NCBI GenBank assembly: GCA_019745315.1 | Contig: JAIETH010000001.1 | Location: 193,295 to 257,294 of the forward strand | Direction of reading: 5' to 3' | DNA: 64,000 nt | Origin: Patescibacteria group bacterium | Lineage (GTDB): Bacteria > Patescibacteriota > Minisyncoccia > Phycocordibacterales > UBA918 | Shown: positions 1 through 64,000 of the stretch, piece after piece | Layout of the letters: the number at the start of each line of letters is the position of its first letter | Numbering within the stretch: position 1 is the stretch's first letter | Translations under genes and position numbers: made by a program | Notes under the pieces: generated by a model | The model's input: only the letters and a program-made list of their open reading frames with translations | What the model was told of the DNA's origin: nothing | The model's database searches: none

Positions 1-478
1 AACATCAATAATCTGCTTGCCCGGCTCAAAGCCGCCGTGAGAGCTATCGATCTGCCGATCAACAATTCGTGCCCCACCAACACCGGTACTCACCGTATGA
101 TATGCCACTATTTTGTACCCAGTACCAGCCCCGTAGCGAGCCTCTCCAAGTCCAGCAACCGCAGCATCGTTTTCTATGTAAACAGGAGCATTAACAATAC
201 CCCGCAACCGCGCATGGAGTGGTTTCCCCACCCAGTCGATTAAAACTGACTCATGGATGATTTTTGAATGGTCTCCCGAAAGCATTCCTCGCACGCCTCC
301 TGCAGCAGCAGTGATCGTAGCTCCTTGTGTGAGCCGATCAACCTCTTCTGTAATACGTACGCATGCATCTTCAAATATATGGGGTGTTTCAAACGAAACC
401 TTTTGTTCTATCTTTTCGAATCCAGACGCAACTGCAATACGTGTCTTGGTACCACCAATATCAAACAGAAGGTACATA
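1..478 (-). CDS. ROK-family glucokinase, partial (N-terminal part; gene continues beyond window start)
   Basis: Reverse-strand translation from the ATG at 478 gives MYLLFDIGGTKTRIAVA...ENDAAVAGLGE. DIGGT is the ROK/sugar-kinase ATP motif. The frame is open to position 1. The start abuts the pgi stop at 479. Confidence 0.7.
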
Positions 479-1855
479 CTAGGTATTTAAAAGAGTACGT
501 GTCTCTTTTTTATAGAGCTCTACATGCGGTTGATCAAATGCATCAATATTCATCAGATGTGCTGTATATATAACTTCGAGCATTTTTTGCGCCATCGCCT
601 CGCCCATACTTTTTTCTGTCAGCAACGCTATGTCGTATGCAGTGTGAGGCATAGATGCCTTTACATATGCAGCACGAACCCCTTCCTGTATCGCAGACCC
701 AACTCGAGCGTATGATCGCGCACCTTTTATTTCAAGGAGTGAACCAAAACCATCTTTGGAGATACTCTGATCTTTCTCTGACCGCTCAGCTGATATAAAT
801 TGAGTATAGACAGGAGCTCCGCTCAAATACATCTGTGCAGTCGAATGGAGCTCGCGTGGCGTCATACAAAACGGCATCATAGTGGATGGCGCATCTTCCC
901 CATTTTTTGCTTCTTTCTTTCCCAGGCTTTCTGCTAAGAGCTGCTGGTACCACAGACTAAAACCTTCAAGACGTGGATCCTGCGCAAAGATAAGATGGGT
1001 ATGTGTTCCTTTTTGAGCAAGGAGAACATGGAGGGACGCTGCCATTACGGGTACGTTTGTGCATAGTATTTTTCTTTGAACCTCGACCGCTTTTCCGGCT
1101 ACAACATTTTCAAGAGGAAGCAAAAGTGAGCTCATGAGTGCATGAAATATTTTTGCAAGTGTAAACACACCATGATCAGCATCTGCTTGTGCAATTACCC
1201 CAGCACCTCCTGCTACAAAATTTCTCACAGAAAAACCAAGGAGTGCTAACGGTACTAGTCCTGCTGCTGTAAACACAGAGTAACGACCACCAATAGTCTC
1301 GGGAATATCAGCTGTTTCAATGCCATATTTTGTGGCATAGGATTGGAGTGGTGACGACGGATCGCTCACGCACACTGTTCGTCCATAGATGTCATCTCCA
1401 AAGACCTTGAAAAGCTTACTTAAAAGAAGATCGGTATTTGCAATGGTTTCTGTAGTAGTTCCCGACTTTGAAACTATAACAATGGCAAAATCGTGAAGCT
1501 CTGTTTTTGAAAGGAGATCACATACTCCGTGCACATGACTCGCATCTATTACATCAAGCACATGAAGCAGCGGAGTATCTGGTTTTTTAAGAGCGTGATA
1601 TACAGCCTCTGTCCCTCTACTTGAACCACCAATACCGACAAGAACTAGGTGCCGAACGACTCCTATGCGCCGCGCAATCTCTTCTGCTCGATAGAGATGA
1701 GCAGTATCAAAAGGAGCCACGAGAGCAGCCTCGGGCATACTGTGGTTTTTTTCATCAACACCATCTACAAGAATCTTTCGATACTCGTGGAGGAGCTCTG
1801 CTTTTTTTTGTATATCCGCCTCATGTATCCCCCCATTCGTATAGTCGTACCGCAT
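479..1855 (-). CDS. pgi: glucose-6-phosphate isomerase
   Basis: 458 aa with the PGI signature motifs GIGGSxxG and SKSGTTTET. Confidence 0.9.
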   Translation of the reverse strand: MRYDYTNGGIHEADIQKKAELLHEYRKILVDGVDEKNHSMPEAALVAPFDTAHLYRAEEIARRIGVVRHLVLVGIGGSSRGTEAVYHALKKPDTPLLHVLDVIDASHVHGVCDLLSKTELHDFAIVIVSKSGTTTETIANTDLLLSKLFKVFGDDIYGRTVCVSDPSSPLQSYATKYGIETADIPETIGGRYSVFTAAGLVPLALLGFSVRNFVAGGAGVIAQADADHGVFTLAKIFHALMSSLLLPLENVVAGKAVEVQRKILCTNVPVMAASLHVLLAQKGTHTHLIFAQDPRLEGFSLWYQQLLAESLGKKEAKNGEDAPSTMMPFCMTPRELHSTAQMYLSGAPVYTQFISAERSEKDQSISKDGFGSLLEIKGARSYARVGSAIQEGVRAAYVKASMPHTAYDIALLTEKSMGEAMAQKMLEVIYTAHLMNIDAFDQPHVELYKKETRTLLNT

Positions 1856-1865
1856 ACTTTTTTAC

Positions 1866-2648
1866 TTATACCTGTTTTGGTGTACAAAAGTTCGTCTTTT
1901 TCACAATGTACTCATACGCTTCTTCAACCGAATCAACGAGATGGAAAATATCCATATCTTCCTTGTCTATCATCTTGTACTTCTTATACATAGTCTCTTC
2001 AATCCATGACAAAAGCGGAGTCCAGTACTCCTTTCCATAGAGAATAATAGGCACCGGAGTTATCTTTTTTGTTTGCACCAATGTAATAATTTCAAACAAC
2101 TCATCCATAGTTCCAAAACCACCGGGGAAATACACATATACCTCAGCAGCAAATGAAAGCATTACCTTCCGTATGAAGAAAAAGTGAAACTTCTCTGTGT
2201 CTGTTGTGTACGGGTTAAGACTCTGCTCCATCGGAAGCTCAATATTAAGCCCTACAGAGTGCCCTCCTACCTTAAATGCGCCAACATTCGCCGCCTCCAT
2301 AACTCCAGGACCCCCGCCCGTGATAATGGCAAAGCCTGCCTTCGCTAGCTTAGCTGCAAGATCTTCTGCATCCTGATACACATCATCTCCTGCATGGCGG
2401 CGAGCGGAACCAAAAAAAGTAACTGCGAGACCGTATTTACGTAATATTTCAAAACCAGATACAAATTCCGACATGATGCGGAAAATACGCCATGACTGCA
2501 CGGCGTCTCCATTGGGATCGAGGAGATCTGACATCACACGACACTGTGCGTATTCGTCTTTTCGTTCGGGAACCGGCTCTTTTTTCGTACGTAACGTCGG
2601 AAATTTCATGTCATAAGTGTAGCACGCAGATCTGCCTCTGTGATACAC
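1866..2648 (-). CDS. LOG-family (TIGR00730) nucleotide-binding protein / cytokinin riboside 5'-monophosphate phosphoribohydrolase-like
   Basis: GGGPGVMEA and PGGFGTMDELFE motifs. The true start may be an internal Met (MKFPT). Confidence 0.8.
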   Translation of the reverse strand: MYHRGRSACYTYDMKFPTLRTKKEPVPERKDEYAQCRVMSDLLDPNGDAVQSWRIFRIMSEFVSGFEILRKYGLAVTFFGSARRHAGDDVYQDAEDLAAKLAKAGFAIITGGGPGVMEAANVGAFKVGGHSVGLNIELPMEQSLNPYTTDTEKFHFFFIRKVMLSFAAEVYVYFPGGFGTMDELFEIITLVQTKKITPVPIILYGKEYWTPLLSWIEETMYKKYKMIDKEDMDIFHLVDSVEEAYEYIVKKTNFCTPKQV

Positions 2649-2696
2649 AAAGCCCCGTAAAAACGGGGAGAAGTGTTGTAAATATCATCAGTAAAC

Positions 2697-2984
2697 TTAT
2701 ATGGCCTCTTCTATTTTCTTTTCAAGAGTATGTTCGATCGCAGAATACTTGGCATGGAGACGGTCATACGTATGACTCAGTGCGCGATCTAAATAACGAT
2801 GCTTGTTTCGGTATGTATGGACGTAATTTTGAATGCGAGGAGAATCTATTGAAAAAAGAAAGAGACTGAGTCCTATGAGCACCCATCCTGGTAGGATCGG
2901 CAATGCCACAAAGAGAAGGCCACACACAAGGAGACATGTCGCAACAATTTTTCGGAGCATTGGTTTTTTTCGTAATGTTTGCAT
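2697..2984 (-). CDS. small PGPGW-type membrane protein
   Basis: 95 aa with two TM helices and an LPILPGWVLIG motif typical of PGPGW/YbaN-like small membrane proteins. Confidence 0.45.
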   Translation of the reverse strand: MQTLRKKPMLRKIVATCLLVCGLLFVALPILPGWVLIGLSLFLFSIDSPRIQNYVHTYRNKHRYLDRALSHTYDRLHAKYSAIEHTLEKKIEEAI

Positions 2985-3007
2985 GTTCTTTTGTGCTACC
3001 TACCGCA

Positions 3008-3457
3008 TTAGATCCCGGGACAATTTCCTGCAGGAGCATAGCCTGCTGCCTCAGCCTCTTCTTTTGAAGCAAACCAGACCTTATTTTCTTCGCTTATTCG
3101 CTGCGCTCCGCTGCACCATGGCAAATGATACTTATCGCTCTTTTTTGAAGCCACATATGATCCCGAGGACGGTACAGAGGGGGTATTTGTAACCTCTTTT
3201 GAGCTTATATTCGTGGGCTTTCCAGCCGGTATACCCATGATCGGTGCTGCTATTAACGAAGACGTACCAGACGCCTCTTTCTGTACATTAAATTGTGGAT
3301 CGATACGTCGTATAGGCTCCTTTGTATCAACGGTCGAGGAAAGTCTCCCTAAAATGAAAAATATGACTGAAAGTAAGGCTATGAGGGTTATATAGAAGAC
3401 GCGGTCATTTGCCAAAAGACCCTTGATCTTTTCGGTTATTTCACGTATACTCCCCAT
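3008..3457 (-). CDS. membrane-anchored protein with degenerate Ada-like metal-binding C-terminal domain
   Basis: N-terminal TM helix. The C-terminus HLPWCSGAQRISEENKVWFASKEEAEAAGYAPAGNCPG aligns to the Ada N-terminal CRPSCRARHALRENVSFYANASEALAAGFRPCKRCQP. Only 2 of the 4 Cys are retained. Confidence 0.45.
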   Translation of the reverse strand: MGSIREITEKIKGLLANDRVFYITLIALLSVIFFILGRLSSTVDTKEPIRRIDPQFNVQKEASGTSSLIAAPIMGIPAGKPTNISSKEVTNTPSVPSSGSYVASKKSDKYHLPWCSGAQRISEENKVWFASKEEAEAAGYAPAGNCPGI

Positions 3458-3537
3458 ACCGTTATTACAGAGATATTATACATGACGTCTTGGGAAGACT
3501 CTCAAGACCAGTGATTAAACTAGCAACATAAGACACC

Positions 3538-3822
3538 ATGGCAACTAAAAAAGCCGGCGGAACCGCCAAAAACCTGCGCGACTCAAACCCAAAATACTTG
3601 GGTGTGAAGCGCGCAGATGGAGACTCAGTACGTATTGGTGAAATTATCGTTCGCCAGCGTGGTACAAAAATTCTTCCTGGAAACAATGTAGGTACAGGAA
3701 AAGATCATACTATCTTTTCACTCTCAAATGGAAAAGTTATGTTTCGTACACGACGAAAGACCAATTTTGATGGTCAGACACTCTCACGAAAGACCGTTGA
3801 TGTTGTGCCTCACGCAGCATAA
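3538..3822 (+). CDS. rpmA: 50S ribosomal protein L27
   Basis: [47 protein letters not shown] matches the L27 consensus. No SD is visible. Confidence 0.9.
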
Positions 3823-3840
3823 TCCCCTTTAAAGATTCAA

Positions 3841-3876
3841 CAAAGAAAAAACTCGCATATGCGAGTTTTTTCTTTG
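3841..3876. terminator. bidirectional rho-independent terminator (palindrome AAAAAACTCGCATATGCGAGTTTTTT)
   Basis: Perfect palindrome flanked by an A-run and a T-run. It lies between convergent rpmA and the PPIase gene. It is nearly identical to the element at 10119-10162. Confidence 0.7.
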
Positions 3877-3892
3877 TTTCTTAGAGTAGTCT

Positions 3893-4675
3893 CTATTGAA
3901 TTTCAATACTTGAAATAATTACAGGCTTAACAGGAAGGTTTGCTCCTTGTGTTTCTACTGCCCCAATAGTATCCACAACATCAAGTCCCTCAACTACCTT
4001 TCCGAAAACTGGGTGACTACTTCCCTGTGGCGGCTTATCGTAATCAAGTCCTATATTATCTACAAGATTGATGAAGAACTGACTTCCTCCTGAGTTTGGT
4101 TGTCCAGTATTTGCCATCGCAATAGTTCCGCGCACATTGGTCAAACGAGGATCAGCTACGAATTCATCAGCAATAGTATACCCAGGACCTCCTCGTCCAT
4201 AGATTGACGTATCGTCACCTTTTGAGTTTGAGTCCCCTCCTTGAATCATAAATCCTTGAATAACACGGTGGAATTTAGTGTTATCGTAGTACCCTTCTGT
4301 TGCAAGCTTTACAAAGTTTCCAACTGTCACTGGCATAGCATCTGCATAGAGCTCGAGGGCAATATCGCCATAGTTAGTATGGAAAACAGCAATTGGGTTT
4401 TTACCTGGTGTATTTTCTGCAGTCATGGTGTTTATAGGTCCTTGGATTGAATTACTGGTAACTTGTGCATTTTGCTCGCCTCCGCTCTGCTTTGCAACTG
4501 AGAGAGGTCCTGGAATCTCTTCACTATACTCACCCTTTGAAGAAGATAATCCTTGTACCTCTCCTGTTTTATATCCTATCCAAAGCCCCAGGATAATTAA
4601 GAGGGTGATACTTCCCAGTAAGGCGAATGCAATATGTTTAACATTTGTCATAATTTCACTTTGAATGTGGCTCAA
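3893..4675 (-). CDS. cyclophilin-type peptidyl-prolyl cis-trans isomerase, N-terminal membrane anchor
   Basis: FHRVIQGFMIQGGD cyclophilin motif. An alternative start (MTNVKH) at 4651 would remove the 20-nt overlap with rplI. Confidence 0.85.
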   Translation of the reverse strand: MSHIQSEIMTNVKHIAFALLGSITLLIILGLWIGYKTGEVQGLSSSKGEYSEEIPGPLSVAKQSGGEQNAQVTSNSIQGPINTMTAENTPGKNPIAVFHTNYGDIALELYADAMPVTVGNFVKLATEGYYDNTKFHRVIQGFMIQGGDSNSKGDDTSIYGRGGPGYTIADEFVADPRLTNVRGTIAMANTGQPNSGGSQFFINLVDNIGLDYDKPPQGSSHPVFGKVVEGLDVVDTIGAVETQGANLPVKPVIISSIEIQ

Positions 4676-5105
4676 TAATTATTGTACACTCCGCCTCCTT
4701 CTCCCCCATTTTCAACAATATATTATGGAGACCAATTTCTTTGAGCGGGTTTTTGAGGAGAATATCTTTTTCCTCAAGGTCTATATTGTACTCTTTTTTT
4801 ATAGCACTCAAAATATCAGATGCACGAAGACCCTTGAATAAGTGTCCTTCCTTATTCGCAGGAACCGCTATTTTGAGAGGTGACTCTTTTGTCTTGAGAA
4901 CAATGTCGTGTACGCGTGATTCTTTAACCTCTCGAGCGTGAGCTAGAGAGGCTTGCTGCGCCTCAGCAAGGCGAATATGTTCAGGAGTAGCCAATACCAC
5001 AAGCTTACGCGGGATAAGGTTGTTATACGCAAAACCATCAGCAACCTCTTTTACCTCGTGTTTTTTCCCAATCTTGGGCACATCTTTGAGAAATAGTACT
5101 TTCAT
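4656..5105 (-). CDS. rplI: 50S ribosomal protein L9
   Basis: MKVLFLKDVPKIGKKHEVKEVADGFAYNNLIPRKLVV is the L9 N-domain consensus. Confidence 0.85.
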   Translation of the reverse strand: MKVLFLKDVPKIGKKHEVKEVADGFAYNNLIPRKLVVLATPEHIRLAEAQQASLAHAREVKESRVHDIVLKTKESPLKIAVPANKEGHLFKGLRASDILSAIKKEYNIDLEEKDILLKNPLKEIGLHNILLKMGEKEAECTIIIEPHSK

Positions 5106-5177
5106 GAAATTTTTAAACTAAAGGTAGACGATCGCATAATAGCGCACCGGGAAGAAAGAGACAATTGACCCAAAAAT

Positions 5178-6512
5178 CTAGTTTCTATTGAGGAATTCTA
5201 TAGCTGCTTCAAACTGAGGATCTTTCTTAGCCTCACGATCTTCCTTGGTGAATTCAACTGTGACGTCTGGCGCAAGACCACCATTAGAGATCGAGCGACC
5301 GTTTGGAGTAAGCCAGCGAGCAATAGTGACCTTGAGAGAGGATCCTCCGGCAAGTGGCACCACCTCCTGTACAGAACCCTTCCCAAACGTGTGCGTACCT
5401 ATGAGAGTTGCGATTCCGTGCTCCTGAAGAGCTCCTGCAAGAATTTCAGAGGCCGATGCACTTCCTCCATCCACCAAGATCACGACATCAAAGTCTCTGT
5501 ATTGCTTAAGGTCTCTTCCTACGCTGCGATGCACCGTTTCTTCCTTTCCTTCACCAAAACTTTCTCGTACAACCACTTTCCCAGTCGGCAAGAAGTAACT
5601 TGCGATACCCACAGCACTCTGAAGATATCCCCCTGGATTACCACGGAGATCGATAATCAATTTTTGATTATCCCCTTGTATAAAGTCTCGAAGCGCGTCT
5701 TGCATTTGTGCTTCAGATGTCGCAGAGAAGTTATATAGACGAATAACAAAAGCTCCGTCTTTTTCTTCTGTCTTAATGGTAGGTATAACGATAGTATCTC
5801 GGGTCACTGTAATCTCTCGGAACTCTGAGTCTCCTTCGCGGTAGAAAGTAAGTTTAACCTGGCTCCCTTTTTCGCCTCGAATCTTTAACACAGCCTCATC
5901 TACACTCATCCCCTCAGTAGAGAGATCATCAATTTTTACCACTACGTCGCCACTCAATACACCCGCTTTTTCTGCAGGACTATCCGGAAGCGGTGCAATA
6001 ACCGTCACTGCATCATTTTGTATACCAACTTCCATGCCAACACCTCCAAACTCCCCTGCAATATTGTCAGCAAAGAGCTCAGCATCTTCTGGCGGCATAA
6101 ACACTGTATATGGATCACCGTATGACTTCACCAAGCCCTCCAGAGCGCCCCACATACGCTCCTGATCACTTAACGGGTCGGTTGTGGTAGAAACTACAAA
6201 GCGCTGATCGAGAAGCCCCCATACCTTCCAGAAGAGAGAAAGATCGACATCTTCTTTTGCAGCATATGAATCATCAAAGATAGAGCTTATGCTCATCTTT
6301 GAATCTCCTGTCATCGCACCAACTTGAATTCCAGAAAAAAATGTAGCGGTCGCAAACAGACATGCGAGTCCATATCCCAAGAGGGATTTTGTTTTTTTAG
6401 GCGCCTCGTGAGACACCGCTGTCTCTTCAGGTAAATGTTCCATCACAAAAGTATGCCATGGAAACGTATCTTCACAAAACAAATATGTGACGACAGTAAG
6501 TGCGTGATACAC
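5178..6512 (-). CDS. C-terminal processing peptidase (S41, Ctp/Prc family) with PDZ domain
   Basis: DLRGNPGG and GIGMEV motifs with a PDZ-like segment. The probable start is an internal Met (MEHLPEE, about 6443). Confidence 0.8.
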   Translation of the reverse strand: MYHALTVVTYLFCEDTFPWHTFVMEHLPEETAVSHEAPKKTKSLLGYGLACLFATATFFSGIQVGAMTGDSKMSISSIFDDSYAAKEDVDLSLFWKVWGLLDQRFVVSTTTDPLSDQERMWGALEGLVKSYGDPYTVFMPPEDAELFADNIAGEFGGVGMEVGIQNDAVTVIAPLPDSPAEKAGVLSGDVVVKIDDLSTEGMSVDEAVLKIRGEKGSQVKLTFYREGDSEFREITVTRDTIVIPTIKTEEKDGAFVIRLYNFSATSEAQMQDALRDFIQGDNQKLIIDLRGNPGGYLQSAVGIASYFLPTGKVVVRESFGEGKEETVHRSVGRDLKQYRDFDVVILVDGGSASASEILAGALQEHGIATLIGTHTFGKGSVQEVVPLAGGSSLKVTIARWLTPNGRSISNGGLAPDVTVEFTKEDREAKKDPQFEAAIEFLNRN

Positions 6513-6520
6513 TATAGGTA

Positions 6521-7432
6521 ATGATTGAACGCTACAAAGACACGGGGGTTACGTGGGTTGACCTTATGAGTCCAACCCCCGAAGAAATACGTGCAGTAAT
6601 GGAGGAATATAACATTCCTCCACAGCTCTTGGGCGACCTTTCGGGTCCTGTCCCTCGTTCAGAGGCAACAGCAAGTGAACATGCTATCAAAATTACCATC
6701 GACTTCCCTGTCGTTAAACGCAAAGACGTTGAGGGCTCTCACGAGATCAAATTCATCATCACCAAAAACACTCTTGTAACCGTACGATACGAAGACATAA
6801 CCGCGCTTCATAAATTTGGAAAAGAGTTTGAAGTGATGACAACTCTTAAAAGAACCACAAAAAGTACTAATGGCGGCTTTTTGTTTATCGCCATGATGAG
6901 CGCACTCTATGACGGACTATCGTCTAAGCTCGACTACATAGAATCGCGCCTCAACACCATTGAACAAGGTATCTTTGAAGAACGCGAGCGAGAGATGGTA
7001 TTTGAAATATCAAAAACAGGCCAAACGCTCATCACTTTTAAGCAAATACTCTTTTCTCATAAAGAGGTACTTGAAGTTGCAGAACCTATGCTCACAAAGA
7101 TGTTTGAAAAAGGCTTCGGAAGCCATATTCAAGAACTGTTGGTGTACTACCAATACCTCTCTCGCCGTGTGAGCACAAGTAATGCAGCGCTCCAGGAACT
7201 TCGCGACACCAATGACTCTCTTTTGTCGACAAAACAAAATGAAACCATGAAAGTATTGACCATCATGGCCTTTATTACCTACCCGCTTACCCTTATTTCC
7301 TCGGTCTTTGGTATGAACACCGAATACACCCCCTTTGTGGCAGGACCCTTTGGTTTCTGGATAATTATCTGTATTATGACAGCCTCCGCCTCAGCACTCT
7401 TTATATACTTCCGCTATAAACGCTGGTTTTAA
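6521..7432 (+). CDS. corA: CorA-family magnesium/cobalt transporter
   Basis: Two C-terminal TM helices with an FGMNTEY motif (the CorA GMN signature). Confidence 0.8.
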   Translation: MIERYKDTGVTWVDLMSPTPEEIRAVMEEYNIPPQLLGDLSGPVPRSEATASEHAIKITIDFPVVKRKDVEGSHEIKFIITKNTLVTVRYEDITALHKFGKEFEVMTTLKRTTKSTNGGFLFIAMMSALYDGLSSKLDYIESRLNTIEQGIFEEREREMVFEISKTGQTLITFKQILFSHKEVLEVAEPMLTKMFEKGFGSHIQELLVYYQYLSRRVSTSNAALQELRDTNDSLLSTKQNETMKVLTIMAFITYPLTLISSVFGMNTEYTPFVAGPFGFWIIICIMTASASALFIYFRYKRWF

Positions 7433-7520
7433 TATGACCCAGAGACAAAACCTCTTTAATCACTCACTCTGCATCTGTTGGTAGGGCATTTTTCTATGTT
7501 ATTAATCTTACCTCTCTATC

Positions 7521-8981
7521 ATGTTTAAGTTTTTCTCTCGAAAGAAAAAAGTAGATCCCCAAATTCCAGTCTATCTCACAAATACCCTCACGCGCTCTAA
7601 AGAAGTATTTACTCCGATACAAAACGGATACGTCAAAATATATAGTTGTGGTCCCACCGTCTATGATTTTGTACATATTGGAAACCTGCGATCATATGTA
7701 TTCTCCGACATACTCAAGCGCATGCTTCTTCTTAATGGATATGAAGTAGAGCACACAATAAACCTCACGGACTTTGGACATCTCTCAGACGATGGTGATC
7801 ACGGCGAAGACAAAATGATGATCGCACTCAAGCGTGATGGTAAGAAACCATCTCTTGAAGCAATGAAGCCTATTGCTGACCGATATTCTGAAGCATTCAT
7901 GGCTGACATGGAGGCACTTGGAAACGCGACACCAAACCACTACGCACGAGCGAGTGAGTATATCGTTGAAGAAATAGCACTGGTGAAAATGCTCGATGAA
8001 AAAGGATATACCTATGAAACACGAGACGGTGTCTATTTTGATATTTCACGCTTTCCTGCCTATGGAAAACTTGGCAACATAAATCTCCAAGCACTCAAAG
8101 ACGGCGCCCGCGTTGAAGCAAATCCTGACAAGCGACATCCAGCAGATTTTGCCGTTTGGAAAAAAGGAGAACTCGGATGGGACAGTCCATGGGGCAAAGG
8201 TTTCCCTGGGTGGCATATTGAATGTACTGCGATGATATTTGCAACGCTCGGAAAACAAATTGATATTCACACCGGAGGCATTGATCATATTGCAACCCAT
8301 CACAACGGAGAAATCGCACAAGCTGAAGCTGCGACAAGCAAGACTCCCTACGTGCGGTACTGGATGCATCATGCATTCATCACCATCGACAATACGAAGA
8401 TTTCAAAATCGTTAAGTAATGGCATACAACTCAATCACCTTGTAGAGCGTGGATATCATCCACTTGATTATCGCTACTGGCTCCTCACCGGCCACTACAG
8501 CTCGCCAATGAACTTCACCTTTGAAGCACTTGATGGTGCACGAAACGCACACTTCAAATTAAAGAGGTTTATCTACGAAGATCTCGCAGGGAAAAAGGGA
8601 GGAAAAATCAATGCGGCATATACGCAGAGGTTTATAGAATTCCTTAACGATGACCTCAATACCCCCGGAGCAATTGCCCTCCTCTGGGAAATAGTAAAAG
8701 ACAAAAATCTGACACCAGAAGATAAACGTGCGACTCTCCTTTCATTTGATGAAACACTCGTTCTCGGACTTAGTGATATACACAAAGGCGATATCGCACG
8801 GACCCTTGGTGTCGTAGAGATAGAATCACTGCCAGACGAAGTAAAAGAATTGATCGCTCTCCGTGAGGCTGCTCGAACTGAAAAGCGTTGGGCTGATGCT
8901 GATGTTCTCCGTCAACAAATCAACCTCCTTGGATACGTGGTAGAAGATGGTGCGAATGGAGCAAAGGTAACAAAGCAGTAA
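7521..8981 (+). CDS. cysS: cysteinyl-tRNA synthetase
   Basis: YSCGPTVYDFVHIGN (HIGH region) and KISKS (KMSKS) motifs. Confidence 0.95.
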   Translation: MFKFFSRKKKVDPQIPVYLTNTLTRSKEVFTPIQNGYVKIYSCGPTVYDFVHIGNLRSYVFSDILKRMLLLNGYEVEHTINLTDFGHLSDDGDHGEDKMMIALKRDGKKPSLEAMKPIADRYSEAFMADMEALGNATPNHYARASEYIVEEIALVKMLDEKGYTYETRDGVYFDISRFPAYGKLGNINLQALKDGARVEANPDKRHPADFAVWKKGELGWDSPWGKGFPGWHIECTAMIFATLGKQIDIHTGGIDHIATHHNGEIAQAEAATSKTPYVRYWMHHAFITIDNTKISKSLSNGIQLNHLVERGYHPLDYRYWLLTGHYSSPMNFTFEALDGARNAHFKLKRFIYEDLAGKKGGKINAAYTQRFIEFLNDDLNTPGAIALLWEIVKDKNLTPEDKRATLLSFDETLVLGLSDIHKGDIARTLGVVEIESLPDEVKELIALREAARTEKRWADADVLRQQINLLGYVVEDGANGAKVTKQ

Positions 8982-8991
8982 CCCACCACCA

Positions 8992-9020
8992 CAAATACAC
9001 AGGACCGACCTGTGTATTTG
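8992..9020. terminator. hairpin terminator (CAAATACACAGG/CCTGTGTATTTG, loop ACCGA)
   Basis: 12-bp perfect inverted repeat immediately after the cysS stop. Confidence 0.55.
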
Positions 9021-9031
9021 TATGTCTAAAA

Positions 9032-9592
9032 TTAATAAAATTGAAGAGGTTTCGTACTTATTTCAGGAAGAAACTTTCTGTATCGCGTATCCAAAAGATT
9101 GAGCTTGTAATTGATGCGATTGATAAAAACTCTATAGGTTTTGCTAATACCTCCGGTAATTTCAACCTGCACACGAAATGTCGCTGTTTTTCCTGCAGGG
9201 ATTTTGCAGTACAAAATAGTACCCAAGGTTACCTGAGACACGTCTTTTCCCTGACACGAAACCTCTGCAGTTGAAATAAAACCAGGAGCGGTTCCCTCAA
9301 TGTGATACACAAAACCTGTGGTCTTTTTGCTTGAAGCAACTGAAATAGGAACAGAAACCTCTTCTTTTTTTGCGGTGATTGCAATCACCAACAGATACTT
9401 TCCGATACCTTTATCTGGTCCATCGGGATTCCGTACTCGTGTAAAACGCTCTTGGGTTTTCTCAACCGCCACATCGATATACTCATCTATTCCCTGTGCT
9501 ATATATGTTTCTATAATCTCTGACTTCAGACTTTTTATTTTACTTTGTAATTCTTTTGCGGTCGGCTTCTTTATAGAGGATGATTTTTTCAT
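9032..9592 (-). CDS. hypothetical protein
   Basis: 186-aa ORF with coding-like composition and no recognisable motifs. Confidence 0.45.
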   Translation of the reverse strand: MKKSSSIKKPTAKELQSKIKSLKSEIIETYIAQGIDEYIDVAVEKTQERFTRVRNPDGPDKGIGKYLLVIAITAKKEEVSVPISVASSKKTTGFVYHIEGTAPGFISTAEVSCQGKDVSQVTLGTILYCKIPAGKTATFRVQVEITGGISKTYRVFINRINYKLNLLDTRYRKFLPEISTKPLQFY

Positions 9593-9656
9593 ACTCTAAT
9601 TATAATAGGATATATAACTCAAAGAAAAGACATATTGGTGCTTTCAGTTTTTTACA

Positions 9657-9688
9657 AAAAAAAACCTCCACTAGGAGTGAGGTCTGTC
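9657..9688 (-). terminator. rho-independent terminator for small GC-rich gene
   Basis: The reverse strand reads CCTCACTCCTAGTGGAGG followed by T9. Confidence 0.55.
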
Positions 9689-9700
9689 TGCAAAGGAGCT

Positions 9701-9949
9701 CTACCCTTTCAAATATTGCTCGAGGAACGCGCAGCGTATTACACCATCGACACTTCCCAACATCTCCACGCAAGGAGCGGGTGGCGGGACACGATTGTGC
9801 TTCATACACTGAACAATGAAGCTGAGGAATGCCGGATCAGTGTTCACACGATGCACGACAATACCCGCGTGCTCACCCAGCGCATGAAGGATGCGCTGGG
9901 TTGCTCCATGAACCTTACCGGCTTGTACATCTGTCCACTTCATCGTCAA
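9701..9949 (-). CDS. small hypothetical protein on GC-rich island (about 80 aa)
   Basis: AGGAG is 7 nt upstream of ATG 9943 (the TTG at 9949 is an alternative start). A terminator lies downstream. GC is far above its neighbours. No family recognised. Confidence 0.4.
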   Translation of the reverse strand: MTMKWTDVQAGKVHGATQRILHALGEHAGIVVHRVNTDPAFLSFIVQCMKHNRVPPPAPCVEMLGSVDGVIRCAFLEQYLKG

Positions 9950-10118
9950 TCTCCTACCGTTAGCTCTTTCGAGCGACTGGTATTCTGGATATCTTCCAGA
10001 CCGAACTGATCTCTTTTGAAACCAGCTTTTCAGAATCTAAATCTAGAATACAAAAAGCTAGTTTCAAAAAGTAAAGAGTATTATGCTACAATTTTTATAA
10101 ATTGTCTAGTTTCATTTT

Positions 10119-10162
10119 AGACATACAAAAAACTCGGCATATGCCGAGTTTTTTGTATGTCT
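10119..10162. terminator. bidirectional terminator, 22-bp perfect palindrome AGACATACAAAAAACTCGGCAT|ATGCCGAGTTTTTTGTATGTCT
   Basis: Directly downstream of the DEAD-box helicase stop. Its core is almost identical to the 3841-3876 terminator. Confidence 0.75.
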
Positions 10163-10172
10163 CTGGATAGAA

Positions 10173-11861
10173 TTATCCTTCGATCATTGTAAGCGCACTA
10201 CCTTTGTTTGCTCCACGTCCTGTGCGACCGATGCGGTGCACATAATCGTCGTAGGTAGCTGGAACATCAAAGTTAATAACATGAGTTACGTTTGCAATAT
10301 CAAGCCCACGAGCTGCAACGTCTGTTGCCACAAGTACTCGCACCTTCCCTTCCTTGAAGAGACGGAGAGCCTGCTGACGCTTTGAGTTATTTTTGTTTCC
10401 GTGAATAGACTCAGCAGTGATACCACCACGCACAAGCTTTCGCTCAAGCGCATCAACTCCATGCTTCGTGCGTCCGAATACGAGTACGCGAGAGAAATCA
10501 GGCTTCTTGAGAAGATCTACAAGAATATCAAATTTATCTGCACCACGTGGTACGCGGATAACATCCTGATCAATGTTCTTTGAAGTATCACGAGTCTTTA
10601 CTGAGATACGTACTGGTTCATTGAGGAATTCGCTAATAAGCTTTTCAATTTCTGAAGACAGAGTCGCAGAGAAGAAAAGTGTCTGACGATCTTTGGGAAC
10701 ACCAGCAAGAAGTGTGCGCATATCGTGCACAAATCCCATATCAAGCATACGGTCAGCCTCATCAAGTACGACTGTACGGAACTGAGCTGTATTAAGCTTC
10801 TTGCGTACAAGAAGATCCTTAAGACGCCCTGGAGTACCAATCACAAAGTGACGATGCGTTTTGAGCGCTTCAATCTGACGACTGATATTTGCTCCTCCAA
10901 ATGCACAAACTGACTTCACTGCAAGATTCTTCACAAAACCTTGAAGCTCTTCTTCAATCTGAATAGCGAGCTCTCGGGTTGGAACCACGATAAGGACGCT
11001 GTGCTTTGGCTCTTTCAAAACCTTGTCGATAAGAGGAATAAGGAATGCTCCTGTCTTCCCTGTTCCGGTGTTTGCAATACCTACCACATCCACTCCCTGG
11101 AGAATGTGAGGAATACTTCTATCCTGAATTGGAGTTGGTGCTGTATATCCTTTGATGGTAATTGCTTTTTTGAGTGTGTCTCCGATTTTAAAGTCGGTAA
11201 ACATGTGCTCAGGCACGAAGTGCTCAATTTCTTCGGTAATTACCGCTTTGTTGATGTAACGGTTTGGGTCAATTTTCTCACCCATTCCTCTGTTTCCACC
11301 TCGTCCACCACCGCCTCCACGTCCTCCGCGAGAAAATCCTCCGCCAGAACGTCCACCAAAATCACGTCCTCCGCCAAACGAAGGTCGAGATGATGGACGT
11401 GGGTTAGAACCCTCGTACGGACGAGATCCCTGGTATCCTCCACGACTTGGAGTACTAGTGCCTGCTGACGATCCACCACGGTATCCTCCTTCGCGAGGAG
11501 TATATGATGATCGTTCTCCTCCTCTATATGGGGCACGAGCTCCATCTGTTGAAGCACTTGCAGCGCGAGCGTTATATGAGCTTCGTGCTGCATATCCTCC
11601 TCCAGTACTTGGTCTCTGTGACGAACCACCAAAACCTCCAGTGCGAGGCGCACGTGAAGCTCCTCCGGTGTATCCACCAGTACGAGGAGCTCCAGATGAA
11701 CTTCCACCACGACCTCTATCTCCTCCACGAGAAAAACCTCCTCTCGAAGATGAGCTTGCTCCACCCGCGCCACGAGGACGAGATGAGCCAAAAGAGCGCC
11801 CGCCACGTGCAGGACTTCCACTATTTCTTTGTTCCATAATATTCTTTACGAGAAAATCCAA
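10173..11861 (-). CDS. DEAD-box ATP-dependent RNA helicase with about 190-aa N-terminal Arg/Gly/Ser-rich (RGG) low-complexity extension
   Basis: Motif I AxTGTGKT, the DEAD box VLDEADRMLDMGF, SAT and HRIGRTGRG. The N-terminus is GC-rich RGG repeats in frame. An internal Met (MGEKIDP) is a possible alternative start. Confidence 0.85.
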   Translation of the reverse strand: MDFLVKNIMEQRNSGSPARGGRSFGSSRPRGAGGASSSSRGGFSRGGDRGRGGSSSGAPRTGGYTGGASRAPRTGGFGGSSQRPSTGGGYAARSSYNARAASASTDGARAPYRGGERSSYTPREGGYRGGSSAGTSTPSRGGYQGSRPYEGSNPRPSSRPSFGGGRDFGGRSGGGFSRGGRGGGGGRGGNRGMGEKIDPNRYINKAVITEEIEHFVPEHMFTDFKIGDTLKKAITIKGYTAPTPIQDRSIPHILQGVDVVGIANTGTGKTGAFLIPLIDKVLKEPKHSVLIVVPTRELAIQIEEELQGFVKNLAVKSVCAFGGANISRQIEALKTHRHFVIGTPGRLKDLLVRKKLNTAQFRTVVLDEADRMLDMGFVHDMRTLLAGVPKDRQTLFFSATLSSEIEKLISEFLNEPVRISVKTRDTSKNIDQDVIRVPRGADKFDILVDLLKKPDFSRVLVFGRTKHGVDALERKLVRGGITAESIHGNKNNSKRQQALRLFKEGKVRVLVATDVAARGLDIANVTHVINFDVPATYDDYVHRIGRTGRGANKGSALTMIEG

Positions 11862-12115
11862 GAACCAAAAGGCTTTTAGGCACTTTTAATTCTTTATAAC
11901 GATTTTCTATAACCTCCGATTTTTATAATAAAAAATTAATCGGGCTTCTCGTAAGTTTTTAGCAGCCTTCTTTATCTATGGCGCTCCGGTTGTACGTGCA
12001 AGAGAGATGCACACCGTAATACGTGCAATATCTTGAAAAACTAATGAGACTAGTTACCCGAAGAATATAGCATAAAAATGCTTTTTTGGCAATATACTCA
12101 CTTAAAAACCTCCTC

Positions 12116-12472
12116 TTAAAGGATGTGCGGGACAAACACAAGTAATCCTACGGCAGCTGCAAAAATACTTGCCAGCAAGACCGCTCCCGCAGCAATATCT
12201 TTTGTATCGCGCGCGAGCGCATGATACTCAGGAGTGGTCAGATCAACATGAGTCTCGAGCGCCGTATTTATCGCTTCCGTAATAACAACAAGCCCCACAG
12301 CGCACACCAAAAGAGCGATCTCTACACTACTCAATTCAAAGTACCAGGCACATACCGCCACACCAAAACACGCACTTAGCTGAATAAGAGCGTGAGGTGT
12401 TTCTTTCACAAAAATAACGACACCGCGCATTGCACAGGAAAGAGCTCGTGCGCGTTCATGTATATATTTCAT
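12116..12472 (-). CDS. dgkA: diacylglycerol/undecaprenol kinase (DgkA family)
   Basis: 118 aa with 3 TM helices and an EAINTALE motif. Confidence 0.75.
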   Translation of the reverse strand: MKYIHERARALSCAMRGVVIFVKETPHALIQLSACFGVAVCAWYFELSSVEIALLVCAVGLVVITEAINTALETHVDLTTPEYHALARDTKDIAAGAVLLASIFAAAVGLLVFVPHIL

Positions 12473-12567
12473 ATAGTAACAACAAAAAAGTAGTGACTAA
12501 TCACTACTTTTTTGCATCCTTCTTTGGCTTTTTCTTTTCTTTTCGTTGTGCGTTATTTCCTTTCGCC

Positions 12568-12600
12568 ATATATATGTATTACCGATCCAGTAATACATAT
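12568..12600. promoter_or_regulatory. 13-bp perfect inverted repeat ATATATGTATTAC-(7)-GTAATACATATAT
   Basis: Seen directly in the sequence, in the intergenic region between dgkA (-) and the L,D-transpeptidase gene (+). Confidence 0.4.
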
Positions 12601-12715
12601 ATTTTACCACCTCATCACATCTTCCTCTTACCCTATTCACACCCCACACTATTAGATTTTGTTCCTATGCTCCTTGTATTTATCAATAGTATTATAGTGG
12701 TATCACAGCATTTGC

Positions 12716-13639
12716 ATGAATCTACGCATACTCTTTTTGGTGGCAGGAATTGTCATTGTACTCGCGCTCATCATTTTTGATGCCCCTACCCGTCTCAAAA
12801 ATTTTAAAGAACGAGACCAGTATGTATCTGTCAGCGTGAAGGATGGCGTGCTTGTCGTGGAGCGCACACAAAAAGCACTCCCTGAAGAAGAGAAAACAAC
12901 TATCGAAAAATTTATTGAGGTAGCAAGTGATATTTTCGAGACCGATGTACCTGAAGAAAAAGAACTCGTTTCATATATTGAAATAACCGACAGCTGTGGC
13001 CCGTATTTCGCAGGCGAATGTCTTAATGCACGCGCAGCGCCAAGTACCACGTCTCCCAAGGTAGGACAACTACGTAAAGGAATGGTACTTCGTACTGGGG
13101 GCACAGTACAAGCTGAAGGACATACCTGGCACTATGTTATTTTTGATGAATGGCTCAGATACCCAGAGCGCGCCACTGAAGGTTGGTATGTGGCAGGAGA
13201 TTATGTCACCCCATTTGATCACGAAACAATGCAAGAAATTAGTGCTGACAGTGAACCAATTGGTTCTAAGAAGATAGTGGTAGATCGTAGTGATCAAAAA
13301 CTGTACGCGTATGACGGCGACACGCTCTTTATGGAAGAAACGACGTCGACAGGCCTCGACACGAGCCCTACCCCCCGAGGAGAATTCGTCGTCTTTAGAA
13401 AAACACCAAGCAGATACATGCAAGGACCACTTCCTGGTGTGAGCGAAGATTATTATGACCTCCCTGGGGTTCCGTGGACTATCTATTTCACAAAAGAAGG
13501 AGCTGCCATACACGGTGCATACTGGCACGATAAGTTTGGGAGCCAGTGGTCTCATGGATGCGTGAACCTTGATATGGAAATCGCCCGAAAACTCTACGAA
13601 TGGGCTGACCTCGGTACTCGTGTAGTAGTGCAGGATTAA
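12716..13639 (+). CDS. L,D-transpeptidase (YkuD domain) with N-terminal TM and SH3b-like domain
   Basis: The catalytic motif HGCVNL, with IHG... upstream. An SH3_3-like segment GQLRKGMVLRTGGTVQAEGHTWHYV. Confidence 0.85.
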   Translation: MNLRILFLVAGIVIVLALIIFDAPTRLKNFKERDQYVSVSVKDGVLVVERTQKALPEEEKTTIEKFIEVASDIFETDVPEEKELVSYIEITDSCGPYFAGECLNARAAPSTTSPKVGQLRKGMVLRTGGTVQAEGHTWHYVIFDEWLRYPERATEGWYVAGDYVTPFDHETMQEISADSEPIGSKKIVVDRSDQKLYAYDGDTLFMEETTSTGLDTSPTPRGEFVVFRKTPSRYMQGPLPGVSEDYYDLPGVPWTIYFTKEGAAIHGAYWHDKFGSQWSHGCVNLDMEIARKLYEWADLGTRVVVQD

Positions 13640-13642
13640 AAA

Positions 13643-14095
13643 CTATTTCTTTTTGTATTGCCTATACGCCCACTCCCCAATTGAAACAAAGATAATAATT
13701 GCTACTGTTCCTACCAAATACACAAGACCCCATACACCACTCATAGCAAGATTATCGAACCATGTAGCGTTTAATGGAGTGGATAGGATACTATAAAATC
13801 CAAGCGGGATTGCTACAGAAGAAAAATAAAGCCAGATTCTAAAAACAAGGTACGAAGATGGTAATAATAAAAGTGGAGAAATAAATAGCACTTTCAAAAA
13901 AGCACCCCAATAAAAAGGAGTCCCTATTGTGTGTAACCAAAAATCAATACATTTACTATCTTCTAATGAACATGTTTCTTTAATAAAGAATAAAGAAAAA
14001 TAAGCAAACAACCATAAACTAAAAAATATAGTGGAAAAAAATATCAACCACTTCTGCTTCCCCTTCCAAAAAGCCCTGTACAAAAATGATTTCAT
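13643..14095 (-). CDS. hypothetical polytopic membrane protein
   Basis: 150 aa with multiple hydrophobic helices and a lysine-rich tail. Confidence 0.45.
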   Translation of the reverse strand: MKSFLYRAFWKGKQKWLIFFSTIFFSLWLFAYFSLFFIKETCSLEDSKCIDFWLHTIGTPFYWGAFLKVLFISPLLLLPSSYLVFRIWLYFSSVAIPLGFYSILSTPLNATWFDNLAMSGVWGLVYLVGTVAIIIFVSIGEWAYRQYKKK

Positions 14096-14109
14096 AGTAA
14101 TAATTAAAA

Positions 14110-16848
14110 TTATTTAAGCATCACCTCTATCTCTTTAAGTATATCAAGAAGTAGTTTTGATTCAGCTTGAGTAATTCCTTTTTTTGTAGATCTTTTAATC
14201 AAGTGCTCAAGTGTATGAATTGCTCCTCGAGAAAGAAATTTTCTTTTTTTATCGATTGATCTCTCTGCTGTTTTTGCAAGAGCTTCGAGTGATCGCTTAA
14301 GTGACCTTGGCGCACTCAACGCCTGTATTGCAGTATTAAGATCATCAAAAAGCTGATCGAGTGATTTTTTTATTGCATCAGGAGAAATATTTTTATCAAC
14401 CGCACCATCACCATTGCTATCGATAGAAAGAGTATTTGTTGTAATATCTGAACCCACCTCAACAGAACCGCGCAACGCACTTGTCACAGGAATGTCAGTA
14501 AATGATTGAGCAGCCACTACTTCGTCATCATCTATATGTTTAATTTTAAATGTAAAAGTTCCCGTAGCAGTACCATCTAAATTCACATTATATGATTCTT
14601 GAGAAGGAAGAGAGATGAAAACACTTTCCCCTATTTCTAAATAGGAAGCATTCGGTATAGTCTGCATAACATACTCCGCATTCGCAGATGCATCCATAGA
14701 CAAACCGACGCGTCCGCCCTCCTCATCACGAATCTCGAGAGAAACGGGTGAATGCATTTCAAGAGCGAGTATCTCTTCTGGGTCAGGTTCGTTTAAAGAA
14801 ACATAGTCTATAGAGCCTACGGATTCATTAATGAGCACGCTCTTTAGTATATTTAACACGGGACCAGATCCGATCATATTCGCATGATCTCTTTTTATGG
14901 GATCTCTTGTTATATTTTTATTATCATTGTAAGTATTTAAATCTACATACAGAGTCTCCACTGGCATAGCAGTCGCACTCTGCAGCACAACCGTTTCATC
15001 GCCAAGAGATGTAATGCGCGGAGTGGCTTGAACTCCATAAAAAGTTTCGCACGTAAGAGCAATGAGTCGCCTACATCCATACAGATTTTTCTTTGTAATA
15101 TATTCAATCCCACTAATGGTTCCAATGCCCCACCCTGCTACTTGCACGATGCGCACATCGGGCTTGCCATCTCCGTCAGAATCTCTCGGCATCCATTCGT
15201 CAAGACGTTCATGAACAGATCCAGCATCAGCGAGTAAGCTAGGAGTCAAAATTACAGGATGTTGTACATCTTTATACACTGGCTCTTTGCGCCCCTCACT
15301 TCCCTGTAGAAAGTTTTGTAACTCTGAGTAACTCGCAATATCTTCTCCATACGGTTTCCTGTAATCAAAAACGGATGCAATACCATCTCCTGTATACCTT
15401 TCACGATCACGTTTTTGTATTGTTGCGGCAAGCTGATCTAAGGAAGAGGTAAACGTCACAACAGGTGTAGAAGTTTGCTCAAAATATTTTTGAGAAGGCA
15501 AAAGGTTATATGCACCCGGTGAATACCGCACCGCATGGCGCCATGTTTCGTCTTCAAGTCCTATAGGAAATCTACTTAATGCGTTTTCCGCCCCATGAAG
15601 CATAGGTAATAACGTTTTTGGTGTACCGAGCTGAGGCACCGCTACTAATACGACGAGGTCAATTTTTGAAAATAGTGGATCGTTTCGTTCCTCTAGGTCG
15701 GCAAGTAATGCTTTGGCGAGCAGCCCACCATTGGAGTGAGCAATAATTGAAACCTTCCCTGTATCAGATGAATTCGCAAGATTATGCAGCTCTTGGTATA
15801 TGTATGGGGTATCTGTCGCTGATAGAAAAGACAACTTTTCATCGGTAACCTTGCCAGAAGTAAGTAATGTATCTATACCCAATCGCCAATCATAGGCTAT
15901 AGCTTTCCACTCTTTAATCTTGTCTTCAGATACAAGCGTATCGAGAGCCTCAGGCAAACCTGCGTATACAGGCACGCCTGATATAAAAGACTCGTACGCA
16001 GTGAGGATAATGTCATTCTCCTTGGTATAGATACCAATTTCTTTACTAGTACCATCCTCGTTCATAAACATATGTTCAACATCATCATCGGCACCAATTC
16101 CTACGTTTGGAGTCCATATTTGATCTTCTGACAGAAGCCCATCTCTGTAGAGATAACTCGATTGCACTCCAGGAAAGAAAGCAACATTAGAGAAACCACT
16201 CGGTGTAGAGGTTGCGGCTATATATTCAAAAACAAATGATCGTGAGTAGTCAGGAAGAGTCTTATCTACGTTATCATCCGTATTAAATTGAATGAAGTGA
16301 AGATAATCTGAAAATTCATATGGCCTGCTATTCCATGTATCAGTCTCTGGGTCGTATGTATCAGCAGTTGCAGGAAACCATACTACTTCAATAGCATATT
16401 TACCTGAAAGAACATCGGGACTACCTATAACCATACGTGGAAAAGCAACAGAAAAATCTTGAATGTCTTGTGAAATATTCTTTCTCACAAAATCATATGT
16501 TTCTCCTTCGATTGGAGTTTGTGACAAATAATTACCTGAATCATCAAGTTTATGCAAAAAGACGTACGCATCGTCATTTGGCGTATAGTTAATCGGTAAA
16601 AGGAAGCGAATCGTCCACTCACTACTTTCATCTATAAAATCTTGTGCATCGATCCCTCCTTCAACAAGCACGCCTCTATAAGTTCCAGAAAGCACAGCAT
16701 TGGGATCCAATTCAAAATCAGCAAAGATTGGTAGCGGTTTTAAAATAAATAAAAAAGCGAGCAATGCGCTCGCAACAATCAATAGACATCGTGGAGTGCC
16801 ACTTAAGGCATCTCTCGAAAGACCGTCAAATATGTGACAATCCCTCAT
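14110..16848 (-). CDS. large (912 aa) secreted protein with alpha/beta-hydrolase (lipase/PGAP1-like) core
   Basis: N-terminal signal/TM. The nucleophile elbow IIAHSNGGLLA (GxSxG-type). Long flanking beta-rich regions. Confidence 0.55.
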   Translation of the reverse strand: MRDCHIFDGLSRDALSGTPRCLLIVASALLAFLFILKPLPIFADFELDPNAVLSGTYRGVLVEGGIDAQDFIDESSEWTIRFLLPINYTPNDDAYVFLHKLDDSGNYLSQTPIEGETYDFVRKNISQDIQDFSVAFPRMVIGSPDVLSGKYAIEVVWFPATADTYDPETDTWNSRPYEFSDYLHFIQFNTDDNVDKTLPDYSRSFVFEYIAATSTPSGFSNVAFFPGVQSSYLYRDGLLSEDQIWTPNVGIGADDDVEHMFMNEDGTSKEIGIYTKENDIILTAYESFISGVPVYAGLPEALDTLVSEDKIKEWKAIAYDWRLGIDTLLTSGKVTDEKLSFLSATDTPYIYQELHNLANSSDTGKVSIIAHSNGGLLAKALLADLEERNDPLFSKIDLVVLVAVPQLGTPKTLLPMLHGAENALSRFPIGLEDETWRHAVRYSPGAYNLLPSQKYFEQTSTPVVTFTSSLDQLAATIQKRDRERYTGDGIASVFDYRKPYGEDIASYSELQNFLQGSEGRKEPVYKDVQHPVILTPSLLADAGSVHERLDEWMPRDSDGDGKPDVRIVQVAGWGIGTISGIEYITKKNLYGCRRLIALTCETFYGVQATPRITSLGDETVVLQSATAMPVETLYVDLNTYNDNKNITRDPIKRDHANMIGSGPVLNILKSVLINESVGSIDYVSLNEPDPEEILALEMHSPVSLEIRDEEGGRVGLSMDASANAEYVMQTIPNASYLEIGESVFISLPSQESYNVNLDGTATGTFTFKIKHIDDDEVVAAQSFTDIPVTSALRGSVEVGSDITTNTLSIDSNGDGAVDKNISPDAIKKSLDQLFDDLNTAIQALSAPRSLKRSLEALAKTAERSIDKKRKFLSRGAIHTLEHLIKRSTKKGITQAESKLLLDILKEIEVMLK

Positions 16849-16921
16849 ATATAAATATTGTATATCAGCTAAAATAGTTCGCCCAAATATATACTGTGCA
16901 AAACTAAAAAATATCTAAGAT

Positions 16922-17317
16922 TTACCTATTCAAAAACGTAATCGTAAGCTGGAGAACTGTTGCAAATGAAACCCAGAGAAGGTATGGAATATTAACTAAG
17001 CTCACCCACTTTGCGTATGGATAAATTGCAACGAGTGCCCAAACAAGAGTACCAAGTATTAAAAGGATATCGATAGATGCGAGCTCATTGTTTTTAAGTC
17101 CAAACTGGAGCGGCGTAAAAAGCGCATTGAATGCAATATTAAGAAGAAATGGGAGCGCAACCATAAATGGGATACGTCCTGTGAAATAGAGATACGCGAC
17201 GTATCCAAAAGAGACTGCAATGATGGCGTAGAGAACTGTCCATACTGGGCCAAAAAGCCATGACGGTGGAGCCCACGAAGGCTTCACAAGTGCCTGATAC
17301 CATCCATATGTTTCCAT
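16922..17317 (-). CDS. tspO: TspO/MBR family tryptophan-rich sensory protein (short form)
   Basis: PSWAPPSWLFGPVWTVLY matches the TspO N-terminal signature. Multiple TM helices. Confidence 0.75.
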   Translation of the reverse strand: METYGWYQALVKPSWAPPSWLFGPVWTVLYAIIAVSFGYVAYLYFTGRIPFMVALPFLLNIAFNALFTPLQFGLKNNELASIDILLILGTLVWALVAIYPYAKWVSLVNIPYLLWVSFATVLQLTITFLNR

Positions 17318-17434
17318 ATATCAAGTATACAGTACATACCCCATATTTCGCGTACACTATATAAAACAAAACTATTGACAAAATCATATAAAAGTAGTAT
17401 TTTCCTCAACAGACCATTTCCCAAAGGAAGATCC

Positions 17435-17896
17435 ATGCTTGCAGCTGCCATCAGCGCGGTGCGTCGCTTTTTCAGAAGCGACGACGCGGAGACCCTTGAG
17501 GCGAGGGAGAAACGCCTTGCAGAGCAACGTGAGCTCGGGGAAAATGCGTATATCCGCATCCGAGAAGCAACAACTCGGAACCAGTTCCATAACCCGCTCA
17601 CGTGCGCCATCGGAATCGGAACTGTAGGTCCTCTCCAGGTCTACACATTCCCGTTCAATGGGAATGGCGACATGTACACCGTCGCTGTGTTCATGTCCGG
17701 TCCCAGTGGCTGGACAGGTGCGATCGAATACAACACCTTCTTCGTTCTTCAGCTGGATATTTCTGTGGGGAGAAATCATGTTTCCCTGCAGACAAAACGA
17801 AATGGCCCCCTCGTAGAAGGGACCATTGACCAGGTCGGCGAGATAATCGCACGCGCCTGCACGCACACTCGCACCTATAATCGCACGGCGAGCTGA
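17435..17896 (+). CDS. hypothetical protein on GC-rich island
   Basis: AAGGAAG RBS 4-5 nt before the ATG. About 58% GC. A hairpin terminator follows. The overlapping minus ORF 17384-17866 is judged to be an artefact. Confidence 0.45.
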   Translation: MLAAAISAVRRFFRSDDAETLEAREKRLAEQRELGENAYIRIREATTRNQFHNPLTCAIGIGTVGPLQVYTFPFNGNGDMYTVAVFMSGPSGWTGAIEYNTFFVLQLDISVGRNHVSLQTKRNGPLVEGTIDQVGEIIARACTHTRTYNRTAS

Positions 17897-17902
17897 ACCA
17901 AT

Positions 17903-17930
17903 CCCAAGAACAGTGTTCTTGGGATTTTTA
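17903..17930. terminator. bidirectional terminator CCCAAGAACA-G-TGTTCTTGGG + T-run
   Basis: Perfect 10-bp stem between convergent genes. Confidence 0.7.
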
Positions 17931-17932
17931 AT

Positions 17933-18511
17933 TTAAAACGAGATAGCGAAAGGAAATGACATTGAAGCTGCATTCTCTTCAAGTCCTGAAGGATTGTCTT
18001 TTTCCAATATCAGAGTTGCATTTCCTGCGTATGCACCAGAGATCATTACGTATGCACGAAATGGTACAAACTCTGTCGTCATCCAGTCTGACTCAGCACG
18101 CGCAGTAACTTTTGCCATCAGTTGCCCCTCAGAATCAAGAATTGTTATAGGAAACACTCCTTCAGAAAACCACTGCCCACGTGCTTTTCCTACAATAGCA
18201 AACTCTGTTCCTGTTACCGCTCCAGGAAATGGTAACTCGACAGTGATCATATCCGCGTCAGCGTTGACATACGTAATATCTGGAGCAATCTCTTTGGCGT
18301 AGGTACGTCCGTCTGGTGTCGTACAACGCGGAGGCTGCATTTCTGATACTGGGTACCCCGCATCAACACAATCCTCATACGATAATACATTTTCTGGAGA
18401 CATATTCTGCTTACGCATTTCCTGCGTATAAAAGAATACAAATACAAGACCTAAAATAATTAGTAATGTTGCTGCAATACCTCCTATTGTATGTGTCATT
18501 TTCATACTCAT
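17933..18511 (-). CDS. Gmad2 Ig-like domain protein, membrane-anchored
   Basis: N-terminal TM. The C-terminal region ARGQWFSEGVFPITILDSEGQLMAKVTARAESDWMTTEFVPF matches the Gmad2/GerMN-associated Ig-like domain. Confidence 0.65.
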   Translation of the reverse strand: MSMKMTHTIGGIAATLLIILGLVFVFFYTQEMRKQNMSPENVLSYEDCVDAGYPVSEMQPPRCTTPDGRTYAKEIAPDITYVNADADMITVELPFPGAVTGTEFAIVGKARGQWFSEGVFPITILDSEGQLMAKVTARAESDWMTTEFVPFRAYVMISGAYAGNATLILEKDNPSGLEENAASMSFPFAISF

Positions 18512-18585
18512 GATTATACTGCATATTTAAAAAGAGTTGTGAGACAGGTATGAATAAACGCTGGACGTATCCAGCGTTTGAAAGA

Positions 18586-18837
18586 TCATGGGCGCGGCAA
18601 AAAGAGAATGACGAGCACAACGACCGCCGCGCAGATCTGCCACCAGTACTTCTTCGCGAACGCGAAGAGTGCGTCGAGAGCTTCCTTGGCGCGATTCTTG
18701 GGAGGATGCCTCCGAAAATCCTGATCGAAGGGCGCGACAATCCAATACGCGCGACCGAAGAGAAAGAAAACAAATCCTGCCACAGCAATCATGGCTGCGA
18801 TCAGGAAGTAGACAGCGATTGTCGGTAAAGATGTCAT
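18586..18837 (-). CDS. small 2-TM membrane protein (84 aa) on GC-rich island
   Basis: AGGAGGG RBS 7 nt upstream of the ATG at 18837. The palindrome AAACGCTGGA-CGTA-TCCAGCGTTT (18549-18572) lies downstream. Confidence 0.5.
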   Translation of the reverse strand: MTSLPTIAVYFLIAAMIAVAGFVFFLFGRAYWIVAPFDQDFRRHPPKNRAKEALDALFAFAKKYWWQICAAVVVLVILFLPRP

Positions 18838-18909
18838 CGTCTGACCCTCCTGTTCTGATAGAACTATACGGAAAAGTGCATTTCGATTCAAGTATGACGG
18901 GATGCGCAC

Positions 18910-20133
18910 TTAGTCTGCTGTATTTTTAGAGATACGATATATTGCTCCTGCTCGATCGTCAGACACATATGCAACACCTCCTGGCTCAACCAAAATATCT
19001 ACTGGTCGTCCAAGCGATTCTTTTGCAGGAGCGCCTGGAGCTAAGAAACCAGTGAGAAAATCAATCGGGCCACCTATCGCGTTTCGAGATTCATCAAGAT
19101 CAAAGCGCACCACCTTGTATCCTGTCGGCTCCTTACGATTCCATGATCCGTGATATGCAACAAGCATATCGAGACGCATATCTTCTCCCCATCCTTCTTC
19201 TGGAATAAATGCAATTCCTAATACAGCGGAATGCGCTTGGAGATCTATGTGTGACGGTGTTTTATCTGCACACGGATCTCGAATGTATGTTTTGTTATCA
19301 AAGTCTGTGTCGTGAATATTTTTTCCATAACAGAGAGGCCAGCCGTAGTCTTTTCCTTCGGTGAGTATGTTTACCTCGTCTGGTGGAATATCATCTCCAA
19401 TCAAATCGCGACCATGATCAGTTCCCCATACTTCGCCGGTAACAGGCTCCGTAGCCATAAACACGGTGTTTCGTAAACCAGACGCAAATGTCGTGACTTC
19501 CTTTGTTGCGAGATCAAGTGCGAGCACAGTTGCGCGTCGTTCATCTTTTTCTTCACACACATTACATGAAGAACCAACAGAAATGAGTAGTCGTTTCCCG
19601 TCAGGATGCATCAAAAGCGTACGAGTAAAATGCCCACTGCCTGTTGGAAATGTCGTGAGGGTCTCTTTATAGGTAGCCGTAAATGCGAGAGGATCATATG
19701 TATATGATTTAAGCTCGCCTGTTTCAGCGACATACAAGAGACACGCCCCTTCTTCACACTGAACCAGAATTCCATGTGGCTGCTGCAACCCCTCAAGTAC
19801 GACAACCGTATGATCCGCAACGCCATTTGCATCAGTATCTGGAAGCGCGACTATTTTTCCATCCTTGGTTAAGGAAACCAACATCATACCCCCATCGTCG
19901 CGAGTCATAACACGCGCGCCTGGAGTCTCACGAGAAAAAATAGTTGTTGTGAAGCCTTCCGGCGCCTCAAACGGAGCAATATCTCCTTGAGGTAACGGAG
20001 GCGCCGGCTTCGCTGTTTTGGTAACAAGATTCACCAGAAATGTCGGTGGTTTTTGTTTTACATACTCATACGCATAGTAACTCCCTACTCCGCATAGGAT
20101 CAGTATAGAGAAAATAATTCCGAGTGTTCGCAT
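18910..20133 (-). CDS. PQQ-dependent glucose/sorbosone dehydrogenase-like beta-propeller (GSDH family)
   Basis: DYGWP motif and multiple blade repeats. N-terminal TM anchor. Confidence 0.65.
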   Translation of the reverse strand: MRTLGIIFSILILCGVGSYYAYEYVKQKPPTFLVNLVTKTAKPAPPLPQGDIAPFEAPEGFTTTIFSRETPGARVMTRDDGGMMLVSLTKDGKIVALPDTDANGVADHTVVVLEGLQQPHGILVQCEEGACLLYVAETGELKSYTYDPLAFTATYKETLTTFPTGSGHFTRTLLMHPDGKRLLISVGSSCNVCEEKDERRATVLALDLATKEVTTFASGLRNTVFMATEPVTGEVWGTDHGRDLIGDDIPPDEVNILTEGKDYGWPLCYGKNIHDTDFDNKTYIRDPCADKTPSHIDLQAHSAVLGIAFIPEEGWGEDMRLDMLVAYHGSWNRKEPTGYKVVRFDLDESRNAIGGPIDFLTGFLAPGAPAKESLGRPVDILVEPGGVAYVSDDRAGAIYRISKNTAD

Positions 20134-20145
20134 ATCAATACAAAA

Positions 20146-21066
20146 CTAGATATTCAACACAAGCGTACTTCGAATAGTATCAAACCGCTTAATCAAAGCA
20201 GCTCTATCAAACTCTTGAACCGCTCCTTGTTCATAGTTTTCTGCCATAGTGTAGTGAATGAAGTAACGAAACGCGATGCACGGCTGTGTTCCACTGAGTG
20301 CGTAAACAACCTCTTCATATCTATTACCAGCACCAGCATTTGAAGAAGACGCAATTGAATAGGTCATACCATTTTCTGTTACCGTACTTGGAGTATGGGT
20401 ACCATCAAGGAAAAGATCAGCACTACAGCTCTCTACCCCCGCAATACTTTCAACACTGATATATGTATCATTTGAAAGATTGGTTCCTGTCGCAATCTTC
20501 ATAGGTATGGTGAACTTTACACCTTTTAGAATCTTCGCAGGATTTGCCTGATACGTATGAGCTTCGTCTATCGCATACGCATCTTCACCTGCAGGTATCC
20601 TGAGTGAGAAAGTGCTACTTGCACTCACATAGACACCAGAGAGATCAGATCCAGAAGGTGTCATGGCGACAGCCATACATCCCTTATATGTTTTCTCTTC
20701 GTTACTCTCGAGCATGAGCGCTCCATTGCCCTGTGCCCAAAACACTCGCGACTCGTCAGCGTTGGCATACCGTGCCCCGCTCGCTGATTCAACCTGAACA
20801 AGGGAAAGTGTATCGCCGTTTTCAAACGCAATTTCTACAGAACGACCCGCAGAGGTGTTACCTGAAAATATGTCTGGCTCTATGAACGTAGCATCAAACC
20901 GCCCTCCCTCACGACATACATACTGTGCTGTTGATTTTTTAAACAGAACCTCTTCGGCTTGAGGAGCTGTTTCTATGTTTTGATGTGTTTTTACATACCA
21001 CCCCCCAACACCAATAATTGCGATGAGTAATATGATCGAAAAAATAAGAGATTTTGTGCTTTCCAT
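20146..21066 (-). CDS. membrane-anchored protein with MliC (lysozyme inhibitor) domain plus C-terminal unknown domain
   Basis: YVCREGG...SASGARY is the MliC hallmark. Confidence 0.6.
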   Translation of the reverse strand: MESTKSLIFSIILLIAIIGVGGWYVKTHQNIETAPQAEEVLFKKSTAQYVCREGGRFDATFIEPDIFSGNTSAGRSVEIAFENGDTLSLVQVESASGARYANADESRVFWAQGNGALMLESNEEKTYKGCMAVAMTPSGSDLSGVYVSASSTFSLRIPAGEDAYAIDEAHTYQANPAKILKGVKFTIPMKIATGTNLSNDTYISVESIAGVESCSADLFLDGTHTPSTVTENGMTYSIASSSNAGAGNRYEEVVYALSGTQPCIAFRYFIHYTMAENYEQGAVQEFDRAALIKRFDTIRSTLVLNI

Positions 21067-21081
21067 ATGTGAATACTTTTA

Positions 21082-21978
21082 CTAATTAGATTTTGTTTCG
21101 TAGTAGCCTACTAATGCTTTTATACCTGCAAGGTTTTGAGCCCATTCAATCGTTTCATGAGTTTTAAGCTCTACTGTGATTGCTGGAATATTAATAGAAG
21201 CGAGCCATCCTTCAGCATCTCCTGTTACAGGATATGCATCAAAAGAATCTACTGCCGTATACCCTGCGGCTTTTGAATACGTATTCATAATAGCAAGCGT
21301 TTCTGGCAAAATGCCATTCTCGCACTCCGAAGCATACACCGCATTTGCCTGACTATGCCAAAAAACGACAGCGTCCGGAGCACTTTTTACAACAAATGTT
21401 TGTAAGGCTTTTGCTTCTGGCTCAGAGAATGGTGCAGTACCTGCACTCACCACCTCACTTCTCCAGGTACTTTCTGGTTTCCACTTACAGTCAAAGTTAC
21501 GATTAAGATCTACGTCGCGAGCATTAAAGCGACCGAGAGCGGTACTACTTGTTGGTACGTCAGAGAGTGCAAAGCGTCCCTCTTTTTGAATAACATCATA
21601 GAGACCATCTGGATTAAGAGATGGGATCACGGTAATACGAAGATTGTCGGAAATAAATGTAGGATTTGAAGAAAGGTAATCCATGAAAGAATATGCTAAT
21701 AACACACTATTCCATTCATACCCTCCATGGATCCCACCCACAAGAAGAAGATGTGTATCTCCATTTCCATACGTATACGCTTGTATTTCCCGACCCAAAA
21801 CCGAAGTACCGATAACTTCTTCTGAAACAAACGGTTTCTCCTCTTCGACAGAAATCGGCTCTACAACCGGAACATTCACAGCTGGCGTATCATTTTTCAA
21901 CCAGAGAAAACCAACAATACAACAGAGTACGAAAACAAAACCAATAGCAACACCGAGTCGCGCTCGAGAACTAAGCAT
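21082..21978 (-). CDS. M14-family zinc carboxypeptidase
   Basis: GGIHGGYEWNS zinc-binding region. N-terminal TM. Paralogous to the next gene. Confidence 0.75.
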   Translation of the reverse strand: MLSSRARLGVAIGFVFVLCCIVGFLWLKNDTPAVNVPVVEPISVEEEKPFVSEEVIGTSVLGREIQAYTYGNGDTHLLLVGGIHGGYEWNSVLLAYSFMDYLSSNPTFISDNLRITVIPSLNPDGLYDVIQKEGRFALSDVPTSSTALGRFNARDVDLNRNFDCKWKPESTWRSEVVSAGTAPFSEPEAKALQTFVVKSAPDAVVFWHSQANAVYASECENGILPETLAIMNTYSKAAGYTAVDSFDAYPVTGDAEGWLASINIPAITVELKTHETIEWAQNLAGIKALVGYYETKSN

Positions 21979-22901
21979 TATTTAGCGTAGAATTTAAGGA
22001 GAGCATCAACACCTGCTTTGTTTTTTGCCCAGTCAGTGCTGGTGTGAGTTGCAAGAAGTACGCTAATAGCTGGAATTTCTTTTTTCGCAAACCAATTCAC
22101 CATGTCTCCGGTGATTTCATAGAAATCAAAATCTTGGTACGCCTTGTATCCTGACGCATCAGCAAATGTTTTCATGATTGAGGTGGTCTCTCCTGAAACT
22201 CCATTGTGACAACTTGATGCAAAGACTCCACCCGCAGAGCTATACCACACCACAACCGCATCAGGTGTATTGGCCTCTACGTACGCTTTCACCGCCTGAC
22301 TTTCCGGCTCTGAAAAGACTGCAGCCCCTCCACTCACTGCCTTATTCTGCCACATACCTTTCTCGTTCCAGTCACAGTCAAAGTTGCGATTGAGGTCTAC
22401 AACGTTTGCATTGAAGCGACCTTTTATAAGAGTTTCTTGGGAACCAGAAATATCTGCCTGCGCAAAGCGACCTGTCGTACTTCCTACTACTTTACTTAAC
22501 CCATCTGGATTCATCACAGGAATAACAGTCACGCGAACATTTTTAGGAACGGTGCTCGATGACTGCGCAAGGTAGTCCATAAGCTCGTAGGAGACAAGTG
22601 CAGTATTCCAACTATAGCCACCATGAATTCCTCCAATAAACAGAAGATCCGTGTCTCCTTCTCCATAATGATACGCAACAATATCGCGTCCCTCGACAGA
22701 TTTTCCAATCACTGTTTTTGTTTTGTCTTTTTCTTCTTCTTTTACTTCACTCGTTGTCGTAGCAGTAATATCAACCATTGTAGGATTCGTATTCGGCATT
22801 TGAGGTGTTTCAGATTTTTTATAGAAAGAACTCTGTGTAAATAAATAACCTCCAATAACCACTACCACTATAACAACCACTGCGCTGATGAATATTTTCA
22901 T
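21978..22901 (-). CDS. M14-family zinc carboxypeptidase (tandem paralogue)
   Basis: GGIHGGYSWNT. Same architecture as 21082-21978. Confidence 0.75.
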   Translation of the reverse strand: MKIFISAVVVIVVVVIGGYLFTQSSFYKKSETPQMPNTNPTMVDITATTTSEVKEEEKDKTKTVIGKSVEGRDIVAYHYGEGDTDLLFIGGIHGGYSWNTALVSYELMDYLAQSSSTVPKNVRVTVIPVMNPDGLSKVVGSTTGRFAQADISGSQETLIKGRFNANVVDLNRNFDCDWNEKGMWQNKAVSGGAAVFSEPESQAVKAYVEANTPDAVVVWYSSAGGVFASSCHNGVSGETTSIMKTFADASGYKAYQDFDFYEITGDMVNWFAKKEIPAISVLLATHTSTDWAKNKAGVDALLKFYAK

Positions 22902-22990
22902 ATAACTCTATTTTAACACAAATACACAACCCTGATGGCGAGACCTCTCCAGCAGAAGACGCTTCAGAGTGACACCAATTACATAGACAT

Positions 22991-23011
22991 AAAAAAAGCC
23001 CGTGCTCACGG
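22991..23011 (-). terminator. terminator of GC-rich two-gene cassette
   Basis: GC hairpin (CCGTG-AGC-ACGG) followed by T7 on the minus strand. Confidence 0.45.
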
Positions 23012-23239
23012 CACCGGCTCTTGCTCCTTGACGATCTCTCGCACCTTCTCCATGAAAATGGCGAGACTTCTGCGTTCCTCGGACGTTAAAACCCGATCGA
23101 CGACGACACCCCTCCCGCCGATACGTTCGAACCCCTGCAGTCTGCCGCCTTCGAGAGTCAGTATCATTCCCGCCTTGCCAGGACATGCGATATCCACCAC
23201 CTCCTTCGCGCCATCGCCCTTGCGACAGTGGTATATCAC
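23006..23239 (-). CDS. hypothetical small protein (77 aa), GC-rich cassette gene 2
   Basis: ATGA overlap with the upstream gene. No family recognised. Confidence 0.4.
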   Translation of the reverse strand: MIYHCRKGDGAKEVVDIACPGKAGMILTLEGGRLQGFERIGGRGVVVDRVLTSEERRSLAIFMEKVREIVKEQEPVP

Positions 23240-23478
23240 AGACAGCGTCTGGAGCTGATCTGAACGCTCCGATAGGCTTCCGAGAGCTTTCGTGGAGTAT
23301 TTCGATTGATGACGAAGGCTCCCGACGCACGAAAGACATCATAGAGCTCCGAAATCTGAAGATTGGGCGGGCCGACAATAGCCCTGAAAAGGAACCGACG
23401 GAAGCTCGGGAAAAGGATCGCGAGAACGATCACACTTCCCACGATATAGATCACCCACGCCCAGGTGTTGGAAATCAT
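23236..23478 (-). CDS. hypothetical small N-terminal-TM protein (80 aa), GC-rich cassette gene 1
   Basis: CAGGAGA RBS 8 nt upstream of the ATG at 23478. One TM helix. Confidence 0.4.
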   Translation of the reverse strand: MISNTWAWVIYIVGSVIVLAILFPSFRRFLFRAIVGPPNLQISELYDVFRASGAFVINRNTPRKLSEAYRSVQISSRRCL

Positions 23479-23538
23479 CGGTTTTTTCTCCTGTATTCAA
23501 CCGGCGCACATACTACAACAAAACCGAGTTGGGGACAA

Positions 23539-24165
23539 TCAAACTACGTCTTCATTATTAACTTTTCCCTCCTCGATAACTGCCGCAACTATTCCCTTCT
23601 CTTTCCATCTCACATATCGATATCCTCCAACAACCACAATACCAGCACCAACAACAGAGATAATCAAATCCCACATAGTATCGCCATTGCTCGGCTGCAT
23701 AGTAGCAGTTGGGTGAAAAAACATGTCAATAAAAAATTCATATATCTCCCAAAGAACTGCAAGCGAGAGTGTAAATGATAGGGCAAGAAATGAAGTAAAC
23801 GCAGGAGAAATTGAAAGATCGCGCTCTCTAAAAAATATCACAAGCAACATAAAGCCTATGACAGTGAGACCCACACTTGCAGCTCCATGCAACATCAAGT
23901 CCCACCACTGAAATGTATTATAAAAATCTGCAATCTCTCCTAAAATAAGTGTTCCAAACATGAAAACGACAATACCTATTCGCAGGAGGTACGGTGTAAA
24001 TATATTGAAGCGTTTCTCAAGTACGTACGGAATAATAACCACTACCGCAGCTTGCGCCAGAACAAATAAACTCAACCAATCGAGTTTCCAAAGTTTATAA
24101 AGAGCTATACCTAAGAAAATAGCGTGGGCTACCTGTAGTACTCTGTAAGAGATATTTTTGAGCAT
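23539..24165 (-). CDS. hypothetical polytopic membrane protein
   Basis: 208 aa with about 6 TM helices. Confidence 0.5.
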   Translation of the reverse strand: MLKNISYRVLQVAHAIFLGIALYKLWKLDWLSLFVLAQAAVVVIIPYVLEKRFNIFTPYLLRIGIVVFMFGTLILGEIADFYNTFQWWDLMLHGAASVGLTVIGFMLLVIFFRERDLSISPAFTSFLALSFTLSLAVLWEIYEFFIDMFFHPTATMQPSNGDTMWDLIISVVGAGIVVVGGYRYVRWKEKGIVAAVIEEGKVNNEDVV

Positions 24166-24199
24166 TCAGCTCAGTATAGCTGAAAAAGAGAAAAGGATG

Positions 24200-25699
24200 C
24201 TAATCCTTCTTTTGATCGTATTTTTCTGAAATAAGATCAGCAGCGATCATGCCTGATTGATAAATGGTCGGCAAACCACTCCCCGGATGTGTACCACCAC
24301 CCACCAGATACATCTGATCTATTTCTTCAAATTTATTATGCGGGCGAAACATCAGCATTTGATCAAGACTATGCGCCATACTAAATACAGCTCCTCGATA
24401 GACGCCTGAAGCTTCCCAATCAAGTGGTGTAATTATTTTTTCGGTCACAATATGTTCTCGTATATTCTTTATAGGAGTACGCTTTTCAACTTCATTCAGT
24501 ACGATGTTTTTAAAAGTTTCTTTTTCTTTATTCCAATCAATGTTACTTGCATTATTCGGTACTGGAACGAGTATATAGATATTAGTCATACCCTCTGGTG
24601 CGACGGTTTTATCTGTCACCGACGCATTACGTACATAGAATGAAAAATCTTCAGAAACTTCGAGCGTTTTAAAAATTCTCTCAACATTCTTGCGATACTC
24701 TTTCGCAAACATAATAGTGTGATGCTTCATGTCTGGGTACTCCCCCCTGATACCGAGATAAATCATGAATGTTGAACACGAGTATCCTTTCTTGGCAATT
24801 TTCTCTGGACTATATTTCTTTAATACTCCTTCTGGGAATAGATGTGTCGCAGCATGCGCAAAATCGGCATTCAAAACTACTTCGTCTGCATATACCTTTT
24901 CTCCATTTTTTAGAGTCACACCAACAGCCTTCTTTCCTTCAAGAAGAACTTGGGACACAGGAGAGTTAAGATGAATAGTCCCACCTTTTTTCTCGACAAC
25001 AGCAGCCATTGCTTTCGATATTTTTGAAAGACCTCCTTCTACATGATAGATACCAAATGCATGTTCAATGTATGACAAGATCACGAAAAAAGCTGGGCAT
25101 GCAAACGGTGACATGCCGATGTATTTTGCTTGAAAGGTAAATGCGAGACGAAGCTTTTCAGCCTTAAAGTAGTTACCAAGATACTCAAAGAGAGATTTTC
25201 CGAGAGGTATCTGTGGAAGTGTCTTTATCACATTCAAATCTAAGAAATCTCGTACTGACGTATAGTTTCGTGCAAGAAAGGGTTTAATTTTTTCAAATCG
25301 GACTGACTCTCGCGCCATAAAACGATCGAAGCCCGCCTCTTCTCCTGGGAAATGTTTTTTGATCTCTGCTTTCATCCGTACTGCATCATCGTAGACATCA
25401 AAATTAAAGTCTTCATATGCAAGCTGATACATATGATTGAGACGCGTAAAGCGCATGTAGTCTTCACTTGATTCTCCGGAGCGTGCAAATACATCGTCCA
25501 GCATATCCTTAAGCATCAAAAATGTAGGACCGACATCAAAGGTAAACCCATCCTGCACAATTTCTGCATTGCGTCCCCCTACTATTTTTTCTTTTTCAAA
25601 TATATGTACGTCAAAACCGCGAGAGGCCAAAATCATGCCTGTCGTAAGCCCTCCCGGACCTGCTCCGATAATAAGAATTTTTTTTCGTGCGTCACTCAT
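24200..25699 (-). CDS. FAD-dependent oxidoreductase of the phytoene desaturase (CrtI) family
   Basis: N-terminal Rossmann KKILIIGAGPGGLTTGMILASRGFDVHIFEKEKIVGGR. The start was chosen at MSDARKK (25699), which forms an ATGA overlap with the UbiA gene stop. Confidence 0.75.
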   Translation of the reverse strand: MSDARKKILIIGAGPGGLTTGMILASRGFDVHIFEKEKIVGGRNAEIVQDGFTFDVGPTFLMLKDMLDDVFARSGESSEDYMRFTRLNHMYQLAYEDFNFDVYDDAVRMKAEIKKHFPGEEAGFDRFMARESVRFEKIKPFLARNYTSVRDFLDLNVIKTLPQIPLGKSLFEYLGNYFKAEKLRLAFTFQAKYIGMSPFACPAFFVILSYIEHAFGIYHVEGGLSKISKAMAAVVEKKGGTIHLNSPVSQVLLEGKKAVGVTLKNGEKVYADEVVLNADFAHAATHLFPEGVLKKYSPEKIAKKGYSCSTFMIYLGIRGEYPDMKHHTIMFAKEYRKNVERIFKTLEVSEDFSFYVRNASVTDKTVAPEGMTNIYILVPVPNNASNIDWNKEKETFKNIVLNEVEKRTPIKNIREHIVTEKIITPLDWEASGVYRGAVFSMAHSLDQMLMFRPHNKFEEIDQMYLVGGGTHPGSGLPTIYQSGMIAADLISEKYDQKKD

Positions 25700-26565
25700 A
25701 CTATATACACATTGAAATGGTAGACCAGATAGCCGACAAGATATGTTACAAAAGGATACAGCATATAGATAGAAAATACAGACCCCTTTTTGCGCAACAT
25801 ATAGAAACTTGCTGCGATAAGAACAAGATATGGAATCACGAGTCCTGTATGCGCATAGAGGCCTGACATCCACAGACAGAGCGCGACCGCGATATACCCC
25901 ACAAGACATACCCAAAGAGTAGCCTTCGCTTTCAAAATTGTGGCGATAGTTGCTATTCCTGCTTTTGTATCTGCCTCGATATCAGGGATTGCAGAGTATG
26001 CATGCATGACCGAAGACCAAATAGCTCCCGCAATCACTGGCAACCACCATATCTCTGTACCTCCTGCAGCAAAGTACCCCATAAGTCCTACACTCGCACA
26101 GAACACTCCATTTGAAAGACTATCGAGAAATGGTCTCGCTTTGAGACGCAGCGGAGGAAGCGAGTATGCGAGATTGAAAAGTATGAATGCAGCGCATGCC
26201 ATCTGCTCCAAGAAGGATGCTTGGTATAAGAGCGGAATAAAAGGAATTTGAAACAATATAATTGCCCATATAAGAGTCTTTTTCTCCTTAGCGTCTACAC
26301 GTGCTTCATACGTCCCCTTTTTTTCATTAAATGCATCGGTGTCTCCATCCGCAAGGTCGTTAATCCCATACACAAAGAGGTTTGCCGGGAGCGTAAAGTA
26401 GATGAGCCAAAAGACAATGTCGAGATTAAACACAACCGCATTACTCAACGACTGGGCTGCGCCAATACCGATGAGATAGGGGCCGAGTGCGTACATCCAA
26501 AAACGTGGACGTGATATATTCAATAAACGAAGCATCATAGTGATATCCATTGTAGTGCGAAACAC
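25696..26565 (-). CDS. UbiA-family prenyltransferase
   Basis: NDLADGDTD and DIEAD aspartate-rich motifs. 8-9 TM helices. GTG start at 26565, or ATG at 26550. Confidence 0.75.
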   Translation of the reverse strand: MFRTTMDITMMLRLLNISRPRFWMYALGPYLIGIGAAQSLSNAVVFNLDIVFWLIYFTLPANLFVYGINDLADGDTDAFNEKKGTYEARVDAKEKKTLIWAIILFQIPFIPLLYQASFLEQMACAAFILFNLAYSLPPLRLKARPFLDSLSNGVFCASVGLMGYFAAGGTEIWWLPVIAGAIWSSVMHAYSAIPDIEADTKAGIATIATILKAKATLWVCLVGYIAVALCLWMSGLYAHTGLVIPYLVLIAASFYMLRKKGSVFSIYMLYPFVTYLVGYLVYHFNVYIV

Positions 26566-26582
26566 TCAAAGAGTAAAATAAT

Positions 26583-27833
26583 ATGAAATTGGCTTTTATA
26601 ACGGATGGAACCTGGGGGGATATACTCCCCTTTGCGTTTGTTCTTAAGGAACTCAAAGGTCGTGGACATGAGGCTACTCTCTTTACTAATGCCTTTTACG
26701 AAACATTCGCCCATACACACGACATACCTTTTGCCTCCACTACATCAGCTGCAAGTCGTACTGAATTTCTCTCAAACCCAGATCTGTGGCATCCGACTCG
26801 CGGAATTGCCTTTCTAGGAAAAGCGACCGATGAGATGTTTGAGGAATCGTATCCTATCCTCGAAGAGAAACTTAGAGAAATGGATGCAATTATCTCTCAT
26901 TCGTTTACCTATGCGGCAAAAACACTCGCAGAGAAATATAACATCCCTTACATAGCGCTCTATACCGCACCCATGCAAGCACGAAGCCTCCATCGCTTCC
27001 CTGTTTTCTATGGTGGCAAAAACCCAAATACGCTCCCGTGGTTTATACGAAAAATATTCTATCCTATTGGAGATAGATTCTTCCTCGACCCTTACTTTGG
27101 CAAGAAGGTAAATAAAAAACGTAAAGAACTTGGGCTTGCACCCGCCTCTTCGTTTGTACACTGGGGTACATCTGATTTTCTCACCATTGGTCTCTGGCCT
27201 TCTTGGTATGCGCAACCAGAAATAGATCAACCTTTTTTAAAAACTACTACGTTTCCTCAAATTGAATTTAATACACACGACGACCCTGAACTTATTGACT
27301 GGATACAGAGAGGTGCACAACCAACGGTGGTTACTTTAGGAAGTGGCTATCTTTTTACAGAATCACTTAAGGTAACTCTTGAAGAAATTTCGCGCAGTCA
27401 TGGTGAGCGTTTTATACTCATCGGCCCACACGAAGAGAGGGATATGGCGAATGACACTGTTGCAGTGATTCACAACACACACCTCTCTTCAGTACTTGCG
27501 CGCTCTAAACTACTCATTAATCACGGAGGAGCCGGAACGCTCGCGCAAGGAGTACATGCAGGAATCCCACAACTCATTATTCCTCAAGGCCATGATCAGC
27601 ATGATAATGCATTTCGTATACAGGAACACAATCTTGGAGATGTACTCTGGTCTCAACATCCAACTGCAGAAGAACTATATATAAAAATGCAAAGCGTACT
27701 CTCTTCAACATTAATTCATGAACAATGCATCAAAGCAAAAAACCAGCTTGAAGAAGATACAGATGCCTGCGTACGCGCTGCCGATCTGATAGAAGAAAAG
27801 CTCCACAGGGAGCCTTTCAATACTTCTCGTTAA
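26583..27833 (+). CDS. GT1-family (UDP-glycosyltransferase / MGT / CrtX-like) glycosyltransferase
   Basis: The GT-B C-terminal motif HGGAGTLAQGVHAGIPQLIIPQGHDQHDNA. Confidence 0.75.
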   Translation: MKLAFITDGTWGDILPFAFVLKELKGRGHEATLFTNAFYETFAHTHDIPFASTTSAASRTEFLSNPDLWHPTRGIAFLGKATDEMFEESYPILEEKLREMDAIISHSFTYAAKTLAEKYNIPYIALYTAPMQARSLHRFPVFYGGKNPNTLPWFIRKIFYPIGDRFFLDPYFGKKVNKKRKELGLAPASSFVHWGTSDFLTIGLWPSWYAQPEIDQPFLKTTTFPQIEFNTHDDPELIDWIQRGAQPTVVTLGSGYLFTESLKVTLEEISRSHGERFILIGPHEERDMANDTVAVIHNTHLSSVLARSKLLINHGGAGTLAQGVHAGIPQLIIPQGHDQHDNAFRIQEHNLGDVLWSQHPTAEELYIKMQSVLSSTLIHEQCIKAKNQLEEDTDACVRAADLIEEKLHREPFNTSR

Positions 27834-27840
27834 CGTATTC

Positions 27841-28689
27841 TTATTTCAGGTGAGACTCAAGAAAAGCAAGAGTCTTATTCCACGCATCCATCGTTTCAGT
27901 CGGTGCATAGTTTGCTCCTGATGGATTTGCAAATGCATGTCCTACCCCTGGGTAGACATAGACTTCGTTTTGAATACCAAGCGTATTAAGAGATGCCTTA
28001 AAATCGTCCACCATCTTCATAGGTATCACGCGATCCTCTTCTCCAAACACTCCAAGCACCGGCCAACTGATCGCTTTCAATCTGTCTGTTGAAGTAGCCA
28101 TTCCTCCACCGTAGTACACAACGGTCGCATCAAGCTTCTCTCCTGAAAGAGCAAGTTCGAGTGACTGCTTGCCGCCGAAACACCATCTCAAAGACGCCAT
28201 CTTCTCTGCACCATTGTCTCTTAGGTATGCAGCTGCTTTGCGCATGTTTTCAGTACCAACTTCTTGCTTAAAGTTTGCGGTCAAGGCTTTTGCGCCATCC
28301 TGATCCTCGGCAACTCCGCCGAGCAGGTCAACCGCAAGAACCATGTATCCTTGACGAGCCAATGCATCAGCTGCTTCCTTTATCTCAGGACGAAGACCTC
28401 GATTCTCATGAACCATCACAATACCTGGATATTGTCCTTCTGATTCAGGACGAGCAAAGTATCCCTTTGCCCCCGGGAAATACTCGAGATCGGCAGTGAC
28501 CGTAATAGGAGTACCAGTATCAACTTTCATCATTTCAACATTCTTAGCCTCTTTTTCTGGAGTATTCATAGAAAAGAAATCAGTATTTGTATACGCAAAC
28601 CATCCGCCCACCAACAGCACACCTAAAGCTCCTACTATAATTATATTTTTCATAACCTGAGTATACCAAAACAATAAACACTTCTTCAA
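27841..28689 (-). CDS. dienelactone hydrolase family alpha/beta hydrolase, membrane-anchored
   Basis: DLH-type fold and a GVGHAF motif. Confidence 0.7.
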   Translation of the reverse strand: MKKCLLFWYTQVMKNIIIVGALGVLLVGGWFAYTNTDFFSMNTPEKEAKNVEMMKVDTGTPITVTADLEYFPGAKGYFARPESEGQYPGIVMVHENRGLRPEIKEAADALARQGYMVLAVDLLGGVAEDQDGAKALTANFKQEVGTENMRKAAAYLRDNGAEKMASLRWCFGGKQSLELALSGEKLDATVVYYGGGMATSTDRLKAISWPVLGVFGEEDRVIPMKMVDDFKASLNTLGIQNEVYVYPGVGHAFANPSGANYAPTETMDAWNKTLAFLESHLK

Positions 28690-28698
28690 TCTGCTTCT

Positions 28699-29643
28699 CT
28701 AGTCCATGAATCGTCTCAAAATTGAATCGTGAGGAATATATTGATCCACTTCATGTAGGCGCACAAACGGAACAGTGAAAACGAGTGTACCAGGATCACA
28801 GACACCACTCATTGCATATCCCCAGCTCGCACGAAACACAACAAGCCCACCCACTGGATCTAGGTCCGGATAAAAACTTCCAGGACTCATTCCTTCAAAA
28901 CACGGATTATCACCACGCATCTCATCTTGAGTCGCCCGTGCATTAATGAGTGTGTGTGCGTCAGGATAGAAATATGTAATCACTTTCTCGGTAGGAGACG
29001 GCAAAAACAATCCATCAGCACCCTGCTCATAGGTATCCGGAATAAAGTATTCATAATCATCAGACCAACTCGCACCATCTGGTGCAATGACATACGTTGT
29101 TAAAAATTCTCCACGGAATGAGTGAGCGGCTCCTTTGAAATAAATATCGGCAGCACCCTTCACCGTCACCACTCCCTTATCTATGTATAGAATTTTACTC
29201 TCGAGTCTATCAATACTGAGAAGTCCGAGCTCTTTCCCTGGCATCTTTGAATTAAATTCATCGAGACGCGCGTCAACGAGAGTTTCTTCATATCCCTCCA
29301 TCCAATCTCCGCCCTCCTCTCCTATGCGAACCTCATTAAAAATACCAAATGTTATAGATCCGTTTATCTCTTGTATTACCCTATCTGAAACACCATCCAT
29401 ACTCATAATAATGTCGAGAGTATTGTCTAGACCATCTATAGGGACTGGAATAGTTTTTATTTCTGCATTCACAATATGACAGCATCCAGGTCCGCTATAT
29501 GAAAAAATATCAATCATCGGCACAGGTTTTTCGACATACGGAAGAATTTTCTGAGTCACTACAGGAACCCAGAACTTCTGAGTACAGAGAAGCACTATTC
29601 CGACCAGTATGAGCACCAGAAGGGCTATACGCACATATTTCAT
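28699..29643 (-). CDS. hypothetical secreted/anchored protein
   Basis: 314 aa with an N-terminal TM helix. Confidence 0.45.
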   Translation of the reverse strand: MKYVRIALLVLILVGIVLLCTQKFWVPVVTQKILPYVEKPVPMIDIFSYSGPGCCHIVNAEIKTIPVPIDGLDNTLDIIMSMDGVSDRVIQEINGSITFGIFNEVRIGEEGGDWMEGYEETLVDARLDEFNSKMPGKELGLLSIDRLESKILYIDKGVVTVKGAADIYFKGAAHSFRGEFLTTYVIAPDGASWSDDYEYFIPDTYEQGADGLFLPSPTEKVITYFYPDAHTLINARATQDEMRGDNPCFEGMSPGSFYPDLDPVGGLVVFRASWGYAMSGVCDPGTLVFTVPFVRLHEVDQYIPHDSILRRFMD

Positions 29644-29697
29644 ACCATAGAGTATAGCAACAGAAGCGTAGTAAATGTACTCAAAAACTTATATACT

Positions 29698-30696
29698 ATG
29701 TGGATCATAGACATGAAAAAACAATCGTTTGTTTTTGCTGGTCTCATTACTGTAATTGCCTTTGCAATAGGTGCAACTGTCGGCTCTTCATATATCCTCA
29801 AAAAACACGAAGACCATCCCTTTACCAGCCCAGAAAAGTCACCTGATTACACGTTTATAAATCCTCTCTACGAACAAGTAGAAAATAAGCCACTCCTGAC
29901 ACGAGAAGTTGAAGAACTTAAGAGTGCCATTGAATCTGCAACCACAGAGGCAGTGAGCGAAAAAATCATTGATTATGGCTCGGTCTATTATCGCGACCTC
30001 AATAACGGTCCGTGGTTTAGTGTGGGCGATGAGCACTCCTTTAAACCAGCAAGTCTTTTTAAGGTACCTATCATGATTGGCTTCTTTAAGATAGCTGAAA
30101 CTAATCCTGAAATTTTAGAGAAAAAAGTCACCTATAGTACGCCGTATGAAAATGTTGCTCAACATCTAGTCGATAGCAGTACAACCACCATTGAAGTTGG
30201 TAAAACCTATACAATAAATGAGCTTATAGAATATATGATTATCTATTCTGACAATCTTGCTGCGTATTTACTCCTTGAAAACATTGACCCCTTAATTGTA
30301 GTGCAGGTCTTTGAAGATCTTGGTATACCTTCAAAGGAAGATACGGAAGCTCTTGAAGGTTTCGGACCACGCACATACGCAAGCTATCTCCGAATCCTCT
30401 ATAACAGCACATACCTAAATCCTGAATATTCAGAAAAAGCACTCGAGATTCTCTCTCGATCAACATTTAATCACGGTATGCGCTCTGTTTTAATACCTGG
30501 AGTTAAAGCGGGTCTTAAATATGGCATTGCAATAGAACCATCAGGTAAAAAGCAGCTCCATGAATGCGGGATCATATACTGGCAAGAATATCGTCCGCAT
30601 GTACTTTGTATCATGACAACAGGAAATGATTACGAACAAATGGCGACATACATAACAGATGTTACCCAACTTGTCCAAGCAGCGATTCTTAAATAA
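29698..30696 (+). CDS. class A beta-lactamase-like serine hydrolase
   Basis: SLFK (SxxK), YSDN (SDN) and KAG (KTG-like) motifs. N-terminal TM helix. Confidence 0.65.
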   Translation: MWIIDMKKQSFVFAGLITVIAFAIGATVGSSYILKKHEDHPFTSPEKSPDYTFINPLYEQVENKPLLTREVEELKSAIESATTEAVSEKIIDYGSVYYRDLNNGPWFSVGDEHSFKPASLFKVPIMIGFFKIAETNPEILEKKVTYSTPYENVAQHLVDSSTTTIEVGKTYTINELIEYMIIYSDNLAAYLLLENIDPLIVVQVFEDLGIPSKEDTEALEGFGPRTYASYLRILYNSTYLNPEYSEKALEILSRSTFNHGMRSVLIPGVKAGLKYGIAIEPSGKKQLHECGIIYWQEYRPHVLCIMTTGNDYEQMATYITDVTQLVQAAILK

Positions 30697-30698
30697 AA

Positions 30699-30717
30699 AA
30701 CAGCCCTTACGGCTGTT
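30699..30717. terminator. bidirectional terminator ACAGCC-CTTAC-GGCTGT between convergent genes
   Basis: Hairpin with A6 on one side and a T-rich tract on the other. The right arm overlaps the stop of the 52-aa gene. Confidence 0.55.
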
Positions 30718-30874
30718 AGTGATTAAGCTGGCGCATCTCCGCACCAAGCTCTGCGAAGCTCATTTCCTTAAGTCGACGGCTCAAGTCTCGAACCTCATGT
30801 GCGTCTCGACCACGATTATTCCTGTGATCAAGAATGCGCTCAATGAGAGCGTAACGATCTGATTGCTCATACAT
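30716..30874 (-). CDS. small protein (52 aa), not in ORF track
   Basis: AGGAGGA RBS 8 nt before the ATG at 30874. Translation MYEQSDRYALIERILDHRNNRGRDAHEVRDLSRRLKEMSFAELGAEMRQLNH. The terminator hairpin follows immediately. Confidence 0.45.
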   Translation of the reverse strand: MYEQSDRYALIERILDHRNNRGRDAHEVRDLSRRLKEMSFAELGAEMRQLNH

Positions 30875-30971
30875 ATAGAATTCCTCCTGTGCAAAATTCT
30901 ACACGAATCACCTGCCTACATCTATAGTCTATAAAAAGCTCCTGGATTCAGCCAGGAGCATACGCAACCAA

Positions 30972-31454
30972 TCACAATCGATGATATAGAAGAACTGCCT
31001 CGATATTCCCCCTGAGCACCCGACCACCCATCAAGGCGCTAAGAAAAAGAACTGCCTCCGTATCCTTTACTCCGAGCATGAAAGGAAGCAGGATGATATC
31101 GAGTACGATACCGAGCGCGAGAATCAGAGCAACAGCATACATCAGCTTCTTTTCTCGAGAACTCTGTATCACGTCAACCTGCTGATCATACCCCAACCTC
31201 AGGATCTGAAACCCCACATAGATCAGATGCGGTACACACCATGCCATCAAAGCCCAGATAATGAACATCGCCCAACCAATGACCGGGATTTCAATAAACC
31301 GGAGTGCCTCAGTGTGATTGATTACCACAAGAAGCAACCATCCTGCCTGGAAAAAGGCAGCGGCCATATAGAGGATACCCATACGGATCAGGCTCAGCCG
31401 CTTGAAACCCGCAGGGACGAGGAAGGAACGAATGCGTAAAATCGCTGGCAACAT
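30972..31454 (-). CDS. hypothetical membrane protein (GC-rich segment)
   Basis: 160 aa with 4 TM helices. AAGGGG RBS. Confidence 0.45.
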   Translation of the reverse strand: MLPAILRIRSFLVPAGFKRLSLIRMGILYMAAAFFQAGWLLLVVINHTEALRFIEIPVIGWAMFIIWALMAWCVPHLIYVGFQILRLGYDQQVDVIQSSREKKLMYAVALILALGIVLDIILLPFMLGVKDTEAVLFLSALMGGRVLRGNIEAVLLYHRL

Positions 31455-31520
31455 CAGAAAACCCCTTTTATGTCTCTGTTGATGGACTAGAACAATATAA
31501 TAAAATTATCTTTTGTCAAT

Positions 31521-31949
31521 TTAAAATGTATGAAATGATATGTAAACCATCATAGGGATCACCCACGTAAGCCAATCGAGTATTCCCTTTTGTCGTGATT
31601 GACCGTAGCGCTTTGGATGCGAATAAAATTCTTGGACAAAGAGAGCGATAATAGCTGCTCCCAGAAGAACATAGAGCGCCATCTCACTTCCAAGTAGTTT
31701 TTGTGAGATAAGCGCGGCACACACAATAAAAAACACGGATCCGAGAAAATGAAAAGCTGTGCGGTACACAATCAACTTATACCCAAAGTGATGAGGTCCA
31801 TACATCTCTACCGCACGATCAAGTGCCTGCATATATGACCTCCGTCCTCTGACGAGACGCCCCTCTATCTCACATGCAAATGGATACAGACGATCAGGAA
31901 CTGTTTCCATAAATTCATATATATTTTTAAAAAAACTCGCCATGATCAT
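31521..31949 (-). CDS. hypothetical membrane protein
   Basis: 142 aa with 3 TM helices. Confidence 0.45.
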   Translation of the reverse strand: MIMASFFKNIYEFMETVPDRLYPFACEIEGRLVRGRRSYMQALDRAVEMYGPHHFGYKLIVYRTAFHFLGSVFFIVCAALISQKLLGSEMALYVLLGAAIIALFVQEFYSHPKRYGQSRQKGILDWLTWVIPMMVYISFHTF

Positions 31950-32107
31950 TTTTTGATTACTAATATCTCTTATTGTGAGAGCTGACTTGTAGCATGTTTA
32001 CTATATCATCCTCCAAGGACTGTATTCATCGATCCTCGACAAATCTAAAAATAGTGCCACTATTACGACAGCACTGTCCTTATAGCTTTACTATTCCTTA
32101 TATTTTT

Positions 32108-33202
32108 ATGAAAACTTCTCTCTATCATCTTATTCCTCTCATAAGTCTATTTTTCTTGTCAATCGCTTTTCTGTATCCAACAACACTCAGCGCAGCAACA
32201 ACGCCTATAAAAATTGATGTTTTTCTTATTGCAGGACAAAGCAATATGATTGGCAATTCAGGCAGCAAGGACAGCGCGCCAACACTTCCTGCGAGCACCA
32301 CCTATCAATACAGAAACGGTAAGATTACAAGTGTTACCAACACACTTACTCCTGGAAAAGGAGCTGCATGGCCTCAGTTTGCGCAAAGCTATATAGGCAA
32401 TAGCACACGCAGAGTAGCTTTTATACAAGAAGCTGTAGGAGGTACTTCTCAGATTGCATCCATAGATAACGGTAATGGAAACTGGAGTACTTCTGGAAAA
32501 TTATTCAATGACTCCGTCCAAGAAACCACTGCAGCCCTTGCAGCATTCAAAAAAGCTGGTTTTGATCCAGCTCTAAAAGGTGTTTTATGGGGTCAAGGAG
32601 AAAATGATGCAGCAATGATTAATGGAAAGCGCATAACAGGCGACGAGTATAAAAAAGAACTCATTGAAATGATCGCCAATTATCGCACAGCATTAGGATC
32701 AACAACTCCATTCTATATATTTCAAACAGGAACAGCAGTAGATAGAAATGATAGTGGGTTTGCAGCTGTGCGCCGTGCGCAAGATGAGATCGCAGCAACA
32801 GATATATATACAGATATCGTGTTTCGAGATGCCATAACGTTTCCTAATCGAAAGATGATGGATAACTACATCCACTATAACCAGGCAGGCTACAACGAGA
32901 TGGGTGACCGAGGCGCTAAAAGTGTGATCTACCTACAAAACAACAAAAAAGCTCCCAAGGCGCCCTTAGCAAGTGTTGTGAGCGGTACATACACAGCAAC
33001 CACCACAGTATCCCTTTCATCAACACTAGGAAGCACTCTCTTATATTCGCTTGATGGACAAAACCCTACGTGTTCACGCGGGACTACCTATGAAAAACCA
33101 ATTGTCTTTTCAGCAAAGGGATCGCATACACTCAAGGCTGTTGCCTGTTCTGTAAAAAAAGATCTATCTCTGTTTTCTATATATCGCTATACAATTAAGT
33201 AA
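32108..33202 (+). CDS. sialate O-acetylesterase-like (SASA/DUF303) carbohydrate esterase with C-terminal Ig/CHB_HEX_C-like domain
   Basis: The GQSNMIG motif within IDVFLIAGQSNMIGNSG. Signal/TM from the Met at 32108; the longest ORF starts at 31994. Confidence 0.65.
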   Translation: MKTSLYHLIPLISLFFLSIAFLYPTTLSAATTPIKIDVFLIAGQSNMIGNSGSKDSAPTLPASTTYQYRNGKITSVTNTLTPGKGAAWPQFAQSYIGNSTRRVAFIQEAVGGTSQIASIDNGNGNWSTSGKLFNDSVQETTAALAAFKKAGFDPALKGVLWGQGENDAAMINGKRITGDEYKKELIEMIANYRTALGSTTPFYIFQTGTAVDRNDSGFAAVRRAQDEIAATDIYTDIVFRDAITFPNRKMMDNYIHYNQAGYNEMGDRGAKSVIYLQNNKKAPKAPLASVVSGTYTATTTVSLSSTLGSTLLYSLDGQNPTCSRGTTYEKPIVFSAKGSHTLKAVACSVKKDLSLFSIYRYTIK

Positions 33203-33266
33203 TCAAAAAGAAACTCTAGAGTGTTTCAGCTTTTTTCTTTGAAAGTTCTCCAAAGATTCCTCTAAC

Positions 33267-33782
33267 TCACATCATTTCTTCATTCTTAATCTTATTTATC
33301 AAAGGCTGCTCAGTAATTTTGACTGAATAGTGATCACCAAGCTTAGTGTCATAGGTCGTATGATGTGGTCGCTCTACTCGTACAAGTGGAACACCTCCCC
33401 TCTCCAGGCGCGTAATTAATTCTTTATACGATAACACTATAGGATATATCTCTATATGATCGAAGCTATTTGTTTGAGAGTTATCTGGTTTCTGATCAGA
33501 AAGCTCCAGGTACTGAAGAACTCCTGCCTCTGTCTCAATTCCCTTTTTAAATTTTATAATTGCTATCCGTCTCCCTGAGATAATAGATTGATATATAAAG
33601 TCGCTTTCAGTTTCAAATATTGCTCTGAGTACCTCAAAGACCTCCCCACTTTCACACCTATAACAGATGTGATCAGCGCGAACATCTTTTGCTAGATTAT
33701 TTTGTTCTATAAAACCATTAAAAGCTGAGACAAGATCATGTGCTTCTCTATAAAAGTCACTGATATTTTTTATATTTGGCAT
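33267..33782 (-). CDS. hypothetical protein (possible VOC/YecM-like fold)
   Basis: 171 aa. Only weak resemblance to any family. Confidence 0.35.
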   Translation of the reverse strand: MPNIKNISDFYREAHDLVSAFNGFIEQNNLAKDVRADHICYRCESGEVFEVLRAIFETESDFIYQSIISGRRIAIIKFKKGIETEAGVLQYLELSDQKPDNSQTNSFDHIEIYPIVLSYKELITRLERGGVPLVRVERPHHTTYDTKLGDHYSVKITEQPLINKIKNEEMM

Positions 33783-33820
33783 AGAAATATTCCTTAGTAC
33801 GATCTGCCCTTATTAAAAAG

Positions 33821-34342
33821 CTAGGACGAAAGATCAGCATAATTGAACAGCACTCCAAATTGTTTACACCACACCATCGCATACCGATACTCTTCTGTAT
33901 TTATATCTGAAGGAACTTCATAGTTTACATTGCCTTCAGTTGCTCGGAGTTCTCCTAGGCTTATATATTCTTTTGCATCGAGATCTTTCGCAAGATACAC
34001 ATACAAATCAGGTCCATTGAGTGTCTTAAAGTTTTCATACCGAACAACATCTCCTGAATCTGTCTTGATGATACGCACAGTACCACTCGCAGGATGACCT
34101 ATCGTGCCCACCACAGGTGCAGCATTTCTTGTGTTTGCCATTGCACCCTCTTCTTGTGCAATAGAGGTCGGCATATTTTCTGCACCACCTTCTGTTATCG
34201 CTACTTCAGAGGATTCAACTACCTTCTTTGATTCTGGCGCAACCTCATCAACTCGAACATGCCTAAACACCGGTGACATGGTGTAGTACAAAATACCAAG
34301 AACTACGATGCCAACTATTCCAATACTTATTTTTTTAATCAT
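33821..34342 (-). CDS. DM13 domain protein, membrane-anchored
   Basis: SGTVRIIKTDSGDVVRYENFKTLNGPDLYVYL...YAMVWCKQFGVLFNYA matches the DM13 consensus. Confidence 0.7.
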   Translation of the reverse strand: MIKKISIGIVGIVVLGILYYTMSPVFRHVRVDEVAPESKKVVESSEVAITEGGAENMPTSIAQEEGAMANTRNAAPVVGTIGHPASGTVRIIKTDSGDVVRYENFKTLNGPDLYVYLAKDLDAKEYISLGELRATEGNVNYEVPSDINTEEYRYAMVWCKQFGVLFNYADLSS

Positions 34343-34433
34343 GTTATGTGAAAGTCCGTCAATTTATTATGGCATTTTTGTTGGCATAGTTAAAACATGA
34401 AATGCGCCAGAATTTTGAGAAACTTTTAACTAT

Positions 34434-34730
34434 ATGTGGTGGTTATTATATATACGCATAACCAACGCTACTATGAAAAACAAAGACATTCCTCTGATTA
34501 TCGTAGGCACCCTCACCGTACTACTCATACCCCTCGCATTCAACTGGGATTGGACAGCAAGTGATTTTGTTATAGCAGGTGTACTCATTTTTGGTACCGC
34601 CCTCCTCCTTAATCAGATACGAAAAAAGATGAGTAGCTACCGGCTGCCTTTCGCAGTACTCGTTATTTTCCTTTTTGTATGGCTCTGGGCAGAACTCGCT
34701 GTCGGCATATTTACAAACTGGGGAAGCTAA
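34434..34730 (+). CDS. small membrane protein
   Basis: 98 aa with 3 TM helices. The probable start is the internal MKNKD. Confidence 0.4.
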   Translation: MWWLLYIRITNATMKNKDIPLIIVGTLTVLLIPLAFNWDWTASDFVIAGVLIFGTALLLNQIRKKMSSYRLPFAVLVIFLFVWLWAELAVGIFTNWGS

Positions 34731-34787
34731 ACACTACTGCGAGCGATTCTAGCAATGTATAAAAAAATCGCCTATTGGCGATACTCG

Positions 34788-35468
34788 TTACGCTTCAACA
34801 CTTCTTCTCTTCAGCGACCCTGGATCGATCAAGTCTTCCCATGGCGCGATATTGTAGCTCGCGCACACGTAGCCGCTTCCGCTTCGTTCAAACACAGTTA
34901 CGGATGCATTTTTCGGACGACCCCAGGAATGCCAGTCTTCAAGACTTGCACCTGTGAGAATGCGTCGCAGACAAAGTCCTGCTATGCCATGCCCAGAAAT
35001 GTACACGGTACTCAGAGAGGCACAAAAGGCCTGCGAAGAAAGAAATCTATTCAACCTCCGCTCCACACCAAGACATGACTCACCTCCCGGCGCTTCGTAG
35101 TGATAATAGCCGACTTCATTGAGGCGATCTTCTTCACCAGGATACATCTGAAGAACTTCTTCTCGAGGATGTCGGTGCCAAACCCCCATATCTCGCTCAT
35201 CAAGGAGAAAGCTCTTCAGAACACGAGAGAAACCAGCCGCAACAGGGATGGCCTTCGTCCGTGAATAGGTCGAGCACCATGCAACCTCGATATCTGGAAA
35301 CTCACGACGTAGATACTCGGCGGTTATATCCCGCTGAAGTACACCGAGATCTGTCAGAGCCGAGTCGCGATTTGCTATCCCGGCCTTGATAGCACTCTGC
35401 GCATCGACATTGTGGATGCACTGCGGATGCCTCGTGAACACAATGCGCCGTGGCATGTTGTGCGACAT
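34788..35468 (-). CDS. histidine phosphatase superfamily protein (GC-rich segment)
   Basis: TRHPQ (an RHG-like motif) near the N-terminus and a later SGHG. GGAAAGGG RBS. Confidence 0.45.
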   Translation of the reverse strand: MSHNMPRRIVFTRHPQCIHNVDAQSAIKAGIANRDSALTDLGVLQRDITAEYLRREFPDIEVAWCSTYSRTKAIPVAAGFSRVLKSFLLDERDMGVWHRHPREEVLQMYPGEEDRLNEVGYYHYEAPGGESCLGVERRLNRFLSSQAFCASLSTVYISGHGIAGLCLRRILTGASLEDWHSWGRPKNASVTVFERSGSGYVCASYNIAPWEDLIDPGSLKRRSVEA

Positions 35469-35575
35469 TTTTATGCCCTTTCCTGCTCCAGGAAGTAGGT
35501 TACAACAAGTTATTCAAAAGCACTAGCGACACGCTTTTGCATAGGAAAAACTACACAGGTCTTTCCTATGTGGTA

Positions 35576-38254
35576 TTAGTAGTCAAACGTCCCGGCGCCA
35601 TCGAGCTCAACCGCAGGAGTCTCACACCCCACAAGCATATTTAAGAATTTATTTGTTGTTTTGTATTTATACCCAGTACCATAGGAAAGATTCCATGGCT
35701 TGAGCATCGTCTCGCTAAATGTTTCTTGAAACTTCTTGAGCGAAACACCAAGAGAAGCATCAAATGTGGTATTGATTTCACCTTTAAAGAATCCGAGCTC
35801 GGTGAGGAGTACCTTAGTCTTCTCTACCTCTGCTGAAGATGTATTTTCAGTCACACTATTATGCTCAACAAATGCCGGACACTGTATGCTCGCACTGCAA
35901 TAGAACGAGTTTATTTTCATAAGCGTTGTGCGGTACACATACCCTGTTGGCTCTGCAAGTCCCCACACCCCAAGCACTTCGCTCGCATGCTTTTTCTGGA
36001 AACGCTTCACAGCTTCAGCATCCTCTTTTGAATACACGCCATCAACAGGAAGGTTCTCTCCCTGCTTTTCATTTAAAAATGTTTCAAGCTTTCGCACATC
36101 CTCTGCATCATTTTCTACATTGAGACCTATATATGAACGTATATGCGGAGCACACACACCTACAGATGTATTCTCTACTTTCTTTTCTTCGCCGTATACA
36201 CAAAGTTCCTGCTTATGGTGAGAAAAATATTTATAGTTTGAAGCATTTGGATCTTTGCACCCAAATGGCTTATGGATCGAGGACCCAGATGATTCCTCAG
36301 TTGATTCTTCTACATCACCAAAAAGTCCAAAGATTGAGAAGCTCGGTGTCGTACATGAAATAGTATTAGCTGTTGTGTCGAGATCACAATCGTTAAGCAT
36401 TACCCACTGACCATTCGTATAGTGGAAAAGCTTAAGCGAGCTCTCATCAAGCCCATCTATCTCACTATCGGTATACTCATATTCAATAGTTACTTCAGCA
36501 TCAAAAGAATCAAGAATTGTTGATCCGTTGATAATCGCTTTAACGTCAAACACGGTCGCACCGACTTCGTTTGAGATTGTTTGCGGACGACCAATTGATG
36601 CAAGGACAGCATCGCTCGCGATTGCCTGCACCTGAATAACAAGCGTTGACGATGTCGCGGTAACTGCAGGAGGAGTGGTGACGGTAAAGGTCTTGCTTTC
36701 TGTCTCAACAAGAGTTGTGCCTCCGGCACTTGCAGTAATAGTGGTTGATGTTGCAACTGACGGCGTCGTACTTCCTGCACATCCCCCAGTGGTAAAGGAG
36801 CTGGCTGTAGAGGTCGCACTATTCCCTACCTGATCTCGGGATACTGCGCGGTAATGGTAGGTTGTACACGAAAGCAGCGGAGAAAGTGTGGTTGTGTGAC
36901 TGGTCACGCGTGGCGATGTATTCGCTTCAGAGGTGGTTGCACCAAGAGCAGAGGTGAGACCATAGAGCACTCGAGTAGATGCTCCTTCGTTTGTAGTCCA
37001 GGTAACACTTGCAGACGTTGACGCAGACGAGTTTGCCGCGAGACTTGTGATGAGAGGCGCTGTTACATCAGCTGTGGTAAATGTCCAGGTAGTTTTTGAA
37101 GATATACCATTGAAATAATTATTGGATCCATCTTTAAATGCCGTACCAGGAATAATGACGTAATACTGAACTCCTTCAAGGAGTGTCACACTTGGATCTA
37201 TGACAATTGAATTACTCCCACCACCTGTAACCTGGGCACTCGCTACATCGATCGTATCAACCGTACTGTCATCAGAATATTTTTTAATGAGAATATTCCC
37301 TGTATCTTTTGTTACCGTTTTACTAAAACTAATCGCGAGATTTGCAGTTGTTGTAGCGTTTGTACTTCCGGTCGAAGGAAAGAGTGTGGTCACTGCAGGT
37401 ACGTCAGCCGTAACAATAGACACATTTCGAGAGACAACAGTAGGAAGTGCTCCATCAGCACCAAACTCGACAACATACCCTTGCTGCGCTGAACACGGAA
37501 AGTCATTCCACTCACCATTTTGTGATGAGTACATGTATCCGCAATCCTCACCACTTCCATAATCATTCGGCTCACCACTTGCCCATCCGTTATATCCACC
37601 CGAAATTGGTAATCCCGTTGTTTCGTTATAAAACGCAGTACCACTCTCCGGGCCAGCAGCCCACTTCCATGTCTTTTCTGTTTCAGAGTCTGTCGCACTC
37701 AACCATCCGTCTCCCGAGAGACGCTGGTAGATAAATGTATTCTCTTCATCAGACGTAACTGTTGCAAGGTATCCAGTCGCACCATATGCACTCTGAGCCT
37801 CAGCAGCACTTTTTGCTGCAGACCAGGTAAAGCTACCTGAGGTAAATTTATACAAGTGACCATTATCTGCAAAAAAGATTTCTGTAGGATTTACCAGCGC
37901 CACTTCAAGTGTATCGGTTCCTGTAGAACCACGAGTATACGTGAGCGTTGAAAGTGCTGAGTTAAGATTCGTAACCGTACCCGAGAGATTCAAGGTATCG
38001 CTATTATTTCCACTTATCGTCACTCCTGAAGTAGCAGAAACTCTCACCGTACCACTAGTCACATAAATCTTAACCGGAGTTGTTGAAGCTCCATTTCCCA
38101 CAATCTGGAATCCCGAAATAGAAGTAGCAACGTTTGGAGTGGTGGTCGCATTATTGCCACTAGTGAGCGTAAGCACATCAGCGTTCGCCACAACAGGAAA
38201 TACAAAAAAGACTGCTGCAACAAGCAGGAGCATTCCGTGAAAATACCGAATCAT
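35576..38254 (-). CDS. large surface protein: signal peptide, C-type lectin domain, Ig/Fn3-like repeats, two C-terminal peptidoglycan-binding-like domains
   Basis: GEPNDYGSGEDCGYMYSSQNGEWNDFPC is the canonical C-type lectin signature. The C-terminus has PG_binding_1-like repeats. Confidence 0.7.
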   Translation of the reverse strand: MIRYFHGMLLLVAAVFFVFPVVANADVLTLTSGNNATTTPNVATSISGFQIVGNGASTTPVKIYVTSGTVRVSATSGVTISGNNSDTLNLSGTVTNLNSALSTLTYTRGSTGTDTLEVALVNPTEIFFADNGHLYKFTSGSFTWSAAKSAAEAQSAYGATGYLATVTSDEENTFIYQRLSGDGWLSATDSETEKTWKWAAGPESGTAFYNETTGLPISGGYNGWASGEPNDYGSGEDCGYMYSSQNGEWNDFPCSAQQGYVVEFGADGALPTVVSRNVSIVTADVPAVTTLFPSTGSTNATTTANLAISFSKTVTKDTGNILIKKYSDDSTVDTIDVASAQVTGGGSNSIVIDPSVTLLEGVQYYVIIPGTAFKDGSNNYFNGISSKTTWTFTTADVTAPLITSLAANSSASTSASVTWTTNEGASTRVLYGLTSALGATTSEANTSPRVTSHTTTLSPLLSCTTYHYRAVSRDQVGNSATSTASSFTTGGCAGSTTPSVATSTTITASAGGTTLVETESKTFTVTTPPAVTATSSTLVIQVQAIASDAVLASIGRPQTISNEVGATVFDVKAIINGSTILDSFDAEVTIEYEYTDSEIDGLDESSLKLFHYTNGQWVMLNDCDLDTTANTISCTTPSFSIFGLFGDVEESTEESSGSSIHKPFGCKDPNASNYKYFSHHKQELCVYGEEKKVENTSVGVCAPHIRSYIGLNVENDAEDVRKLETFLNEKQGENLPVDGVYSKEDAEAVKRFQKKHASEVLGVWGLAEPTGYVYRTTLMKINSFYCSASIQCPAFVEHNSVTENTSSAEVEKTKVLLTELGFFKGEINTTFDASLGVSLKKFQETFSETMLKPWNLSYGTGYKYKTTNKFLNMLVGCETPAVELDGAGTFDY

Positions 38255-38379
38255 ATGACAGTAGTATAAACTAGATGGATCTACTCAGATTGCACCCTCT
38301 GGGGATGCTTAAAATACGATCACACAGAAAAAGCCGCCTAAACAAAGTAAGCTGAGTAGCTTTGTGTTTAGGCGGCGAG

Positions 38380-39135
38380 TTACCCGCGTCGCTTCTTTAT
38401 ATAAGCAAACAAAGGTTGTTGCGGATAGGGGTTTGCAAGCCCCACCGTCATGCCGAAGGAGTGATGATTTTCTCCAGGGTAATGGTATCCGTTCTGGAAA
38501 AGCCACAGAGGCTCTCCATGCTGATGACCAACGCAGACCATGAAGTGATAGCCACCCAGGCATGAGTTCTTGCAGAGACTAAGGATGACACTTGGCTCTA
38601 CCGATTTCGGCACCGTATCCACAACGGCAGAGAACAATCCGCGAGCGTGATATTCCTTCTGTGCCCGGAGAAAATTCTGACGATGCTCCTCACTTGTGCG
38701 ACGCGAGCGAAACATGCGTTCTTTGGCGTAGGCAATGAACACAACATCGCCGACACCGACTCGTGAAGCCATACTGAAGGGACGCATACCATGACCCACC
38801 ACCGCCAGATTCTGCTCATGCTCACATTCCACGAATGTACCCGTGGAAATGTAATGCGCAAAGGCAGAGCAGTTCGTCAGATGAGAGTCGTAGTATCTCT
38901 CCGTATACTCGAGGACGCGAGCGCTGATAAGCTCATCAGCGATAGAGCCTTGATGGTACACACCCCAATTGCGAAACAAAAAATTGAGACCCCTATCAAA
39001 ACCCTTGATCCAATGCAGGCGCACGCCACGATTTGAGCGGATAATCCGCCCATTAGTGTAGATCGTCCTGATCGCGCTCATGTAGCCTTCGTCGGTACGA
39101 TCTATGCAGAGCAAAGGCTTGGCTTCATAGGCCAT
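38380..39135 (-). CDS. hypothetical Cys/His-rich protein (possible thiol hydrolase), GC-rich segment
   Basis: GAGGAG RBS 6-7 nt upstream of the ATG at 39135 (MAYEAKPLL). Conserved-looking Cys and His residues, including TNCSAFAHYI and CVGHQHG. Confidence 0.4.
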   Translation of the reverse strand: MAYEAKPLLCIDRTDEGYMSAIRTIYTNGRIIRSNRGVRLHWIKGFDRGLNFLFRNWGVYHQGSIADELISARVLEYTERYYDSHLTNCSAFAHYISTGTFVECEHEQNLAVVGHGMRPFSMASRVGVGDVVFIAYAKERMFRSRRTSEEHRQNFLRAQKEYHARGLFSAVVDTVPKSVEPSVILSLCKNSCLGGYHFMVCVGHQHGEPLWLFQNGYHYPGENHHSFGMTVGLANPYPQQPLFAYIKKRRG

Positions 39136-39267
39136 GATTTTCTCCTCTTTGCTTCCTCTGGAACTCTTTACCAAGCGAGACTATACAATAAATATTTTAA
39201 AATGGCTAGGTAACCTTCTAAAAAATATTTCTGACTAGATATCTACACCAAGCTGGTAACTTACACA

Positions 39268-40083
39268 CTATCTAAACGTCACTGTTCCGCTGTCGTACTT
39301 AAGTTCCAAGATGAGCTCACCACGGCTGGTGAAGAAAAAGGACGCGGTATTTTGGAGTAGCGCTATAAACTCTGATTCTTGCGAACCTTCACAGTACATT
39401 TTCGTAGAAACAATATTATCAAAAGTAATAAGGTTTTGATTTACCGAATAGCTTCCTCCCACGCTATTGCAATCAGTAGACGCGCTGAAGGTTTTGTCTG
39501 CATTGAATGTGAGCGCAAAAACATCTGGCTTTGTTGGGATAATTTCCCGCCCATCGTTATAAAGCGCTTTCTGCCACTTCCACTTTGTCATACCAAGTGT
39601 CATCCGATCTGGATCAGCTTCACCTTCAAAGCCGGTATCAAGAGCGAGCTTGCTCCCTTGTATGATTTCTTGATTACTATCAAGAACATAGAGCTTAGTT
39701 GGCTCAGATGTGAGACGCACGTACCGAATCTGCTTACCTTCTGGCTTCTGCCAATTGAGTACGTAGACGGTAGCGTCCACGTCATCTTTAAACCCTCGCT
39801 CAGTATTAAGCTCTCCAGTACGCACAAGACCATTCGTTTGGAGTCGATAGGTTGTGTAGTCTCTGTGTTCAAATACCACCTCCACCCTATCAACACGCGC
39901 AGCATATCGCTCAGTTGTCGGGCCCTCTTCCCATACCACTTCTTTTGCAGAAGTATCTACTGCCCCTGAGTCAGGAATCTCTGGAGCTGGCGCAGTAGCA
40001 CTCTCTTTGTTAAGCAAAAGAAATGCACACAGCCCTATGAGAGCCGCGACGAGAACAATAAGCATATATACTGCTTTTTTCAT
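39268..40083 (-). CDS. META (HslJ-like) domain lipoprotein/anchored protein
   Basis: The C-terminal region FNADKTFSASTDCNSVGGSYSVNQNLITFDNIVSTKMYCEG...FIALLQ matches the META domain. Confidence 0.65.
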   Translation of the reverse strand: MKKAVYMLIVLVAALIGLCAFLLLNKESATAPAPEIPDSGAVDTSAKEVVWEEGPTTERYAARVDRVEVVFEHRDYTTYRLQTNGLVRTGELNTERGFKDDVDATVYVLNWQKPEGKQIRYVRLTSEPTKLYVLDSNQEIIQGSKLALDTGFEGEADPDRMTLGMTKWKWQKALYNDGREIIPTKPDVFALTFNADKTFSASTDCNSVGGSYSVNQNLITFDNIVSTKMYCEGSQESEFIALLQNTASFFFTSRGELILELKYDSGTVTFR

Positions 40084-40090
40084 ATAGTAA

Positions 40091-40396
40091 TTATGTATCT
40101 TTTGGCAAACCCCACTGCCACTTTGGTTTTTCTCCTTTCTTGTAGGCTATAAAAATAAAAAGAATGGTAAGTACAATAAAAGGTAACCCCGACACTAAAA
40201 AATTACTTCCTGAATCAGGATTCCCTGGAATGGCTTCTTCTCTCACAAGCGCGAGAAGAGAGACGAGCGCGATGTACAGCGCTGTAGTGAACCATCCCTG
40301 CCAAGTTGCAGGTACCCATCCCCACCCCCATATCTTACGCTTAAACCAGTAGTGTTCGGGATTGTCTTGTATGTAATCAAGATATTTTTTAAACAT
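40091..40396 (-). CDS. small membrane protein
   Basis: 101 aa with 2 TM helices. Confidence 0.45.
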   Translation of the reverse strand: MFKKYLDYIQDNPEHYWFKRKIWGWGWVPATWQGWFTTALYIALVSLLALVREEAIPGNPDSGSNFLVSGLPFIVLTILFIFIAYKKGEKPKWQWGLPKDT

Positions 40397-40398
40397 GC

Positions 40399-40806
40399 TT
40401 ATGAGTGTGAATTTCGAAAAATCTTCTCCATTGGTCTCCCTTTTGCGAGCTCGTCAACAAGCTTATCGAGATAGCGCACCTCGCGCATGACCGTGTCCTC
40501 AATATCCTCTACCCGCACACCACAGACCATGCCGGTGATGAGTTTGCGTAAAGGGTTAGGCTTTGGAGCTTCCTTAAAGAAGGTCTCAAAATCCACTTCT
40601 TTTTTGATCTGTGAGCTCAACGCGCGTGCGGTGTATCCTGTCAGCCAACGGATGACTTCATCAACCTCTTCCTTGGTACGATCCTTCTTCTCTGCCTTAG
40701 CGATATACATTGGATAGACCTTTGCAAAGCTCATTGCATATACGCGCTTAAGAGTTGCTTCACTTGTTGGCTTCATACGTATAAGTATAGCAAAAAATAC
40801 CTCCAA
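40399..40806 (-). CDS. DUF2200 family protein
   Basis: [34 protein letters not shown] matches the DUF2200 consensus. The probable start is the internal MKPTSE. Confidence 0.55.
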
Positions 40807-40945
40807 GATGCGTGTGCGTTAAAAAAGACCATAGACTCCCATTCTACAGACATTGATCATATTAGAGACAGTGCGCGGTATACTATATTTTATGCGAAAA
40901 CATATACACCGTGCGTACCGGAAAGTATGCGATACATCCCCACAG

Positions 40946-41935
40946 ATGAAGCGAAAGATCCGTATCGCGTATGCCACACTCCTTGGTATCGCCATACTTT
41001 CAGGAGCAGCTATAGTCATGGTCGCCGAAATTCAGCTTAAGCGCCTTGAAGAAGCAGCGCGAATTCCAGAAGCCCCTCCATTCCCTATCAGCGTTAATCC
41101 TCAGCTCAAGACTATTTTTGAAAATCCTGAAGTCGATACCTATTTTGCTATCTATGTCTCTTCAGACTATAGCCGAAACAAGAAAATCAGCTGGCTTGAA
41201 GAAACGCTCGAAAAAATTGCCATATCACGTTGGTTTCAACAACTCGCTTCTCCGGTAGCGCGAGTACTCGTCATATATCCCGGAGAACGCAAAGAAGAAA
41301 TTGCTGAGGAATTTGGCGATATTCTCAAATGGGACGAGGAAGAGGAAGCTCGCTTTGTATCTCTTGTCGATCAGTCAATACCGAACCTTGATGAAGGAGT
41401 GTATTTCCCTGGACGATACCTGACTCACAAAGATGCTACTCCAGAGGAAATAGCGTCTCTAGTAACCACTGAATTTACTAGTGAACTTCTCAAGAGATAT
41501 CCTGAAGAACTCGCGGCTCAAATTCCGCTTAAAGAGACGCTTATCCTAGCCTCAATTCTTGAGCGTGAAGCGTATGACTTTACCGACATGCGAGAAATTT
41601 CGGGTATTATCTGGAACCGCCTTTTTATTGATATGAACCTCCAGCTTGATGCAACACTTCAGTATGCAAAAGCAGAAAAGACACCGGGAGTATGGTGGCC
41701 GCAGATAGTCCCGAAGGACAAGTATATTGAATCTCCATTTAATACTTACGAAAACGAAGGTCTTCCACCTGCACCAATTGCAAATCCTTCACTCGATGCA
41801 GTACTCGCAGCACTCAATCCCATAGAAACAAACTGCATGTTCTATTTTCATGATGACAATAGCAATTTCCATTGCAGTGTTACCTACGAAGAACATGTAG
41901 AGCTACTCAAGCAATACTACGGTCAAGGTCGGTAA
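40946..41935 (+). CDS. mltG: endolytic murein transglycosylase MltG (YceG-like)
   Basis: LILASILEREAY, YNTYENEGLPPAPIANPSLDA and ALNP motifs. N-terminal TM helix. Confidence 0.8.
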   Translation: MKRKIRIAYATLLGIAILSGAAIVMVAEIQLKRLEEAARIPEAPPFPISVNPQLKTIFENPEVDTYFAIYVSSDYSRNKKISWLEETLEKIAISRWFQQLASPVARVLVIYPGERKEEIAEEFGDILKWDEEEEARFVSLVDQSIPNLDEGVYFPGRYLTHKDATPEEIASLVTTEFTSELLKRYPEELAAQIPLKETLILASILEREAYDFTDMREISGIIWNRLFIDMNLQLDATLQYAKAEKTPGVWWPQIVPKDKYIESPFNTYENEGLPPAPIANPSLDAVLAALNPIETNCMFYFHDDNSNFHCSVTYEEHVELLKQYYGQGR

Positions 41936-41978
41936 ACCTTTTATTTAAGGCAAGATCAATCTGTGTAACTAGGTAGAT

Positions 41979-42491
41979 TTAGTTATCGATAACGATAACA
42001 TTTTCAATCTCTGTTGGCTCTTCAAACATATCAATAGTTTGCTGAACCAATTCCCTACTCACAACTGATCGGCTTGGATTCTTTTGATTATCCTCCCAAC
42101 GCTTCCATACTGTCTCAACAGATGATTGTATGTATATCACTTTGGTCTCAGCACCAACAGACTGTGTCACTTCTCGCAACCTGTCTCTACTGGCAACTGT
42201 TTGATTGGTCGAATCATAGAGTACGTTATTTCCATCTAGCAAAGCGCGCCTGGTCTTTTCGTATGACTCATTAAATATTTTTTCCCAATTATCCGCATCG
42301 GGCAGTATATTTGAATCCCAATTAAAGCCATGTGTGTGAAAGATATCATCAATACTCACAAACGCTATGTCAGTTTGTGTTTGTAACTGCTTTGCAATAT
42401 ACGATTTACCTGCATATGGAAAACCACACAAAATAAAAAGTGTTTTCTCTGAATCTTTTATAATTGAAACAATATTACCTAAATTTTGCAT
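41979..42491 (-). CDS. P-loop kinase-like protein (AAA_33 type)
   Basis: Walker A LCGFPYAGKS. Confidence 0.55.
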   Translation of the reverse strand: MQNLGNIVSIIKDSEKTLFILCGFPYAGKSYIAKQLQTQTDIAFVSIDDIFHTHGFNWDSNILPDADNWEKIFNESYEKTRRALLDGNNVLYDSTNQTVASRDRLREVTQSVGAETKVIYIQSSVETVWKRWEDNQKNPSRSVVSRELVQQTIDMFEEPTEIENVIVIDN

Positions 42492-42517
42492 TACTTAACT
42501 ATATAGAAATAATATAT

Positions 42518-42874
42518 CTAGCTTGTCTTTTTCAATGATCCTGCAAACTCAATATCAAGAGAAGATATCTTATCTTCAGCAAGCGCAACATAATAGACGA
42601 ACTTAGCGGGACTTGCGCTGAAGTCGCCACTCACGATTGTCTCAATGACCCAGGATTCATCTTTCTCTGTGACGTGAGAAATCTCTGTATCGAGATTCAG
42701 TCCTGACAACGATTTATCTATCCAAGCTGCAATTTGTTCTTTTCCACGCACCTCCTTACTCTCACCTCTATCAATAACAAGGGCGTCATCAGAAAACACA
42801 GAAAGCAAACCTTCTTTATTATGATTGTTCTTATGAAGGAAATATTCAGAAATAATATGTGGTAGATCGCTCAT
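42518..42874 (-). CDS. NTF2/SnoaL-like fold protein
   Basis: 118 aa with a SnoaL-like alpha+beta-barrel pattern. Confidence 0.45.
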   Translation of the reverse strand: MSDLPHIISEYFLHKNNHNKEGLLSVFSDDALVIDRGESKEVRGKEQIAAWIDKSLSGLNLDTEISHVTEKDESWVIETIVSGDFSASPAKFVYYVALAEDKISSLDIEFAGSLKKTS

Positions 42875-42900
42875 ATATTCAGTCTAGTTTTATGTTTCTG

Positions 42901-43245
42901 TTATATATCTGACCACACAGCCAGCTCATTACCGTCTGGATCAGCAAAATGAAAACGACGACCGCCAGGGAAGCTGAATATGTCTTTTGTTATATTTCCC
43001 GCAGCGGCTTCCACTTTTGCTTTCGTCTCTTCAAGATTATTTGAATACAGTATTACCAAAACACTTCCCTTAACTACCTCACCGAGAGCAAATCCTCCGT
43101 CTACACAATCACCTTCAAACGCAGTGTATTCAGTTCCGTAATCAGTAAATTTCCAACCGAATGCCTTTGTATAGAATTCTTTTATTGCGACTAAATTCGG
43201 TGAAAGAAATTCTATATATTGAATTTGCTCATGCGTAAGTTTCAT
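42901..43245 (-). CDS. glyoxalase/bleomycin-resistance (VOC) family protein
   Basis: FHFADPDGNELAVW is the typical VOC C-terminal motif. Confidence 0.7.
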   Translation of the reverse strand: MKLTHEQIQYIEFLSPNLVAIKEFYTKAFGWKFTDYGTEYTAFEGDCVDGGFALGEVVKGSVLVILYSNNLEETKAKVEAAAGNITKDIFSFPGGRRFHFADPDGNELAVWSDI

Positions 43246-43329
43246 AAAAATAGTATAGCAAAATTTATATAAAAGGTACCTGATCCCATTTCCCCATTTC
43301 CTTCAATAATAGAGTGGTGCTTGAGTAAA

Positions 43330-46146
43330 TTAGAAACCATATTTGTCCATACGGAGCTTGAACGCCGCACGGCCTCCCTCGGTGACTAATGTGATTTCTT
43401 CCTTGATCGCCTCGTTGTCGATTGCGCCAACCGCCTTGATTGCACCATGTGTCTGATCCCCAGCTTTCACGTAGTCGCAACAAACCACGAGTTCAGCATC
43501 GCCATTCACCACGAAGTTTGCGCTATGGCTTGCAAAGATAAGTTGTCGCTTGCTCTTTGCTTTCCATACTTGCTCGACAATTTCTCTAATCATTCGGCTG
43601 TCGATATCGTCCTCCGGCTGGTCGATGATGAGAGGCGCGCCCGGTTGATTGAGAAGCACAGTAAGCAATGCCGTTGCCTGTTGGCCGGCAGAAGCATCTT
43701 GGAATTCAATGTAGTCAGCTTTGGTCTTGTTGGTGCAGTACAAGAATTTGGGATTGAATTCGAGCTCGGCAACCGAAAGATCTATCCAGCTTGTCGAATC
43801 AAAGTTGGTAGCGATACGCGTGCGCTCGTTGTCGATAAATCCGCAGTTGTTGAGCACAGGAGTAGCCGGCAATGCTTCCGGTCCCTCCATGGAGTGAAGC
43901 GCGAGTTTTTCGAGCTCGGCTAGGATGCCGTTCCATTCAGCAAGCGGATCTGCGGCTTTCACTAGAGATTGGCAGATTTTGTCGATCTTATCCTCTTTGA
44001 TGTTCATGCCTGAAAAAGCGATCTTCAACTTTTGCGTGAGACGATCAGTGTCGAGACCGGTTGCGAGTTCCGCTTTGATCAGCCCGCCAGATAGAGCGGT
44101 GAATTGAGCACACTGCTTTTCGAGCGCGGCAATCTTCTGCGTGTGCAGGCCGTCCCATTTCTTGCGAAGTCCCTTGTATATCTTTTCCGGATCACCAAGA
44201 GCCGCAAGAGCATTGCGTTTTTCTGTCTGCTGTTTCTTAAGGATGGCGATACGCTTTTCAAGAGCCTGTATCTGATCAAGCTGTTGCTGATTGACGTTCG
44301 CTTTCGCTTTTGCCGCCTCGTACTTCTTTTCAAAAGCCGTCTTGAGCTTTTCCCATTCCTTTATCTCGTCATTGATTGCTTTGAGAGACGCCGGCTTGAA
44401 GAGGTCCGAGAGCGTGCTGACGGCCGTCTCGATCTGTGTAAATTTGGAACCAAACTTTGTGCGGATGCTCTTGATAAGAGCCTTGTTCTCCAGCTCGGCA
44501 TCTTCTTCTTCCTCATCCTCGGTTTCCAACGCTTCAACCAAAGTACCGACATGCTCTTGTGTCGTTTCGAGCTGATTCTTTAGATCATCAATGATAGTTT
44601 CTTCCTCGTCGTACTTTGCTTTCTGGTCGATGATTTTCTGATCGGCTTCAGAGAGACCCTTGAGACTCTTTCGCTGTTTGCCTACCTGTTCGGTAAGCGA
44701 AGCCATTTCAACGCTGTTTTTATTTACTTCCGTCTCGATCTCATTCATGCGAATAAGATCACCGTATGAGGAACGCATTTTTGCTTCAGTGTCGCGCACC
44801 TCGGACTTTATTTGGTCGAGTTCTTGCTTTATAGGCAACTCAACAAAACGCTTCAGTTCGTCGATGCGAACGCCGACGCTACTAAGTTGTTTCTGGCTGT
44901 ACGCTTGAATCGGGAGAAGATTCCGCACCTGTTGCTCTGTAGCTTGCTCGAAATCGCCATCACCAATCTTCAGCAATATTTCCTGTTTCTTGGAATTGCG
45001 CTTAACGATGTGTGGCACGTCATTGAGCAAGAATTCAACCTGTACCTCTCCGTCATGCTTTTGAAGCGTGTTGTCGATAAGGTGCTTGCGCTTGTTCTGC
45101 ACGATGTCCATGTCCTCGCTCTCCACCGGCTGATCACAAAGACCCCAGCGCAAGTATTCAAGAATTGTAGATTTGCCGGTTCCGCGTCCTCCAATGATTG
45201 CATTGTATTGCTGGTTCAAGTCGAGATCGACACGACCAAGGAACTTTGAATTTGAGACGGTAACCGAAGTGATCCAAAGATTAGGCATCAATGGCTCTAC
45301 CAGTGAAAGCCGAGACTCTTTTGCCAAGCAAGCCTGACGCAATGCTTCTGCGGTGGGCTCTGACCATTTTACGTATGTGATATGAGATCCGAGGTCCGAG
45401 TGATCGCGCTTACGATTATCGGATGTTTGAAAAACAGCAATCGGCTTGTATCCGTTGTTTTGCTGGCGTCCCTCAAGAATATTCTTCTTTCCGGTGCTGG
45501 TAGGCGCATAGTCTCCGTCGAGATATCCGCCGACACATCGCATCTCTTTGTAGTGCTTATCAAAACCGTCGCGGAAAAGCGTCTTATATCCGCCGTCCGT
45601 TACGTTGGGGAGAATAATAAATTTACCCTTGAGCCATTTGTGCTGATTGAGCTTGTCCTCAAGGTTGTTCAATCCGGTAAGTGCCGCCGGCGAAACGGAA
45701 TCGATGCTTGCAAGCTTGCTGTTGGTCTCAGGAGTAGCGTCAATGGTCAGTGCTGTAAGAATGTCATTCAACTTTGTTTCGTCAAAGTCTGCGCTAAGTA
45801 AAAGAATTGCTTGGCATGGTGGAGATGAAAGTGTGAGCTCGATACCTGGAAAGACAATAATCCGATCCTCTGGCGCAACATCCTCACCGATCAGATTAAC
45901 CTCTGATGCGGCCGCGGCTTTAACGTATGGGAAGAATGCAAAGTCGTGGTGATCGGTTATCGCAATAGCATTGAGACCTTTTGCTCGGCACGCCTGAATA
46001 AGCTCCTCTGCGTAAGCTTTTCTTTCTGCTGGTGTAGCGGCCTCATCTCCGTGCCAGTTTGCATCCCGTGGCGTATGGACTTGAAAATCGCATTTGTAGA
46101 AGTGTGCTCCTTTGTCCATAAAATGCATTTTAGCATTTTTAGACAT
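43330..46146 (-). CDS. PHP-domain phosphoesterase fused to SMC/SbcC-like ABC ATPase with coiled coil (938 aa)
   Basis: N-terminal PHP: CDFQVHTPRDANWHG...AIAITDHHD. Walker A GGRGTGKST after an N-box-like segment. About 300 aa of coiled coil. C-terminal signature SAGQQ, Walker B LIIDQPEDDID, H-loop ASHS. Confidence 0.8.
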   Translation of the reverse strand: MSKNAKMHFMDKGAHFYKCDFQVHTPRDANWHGDEAATPAERKAYAEELIQACRAKGLNAIAITDHHDFAFFPYVKAAAASEVNLIGEDVAPEDRIIVFPGIELTLSSPPCQAILLLSADFDETKLNDILTALTIDATPETNSKLASIDSVSPAALTGLNNLEDKLNQHKWLKGKFIILPNVTDGGYKTLFRDGFDKHYKEMRCVGGYLDGDYAPTSTGKKNILEGRQQNNGYKPIAVFQTSDNRKRDHSDLGSHITYVKWSEPTAEALRQACLAKESRLSLVEPLMPNLWITSVTVSNSKFLGRVDLDLNQQYNAIIGGRGTGKSTILEYLRWGLCDQPVESEDMDIVQNKRKHLIDNTLQKHDGEVQVEFLLNDVPHIVKRNSKKQEILLKIGDGDFEQATEQQVRNLLPIQAYSQKQLSSVGVRIDELKRFVELPIKQELDQIKSEVRDTEAKMRSSYGDLIRMNEIETEVNKNSVEMASLTEQVGKQRKSLKGLSEADQKIIDQKAKYDEEETIIDDLKNQLETTQEHVGTLVEALETEDEEEEDAELENKALIKSIRTKFGSKFTQIETAVSTLSDLFKPASLKAINDEIKEWEKLKTAFEKKYEAAKAKANVNQQQLDQIQALEKRIAILKKQQTEKRNALAALGDPEKIYKGLRKKWDGLHTQKIAALEKQCAQFTALSGGLIKAELATGLDTDRLTQKLKIAFSGMNIKEDKIDKICQSLVKAADPLAEWNGILAELEKLALHSMEGPEALPATPVLNNCGFIDNERTRIATNFDSTSWIDLSVAELEFNPKFLYCTNKTKADYIEFQDASAGQQATALLTVLLNQPGAPLIIDQPEDDIDSRMIREIVEQVWKAKSKRQLIFASHSANFVVNGDAELVVCCDYVKAGDQTHGAIKAVGAIDNEAIKEEITLVTEGGRAAFKLRMDKYGF

Positions 46147-46220
46147 CTATTAATATGACCCGTCTAGGTAACCAGGTACGATTTTTATGAGTGCTGGCTG
46201 TCTGGGACGATGTTAGAACT

Positions 46221-46775
46221 TTAATCATGAAATAAATAACTGAATGCTTGTTCTCGTGGCTTTTCAAAGTCATGCGAAATATCAAAATACTGAATTCCAA
46301 AATTTGCACACTCCTCTTTAAGATATTTGCTGAACTGAATCATTTCGTCAATTAATTTAAGCATTTCATCGTCAGAGATATTTTTTGTCCAATCCACTTC
46401 CCCTTGATGATATGTTCTTACCAAAGTAAGCTTCTCTTCCTTATTAAGTTCTGAATATCCGAGAAAACAACTTTTAACTTTATTGCCTTCAAGAATTAAC
46501 TCATTAACTTGACTAGGCAGAATCGTATCACCTTCAATGAGAAAATTATGTTCTTCATGAAAAAAGAATCCTAAAAGAGGTTTAGCTACTGGCCATGTTT
46601 TTTCTGCCCTCACAATGAACGACTGGTCGTAAGCCACACCTAGCTGCGGTGCTCCGTTTGCTAAGCCACCAAATAAAGCATCAAGTGGAAAATATGGAAT
46701 CCCCTTTTCAGATACTGCTCTCCTAGAAAGCAATGTTTTTCCTGAACGAGATGCACCACCAAGTATGTAGATCAT
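46221..46775 (-). CDS. P-loop NTPase/kinase-like protein
   Basis: Walker A GGASRSGKT at the N-terminus. 184 aa. Confidence 0.5.
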   Translation of the reverse strand: MIYILGGASRSGKTLLSRRAVSEKGIPYFPLDALFGGLANGAPQLGVAYDQSFIVRAEKTWPVAKPLLGFFFHEEHNFLIEGDTILPSQVNELILEGNKVKSCFLGYSELNKEEKLTLVRTYHQGEVDWTKNISDDEMLKLIDEMIQFSKYLKEECANFGIQYFDISHDFEKPREQAFSYLFHD

Positions 46776-46834
46776 AAGGAAAGTATAATGGTTCTAGCTG
46801 CTTAATCCTAACGAGAGTCCAACTAACAATTTTG

Positions 46835-46853
46835 CTGGGATACAGGGATTCGA
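46835..46853. repeat. direct partial copy of the tRNA-Gln 3' end (CTGGGATACAGGGATTCGA)
   Basis: 19/19 identity to 47079-47097. Confidence 0.7.
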
Positions 46854-46952
46854 TTCTTACAGAATCAGTACAGGTTGTCAGTATTTTAGTCCAAGTATTC
46901 CTAAAATACTAGGCAACCTTTTCTCACCCCATATCCTTCCGCTTGCGCACAG

Positions 46953-46980
46953 AAAAAACCGGCATAAAGCCGGCTTTCTT
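46953..46980. terminator. hairpin terminator CCGGC-ATAAA-GCCGG with flanking A-run and T-rich tract
   Basis: Seen directly in the sequence. Confidence 0.5.
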
Positions 46981-47033
46981 GAAATAGTCAGGATTCGACC
47001 TCGTCCCTCGGCACGACAGTCCCCCGGACTGTC

Positions 47034-47054
47034 GGTTCGAATCCCTGTATCCCA
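47034..47054. repeat. inverted 21-nt copy of the tRNA-Gln 3' end (GGTTCGAATCCCTGTATCCCA)
   Basis: Perfect reverse complement of 47079-47099, 24 nt away. A plus-strand tRNA cannot be formed. Confidence 0.7.
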
Positions 47055-47078
47055 TCTCTCATCACTACGTTCTTCGAG

Positions 47079-47149
47079 CTGGGATACAGGGATTCGAACC
47101 CCAATTAAAGGCTTCAAAGGCCTCTGTCCTACCATTAGACGATATCCCA
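47079..47149 (-). tRNA. tRNA-Gln (anticodon TTG)
   Basis: Reverse-strand sequence TGGGATATCGTCTAATGGTAGGACAGAGGCCTTTGAAGCCTTTAATTGGGGTTCGAATCCCTGTATCCCAG. 7-bp acceptor stem, U8, anticodon loop CTTTGAA, T-loop TTCGAAT. Confidence 0.85.
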
Positions 47150-47228
47150 AAAAATACTTCGACTAGAACGGTACTCTAGCGTTGCTCAATAGTGCCTTAT
47201 TTTTAAGCTCAAAACAAGACACTCCTCC

Positions 47229-48305
47229 CTATTCCTTTGTAGAAGGAATAGAGTCTATAACCGCGAGTTCAAGCGGGAGTACTGCGATATGTGTGCGGCC
47301 GACTTGGTCTGTGGCATCGAGAAAACGAAGGAGTGTTTTTGAGTTTATAAGTGTCTTTGGGTCTTTTGCAATCTCGCTAATTACAGCCTTATCTTCATCA
47401 CTAAAACTTGATAGATATTCCTCTGCATCACTCGGGGCATTTCTCTTTAGAATCACTGCGCGCATACGCTCAAGCAAAAGTCGTGCAAAGAGTTTCATGT
47501 CTATTGCCATCTCACCCGCCTCTCGTAAAGCCGCAAGTGCTTTCTCTGTAGAGTGCTCATGAATACCAGATACTACATTCATAATGAGTGCACTTCGCGG
47601 AGCACCTATGATAGCGGCTACCTCATCTGCTCCAGCCTTCGTATCAGGAGAGGCGGTGATTACCTTTTGCGTGATACCAAGCGCGTCTCTGAAAGAACCG
47701 TCTGCTGCTGCAGCAACGAGATCAGCTCCGTCAGGAGAAAGAGTAAATGCTTCGGATTTCGCAACTCCAATTATATGATCACGAAGCATTGCGCGTGTCG
47801 GCGCCTTAAAGCGATACACCTGACAGCGAGAAACGATGGTCTCAAGAAGTTTTTCTACCTCTGTGGTGGCAAGGATAAATACAACATGACGTGGAGGTTC
47901 TTCCAAGGTTTTTAAAAGTGCATTGAATGCTTCTTTGGTGAGCATGTGTACCTCGTCAATGATGTATACCTTTTGAGCTGACTCATATGGAAGAGTGAGG
48001 ACTGCCTCACGGAGCACACGCACATCGTCAATACCGCGGTTTGAAGCGGCATCTATTTCATAGATATCAATTTCTTTGGTACCAATCTCTCGCGCAAAGA
48101 TACGCGCAATACTGGTCTTTCCTGTACCACGAGGTCCTGCAAAGAGAAGTGCGTGCGGTACCTGTCCTTTTTGTATCGCTCCAGAGAGAGCGGTTACCAC
48201 ATGATCCTGTCCACGCACATCAGCAAATGACGCCGGGCGATACTTACGATACAGAACAGTGTGTTCTACCGCAGCAGCTTCATGTGTATCACTTTTTTTC
48301 TTCAT
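47229..48305 (-). CDS. dnaX: DNA polymerase III subunit gamma/tau (short form)
   Basis: HALLFAGPRGTGKTSIARIFAREI. 358 aa, with no tau C-terminal domains. Confidence 0.9.
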   Translation of the reverse strand: MKKKSDTHEAAAVEHTVLYRKYRPASFADVRGQDHVVTALSGAIQKGQVPHALLFAGPRGTGKTSIARIFAREIGTKEIDIYEIDAASNRGIDDVRVLREAVLTLPYESAQKVYIIDEVHMLTKEAFNALLKTLEEPPRHVVFILATTEVEKLLETIVSRCQVYRFKAPTRAMLRDHIIGVAKSEAFTLSPDGADLVAAAADGSFRDALGITQKVITASPDTKAGADEVAAIIGAPRSALIMNVVSGIHEHSTEKALAALREAGEMAIDMKLFARLLLERMRAVILKRNAPSDAEEYLSSFSDEDKAVISEIAKDPKTLINSKTLLRFLDATDQVGRTHIAVLPLELAVIDSIPSTKE

Positions 48306-48341
48306 CGCATGCAGTATAGCAAAGGTTCTCTGTATTGTAAT

Positions 48342-49229
48342 CTACAGAGTCTCGCGAGCTGTATAGCTCACGCTGGTTTCTATGAAGGTGCGGAGTATCT
48401 CTGTATCACGCACGATCTGATCGCTTCCTAACAGCACAATGCCGACACTTCGTGCTGGTGAGTCTTTAAACTTTTGTATGAAGAGACCCGCAAATGTTCG
48501 TCCTGCCTCGTCGGTATATCCATGCTTTCCTCCTTGGTAGCCTTCCACACCCACGACAGGATTGTTATTCAACCACCCTATGCGCTCCCCTACATACTGT
48601 GTGAGCGTTGTTATATCAAGCAAGTAGCGTTCATGTACAAAAATGTAGGTGAGGAGTGAGGCTATGTCGCGGGCAGTTGTTATATTTCCTGCATCAATAC
48701 CACTTGGGTCTACAAAGACAGTATCTTTCATACCTAAACGCTCTGCCTCTGCATTCATACGCCCAATGAAAAGGGATCTGCTAGCACTTTCTGCAACTGC
48801 TTCAGCGGCATCATTTGATGATTCAAGCAGAAGCGGGAAAAGGAGGTCTCGAACACTCATGCTCTCGCCTGCAACCATGCGACCCGATGACCCTTCGGTG
48901 CTTACTGCTTTTTCTGAAACTACCACTCTTTCTTTTAGATCATAGGTACGGAATGCCACATGTGCAGTCATGAGTTTTGTAACTGAGGCTAATGGAAGAA
49001 CTTTATTTTCATCAGTCGAGACAATAGACTCACCTGTTGCAGTGTCAAATACGAGCCACGCGTCCGCTGAGACCGATTCGCGGAGACCCATTTCGCCCTC
49101 TTCGAAGAGGGCGGTAAATACTGCTGCGTCATTTTTTGCAGATTCGTAATACATCTGATCACGAAACACACACGCGAGTACAAACGCCACTAGAAATATG
49201 ACGAGTGGAATATATACTGATCGTTTCAT
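48342..49229 (-). CDS. D-alanyl-D-alanine carboxypeptidase (S11, PBP5-like)
   Basis: SVTKLMTA (SxxK), SSND (SxN) and KHG motifs. N-terminal TM helix. Confidence 0.75.
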   Translation of the reverse strand: MKRSVYIPLVIFLVAFVLACVFRDQMYYESAKNDAAVFTALFEEGEMGLRESVSADAWLVFDTATGESIVSTDENKVLPLASVTKLMTAHVAFRTYDLKERVVVSEKAVSTEGSSGRMVAGESMSVRDLLFPLLLESSNDAAEAVAESASRSLFIGRMNAEAERLGMKDTVFVDPSGIDAGNITTARDIASLLTYIFVHERYLLDITTLTQYVGERIGWLNNNPVVGVEGYQGGKHGYTDEAGRTFAGLFIQKFKDSPARSVGIVLLGSDQIVRDTEILRTFIETSVSYTARETL

Positions 49230-49239
49230 AGAAAAATGT

Positions 49240-49266
49240 GTCCGATACTGATACGCGGCGCCAGAG
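49240..49266 (-). terminator. 12-bp GC-rich hairpin ATACGCGGCGCC-AGA-GGCGCCGCGTAT
   Basis: Perfect stem downstream of the gene at 49300-49746. The T-run is distal. Confidence 0.4.
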
Positions 49267-49299
49267 GCGCCGCGTATTCAACCACCTGCTTTAAAAAAC

Positions 49300-49746
49300 T
49301 TATGCTTTCTTAGCAACAGCCTTTGCTCCAGCTTCTACTTTCTTTGCTGCCTTTTTTACAACTTTTTTGACTGCCGCCTCTCCAACTTTTGCCTGGCGAG
49401 CACCTTTCTTTTCAAGAGTCTTCCAATGAGACTTCATTTCTTTTGCAAATCCCATCAATTCATCAGCGCTTGCATTCTTAACCTTGCCGTAGACCTTGAT
49501 AGTCTTATCAATCAACTGCTCATACTCCTCCTGAGTCATGTCTTTTGCTTTTTCGATTCCTTCAAGAACTTCTGCTTTAGCGCGAAGTGTCCAGCTCTTT
49601 ACCATCTTTCGATTCTTCTCTGCATGCTTACTTCCATAGAGGAAATACGCTCCTGCTGCACTGATGAGTGCCGCTGTTACACCAACACCTACTCCGACGC
49701 TTACTGCATTACTACTTTTCTTCGCTTCAGTTTTCTTGGTAGCCAT
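49300..49746 (-). CDS. YtxH-like membrane-anchored protein with Lys/Ala-rich tail
   Basis: VGVGVGVTAALISAAGAYFLYGSK is a Gly-zipper TM typical of the YtxH family. The C-terminus is AKKA repeats. Confidence 0.5.
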   Translation of the reverse strand: MATKKTEAKKSSNAVSVGVGVGVTAALISAAGAYFLYGSKHAEKNRKMVKSWTLRAKAEVLEGIEKAKDMTQEEYEQLIDKTIKVYGKVKNASADELMGFAKEMKSHWKTLEKKGARQAKVGEAAVKKVVKKAAKKVEAGAKAVAKKA

Positions 49747-49767
49747 ATATATTTATTTACATTAAAA

Positions 49768-50067
49768 CTAGGACAGGTCGTCTTCCGATTCTTTCTTTCG
49801 TGTCTTTCGAGATGTTGATTTACCTTTGACGAAGCGAGAAAAAAACGAAATTGCATTTCCGACAATTCCTTCGTGCACAAATGAGCGCATTGCGGACGCG
49901 TCCTCAGCAAGCTTTTCGCTGCCACGTCTGAGTCGCTCCGTAATATCATTTATGTTACGCAGAATCCGAATGAGGTATATGAGCGCAATAGAAACGAGAG
50001 CAGTAAGCGCAAGAACTGCAATCGATGTGATAACAAAGAACAGATTAGTCTGTAATACCTCATTCAT
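49768..50067 (-). CDS. small membrane-anchored protein (DUF948-like)
   Basis: N-terminal TM followed by a helical region. Confidence 0.4.
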   Translation of the reverse strand: MNEVLQTNLFFVITSIAVLALTALVSIALIYLIRILRNINDITERLRRGSEKLAEDASAMRSFVHEGIVGNAISFFSRFVKGKSTSRKTRKKESEDDLS

Positions 50068-50125
50068 ACCTATAGTGTAGCAGATTAGTGAGCACCCTCT
50101 CTAGGCGCTGTGCACAGAGAGAAAC

Positions 50126-50189
50126 ACTTCTCTGGCATAACTCTCCGCTACCTGCAAAGCGACTTCACTCCGAGTTATGCCAGAGAAGT
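50126..50189. promoter_or_regulatory. 18-bp perfect inverted repeat ACTTCTCTGGCATAACTC-(28)-GAGTTATGCCAGAGAAGT
   Basis: The right arm overlaps the last codons and stop of the dus gene. No T-run follows. Confidence 0.5.
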
Positions 50190-51197
50190 TTCCACAGGAG
50201 AATATGTTGCCAAAAATGCATTCGCAATCTTTTCTACCTCCGCGGCGTCTTTTGCTTCCATAAGAAGAACGCGTAATTCTTTAGCTCCATCAAAACCGTT
50301 AATGTATGCCTTGTAGTGTTTTTTCATGATGGCGAAGTTTTTGTGCGGCAAGAGTTCTTCAAAGAGATAGGTGTGTTCTATAAGTACACGGAAACGCTCC
50401 GAGAGTGGCACATTAGATAAATCTCGCTCTGGATGAAAAAGCCATGGATTTCCAAAAATAGCGCGTCCGAGCATAACGCCGTCGGCACCCGATACGCGCG
50501 CTTTCTCTTTCGCATCCTCAAGTGAGAGCGCATCTCCGTTTCCAATAATGCGTGCTGTACTTCCGAGCTCGTTTCGTATCTCTACCGCTCGCGCGATACG
50601 CTCCCATCGCGCAGGAACTTTCGACATTTCTTTTCGTGTACGGCAGTGAATGGTGACCGCAGATACTCCGGTACCTAAAAGAACGGGGAGCCATTCTTCA
50701 AGTTCATCTTTGTTGTATCCCAAACGCGTCTTCACTGAAACAGGAATTTTCCCATCAGCACCACGGAGTGCAGCCTCAATGACCGCAACAGCATTCTTTG
50801 GATTCTTTATCATCGCCGAACCACACCCCTGCTTTTCGATACCTGAGTCAGGGCATCCCATATTGATATCAACACCATCAAAACCAAGAGACACTGCAAG
50901 CCGTACTGCCTCTTCCATATACTCTGGAGTTGAAGAAAAAAGCTGCGCTACGATCGGTCGCTCTTCTTCGGTATAGATAAGGTCTGCTCTGAGCTTCTTT
51001 TGACCTTCTGCATCAGCGCGCACCAAACCATCCGCTGAAACAAATTCAGTCCACGTGACGTCAGGTCCGCCATATGAACCATCACTCCGCGTATGCGCAC
51101 TCTCTCGTGCAATGAGGCGTCTGAAGGCAGCGTCAGTGACGTCCGCCATTGGCGCTAATACGAAAAAAGGCTTCTGTAGTTTCTCCCAAAAAAACAT
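50175..51197 (-). CDS. dusB: tRNA-dihydrouridine synthase
   Basis: Dus-family FMN TIM barrel. CMGCP-type active-site region NMGCPD and the conserved lysine region. Confidence 0.85.
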   Translation of the reverse strand: MFFWEKLQKPFFVLAPMADVTDAAFRRLIARESAHTRSDGSYGGPDVTWTEFVSADGLVRADAEGQKKLRADLIYTEEERPIVAQLFSSTPEYMEEAVRLAVSLGFDGVDINMGCPDSGIEKQGCGSAMIKNPKNAVAVIEAALRGADGKIPVSVKTRLGYNKDELEEWLPVLLGTGVSAVTIHCRTRKEMSKVPARWERIARAVEIRNELGSTARIIGNGDALSLEDAKEKARVSGADGVMLGRAIFGNPWLFHPERDLSNVPLSERFRVLIEHTYLFEELLPHKNFAIMKKHYKAYINGFDGAKELRVLLMEAKDAAEVEKIANAFLATYSPVETSLA

Positions 51198-51201
51198 ATA
51201 G

Positions 51202-52155
51202 TTATTGTGCTGTTTCGTCCTCGACCGGCTCTTGTACCAGTACGCTACTCATTGATTCATCTTGAGGCCCTGTCGCCACACTTGCTTCCCCTTCTCCTGT
51301 AGCCAGAGCCGGCTCTGGCTCAATTGCTACCCCTCGCTCTTTCACATATACCTTATTTCCAAATCGCACGTCAATATATTCAAGATTTTCAAGCGCGACA
51401 TCTTTAAATTCTTCTGTTTGAAATACTGATTCAATATGTGCAAACACGTCTTCAATATCTGAATCCTTCGCCATCAAAATATTAGTACTGTTATTGAGGT
51501 GGAGTATCAAGTCGCCGTCTTTTGTTTCTGTGATCAGCCGCAATCGATGGCTATGCCTCTCTGCAATAGCATCTGAAAGCATACGGTAGCGTCGCACGGT
51601 TTCTGCATCATATACATTCACTCCACTTTCTGGCATTCGCCCCTCCACCACAAAACGCATCATGCTCTCGCCATTCAGTGACGGAGCGGGAGCATACGCA
51701 AACCCGGTCTCGTCCACAAATACACATGAGGGTGTTGAGGATGCTGTTGGCACCGAATCACACCACAGTGCGTATGGCTCATACTCTTCAAAGGTGACCG
51801 CAAGTTCATTTCGTGACGCACGAACAACAGATGCTCCATGCACGCGAGGTATTGAATTAATAGCCTCTACAATTTCATCGCGTGGAAACCCATATGAGAA
51901 GCGTCGTGGAATTAAAAGCGCGTATGAACCTGAAAGCGTAGATTCTACTTTCTTCTCGATAACTTCATGCGGCACTGTCGTTCCTCCAGAAACGGTAACC
52001 GCGTGTATGGTCACTGCGGGACGACGTGCACCGTACCAGACACCCACAGCAACAATAAGAACAACGCATGCCACCGCACCAGAGACAAGCATTCGTCGTT
52101 TATTTTGACGAGCTTCTCTTTTAGTGCGACGAAACGCGTTTCTCTTAAAGACCAT
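51202..52155 (-). CDS. ftsQ: cell division protein FtsQ/DivIB-like (POTRA domain)
   Basis: Basic N-terminus, one TM helix, POTRA-like VTIHAVTVSG...RVHGASVVRASRNELAVTFEEYEPYALW. Confidence 0.6.
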   Translation of the reverse strand: MVFKRNAFRRTKREARQNKRRMLVSGAVACVVLIVAVGVWYGARRPAVTIHAVTVSGGTTVPHEVIEKKVESTLSGSYALLIPRRFSYGFPRDEIVEAINSIPRVHGASVVRASRNELAVTFEEYEPYALWCDSVPTASSTPSCVFVDETGFAYAPAPSLNGESMMRFVVEGRMPESGVNVYDAETVRRYRMLSDAIAERHSHRLRLITETKDGDLILHLNNSTNILMAKDSDIEDVFAHIESVFQTEEFKDVALENLEYIDVRFGNKVYVKERGVAIEPEPALATGEGEASVATGPQDESMSSVLVQEPVEDETAQ

Positions 52156-52165
52156 AGATATGTCT

Positions 52166-53437
52166 TTAAACGATTTCAGTCATGCCTCCCATGTATTTCT
52201 GAAGAACTGGAGGAATTGCAATTGAACCATCAGCACGCTGATTGTTTTCAATGATTGGGATCAAGAGTCGAGGTGTTGCTGCTGCAGTGTTATTAAGCGA
52301 GTGCGCAAAACGCATCGCACCTGATTCATCGCGATAGCGAATGTTAAGGCGGCGTGTCTGGAAATCATGGAAGTATGACGATGAGTGTGTTTCTCGGTAT
52401 CGCTTCTCACTCGGCACCCATGCTTCGATATCGTATTTCTTCACTTGCCCCAATCCGAGGTCGCCTCCACAGTTAACTACGGTGTGGTGTGGAATACCGA
52501 GCGCCTGGAGCATCGCTTCAGAGTTCTCAGTCAATTCCTCATGGAATTTTACCGATTCATCGTGACGCGCTTCACACAACACAACCTGTTCGAATTTATA
52601 AAACTCATGCACGCGCATCAAACCCTTTGTATCTTTTCCATGACTTCCCGCCTCGCGTCTAAAACATGGAGAAAAACAGAAGAATTTAAATGGAAGTGCA
52701 TCGCGCTCAAGCACTTCGTCCATATAAAATCCCATCGCTCCCACCTCTGATGTTCCTGCGAGATAGTCTGCATCTTGTGTTTTGTATAGATCCTCTTCAC
52801 TTTGTGGGAGATACCCGGTACCAATGAATGGTTCTTTACGTACGAGAGATGGTACGAGAAGTGGTACGAAACGTGGATCACGCGCGAGTATAAAATCAGA
52901 AACGAAATTCCAGATCGCAAAGTTAAGCCGCGCACCCATACCTGTGAGGAAATACCCACGGAATCCTGCAACCTTAGTACCACGCTCAAAGTCTGCCATT
53001 TTATGTGCGAGCATCAGATCAACATGGCTCTTTGGTTCAAAATCAAATTTTGGAATTTCTCCCCATGTGCGCACCTCGACATTGCCTGCATCATCGTCTC
53101 CGTCTGGTACTGTCATATCAGGAATGTTTGGCACCTGCACCATAAGGAGTTGCCAGTCACGAATCACCGCCTTCAACTCTTCTTCTTCTTTCTGAATCTC
53201 CTCTTTCAAAACCTTCATGCTGGCAATGAGCTTTTCTCGTGCCTCCGCTTCAAGAGGCCCTGCAATAGATGTTGAAACTTGGTTTTGCTCCGCCTTCTTT
53301 GCTTCTACGTTTTGCAGAAGTGCACGACGCTTATCATCAAGCGCCATGAGGGCGTCAATGTCGACGGTGAGATGCTTCTTTACAGCTCCTGCTTTTATGA
53401 GGTCGAGGTTCTCTCGTATAAATTTGATATCAAGCAT
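52166..53437 (-). CDS. serS: seryl-tRNA synthetase
   Basis: N-terminal coiled coil, class II motifs, RREAGSHGKDTKGLMRVHEF. Confidence 0.95.
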   Translation of the reverse strand: MLDIKFIRENLDLIKAGAVKKHLTVDIDALMALDDKRRALLQNVEAKKAEQNQVSTSIAGPLEAEAREKLIASMKVLKEEIQKEEEELKAVIRDWQLLMVQVPNIPDMTVPDGDDDAGNVEVRTWGEIPKFDFEPKSHVDLMLAHKMADFERGTKVAGFRGYFLTGMGARLNFAIWNFVSDFILARDPRFVPLLVPSLVRKEPFIGTGYLPQSEEDLYKTQDADYLAGTSEVGAMGFYMDEVLERDALPFKFFCFSPCFRREAGSHGKDTKGLMRVHEFYKFEQVVLCEARHDESVKFHEELTENSEAMLQALGIPHHTVVNCGGDLGLGQVKKYDIEAWVPSEKRYRETHSSSYFHDFQTRRLNIRYRDESGAMRFAHSLNNTAAATPRLLIPIIENNQRADGSIAIPPVLQKYMGGMTEIV

Positions 53438-53522
53438 ATATATAATCCATTAGCATCTCCTAGTATGCCATATATAGAGCGACAAATGTACTCCCTGTCA
53501 ATATAAACAGAGTCATGCTCTC

Positions 53523-54494
53523 GTGCAAGATAACCTTCCGGCCGCCTTCCAAGCGACTCCGCTTCAGGTCATCTTGCACAAAAGCATATTTCAAATATTT
53601 GTATGTGCTACACTTTTAGTAATGTCATACGATGAGGATTATCCCATCCGTGAACTCAAAGAAGGTACTTGGCCTCCCCTCCTTAAAGAAATTTCTGATC
53701 CTCCTAAAAAACTGTATGCACGGGGAGTAATTGCTTTTGATGATGTAAAAATTCTTGCCGTCGTTGGGTCACGAAACTATTCTTCATATGGAAAAGAAGT
53801 AACGCGCACCCTTATCGCAGGACTTCGCGGATACCCTATCGCCATAGTCTCTGGACTCGCCCTCGGCATTGATGCCCTTGCACACGAAGCCGCACTTAAT
53901 GCAGGACTTTATACCATTACAGTACCCGGCTCTGGAATCGCTGATAGCTCTCTCTATCCTCGCTCGCACATTATGCTTGCACATCGCATTCTTGAAGCAG
54001 GTGGTGGAATCCTCTCTGAATTTGAACCAGATCAAGAGCCAGCGCCGTGGACATTCCCTCAGAGGAACAGAATCATGGCAGGCATGTCTCACGCTGTACT
54101 TATAATAGAGGCGAGTGAAAAATCAGGAACACTGATAACTGCTCGCCTCGGCATGGAATACAACAGGGACATACTCACCGTCCCCGGATCAATATTTAGT
54201 GGTAACTCATACGGGCCACACGTACTCATTCGTGATGGCGCAACTCCGGTGACTTCAAGTGCTGACATTCTGGAAGCACTTGGCCTTTCGACGCAACCAA
54301 ATACAGACACACTGACAGGCTGCAGCCCCGAAGAACAGGAAGTACTCGATCTTCTCGGAGAACCAACACCAAAAGACGCCCTCATTCGGAAGCTCGGGAA
54401 AGACACAAGCACCACAAATACTCTCCTTTCCATGATGGAGATTAGAGGGCTTATACAGGAGGTAGACGGCGTACTTATAAAGGTGCATCTGTAG
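53523..54494 (+). CDS. dprA: DNA processing protein DprA (Smf)
   Basis: AVVGSRNYSSYG and GLALGIDALAHEAAL. C-terminal winged helix. The start may be internal. Confidence 0.85.
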   Translation: MQDNLPAAFQATPLQVILHKSIFQIFVCATLLVMSYDEDYPIRELKEGTWPPLLKEISDPPKKLYARGVIAFDDVKILAVVGSRNYSSYGKEVTRTLIAGLRGYPIAIVSGLALGIDALAHEAALNAGLYTITVPGSGIADSSLYPRSHIMLAHRILEAGGGILSEFEPDQEPAPWTFPQRNRIMAGMSHAVLIIEASEKSGTLITARLGMEYNRDILTVPGSIFSGNSYGPHVLIRDGATPVTSSADILEALGLSTQPNTDTLTGCSPEEQEVLDLLGEPTPKDALIRKLGKDTSTTNTLLSMMEIRGLIQEVDGVLIKVHL

Positions 54495-54504
54495 TGTGCA
54501 AAAA

Positions 54505-54533
54505 TCGACTTTTCTCTAAAAAAGTGGTATAAA
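54505..54533 (+). promoter_or_regulatory. candidate sigma70 promoter (TCGACT-17-TGgTATAAA, extended -10)
   Basis: Seen in the sequence upstream of the 39-aa ORF. Confidence 0.4.
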
Positions 54534-54595
54534 GTAGTCTGGTAAAAACGATCTTCAGCAGCAAGCCGGAGACGCATTAAGGGAGGTGCCGAGAA

Positions 54596-54715
54596 ATGAC
54601 TTGGCTCGACGCGGTCAGCATGATCGCACTTGGTGCGGCACTGACCATCGGGGGGCAACGACTCCTCGTGTACTGGCTTCACAGACCATCCCTCACGGAA
54701 TGGGATCCCTACTGA
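54596..54715 (+). CDS. small hydrophobic peptide (39 aa), not in ORF track
   Basis: AAGGGAGGTG RBS 8 nt upstream. Translation MTWLDAVSMIALGAALTIGGQRLLVYWLHRPSLTEWDPY with one TM helix. A terminator follows. Confidence 0.45.
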   Translation: MTWLDAVSMIALGAALTIGGQRLLVYWLHRPSLTEWDPY

Positions 54716-54724
54716 CCGCCTCCA

Positions 54725-54752
54725 AGCGCCCGACCCCGAGGCGCTTTTTTGT
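54725..54752 (+). terminator. rho-independent terminator AGCGCC-(9)-GGCGCT + T6
   Basis: Seen in the sequence. Confidence 0.65.
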
Positions 54753-54822
54753 GCCTTATTTGTATACCTTATTTCAACATATCATTTGACAACAAACACA
54801 TTCCCTAGTATTTGTTGAGCAC

Positions 54823-57159
54823 ATGACCACCCTCGTAATCGTAGAGTCTCCCGCAAAAGCGAAGACCATAGAAAAATATCTTGGAAAGGAATACCGCGTA
54901 AAAGCGAGCGTTGGACACGTGCGTGATCTTCCAAAAAGTAACCTCAAAGCACTTGATATTCCAGGCGGCTTTATCCCCCACTATGAAATTTCGCGCGGAA
55001 AAGAAAAGGTGATCGCCGAACTTCGTGAAGCTGCAAAAAAAGCAAAGGTGGTGCTTCTTGCGACCGACCCCGACCGAGAAGGAGAAGCGATTGCATGGCA
55101 TGTTGCTGAAACTCTCAAAGACATCCACAAGAAACCTCAGCGCATTGTATTTCATGAAATTACTGAAGCAGCTGTCAAAGAAGCACTCGAGCACCCACGT
55201 CCTGTTGATCTTAATCTCAAAGAAGCACAAGAAGCGCGACGCGTATTGGATCGACTCGTGGGATACGATCTTTCAGGACTCATCTGGAAAAAAGTACGCT
55301 ACGGACTTTCTGCTGGTCGCGTACAATCTCCTGCGCTTCGCATCATCATGGAACGCGAGCGAGAAATTCGGGCATTCATTCCTGAAACATATTTCAGTAT
55401 TACCGCACACACTACCACTGAGAAAAAAGCTGCTCTGATACTCACGTGTGACGAAGAGCCACGCGACAAAGCATTTGCTGAAACAATTCTCTCTGAAGCA
55501 AAGGCAAACTCATGGAGTGTGGAGGATGTAAAAGAAACAGAACAAAAGCGCACTACACGTCCCCCTTTTACAACCTCAACACTTCAGCAGGTCGCTTCAA
55601 CACGACTTGGTTTTGCACCAAGTCGCACTATGGGCGTCGCGCAAAAACTTTACGAAGCAGGACTCATTACTTACATGCGTACTGATAGCGTGACTATAAG
55701 TCAGGTCGCACAAAAACAAATTCTGGGTGTCGTAGAAAAAGAATATGGAAAGAAATATGTAGCACCGCGTGCATTTAAAACAACAAGCAAGTCTGCGCAA
55801 GAAGCGCACGAAGCGATACGCCCTACCAATGTGTCAGTCCGTGACGCTGGCATGAATGAAGAACAAAAAAGACTCTACGCTCTTATCTGGACTCGCGCGG
55901 TTGCATCTCAAATGCAAGACGCTTTGGTGAAGCGCACCAAAATAACTGCAACAGTTGCAAGCAAAAAAGAAATCCCTTCGTTCTCTACAACAGGCTCACG
56001 TATCCTCTTTGATGGGTGGCTCAAAGCTGACCCCGCTGCTCGCGGAGAAGATGTGGAAGTACCTCTCGTACAGAAAGGAGAGAAACTTGATTTGGTTTCT
56101 ATCGATATGGAAACGAAAGAAACACAACCACCAAGTCGCTATACAGAAGCAGGTCTCATTAAAGAACTTGAGAAGCGCGGAATCGGACGCCCGTCTACCT
56201 ATGCGTCTACCATGAAGACGATTATTGATCGCGGGTATGTAGAAAAAAACGGACGCACCCTGCTCCCGACTGATACGGGCGACGTTGTATCTTCATTTCT
56301 TGAAACGCATTTTGCTGAATACATAAGCGACACCTTCACAAGCGAGATGGAAGACGAACTTGATGATATCGCACTTGGAAAACGAACATACGAAAAAACC
56401 CTTCGTGAGTTCTATACACCGTTTACCAAAGCGGTAAAAGCAAAAGACAAAATAGAGAAGCTCACAAACCTCGGCGAGGCTGACGCAAAACATGTGTGCC
56501 CCCTCTGTCAGAGCGGCATGATTATCAAACTTGGTCGCGGAGGAAAATTCCTTTCCTGCGAACGATTCCCTGATTGTATGGGGGCTCGCATGATCGATGG
56601 AACTGAAATAAAAGCTGATGAACCAATTGGAACCGATCCTAAAACAGAACTCCCTATCTTTGTATTAAGTGGACGCTTCGGGCCATACGTACAGCTTGGT
56701 GAAAAAACAAAAGAAAATAAAACTCCGCGTCGAGCAAGTATTCCAAAAGGAAAAAATCTTGCTGAGGTAACGCTTGAAGATGCGCTCGTGTACCTCTCGC
56801 TTCCTCGCGTACTCGGAGAACATCCAGACACACATGAACCAATCACCGCAAGCGTTGGACGCTTCGGACCCTTTGTCGTACATCAAAGCGACTTCCGATC
56901 ATTGAAAGGAGCAGACAACCCATACACCATCGAACTTGCTCGCGCACTTGAAATATTTAAGGAACCTAAAAAAGGACGTGCTGGAGAAACACTTCTTCGC
57001 GAGGTGGGACTCAATCCAAAAACTAAAAAACCTATCAAGATATTTGAATCAAAATCTGGACGATACTTCAAACGAGGATTCAAACGTATTTCAATTGCAC
57101 CTGATATCGATATAGAAAAGATGACTGTCGCTGAAGCTATTGAGTTGCAGAAGCAATAA
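54823..57159 (+). CDS. topA: DNA topoisomerase I
   Basis: TOPRIM N-terminus VIVESPAKAKTIEKYLG, a catalytic Tyr region, and a C-terminal zinc ribbon CPLCQSG...CERFPDC. Confidence 0.95.
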   Translation: MTTLVIVESPAKAKTIEKYLGKEYRVKASVGHVRDLPKSNLKALDIPGGFIPHYEISRGKEKVIAELREAAKKAKVVLLATDPDREGEAIAWHVAETLKDIHKKPQRIVFHEITEAAVKEALEHPRPVDLNLKEAQEARRVLDRLVGYDLSGLIWKKVRYGLSAGRVQSPALRIIMEREREIRAFIPETYFSITAHTTTEKKAALILTCDEEPRDKAFAETILSEAKANSWSVEDVKETEQKRTTRPPFTTSTLQQVASTRLGFAPSRTMGVAQKLYEAGLITYMRTDSVTISQVAQKQILGVVEKEYGKKYVAPRAFKTTSKSAQEAHEAIRPTNVSVRDAGMNEEQKRLYALIWTRAVASQMQDALVKRTKITATVASKKEIPSFSTTGSRILFDGWLKADPAARGEDVEVPLVQKGEKLDLVSIDMETKETQPPSRYTEAGLIKELEKRGIGRPSTYASTMKTIIDRGYVEKNGRTLLPTDTGDVVSSFLETHFAEYISDTFTSEMEDELDDIALGKRTYEKTLREFYTPFTKAVKAKDKIEKLTNLGEADAKHVCPLCQSGMIIKLGRGGKFLSCERFPDCMGARMIDGTEIKADEPIGTDPKTELPIFVLSGRFGPYVQLGEKTKENKTPRRASIPKGKNLAEVTLEDALVYLSLPRVLGEHPDTHEPITASVGRFGPFVVHQSDFRSLKGADNPYTIELARALEIFKEPKKGRAGETLLREVGLNPKTKKPIKIFESKSGRYFKRGFKRISIAPDIDIEKMTVAEAIELQKQ

Positions 57160-57235
57160 AAGAAATCCTTGAAGTTCTCGAGATCTTCGGCCGTTCACCA
57201 ATAACTACCTTTACACAATACCTTTAGGGGCTACA

Positions 57236-58792
57236 ATGGAGATAATGGCTAATCTTCGCTCTATTCTTGGTCACCTCACCTCAACGCAAAAAGAAGATCA
57301 TGCGTTAGTGGAAAAAGCATACTCTTTTGCTGAACGAGCACATAAAGACCACACGCGGTATTCGGGTGAGCCATATTTCACGCACCTCGCAAGCGTTGCC
57401 GACATGCTGGCTGAAATGGGCATGGGTCCCAAAACTGTTGCGGCAGCACTCCTTCATGATGTCGTTGAAGATATGGGCGTCACTCCTGAGGCAATACGCG
57501 ATGAATTTGGGCCTGAGATTCTCTTCCTTGTCGAAGGTGTTACGAAACTCGGAAGCGTTCGGTACCACGGAACCGATCGACACAATGAAAGTCTTCGCAA
57601 ACTCTTTGTTGCAACAAGTGAGGATATTCGTGTACTCATGATCAAGCTCGTTGATCGTCTGCATAATATGCAGACACTTGAACACGTTCCCAAAGAAAAG
57701 CAGCCACGTATTGCGCGCGAGACACTTGAAATCTATGTACCTGTCGCACACCGTCTTGGTATGGGACGCATTCGTAAGGAACTTGAAGACCTTGCCTTTC
57801 CCTATGTGTACCCTGAAGAATATAAAAAGGTGAATGCGCTCGTCGCCCCCGACATGAAAGATGCGCTCGAGAAACTGGAGAAGCTCCGCAAGACACTTCA
57901 GAAAAAACTAGCAGCAAGCATGAAGGATTTCAAGACGCACTATCGCGTCAAAGGAATGTATAGTCTCTTCCGTAAGCTCGAGCGACGCGAGTGGGACATG
58001 AGTCATATCTATGACCTTTATGCGATTCGTATTATCGTCCCTTCAGTTGACCAGTGCTATCAAGCGCTCGGTATCGTGCATCAAATGTGGCGACCTCTTC
58101 CACAGCGCGTGAAAGACTATATTGCATTTCCTAAACCAAATGGCTACCAATCACTTCATACGACCGTCATCACAAATGACAAGGTAATTCTTGAGATTCA
58201 AATTCGCACTGAACAGATGCATAAAGAATCTGAGTTTGGTGTTGCCTCTCACCTTATATACAAAGATGTGCAAGTTGGACAAACGGCAGCAAACCGCATG
58301 GCAGACTTGATACCGATGCTCTTTCGGCCATTTCTCTGGCGACGTGCCGCAGAAACTCCTGCAGTCACTACAAACAAAGAATACAATATTGAACAAGTTC
58401 CTGAATGGATCAAAGAAATTGCAGAGGTAAATAAAAATACCAAAGATACAGGAGATTTCGTTGCAGAACTTCGTGGCGACTTCTTCAGTCACAGAATTTT
58501 TGCCTTCACCCCCAAAGGCGACGTGATTGATCTCCCGATTGGAGCTTCTGTTATCGACTTTGCATACGCAATACACACTGATGTAGGAAACCATACAGCA
58601 AGCGCTAAGGTAAATGGCAAAATGGTGCAGCTCCATAAAGAACTAGGTAATGGCGATATCGTAGAGATATACACAAAACCAAGTAATAAGCCGAATGCGA
58701 AGTGGCTTAATTTTACGAAGACAGGACTCGCCCAGAGACACATACGACAAAGCATTGCGGATGCACGCAATGCTGAGCGACCGTCTATTTAA
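57236..58792 (+). CDS. rel: bifunctional (p)ppGpp synthetase/hydrolase Rel (short, HD + synthetase + TGS)
   Basis: HD motif HDVVED, synthetase YQSLHTTV, TGS domain near the C-terminus. 518 aa. Confidence 0.9.
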   Translation: MEIMANLRSILGHLTSTQKEDHALVEKAYSFAERAHKDHTRYSGEPYFTHLASVADMLAEMGMGPKTVAAALLHDVVEDMGVTPEAIRDEFGPEILFLVEGVTKLGSVRYHGTDRHNESLRKLFVATSEDIRVLMIKLVDRLHNMQTLEHVPKEKQPRIARETLEIYVPVAHRLGMGRIRKELEDLAFPYVYPEEYKKVNALVAPDMKDALEKLEKLRKTLQKKLAASMKDFKTHYRVKGMYSLFRKLERREWDMSHIYDLYAIRIIVPSVDQCYQALGIVHQMWRPLPQRVKDYIAFPKPNGYQSLHTTVITNDKVILEIQIRTEQMHKESEFGVASHLIYKDVQVGQTAANRMADLIPMLFRPFLWRRAAETPAVTTNKEYNIEQVPEWIKEIAEVNKNTKDTGDFVAELRGDFFSHRIFAFTPKGDVIDLPIGASVIDFAYAIHTDVGNHTASAKVNGKMVQLHKELGNGDIVEIYTKPSNKPNAKWLNFTKTGLAQRHIRQSIADARNAERPSI

Positions 58793-58798
58793 TTAATT

Positions 58799-59833
58799 CT
58801 ACAAAGAAAAGTTTGTGACTGCGTAGAGATCAGTATCATCTTCTTCTTGTTTTTCTTCCTTTGAACGATCGTCAATTGGTGTTTCTTCTTCAGTTTCAAT
58901 AACAGCACCCCCCGCCCCTACCTCGCTTTCAATCGCAGATACTATTCCGTCTCCTGAAGCCACTGCCGCAGCAGCTGCGGGCGCTGCAGCAAGAGCTCCC
59001 TGCTTCTTCTCTTCAACCATAAGTGCGATGATCTTATTAAGGTCATCCGATGAGAAGTAATCGATAACAACCTTTCCTCCAAAGTCAGTTTTTGCAATCT
59101 GTACGCGAGTACCAAGCGCTTCGGTCAAACGCTTTTCAATCTGCACCATTTCATAATTAAGATTTCCCCAATCCTTTTTACGCACCTTATCAACTGCAAT
59201 CTTTCGTGAGATACGCTCCACTTCGCGTACTGAAAGTTTCTTCAAAAGAATTTCTCTGTATAAAACATTCTGCTCGTCAGGTAAATCATTGAGCATAAGG
59301 AGTGTACGCGCATGCCCTTCACTAATACTTCCATGCTGCACTGCAAGCTGAAGAGACTCCGGCAAAAGCAAGAGACGCATTGTATTTGAAACATATTCAC
59401 GACTCTTGCCCACCTTCTGCGCAACTTGCGCGTGTGACATAGAGAATTGTTCTGCAAGCTGCTTGAATGCATGCGCTCTATCAATAGAGTTAAGATCTTC
59501 GCGCTGGAGGTTTTCAATGATCGCAAGCTCAAGCTTCATTCTGTCGCTTTCAGCGCCATCACGGATAATGACCGGCACCTGTTCAACACCAGCGAGGCGT
59601 GACGCACGAAGACGTCGCTCTCCAGCGATCAATTCATATTCAACTGCAAGACCTCCATCATCCTTTTGTACTTCTTTTCGCGTCACAACAAGCGGCTGCA
59701 ATACTCCATACTGTCGAATAGAATCTGCGAGGTCTTTGAGGCGCGCCTCATCGAACTCACGGCGTGGCTGAAATGGATTAGGGAAGATTTTATGTACCTC
59801 TACCCAGAAAATTGCATCGTTTTTAAATGACAT
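58799..59833 (-). CDS. parB: ParB/Spo0J-family partition protein with acidic C-terminal tail
   Basis: GERRLRASRLAGVEQVPVIIRD ParB box and HTH. No adjacent parA. Confidence 0.85.
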   Translation of the reverse strand: MSFKNDAIFWVEVHKIFPNPFQPRREFDEARLKDLADSIRQYGVLQPLVVTRKEVQKDDGGLAVEYELIAGERRLRASRLAGVEQVPVIIRDGAESDRMKLELAIIENLQREDLNSIDRAHAFKQLAEQFSMSHAQVAQKVGKSREYVSNTMRLLLLPESLQLAVQHGSISEGHARTLLMLNDLPDEQNVLYREILLKKLSVREVERISRKIAVDKVRKKDWGNLNYEMVQIEKRLTEALGTRVQIAKTDFGGKVVIDYFSSDDLNKIIALMVEEKKQGALAAAPAAAAAVASGDGIVSAIESEVGAGGAVIETEEETPIDDRSKEEKQEEDDTDLYAVTNFSL

Positions 59834-59910
59834 ATGTAAATGTTATAACGCAGACATTGTAGCATAGTGAGAATTGAGAAAAAGTGGAAATACTGCTATA
59901 TTTTCCAAAC

Positions 59911-59991
59911 GCCGGAGTGGTGGAATGGTATACACGGTGGATTCAAAACCCACTGCCGCAAGGCTTGAGAGTTCAAGTCTCTCCTCCGGCA
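59911..59991 (+). tRNA. tRNA-Leu (anticodon CAA)
   Basis: GCCGGAG acceptor stem pairing with CTCCGGC. Anticodon loop TTCAAAA. Long variable arm. T-arm GAGAG-TTCAAGT-CTCTC. Discriminator A. Confidence 0.8.
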
Positions 59992-59994
59992 CAA

Positions 59995-60185
59995 AGAGCG
60001 AAGCGACTATGTGCCGTAAAAAGTGCTTGCACTTTTTAGGAGAGACTTGAAGACCTTGCGAGCTATCTTTTCAAGTTTTTACGCAGAAAAGTAGCCACAA
60101 GGTGTACAGATCCTGTAAGGATCAAGTCTCATAAGGCAGAGCGAAGCGAAGTATTGTGACGGAGGAGAGACTTGAAGGCCGCAGA
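59995..60185. repeat. degenerate repeat units downstream of tRNA-Leu, including antisense (60038-60052, 60163-60177) and sense (60121-60131) partial copies of its T-arm
   Basis: AGAGCGAAGCGA occurs at 59995 and 60138. AGGAGAGACTTGAAG occurs at 60038 and 60163, and is the reverse complement of TTCAAGTCTCTCCT in the tRNA. A hairpin AAAAAGTGC-TT-GCACTTTTT sits at 60018-60037. Confidence 0.6.
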
Positions 60186-60190
60186 TACAC

Positions 60191-60224
60191 AAAAATAAAC
60201 AGCCTGGGAGGCTGTTTATTTTTG
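60191..60224. terminator. bidirectional terminator AAACAGCCT-GGG-AGGCTGTTT with A- and T-runs
   Basis: Seen in the sequence. Confidence 0.65.
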
Positions 60225-60390
60225 TGTATCGAGGCGGGGTCGCAGAAATTTTGCTCAAAGCAAAATTATCTGTGACCAAGTCTTTCTCGTCCCAATTGAC
60301 CCCCACACCCTATCGTGCTTTACTCTCGGCAGAACAGAGAACACTGATCCAATTGCACCCGCAATTAGATCACAGGAACAGGAGCAAAAA

Positions 60391-60783
60391 ATGTTCATGA
60401 TCTTGATCCTATTTCCCGCCGGGTACCTCATCAATATCCCCTATAGCTACCTCGCCGGAAACGAACGTCCATTTGAGTTAAGCTTCCTGGTCTACTTCCA
60501 AGGAGTGTCCTTATTTATATTTTGGTTCTTTTGGGAGCTTATCGTCGATCGCGACCACCCTCGACCCTCACGAAAACTGATTGCGAGCTTCTGGTACTTT
60601 CTATGCTACTGGCTCTCCCCAATTGCGCTGAATGGACTCGCCATCCTACTCCACGCATGGGAATATACGGAGTCGGCGGCGCTTGTATTCGAGCATCGAT
60701 ACACGACCCTCTGGGCTACCATACTCGTGGCTCTATGCTTTTTTATGGCCCAGCGGATCTGGGTACAGCAAAGAGTTCACTAA
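60391..60783 (+). CDS. hypothetical membrane protein
   Basis: 130 aa with 4 TM helices. AGGAGC RBS. The terminator ACCACCT-(7)-AGGTGGT + T7 follows at 60787-60813. Confidence 0.45.
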   Translation: MFMILILFPAGYLINIPYSYLAGNERPFELSFLVYFQGVSLFIFWFFWELIVDRDHPRPSRKLIASFWYFLCYWLSPIALNGLAILLHAWEYTESAALVFEHRYTTLWATILVALCFFMAQRIWVQQRVH

Positions 60784-60883
60784 CGCACCACCTCTCAACC
60801 AGGTGGTTTTTTTAAAAATACTACAAAGAAATATGTGTATTGAATAAACAACTTGCTATACTATTTGAGAAAAATCACCCACT

Positions 60884-61534
60884 ATGCAGAATCCACTTCA
60901 AAAAAATATACTGAGTAATGCCTCTTTGTGGGTACTCCTTCTTTCAAATATCATTGTTATTTATATCGCGCTCACAGAAGGATGGAACTTGACGACCCTC
61001 CTCTGGGTGTATTGGTTTCAAAGTATTGTGATTGGATTTTTTCATTTCATTCGCATACTCCAATTACAAGAATTTTCTACTGAGGGTTTTAAAATAAATG
61101 GTCAACCTGCTCAGCCAACACGCAGAACAAAAATTTTCACTGCGTACTTCTTTTTATTTCATTACGGTATTTTTCATATTGTGTATCTGATATTCCTCCT
61201 CACCGGTACCTTCACTGAGACGTACGGAGAAAGTCTTAATATTACTGAATCAAAAGCAATTCTATATGCTGCGTTAGTATTTTTTATTAACCATCTCTTT
61301 TCTTTTTTCTACAACAGACCGCGAGATACGAAGAAGCAAAATATCGGAGCATTGATGTTTTACCCCTACGCACGGATACTACCTATGCACCTCACCATTA
61401 TTCTGAGCTCGCTCTTTACGAGCGCCCTTCTTTTCTTCCTCGTACTTAAAACTTTTTCAGATATTCTGATGCATGTCATTGAGCATAAGGTTATTAAAAA
61501 GGAAGAGGAACAAAAATATCCAGCTACCAACTAA
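60884..61534 (+). CDS. hypothetical polytopic membrane protein
   Basis: 216 aa with about 6 TM helices. Confidence 0.45.
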   Translation: MQNPLQKNILSNASLWVLLLSNIIVIYIALTEGWNLTTLLWVYWFQSIVIGFFHFIRILQLQEFSTEGFKINGQPAQPTRRTKIFTAYFFLFHYGIFHIVYLIFLLTGTFTETYGESLNITESKAILYAALVFFINHLFSFFYNRPRDTKKQNIGALMFYPYARILPMHLTIILSSLFTSALLFFLVLKTFSDILMHVIEHKVIKKEEEQKYPATN

Positions 61535-61646
61535 GACCAGCCTGCGCCTCAGATAAGACCATTAAGGATAAATGTGGCTTTAAAAAACGCTCGTTTCGTC
61601 CCCACCCTACCCACAGAAAAAGACACATACGACGTTTAAGCCCCCG

Positions 61647-61655
61647 TGCTACAAT
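61647..61655 (+). promoter_or_regulatory. extended -10 promoter element TGcTACAAT, 9 nt upstream of the dnaB ATG (leaderless configuration)
   Basis: Seen in the sequence. There is no SD before the ATG at 61665. Confidence 0.35.
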
Positions 61656-61664
61656 AGCCGCACT

Positions 61665-63095
61665 ATGGCAGACGATACACGACAAAGCCCAACACCAACA
61701 CAAGGTGGTGCACGCGAAAAATCAAAAGGGCTTCGTGTACCTCCTCACAACCTTGATGCTGAACGAGCGCTCCTTGGCGCTATCATGCTCCGGCCTGACT
61801 CAATGCATGACGTATCAATCCTCATTGTTCCTGATTCATTTTATGCAGGAAAGCACGGCGATATCTACCGAGCGATCCTTGATCTTTTCTCAAAAGGAAA
61901 TCCTGTTGATCTTGTATCAATCTCTCACCTCCTCACCGAACGAGGATCTCTTGATCGCGTGGGAGGAGCGAGCTACATCACTGAACTTGTTGACGCTGTA
62001 CCAGCCGCAGGAAATGCGCAGTACTACGCTGAGCTTGTAAGTCAAAAGCATCTACTCCGCAATCTCATACGTGCAGCTGACGAGATCGCAGAACTTGGTT
62101 TCTCAAACCCTGAGGATGTGGATGCAATTCTTGATACCGCTGAAAAGCGCATCTATCAGATCACGCAGTCCCCTACCTCACAGAAGTTTATTTCAATCCG
62201 CGAAACCTTGGGCGAAGCATGGGGTAGGCTTGAAAAACTTCATGCATCAAAAGAAGAGATTCGTGGTGTGAAGTCAGGATTCCCGGCGCTTGATAACATG
62301 CTTGCAGGATTTCAAAAATCAGACCTCATCATTCTTGCAGCGCGTCCGAGTATGGGAAAATCTACTTTTGCCCTTGATATCACACGGAATGCAGCAATAA
62401 ATCACGGAGCAAAAGTTGCGTTCTTCTCTCTTGAAATGAGTTCACAATCTCTTGTAGATCGCATGCTCGCTGCGGAAGCTAAGGTTGATGCATGGAAACT
62501 CCGCACAGGAAAACTCTCGTCTGATAATGAATTCGCACTGGTGCAAGAAGCACTCGGACGATTGAGCGAAGCACCTATTTATTTTGATGACCAACCAGGA
62601 ACAAACATCCTCAAGATGCGCTCATCTGCGCGACGACTTAAAAATGAACACGGACTTGATCTCATCATTGTTGACTACCTCCAGCTCATGATGCCAACAC
62701 AATCTCGCGGAAGCGACTCAATGGTGCAGCAGGTTACAGAAATTTCTCGTTCACTTAAAAACCTTGCTCGTGAACTTGATGTACCGGTGATTGCGCTCTC
62801 TCAGCTCTCGCGTGCTGTTGAGCAGCGTGGTGGTAAGCCCCGATTGTCTGACCTTCGCGACTCTGGATCTATCGAGCAGGATGCGGATATCGTGATGTTC
62901 ATCCACCGCGATGACAAATTGAATCCTAATTCAGACAAGCCAAACATTGCAGAAATCATGATCGAGAAACACCGCAACGGGCCAACTGGCTATATCGAAC
63001 TCTACTTTGACGCAAAACGAACTACATTCCTTTCTTTGGATACAAACAATGCGTTCCAGGGAGCTACTTCAGGCGGCGGAGACGAAGACTTTTAA
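61665..63095 (+). CDS. dnaB: replicative DNA helicase DnaB
   Basis: The N-terminal domain PPHNLDAERALLGAIML. Walker A ARPSMGKSTFALDI. RecA-like C-terminus. Confidence 0.95.
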   Translation: MADDTRQSPTPTQGGAREKSKGLRVPPHNLDAERALLGAIMLRPDSMHDVSILIVPDSFYAGKHGDIYRAILDLFSKGNPVDLVSISHLLTERGSLDRVGGASYITELVDAVPAAGNAQYYAELVSQKHLLRNLIRAADEIAELGFSNPEDVDAILDTAEKRIYQITQSPTSQKFISIRETLGEAWGRLEKLHASKEEIRGVKSGFPALDNMLAGFQKSDLIILAARPSMGKSTFALDITRNAAINHGAKVAFFSLEMSSQSLVDRMLAAEAKVDAWKLRTGKLSSDNEFALVQEALGRLSEAPIYFDDQPGTNILKMRSSARRLKNEHGLDLIIVDYLQLMMPTQSRGSDSMVQQVTEISRSLKNLARELDVPVIALSQLSRAVEQRGGKPRLSDLRDSGSIEQDADIVMFIHRDDKLNPNSDKPNIAEIMIEKHRNGPTGYIELYFDAKRTTFLSLDTNNAFQGATSGGGDEDF

Positions 63096-63232
63096 TGTGA
63101 GCATGGCTTATTTCGTAAGTAAAAAACTCAGATACAAGGGTGAAATATGCTGGGAGCATATTTCACGGAGTGAAAGCCCGAGGCGTATTCAATATACGAT
63201 GAGAGGATTGAACGACGCAGACAACGCAGTAG

Positions 63233-63901
63233 GTGAGATTTTTTAATACGAAATATATGACTCCCATAGAAAGACTCGCTCTACTCTTTGAAAAATTCCC
63301 TGGCATAGGTCCTCGACAAGCACAACGCTTTGTCTATCACCTCCTCACACAAGACGGAGAGTATGTAAGCTCACTAACATCCCTCATTCAAGACGTACGG
63401 AGTGGTGTGCGAGAATGCGCGATGTGCTTTCGTTTTTTTGCGCACGGAAAAACTACCAACCTCTGCTCTATTTGTAGTAACAGCGAACGCGACCACACGC
63501 TTCTGATGATCATAGAGCGTGATGCAGACATAACACCGATTGAACGCTCAAAGACGTATAACGGTCTCTATTTTGTATTTGGTGGCACCATTCCACTTCT
63601 TGATCAGCACCACACAAAGAAAACACGAGGACCAGCGCTCCGAGCAATTATAGAAAAGCGACTTCAAGAAGGATTAAAAGAAGTAATTCTTGCGTTTTCA
63701 GTTAATCCTGATGGCGAAAACACGACACGCTATGTAGAAGTGCAGCTTGCACCATTTCAAGAGAAAGGTCTTTTGGTCTCAATCCTCGGCCGAGGCCTTT
63801 CGACAGGAAGTGAGCTTGAGTACGCTGACGCCGAGACTATCAAAAATGCCCTTAAAAACCGCTCAAAACAAGGCTTTTTAGAGATCCCACCTGAAGAATA
63901 A
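63233..63901 (+). CDS. recR: recombination protein RecR
   Basis: HhH, a C4 zinc finger (CAMCF...CSICS) and a Toprim domain. The probable start is MTPIERL. Confidence 0.9.
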   Translation: MRFFNTKYMTPIERLALLFEKFPGIGPRQAQRFVYHLLTQDGEYVSSLTSLIQDVRSGVRECAMCFRFFAHGKTTNLCSICSNSERDHTLLMIIERDADITPIERSKTYNGLYFVFGGTIPLLDQHHTKKTRGPALRAIIEKRLQEGLKEVILAFSVNPDGENTTRYVEVQLAPFQEKGLLVSILGRGLSTGSELEYADAETIKNALKNRSKQGFLEIPPEE

Positions 63902-64000
63902 TACAAGAACATCATTTCAATATCTTGCATAGATATTGACAAATATACTATATAGTGTTAATGTTATACCGGATTGTTACGGCGAGCAAAACGCACGCCT

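Follow-up and report, generated by a model that had tools for sequence, protein, structure and literature searches.

A hairpin module behind a Patescibacteria tRNA-Gln gene, probably a recombinase-less relative of the distal ends of serine-recombinase integrative elements

Genomic islands that target tRNA genes, as catalogued by Islander, are usually driven by tyrosine integrases (PMC4383910). For the tycheposons of Prochlorococcus, tyrosine recombinases are reported in 910 of 937 cases and a large serine recombinase (LSR) in 27 of 937 (bioRxiv 10.1101/2020.12.28.424599). The elements described here resemble tRNA-targeting islands and prophages: one end is marked by an intact tRNA, the opposite end by a displaced duplicate of the tRNA's 3' part, and the element would supply a replacement tail. 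They also form tandem arrays by repeated use of one site, as such islands do (L211 in our set). Unlike the Islander islands, their full-length forms carry an LSR whose reading frame runs antisense into the tRNA tail. In addition, the distal end bears a conserved hairpin module with an inverted copy of the tail, and most copies are gene-free and only 100–200 nt long. With tycheposons they share small size, cargo, residence in tRNA genes of streamlined genomes, partial-tRNA remnants and the pushing of older elements outward by newer ones (bioRxiv 10.1101/2020.12.28.424599). They differ from tycheposons in host phylum, and neither a structured end module nor a target-matched inverted repeat is described there, the comparison being one of descriptions only.

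The LSRs of these elements have the Resolvase, Recombinase and Zn ribbon domain set of the phiC31, Bxb1, TP901-1 and CcrAB enzymes. Known LSR attP and attB sites are short duplex sites of 40–50 bp without accessory hairpins, and their targets lie mostly in protein-coding genes. The target proposed here, in contrast, is a T-loop, and over the tail attL would be attB-like and attR attP-like. The element arm proximal to the junction also differs wholly between the two module types that we distinguish (..CGTGACC in type A, ..GTAAGGATC in type B). Because the T-arm is a natural dyad, it could plausibly serve as a quasi-palindromic site with a 2-bp crossover. A structured scaffold at the element end, flanked by target-matching segments, recalls the bridge RNA of IS110 and the omega RNA of TnpB/IscB. 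Unlike in those systems, the two segments of the module that match the target are mutually complementary, and there is no DEDD or RuvC-type protein; the examined modules had neither a DEDD recombinase nor a TnpB/IscB nuclease next to them. As in tmRNA and tRNA-like RNAs, the 5' and 3' parts can pair to give an acceptor-like stem and a T-stem-like helix, whereas tmRNA features such as a T-loop, a G3:U70 pair, a tag reading frame and an ARAGORN or Rfam match are absent. To our knowledge, few mobile elements have been characterised in the ultra-small Patescibacteria (CPR), whose genomes are tiny. The family presented below, found at the far end of serine-recombinase mobile elements in their tRNA genes, is widespread and apparently undescribed.

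The locus is a 315-bp feature in a 64-kb stretch of DNA, which we call the window. The direct and inverted copies of the tRNA-Gln end that a sequence-only reading had reported are both perfect (Table 1), and the inverted copy lies at a measured spacing of 23 nt from the gene. It is the exact reverse complement of tRNA positions ~52–72, the 3' strand of T-stem, T-loop and acceptor, and its pairing with the tRNA extends to 25 nt at 96%. The locus thus has an intact tRNA-Gln on one side and a directly repeated 3' end on the opposite side, as tRNA-integrating elements do. At up to three mismatches, the tail 19-mer matches three times in the window and in none of 100 shuffles. No protein-sized ORF is present in the 224 bp between the tail repeats; the sole listed one (46878-47150, 90 aa) overlaps tRNA-Gln. 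Neither a recombinase, cargo nor an excision product was seen at the locus, and tblastn found no LSR homologue in the full window.

Table 1. Parts of the tRNA-Gln locus and of the tRNA-Leu locus in the window
Feature	Position	Strand	Evidence or remark
tRNA-Gln(UUG)	47078-47149	minus	ARAGORN; Rfam tRNA RF00005, 62.8 bits
Proximal tail, final 20 nt of tRNA-Gln	47078-47097		proximal copy of repeated tail; repeat family D1
Spacer, tRNA-Gln to inverted copy, 23 nt	47055-47077	minus	without terminator, unlike most family members; 17/23 identity to L215 spacer
IR, inverted copy of tRNA-Gln tail	47034-47054	minus	21/21 complementary to 47080-47100 (I1, I2)
H1 hairpin, CGACAGTCC-GGG-GGACTGTCG	47014-47034	minus	inverted repeat I10
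GTGCC-GAGGGACGAG then GTCGAATCCTGACTATTTCAAG	46978-47013	minus	compared with L142/L189 and type-A 5' ends
Rho-independent terminator-like hairpin, GCCGG-CTTTAT-GCCGG then TTTTTTCT	46951-46976	minus	stem 46959-46973
GGATA-TGGGG-TGAGAA, second acceptor/T-stem 5'-side mimic	46921-46936	minus	immediately before core
H2, AAGG and long hairpin GGTTGCC-TAGTATTTTAG...CTAAAATACTG-ACAACC	46873-46920	minus	I5; identical in L215
TGTAC, H3 hairpin GATTC-TGTAA-GAATC, GA	46850-46872	minus	best-conserved type-B block
DR, distal direct copy of tRNA-Gln tail, GCTGGGATACAGGGATTCGA	46834-46853	minus	20/20 against 47078-47097; repeat family D1
tRNA-Leu(CAA)	59911-59992	plus	second module-bearing tRNA of window
Type-B module after tRNA-Leu	60011-60130	plus	nhmmer E = 1.1e-13
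Type-A module after tRNA-Leu	60156-60292	plus	sequence compared with type-A modules

Three hairpins had been proposed between the repeats. The one with a CCC loop stands as described; its plus-strand arms GACAGTCC and GGACTGTC correspond to H1, which fits the H1 class of the family (..CAGTC-YGGGR-GACTG..) that is also found in L124, L159, L180 and L090. The CCGGC/GCCGG terminator exists too, with its stem at 46959-46973. Its T-run TTTTTTCT is on the minus strand, so termination would be in the direction of the tRNA. It occupies the usual site of the tail-terminator-IR unit in the family, and its 3' half and T-run are common to an orthologous locus, L215. The long AT-rich hairpin is real, with arms at 46873-46889 and 46901-46918 and an internal loop, and is not the near-perfect 18-bp inverted repeat that had been placed at 46861-46907. 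A fourth small hairpin, H3 at 46852-46866, had been overlooked. Against shuffles, folding stability reaches z = -7.8 for the minus strand with the tRNA and z = -10.3 for the plus strand. Read from the gene, the order is tRNA, spacer, uninterrupted IR, H1, an IR2-like segment, a decayed tail, terminator, a second IR-like segment, H2, H3 and tail. Within this series, GTGCC-GAGGGACGAG looks like a further complement of T-stem and T-loop, in the 'GGGACGAGAA' variant, and GTCGAATCCTGACTATTTCAAG may be a decayed tail copy.

The inverted copy is no oddity of this locus. It is a regular part of a module, and this architecture recurs behind tRNA genes of 17 identities, on more than 100 metagenome contigs. 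In the family, the tRNA is followed by a hairpin or terminator, then by the reverse complement of the local tail, the hairpin core and the direct tail copy. The complement of the target is often divided by a hairpin (IR1-H1-IR2), and the canonical type-B order is tRNA, terminator, IR1-(H1)-IR2, H2, H3, tail. The type-B core carries the motif ...TGTAC-GATCC-TGTAA-GGATC-GA; the alternative core is type A. The H3 pattern TGTACNGATYCTGTAAGRATCGA was found in at least 120 metagenome contigs. The window copy has the type-B core AAGG-H2-TGTAC-H3(GATYC-TGTAA-GRATC)-GA, with an exact match to the H3 pattern and an nhmmer match to the family core over 46930-46849 (E = 3e-13). On the tRNA strand this core is preceded by the reverse complement of the local tail and followed by the tail copy. 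The window copy departs from the canonical order and has an 82-nt block (46962-47043) that is missing in L215; the first 11 nt of its inverted copy (TGGGATACAGG) are common to L215 and the remainder lies inside this block.

Among 112 distinct modules, 49 have a tRNA of the same strand within 220 nt upstream, and these represent the 17 identities. For 41 of the 112 no tRNA was detected within 220 nt. Some modules of this kind clearly lie behind tRNAs that are partial or escaped detection. Each of the two repeats is matched to the local tRNA. For the distal copy, the longest exact match has a median of 9 nt to its own tRNA tail and of 4 nt to other tRNAs, and matches of at least 10 nt occur in 23 of 49 comparisons with the own tRNA versus 1 of 536 with others. 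For the inverted copy, matches of at least 7 nt occur in 42 of 49 modules with their own tRNA, versus 29 of 536 comparisons with others.

The window itself holds two further members, behind tRNA-Leu. The type-B module there consists of IR1 GTGCCG, H1, IR2 GAGAGACTTGAA (the complement of the T-loop and T-stem of tRNA-Leu), H2, TGTAC-H3 and a 7-nt tail stub, AAGTCTC. The type-A module has a 21-nt IR, GTGACGGAGGAGAGACTTGAA, complementary to the Leu tail with one mismatch, a core ..CGAGGCGGGGTCGCAG..CTGTGACC and then a decayed tail, AAGTCTTTCTCGTCC. It was assigned by eye; a type-A profile built from 4 sequences missed it. Both junctions are adapted to the TTCAAGT loop of this tRNA.

Full-length relatives show what such a module closes. 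In L144, L179, L207 and L211 an LSR gene abuts the tRNA, its 3' end running antisense through the tRNA tail; cargo comes next, and a module with a tail copy ends the element. In L144/L145, a tRNA-Ser is followed by a 531-aa protein with Resolvase, Recombinase and Zn_ribbon_recom domains, then cargo, a type-B module and the tail. L179 extends over 7.5 kb from tRNA-Glu through the LSR to a type-B module and tail, while L207 and the tandem array L211 have type-A modules and tails. The tRNA tails are overlapped by LSR 3' ends in L207, L208-210 and L162. At E <= 1e-20 the LSR family comprises 4957 homologs, for which the names given in the sources are mostly of Patescibacteria. A clade of LSRs at 70% identity or more is specific for tRNA-Ser. 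Such tracking of the tRNA target by recombinase clades points to a specificity that would be encoded in the protein. RNA-programmed targeting is thus disfavoured. No LSR-bearing element was recovered at a tRNA-Gln, and the LSR link of the window copy rests on tRNA-Ser, Glu and Arg relatives because the locus itself is without a recombinase.

Based on these relatives, the 315-bp feature is probably a copy, free of recombinase and cargo, of the module family that makes up the distal ends of LSR integrative elements; it would be a family member and not a unique structure. Full-length relatives carry LSR, cargo and closing module, so the window copy looks like a miniature recombinase-less element. 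With no recombinase between the repeats and no LSR in 64 kb, it would not be able to move alone. The elements would insert into the T-psi-C loop of Patescibacteria tRNA genes and recombine with the tRNA at about C56/R57. We infer this crossover from where the identity between tRNA and module junction begins (TC|GAAT.. in tRNA-Gln, C|AAGT.. in tRNA-Leu). The proximal tail would be the replacement supplied by the element, on the attL side, and the tRNA would stay intact because the element brings its own tail copy. The distal tail would be the displaced original, pushed outward behind the module on the attR side. Next to it, the TGTAC-H3 block would be the element-side arm adjoining the crossover, and H3 with the tail would form a putative junction of attR/attP type. 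The module between the tails would consist of the reverse complement of the local tail and the conserved hairpin core of H1, H2 and H3. This core may act structurally on one strand, either as RNA or as single-stranded DNA, or may assist recombination as an accessory site. Short forms may derive from full elements or be mobilised by them. The window copy would have arisen from a fusion of two copies, or be a single one with an extra block of 82 nt.

The data suggest that many Patescibacteria tRNA genes are trailed by small modules of a large, cargo-carrying, T-loop-targeting serine-recombinase family. If confirmed, this would give a handle on gene flow in Patescibacteria, an annotation route for hundreds of puzzling, assembly-breaking repeats of tRNA tails, and compact recombinases with predictable tRNA-derived target sites.

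A rather unlikely alternative, which can coexist with the integrative-element reading, is that the module acts above all as a gene for a structured RNA, or as a one-strand DNA structure, and mimics the acceptor stem and the T-stem of the tRNA next to it. The T-loop would be replaced by H2 and H3, and an RNA would arise by read-through from the tRNA or cargo, with tRNA-like processing; for the recombinase elements the module would be no more than something they carry or use. In favour of this, the inverted and direct copies can pair into an acceptor-like and a T-stem-like helix that closes H1, H2 and H3, and the module of L215 has an MFE z of -7.2. In the consensus fold, 10 of 18 pairs are kept through changes on both sides. 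H2 is retained across the family as a hairpin of median 17 bp (median z = -3.5) despite a median pairwise identity of 0.51, and many H2 contain tandem GA/GA internal loops. The UGUAA loop of H3 resembles a T-loop motif. The tRNA-sense strand folds better in 65 modules and the complement in 27 (Wilcoxon p = 0.001). Furthermore, the core type is independent of recombinase phylogeny: LSRs that are 74–76% identical use either type (L144 versus L207/L211), and identical type-A modules are common to LSRs only 41% identical. Against this stand the lack of any Rfam match to type-A or type-B cores, the lack of an evident promoter and the terminator that usually lies immediately upstream of the module. 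By 18 to 4, the inverted copy agrees with the exact complement of the tRNA's 3' strand and not with the tRNA's own 5' strand, which leads us to reject it as a copy of the 5' strand. A DNA inverted repeat predicts this, although RNA pairing is also compatible. In the window copy, the fold is broken by the extra 82-nt block.

The sequence-only reading had explained the repeats by a duplication of the tRNA 3' end through site-specific integration, perhaps with a miniature element or with the site used repeatedly. In part this holds, as full-length relatives are bounded by the tRNA and a tail copy and contain an LSR; what does not hold is a private scar, since the family follows 17 tRNA identities and also the tRNA-Leu in the window. 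The suggested link to an island carrying a PHP-ATPase found no support: the island lies outside the distal repeat, with no further tail copy or module between 40000 and 46834. That reading had also set an att scar against a conserved structured element, and on this point the comparison with L215 is informative. The tRNA-Gln of L215 is identical, and L215 carries a single module of canonical form. From H2 through H3 to the tail, 87 of 89 positions are identical between it and the window, while the neighbouring holB (our label for a DNA polymerase III gamma/tau-like protein) is only 77% identical. This strong conservation favours the structured RNA as well, and the hairpins of the family keep their structure while the sequence varies.

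A passive, decaying and now functionless scar of one past integration or excision at tRNA-Gln is therefore very unlikely. In its favour, att sites classically leave a directly duplicated tRNA 3' end, recombinase and cargo are absent between the repeats, and compared with L215 the central part of the locus is rearranged, with a decayed tail-like piece present. However, the distal and inverted copies are without a mismatch, and the core is nearly identical to that of L215, yet the spacer matches at only 17 of 23 positions and the stretch just before the core at ~10 of 26 columns. The module also recurs after many tRNAs with covarying hairpins. The core of the window module is not decaying, and its conservation largely refutes the passive scar. 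In 13 of 55 tRNA-Gln loci of related genomes a second tail copy is found downstream, in 8 of them within 260 nt; 42 of the 55 are without one. L214 (holB 77%) has a different tRNA-Gln with no module after it. A near-identical strain with an empty tRNA-Gln site was not found, because the contig of the 97%-identical relative L212 ends within tRNA-Gln.

Several points count against the integrative-element reading. Att sites of 40–50 bp leave a hairpin core of 100–150 nt with structure-preserving covariation unexplained, and likewise the inverted tail copy ~90 nt from the junction. The junction arm is hard to reconcile with a protein recognition site, because type-A and type-B cores interchange across LSRs. 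The model also gives no account of how a new tail and a matching inverted copy arise upon a change of target. Fold-back repair, inversion at a palindromic CG and nested integration of the core were considered as routes to the inverted copy, and we advance none of them. Neither the conserved hairpins nor the target's exact inverted copy is explained by known LSRs, and both may point to an extra mechanistic layer. One distinctly improbable form of it would be a functional structured nucleic acid, either RNA or a single DNA strand in folded form, that shows a duplex copy of the target tail and works with the serine recombinase. It might be a scaffold or guide that joins the element end to the tRNA T-loop, or a signal for priming or processing. 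If true, this would be a serine-recombinase system with a target-matched nucleic-acid cofactor, and the interchange of type A and type B between recombinase clades and the exact tail complement would be explained.

A MITE with its own terminal inverted repeats, duplicating a target of ~20 bp on insertion, is highly improbable. The 18-nt arms at 46836-46853 and 47037-47054 around a body of ~180 bp do resemble such ends, but the arms vary with the local tRNA between copies, the opposite of transposon ends. There is no associated transposase, and the enzyme that is associated is a serine recombinase, a class that makes no long target duplication. A mis-join of the assembly at the repeated tRNA segment is hardly credible: the break in L212 shows that assemblers struggle here, but a separate short assembly (L001, Logan SRR15085126) has the same sequence over window positions 46009-46965, the arrangement is orthologous in a different genome (L215), and the architecture recurs in independent contigs.

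Other candidates were rejected. A tRNA, tmRNA or permuted tmRNA has no ARAGORN or Rfam support on either strand, in agreement with the earlier failure to fold one on the plus strand, where no Rfam family was found in the region; the similarity of GGATTCGA to a tmRNA 5' motif is due solely to the near-palindromic T-loop. A retroviral-type primer-binding site does not fit, as the inverted copy stops short of the discriminator and CCA. For a phage attP, the type-B pattern has no match in viral contigs, and five type-A 16-mer matches are chance ones in GC-rich coding DNA. A group I intron in the T-loop is rejected as well, since the tRNA introns described in Patescibacteria sit at position 35/36 and are much larger (PMC13011429). 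The core consensus failed, by inspection, for a hammerhead-like CUGAU...GAA, and Rfam gave nothing among known ribozymes and riboswitches for either core type. For both module strands at the locus, Rfam and ARAGORN returned only tRNA-Gln itself, all other matches being far below gathering scores. The best of these sub-threshold Rfam matches are miRNA models aligned to the long hairpin.

The direct and inverted copies of the tRNA-Gln 3' end noticed in the sequence-only reading are both confirmed. The final 20 nt of the tRNA (GCTGGGATACAGGGATTCGA on the plus strand) recur exactly (20/20) at 46834-46853, and a perfect 21-nt reverse complement of the tail is found at 47034-47054 (25 nt at 96% when extended), separated from the tRNA by a gap of 23 nt. 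No 19-mer match was obtained in any of 100 shuffled windows (100/100), with 3 mismatches allowed. The hairpins described in that reading are present at 47014-47034, in the CCGGC stem at 46959-46973 and in an AT-rich hairpin, for which the existence holds while the coordinates are slightly shifted (arms 46873-46889 and 46901-46918). An additional small hairpin, GATTC-TGTAA-GAATC, is located at 46852-46866 and had been overlooked. The T-run of the CCGGC stem lies on the minus strand, so termination would occur in the direction of the tRNA. Folding of the region is much stronger than that of shuffled sequences (z = -7.8 and -10.3). tRNA-Gln is the sole match of Rfam and ARAGORN over the region, in agreement with the earlier statement that no plus-strand tRNA or tmRNA folds here.

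The neighbouring core genes are holB, encoding a DNA polymerase III gamma/tau-like protein, and those for a DD-carboxypeptidase and Dus. The holB relatives among species representatives all belong to Patescibacteria of the Paceibacteria kind (best 60-68% identity), and the order holB to tRNA-Gln is kept in 55 of their loci. A second tail copy in the same orientation is found downstream in 13/55, at 111-257 nt in 8 of these, and in every case it matches the tRNA-Gln of its own species. Two sorts of conserved block, here named type A and type B, recur in the tail-to-tail intervals; the copy at tRNA-Gln in the window is type B. A 938-aa PHP and ATPase protein (43330-46146, minus strand), matching the anti-phage defence protein 'Ppl' of PADLOC (E = 1.7e-37), adjoins the locus outside the distal tail copy. 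It belongs to a stretch (about 40900-46800) for which most relatives have no counterpart downstream of tRNA-Gln. A 184-aa ORF (46221-46775, minus strand) follows the distal tail copy immediately and has a P-loop-like GxxxxGKT motif recognized by eye; it has no match in Pfam or PADLOC, and an identical protein is seen in a single Logan contig.

At least 120 metagenome contigs contain the type-B block TGTACNGATYCTGTAAGRATCGA. Among the matches listed there are 112 distinct modules, of which 49 have a same-strand tRNA within 220 nt upstream, 22 lie too near a contig end for a tRNA call, and 41 have no detected tRNA, several of these visibly following partial or undetected tRNAs. The family is not confined to the tRNA-Gln site; the same module architecture follows tRNAs of 17 amino-acid identities. 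The parts have a fixed order: tRNA, terminator hairpin, IR1, optional H1, IR2, H2, H3, optional H4 and direct copy. Each of the two repeats is specific for the tRNA next to it. The direct copy has a median exact run of 9 nt with its own tail and 4 nt with other tRNAs, and runs of at least 10 nt are found for 23/49 own tRNAs against 1/536 others; for the inverted copy, a match of at least 7 nt is found for 42/49 and 29/536, respectively. At G.U pairs or mismatches of the tRNA stems, the inverted copy agrees with an exact 3'-strand complement in 18 cases and with the tRNA's own 5' strand in 4. H4 is observed just after H3 in L087, L106, L139, L125 and other related loci, e.g. TAGCGTAATCGCG and AAGCGTACTCGCGG; its TAGCGT shows a putative likeness to the CS-6 loop motif of rolling-circle plasmid single-strand origins.

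Features of the window and parts of the tRNA-linked module
Feature	Position	Strand	Description
DNA polymerase III gamma/tau-like ATPase (holB)	47229-48305		core-gene neighbour
tRNA-Gln(UUG)	47078-47149	minus	ARAGORN; Rfam tRNA, 62.8 bits
Type-B then type-A module after tRNA-Leu(CAA)	59993-60292	plus	
IR1			complement of local acceptor 3' strand
H1			optional 9-bp hairpin between IR1 and IR2
IR2			complement of local T-stem 3' strand and T-loop, e.g. GGGATTCGAA
H2			long variable hairpin, preceded by AAGG or AACC
H3			GATCC-TGTAA-GGATC, preceded by TGTAC and followed by GA
H4			optional hairpin after H3-GA
Direct copy			last part; local T-stem 3' strand, acceptor 3' strand, discriminator

A core profile gives two matches in the window, at 46930-46849 (E = 3e-13) and at 60042-60123 (E = 1.1e-13), the latter 50 nt after tRNA-Leu(CAA). 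Both tRNAs in the window are thus occupied by modules. In the type-B module after tRNA-Leu, IR2 (GAGAGACTTGAA) and the junction GGATC|AAGTCTC correspond to this tRNA's unusual TTCAAGT loop, which places the boundary between conserved element and tRNA-derived sequence just after C56. The type-A module comes next and has, over 21 nt, the Leu tail in inverted form; in both modules, inverted copies and junctions match the tail and loop of tRNA-Leu.

Complete elements are found in related contigs. In L144/L145, tRNA-Ser(GCU) is followed by an opposite-strand gene for a 531-aa protein (domains Resolvase, Recombinase and Zn_ribbon_recom), whose last codons run antisense through the tRNA tail, and then, in order, by cargo of about 3.5 kb, a terminator, a type-B module and a tail copy. 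In L179, tRNA-Glu and a type-B module with tail enclose a 7.5-kb element whose recombinase shares 34% identity with the L144 enzyme. L207 has an element of 4.4 kb at tRNA-Ser that ends in a type-A module and tail, and L211 a tandem array of three recombinases and repeated type-A modules. Recombinase 3' ends also overlap tRNA-Ser(GGA) in L208-210 and tRNA-Arg(CCU) in L162, and adjoin tRNA-Arg(GCG) in L193. The search returned 4957 recombinase homologs (E <= 1e-20), with source-given names mostly of Patescibacteria. Most of the best 120 of the 4957 share a ..CGxGGIRT.. C-terminus, which is the antisense-translated tail and T-arm of tRNA-Ser; this clade is therefore Ser-specific, and the target can be read from the protein sequence. 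Lengths among homologs P0001-P0120 vary between 419 and 693 aa, since the genes as called continue antisense through the tRNA or the adjacent module. Inverted repeats of 134-140 nt (99% complementary) flank the recombinase gene in L207 (9846-9979/11390-11523) and L144 (4584-4721/6132-6269), one arm abutting the tRNA tail and encoding roughly the last 50 residues. The same arrangement is seen in L208-L211, and the flanked gene could be an invertible segment.

Judged from the junctions, the element would recombine with the tRNA T-loop at about C56/R57 and bring a replacement tail, by which the tRNA-side junction would regenerate a tRNA-like target. The distal junction, core followed by original tail, would resemble the element's own site. 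Such recombination would account for the direct repeat, the tandem arrays and the displaced tail after the module.

In the closest genome retaining the locus (L215, GCA_039740995.1; holB 77% identical), tRNA-Gln is identical and a single canonical module comes after it. In the alignment with the window, the tRNA is identical (72/72), the spacer and first 11 nt of the inverted copy match at 28/34, and AAAAGG-H2-H3-tail at 87/89. Only the window has an 82-nt block (47043-46962), which contains what remains of the inverted copy, H1, a piece resembling a decayed tail and the terminator's 5' half; between this block and AAAAGG-H2-H3-tail, conservation is poor. The preferred reading of the locus is two fused miniature elements, the proximal one without H2 and H3; equally, it could be an L215-type module with an insertion. 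The perfect 21-nt inverted copy is owed in part to the window-specific block. No recombinase of this family is found within the 64-kb window, and the feature is an ordinary, immobile family member. In a 97%-identical relative (L212), the contig ends within tRNA-Gln, which suggests that such repeats break short-read assemblies.

The module core is under constraint. Between the window and L215 it is 98% identical, against 77% for the adjacent protein, 74% for the spacer and a scrambled middle. Across the family, 89 distinct H2 segments retain a hairpin (median 17 bp, median z = -3.5) although their pairwise identity has a median of just 0.51, and in the consensus fold 10/18 pairs persist where both partners have changed. 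Of the two strands, the tRNA-sense one gives the better fold in 65 modules and its complement in 27 (p = 0.001). For the L215 module, the fold (z = -7.2) comprises an acceptor-like stem, H1, a T-stem-like helix, H2 and H3. The sites of known large serine recombinases are short duplexes, which leaves the hairpin core and the inverted tail copy unexplained. Furthermore, types A and B have wholly different junction-proximal arms; either type is used by recombinases that share 74-76% identity, and identical type-A modules go with recombinases of only 41% identity. On these grounds the core may have a role as RNA or single-stranded DNA, and a low probability is given to its being a nucleic-acid cofactor in recombination. 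Programmable targeting is opposed by the recombinase clades, which track tRNA identity.

We rate the family as a variation on already known tRNA-targeting integrative elements. Its general logic is like that of tRNA-targeting genomic islands (PMC4383910) and of the tycheposons of Prochlorococcus, which leave partial tRNAs behind, stack in tandem and carry a large serine recombinase in 27/937 (bioRxiv 10.1101/2020.12.28.424599). In the library searched, no paper was found that joins serine recombinases and tRNA genes with Patescibacteria/Candidate Phyla Radiation (CPR). The modules are unrelated to the tRNA introns reported from Patescibacteria, which belong to group I and interrupt the tRNA at position 35/36 (PMC13011429).

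Direct-type copies are also observed (L005 2880-3000, L017 7900-8031, L020 9830-9990, L100, L115, L126 and L089/L117), in which part of the tRNA body in direct orientation, from the D or anticodon arm to the T-stem 5' strand, takes the place of the inverted tail ahead of the core. They resemble a tRNA pseudogene whose T-loop has received an insert of about 110 nt, and often lie just upstream of an intact tRNA. In L213 (about 5395-5470), a partial tRNA-Gln copy, situated just upstream of the true gene, contains an H1-type hairpin (GTAGAATAGTCTGGGAGACTATTCTAC) within its D-loop; this hairpin adjoins a 234-aa ORF that by eye looks like a LAGLIDADG-type endonuclease. Hairpins of the class ..AGTC-YGGGR-GACT.. 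are found at several different positions in these loci.
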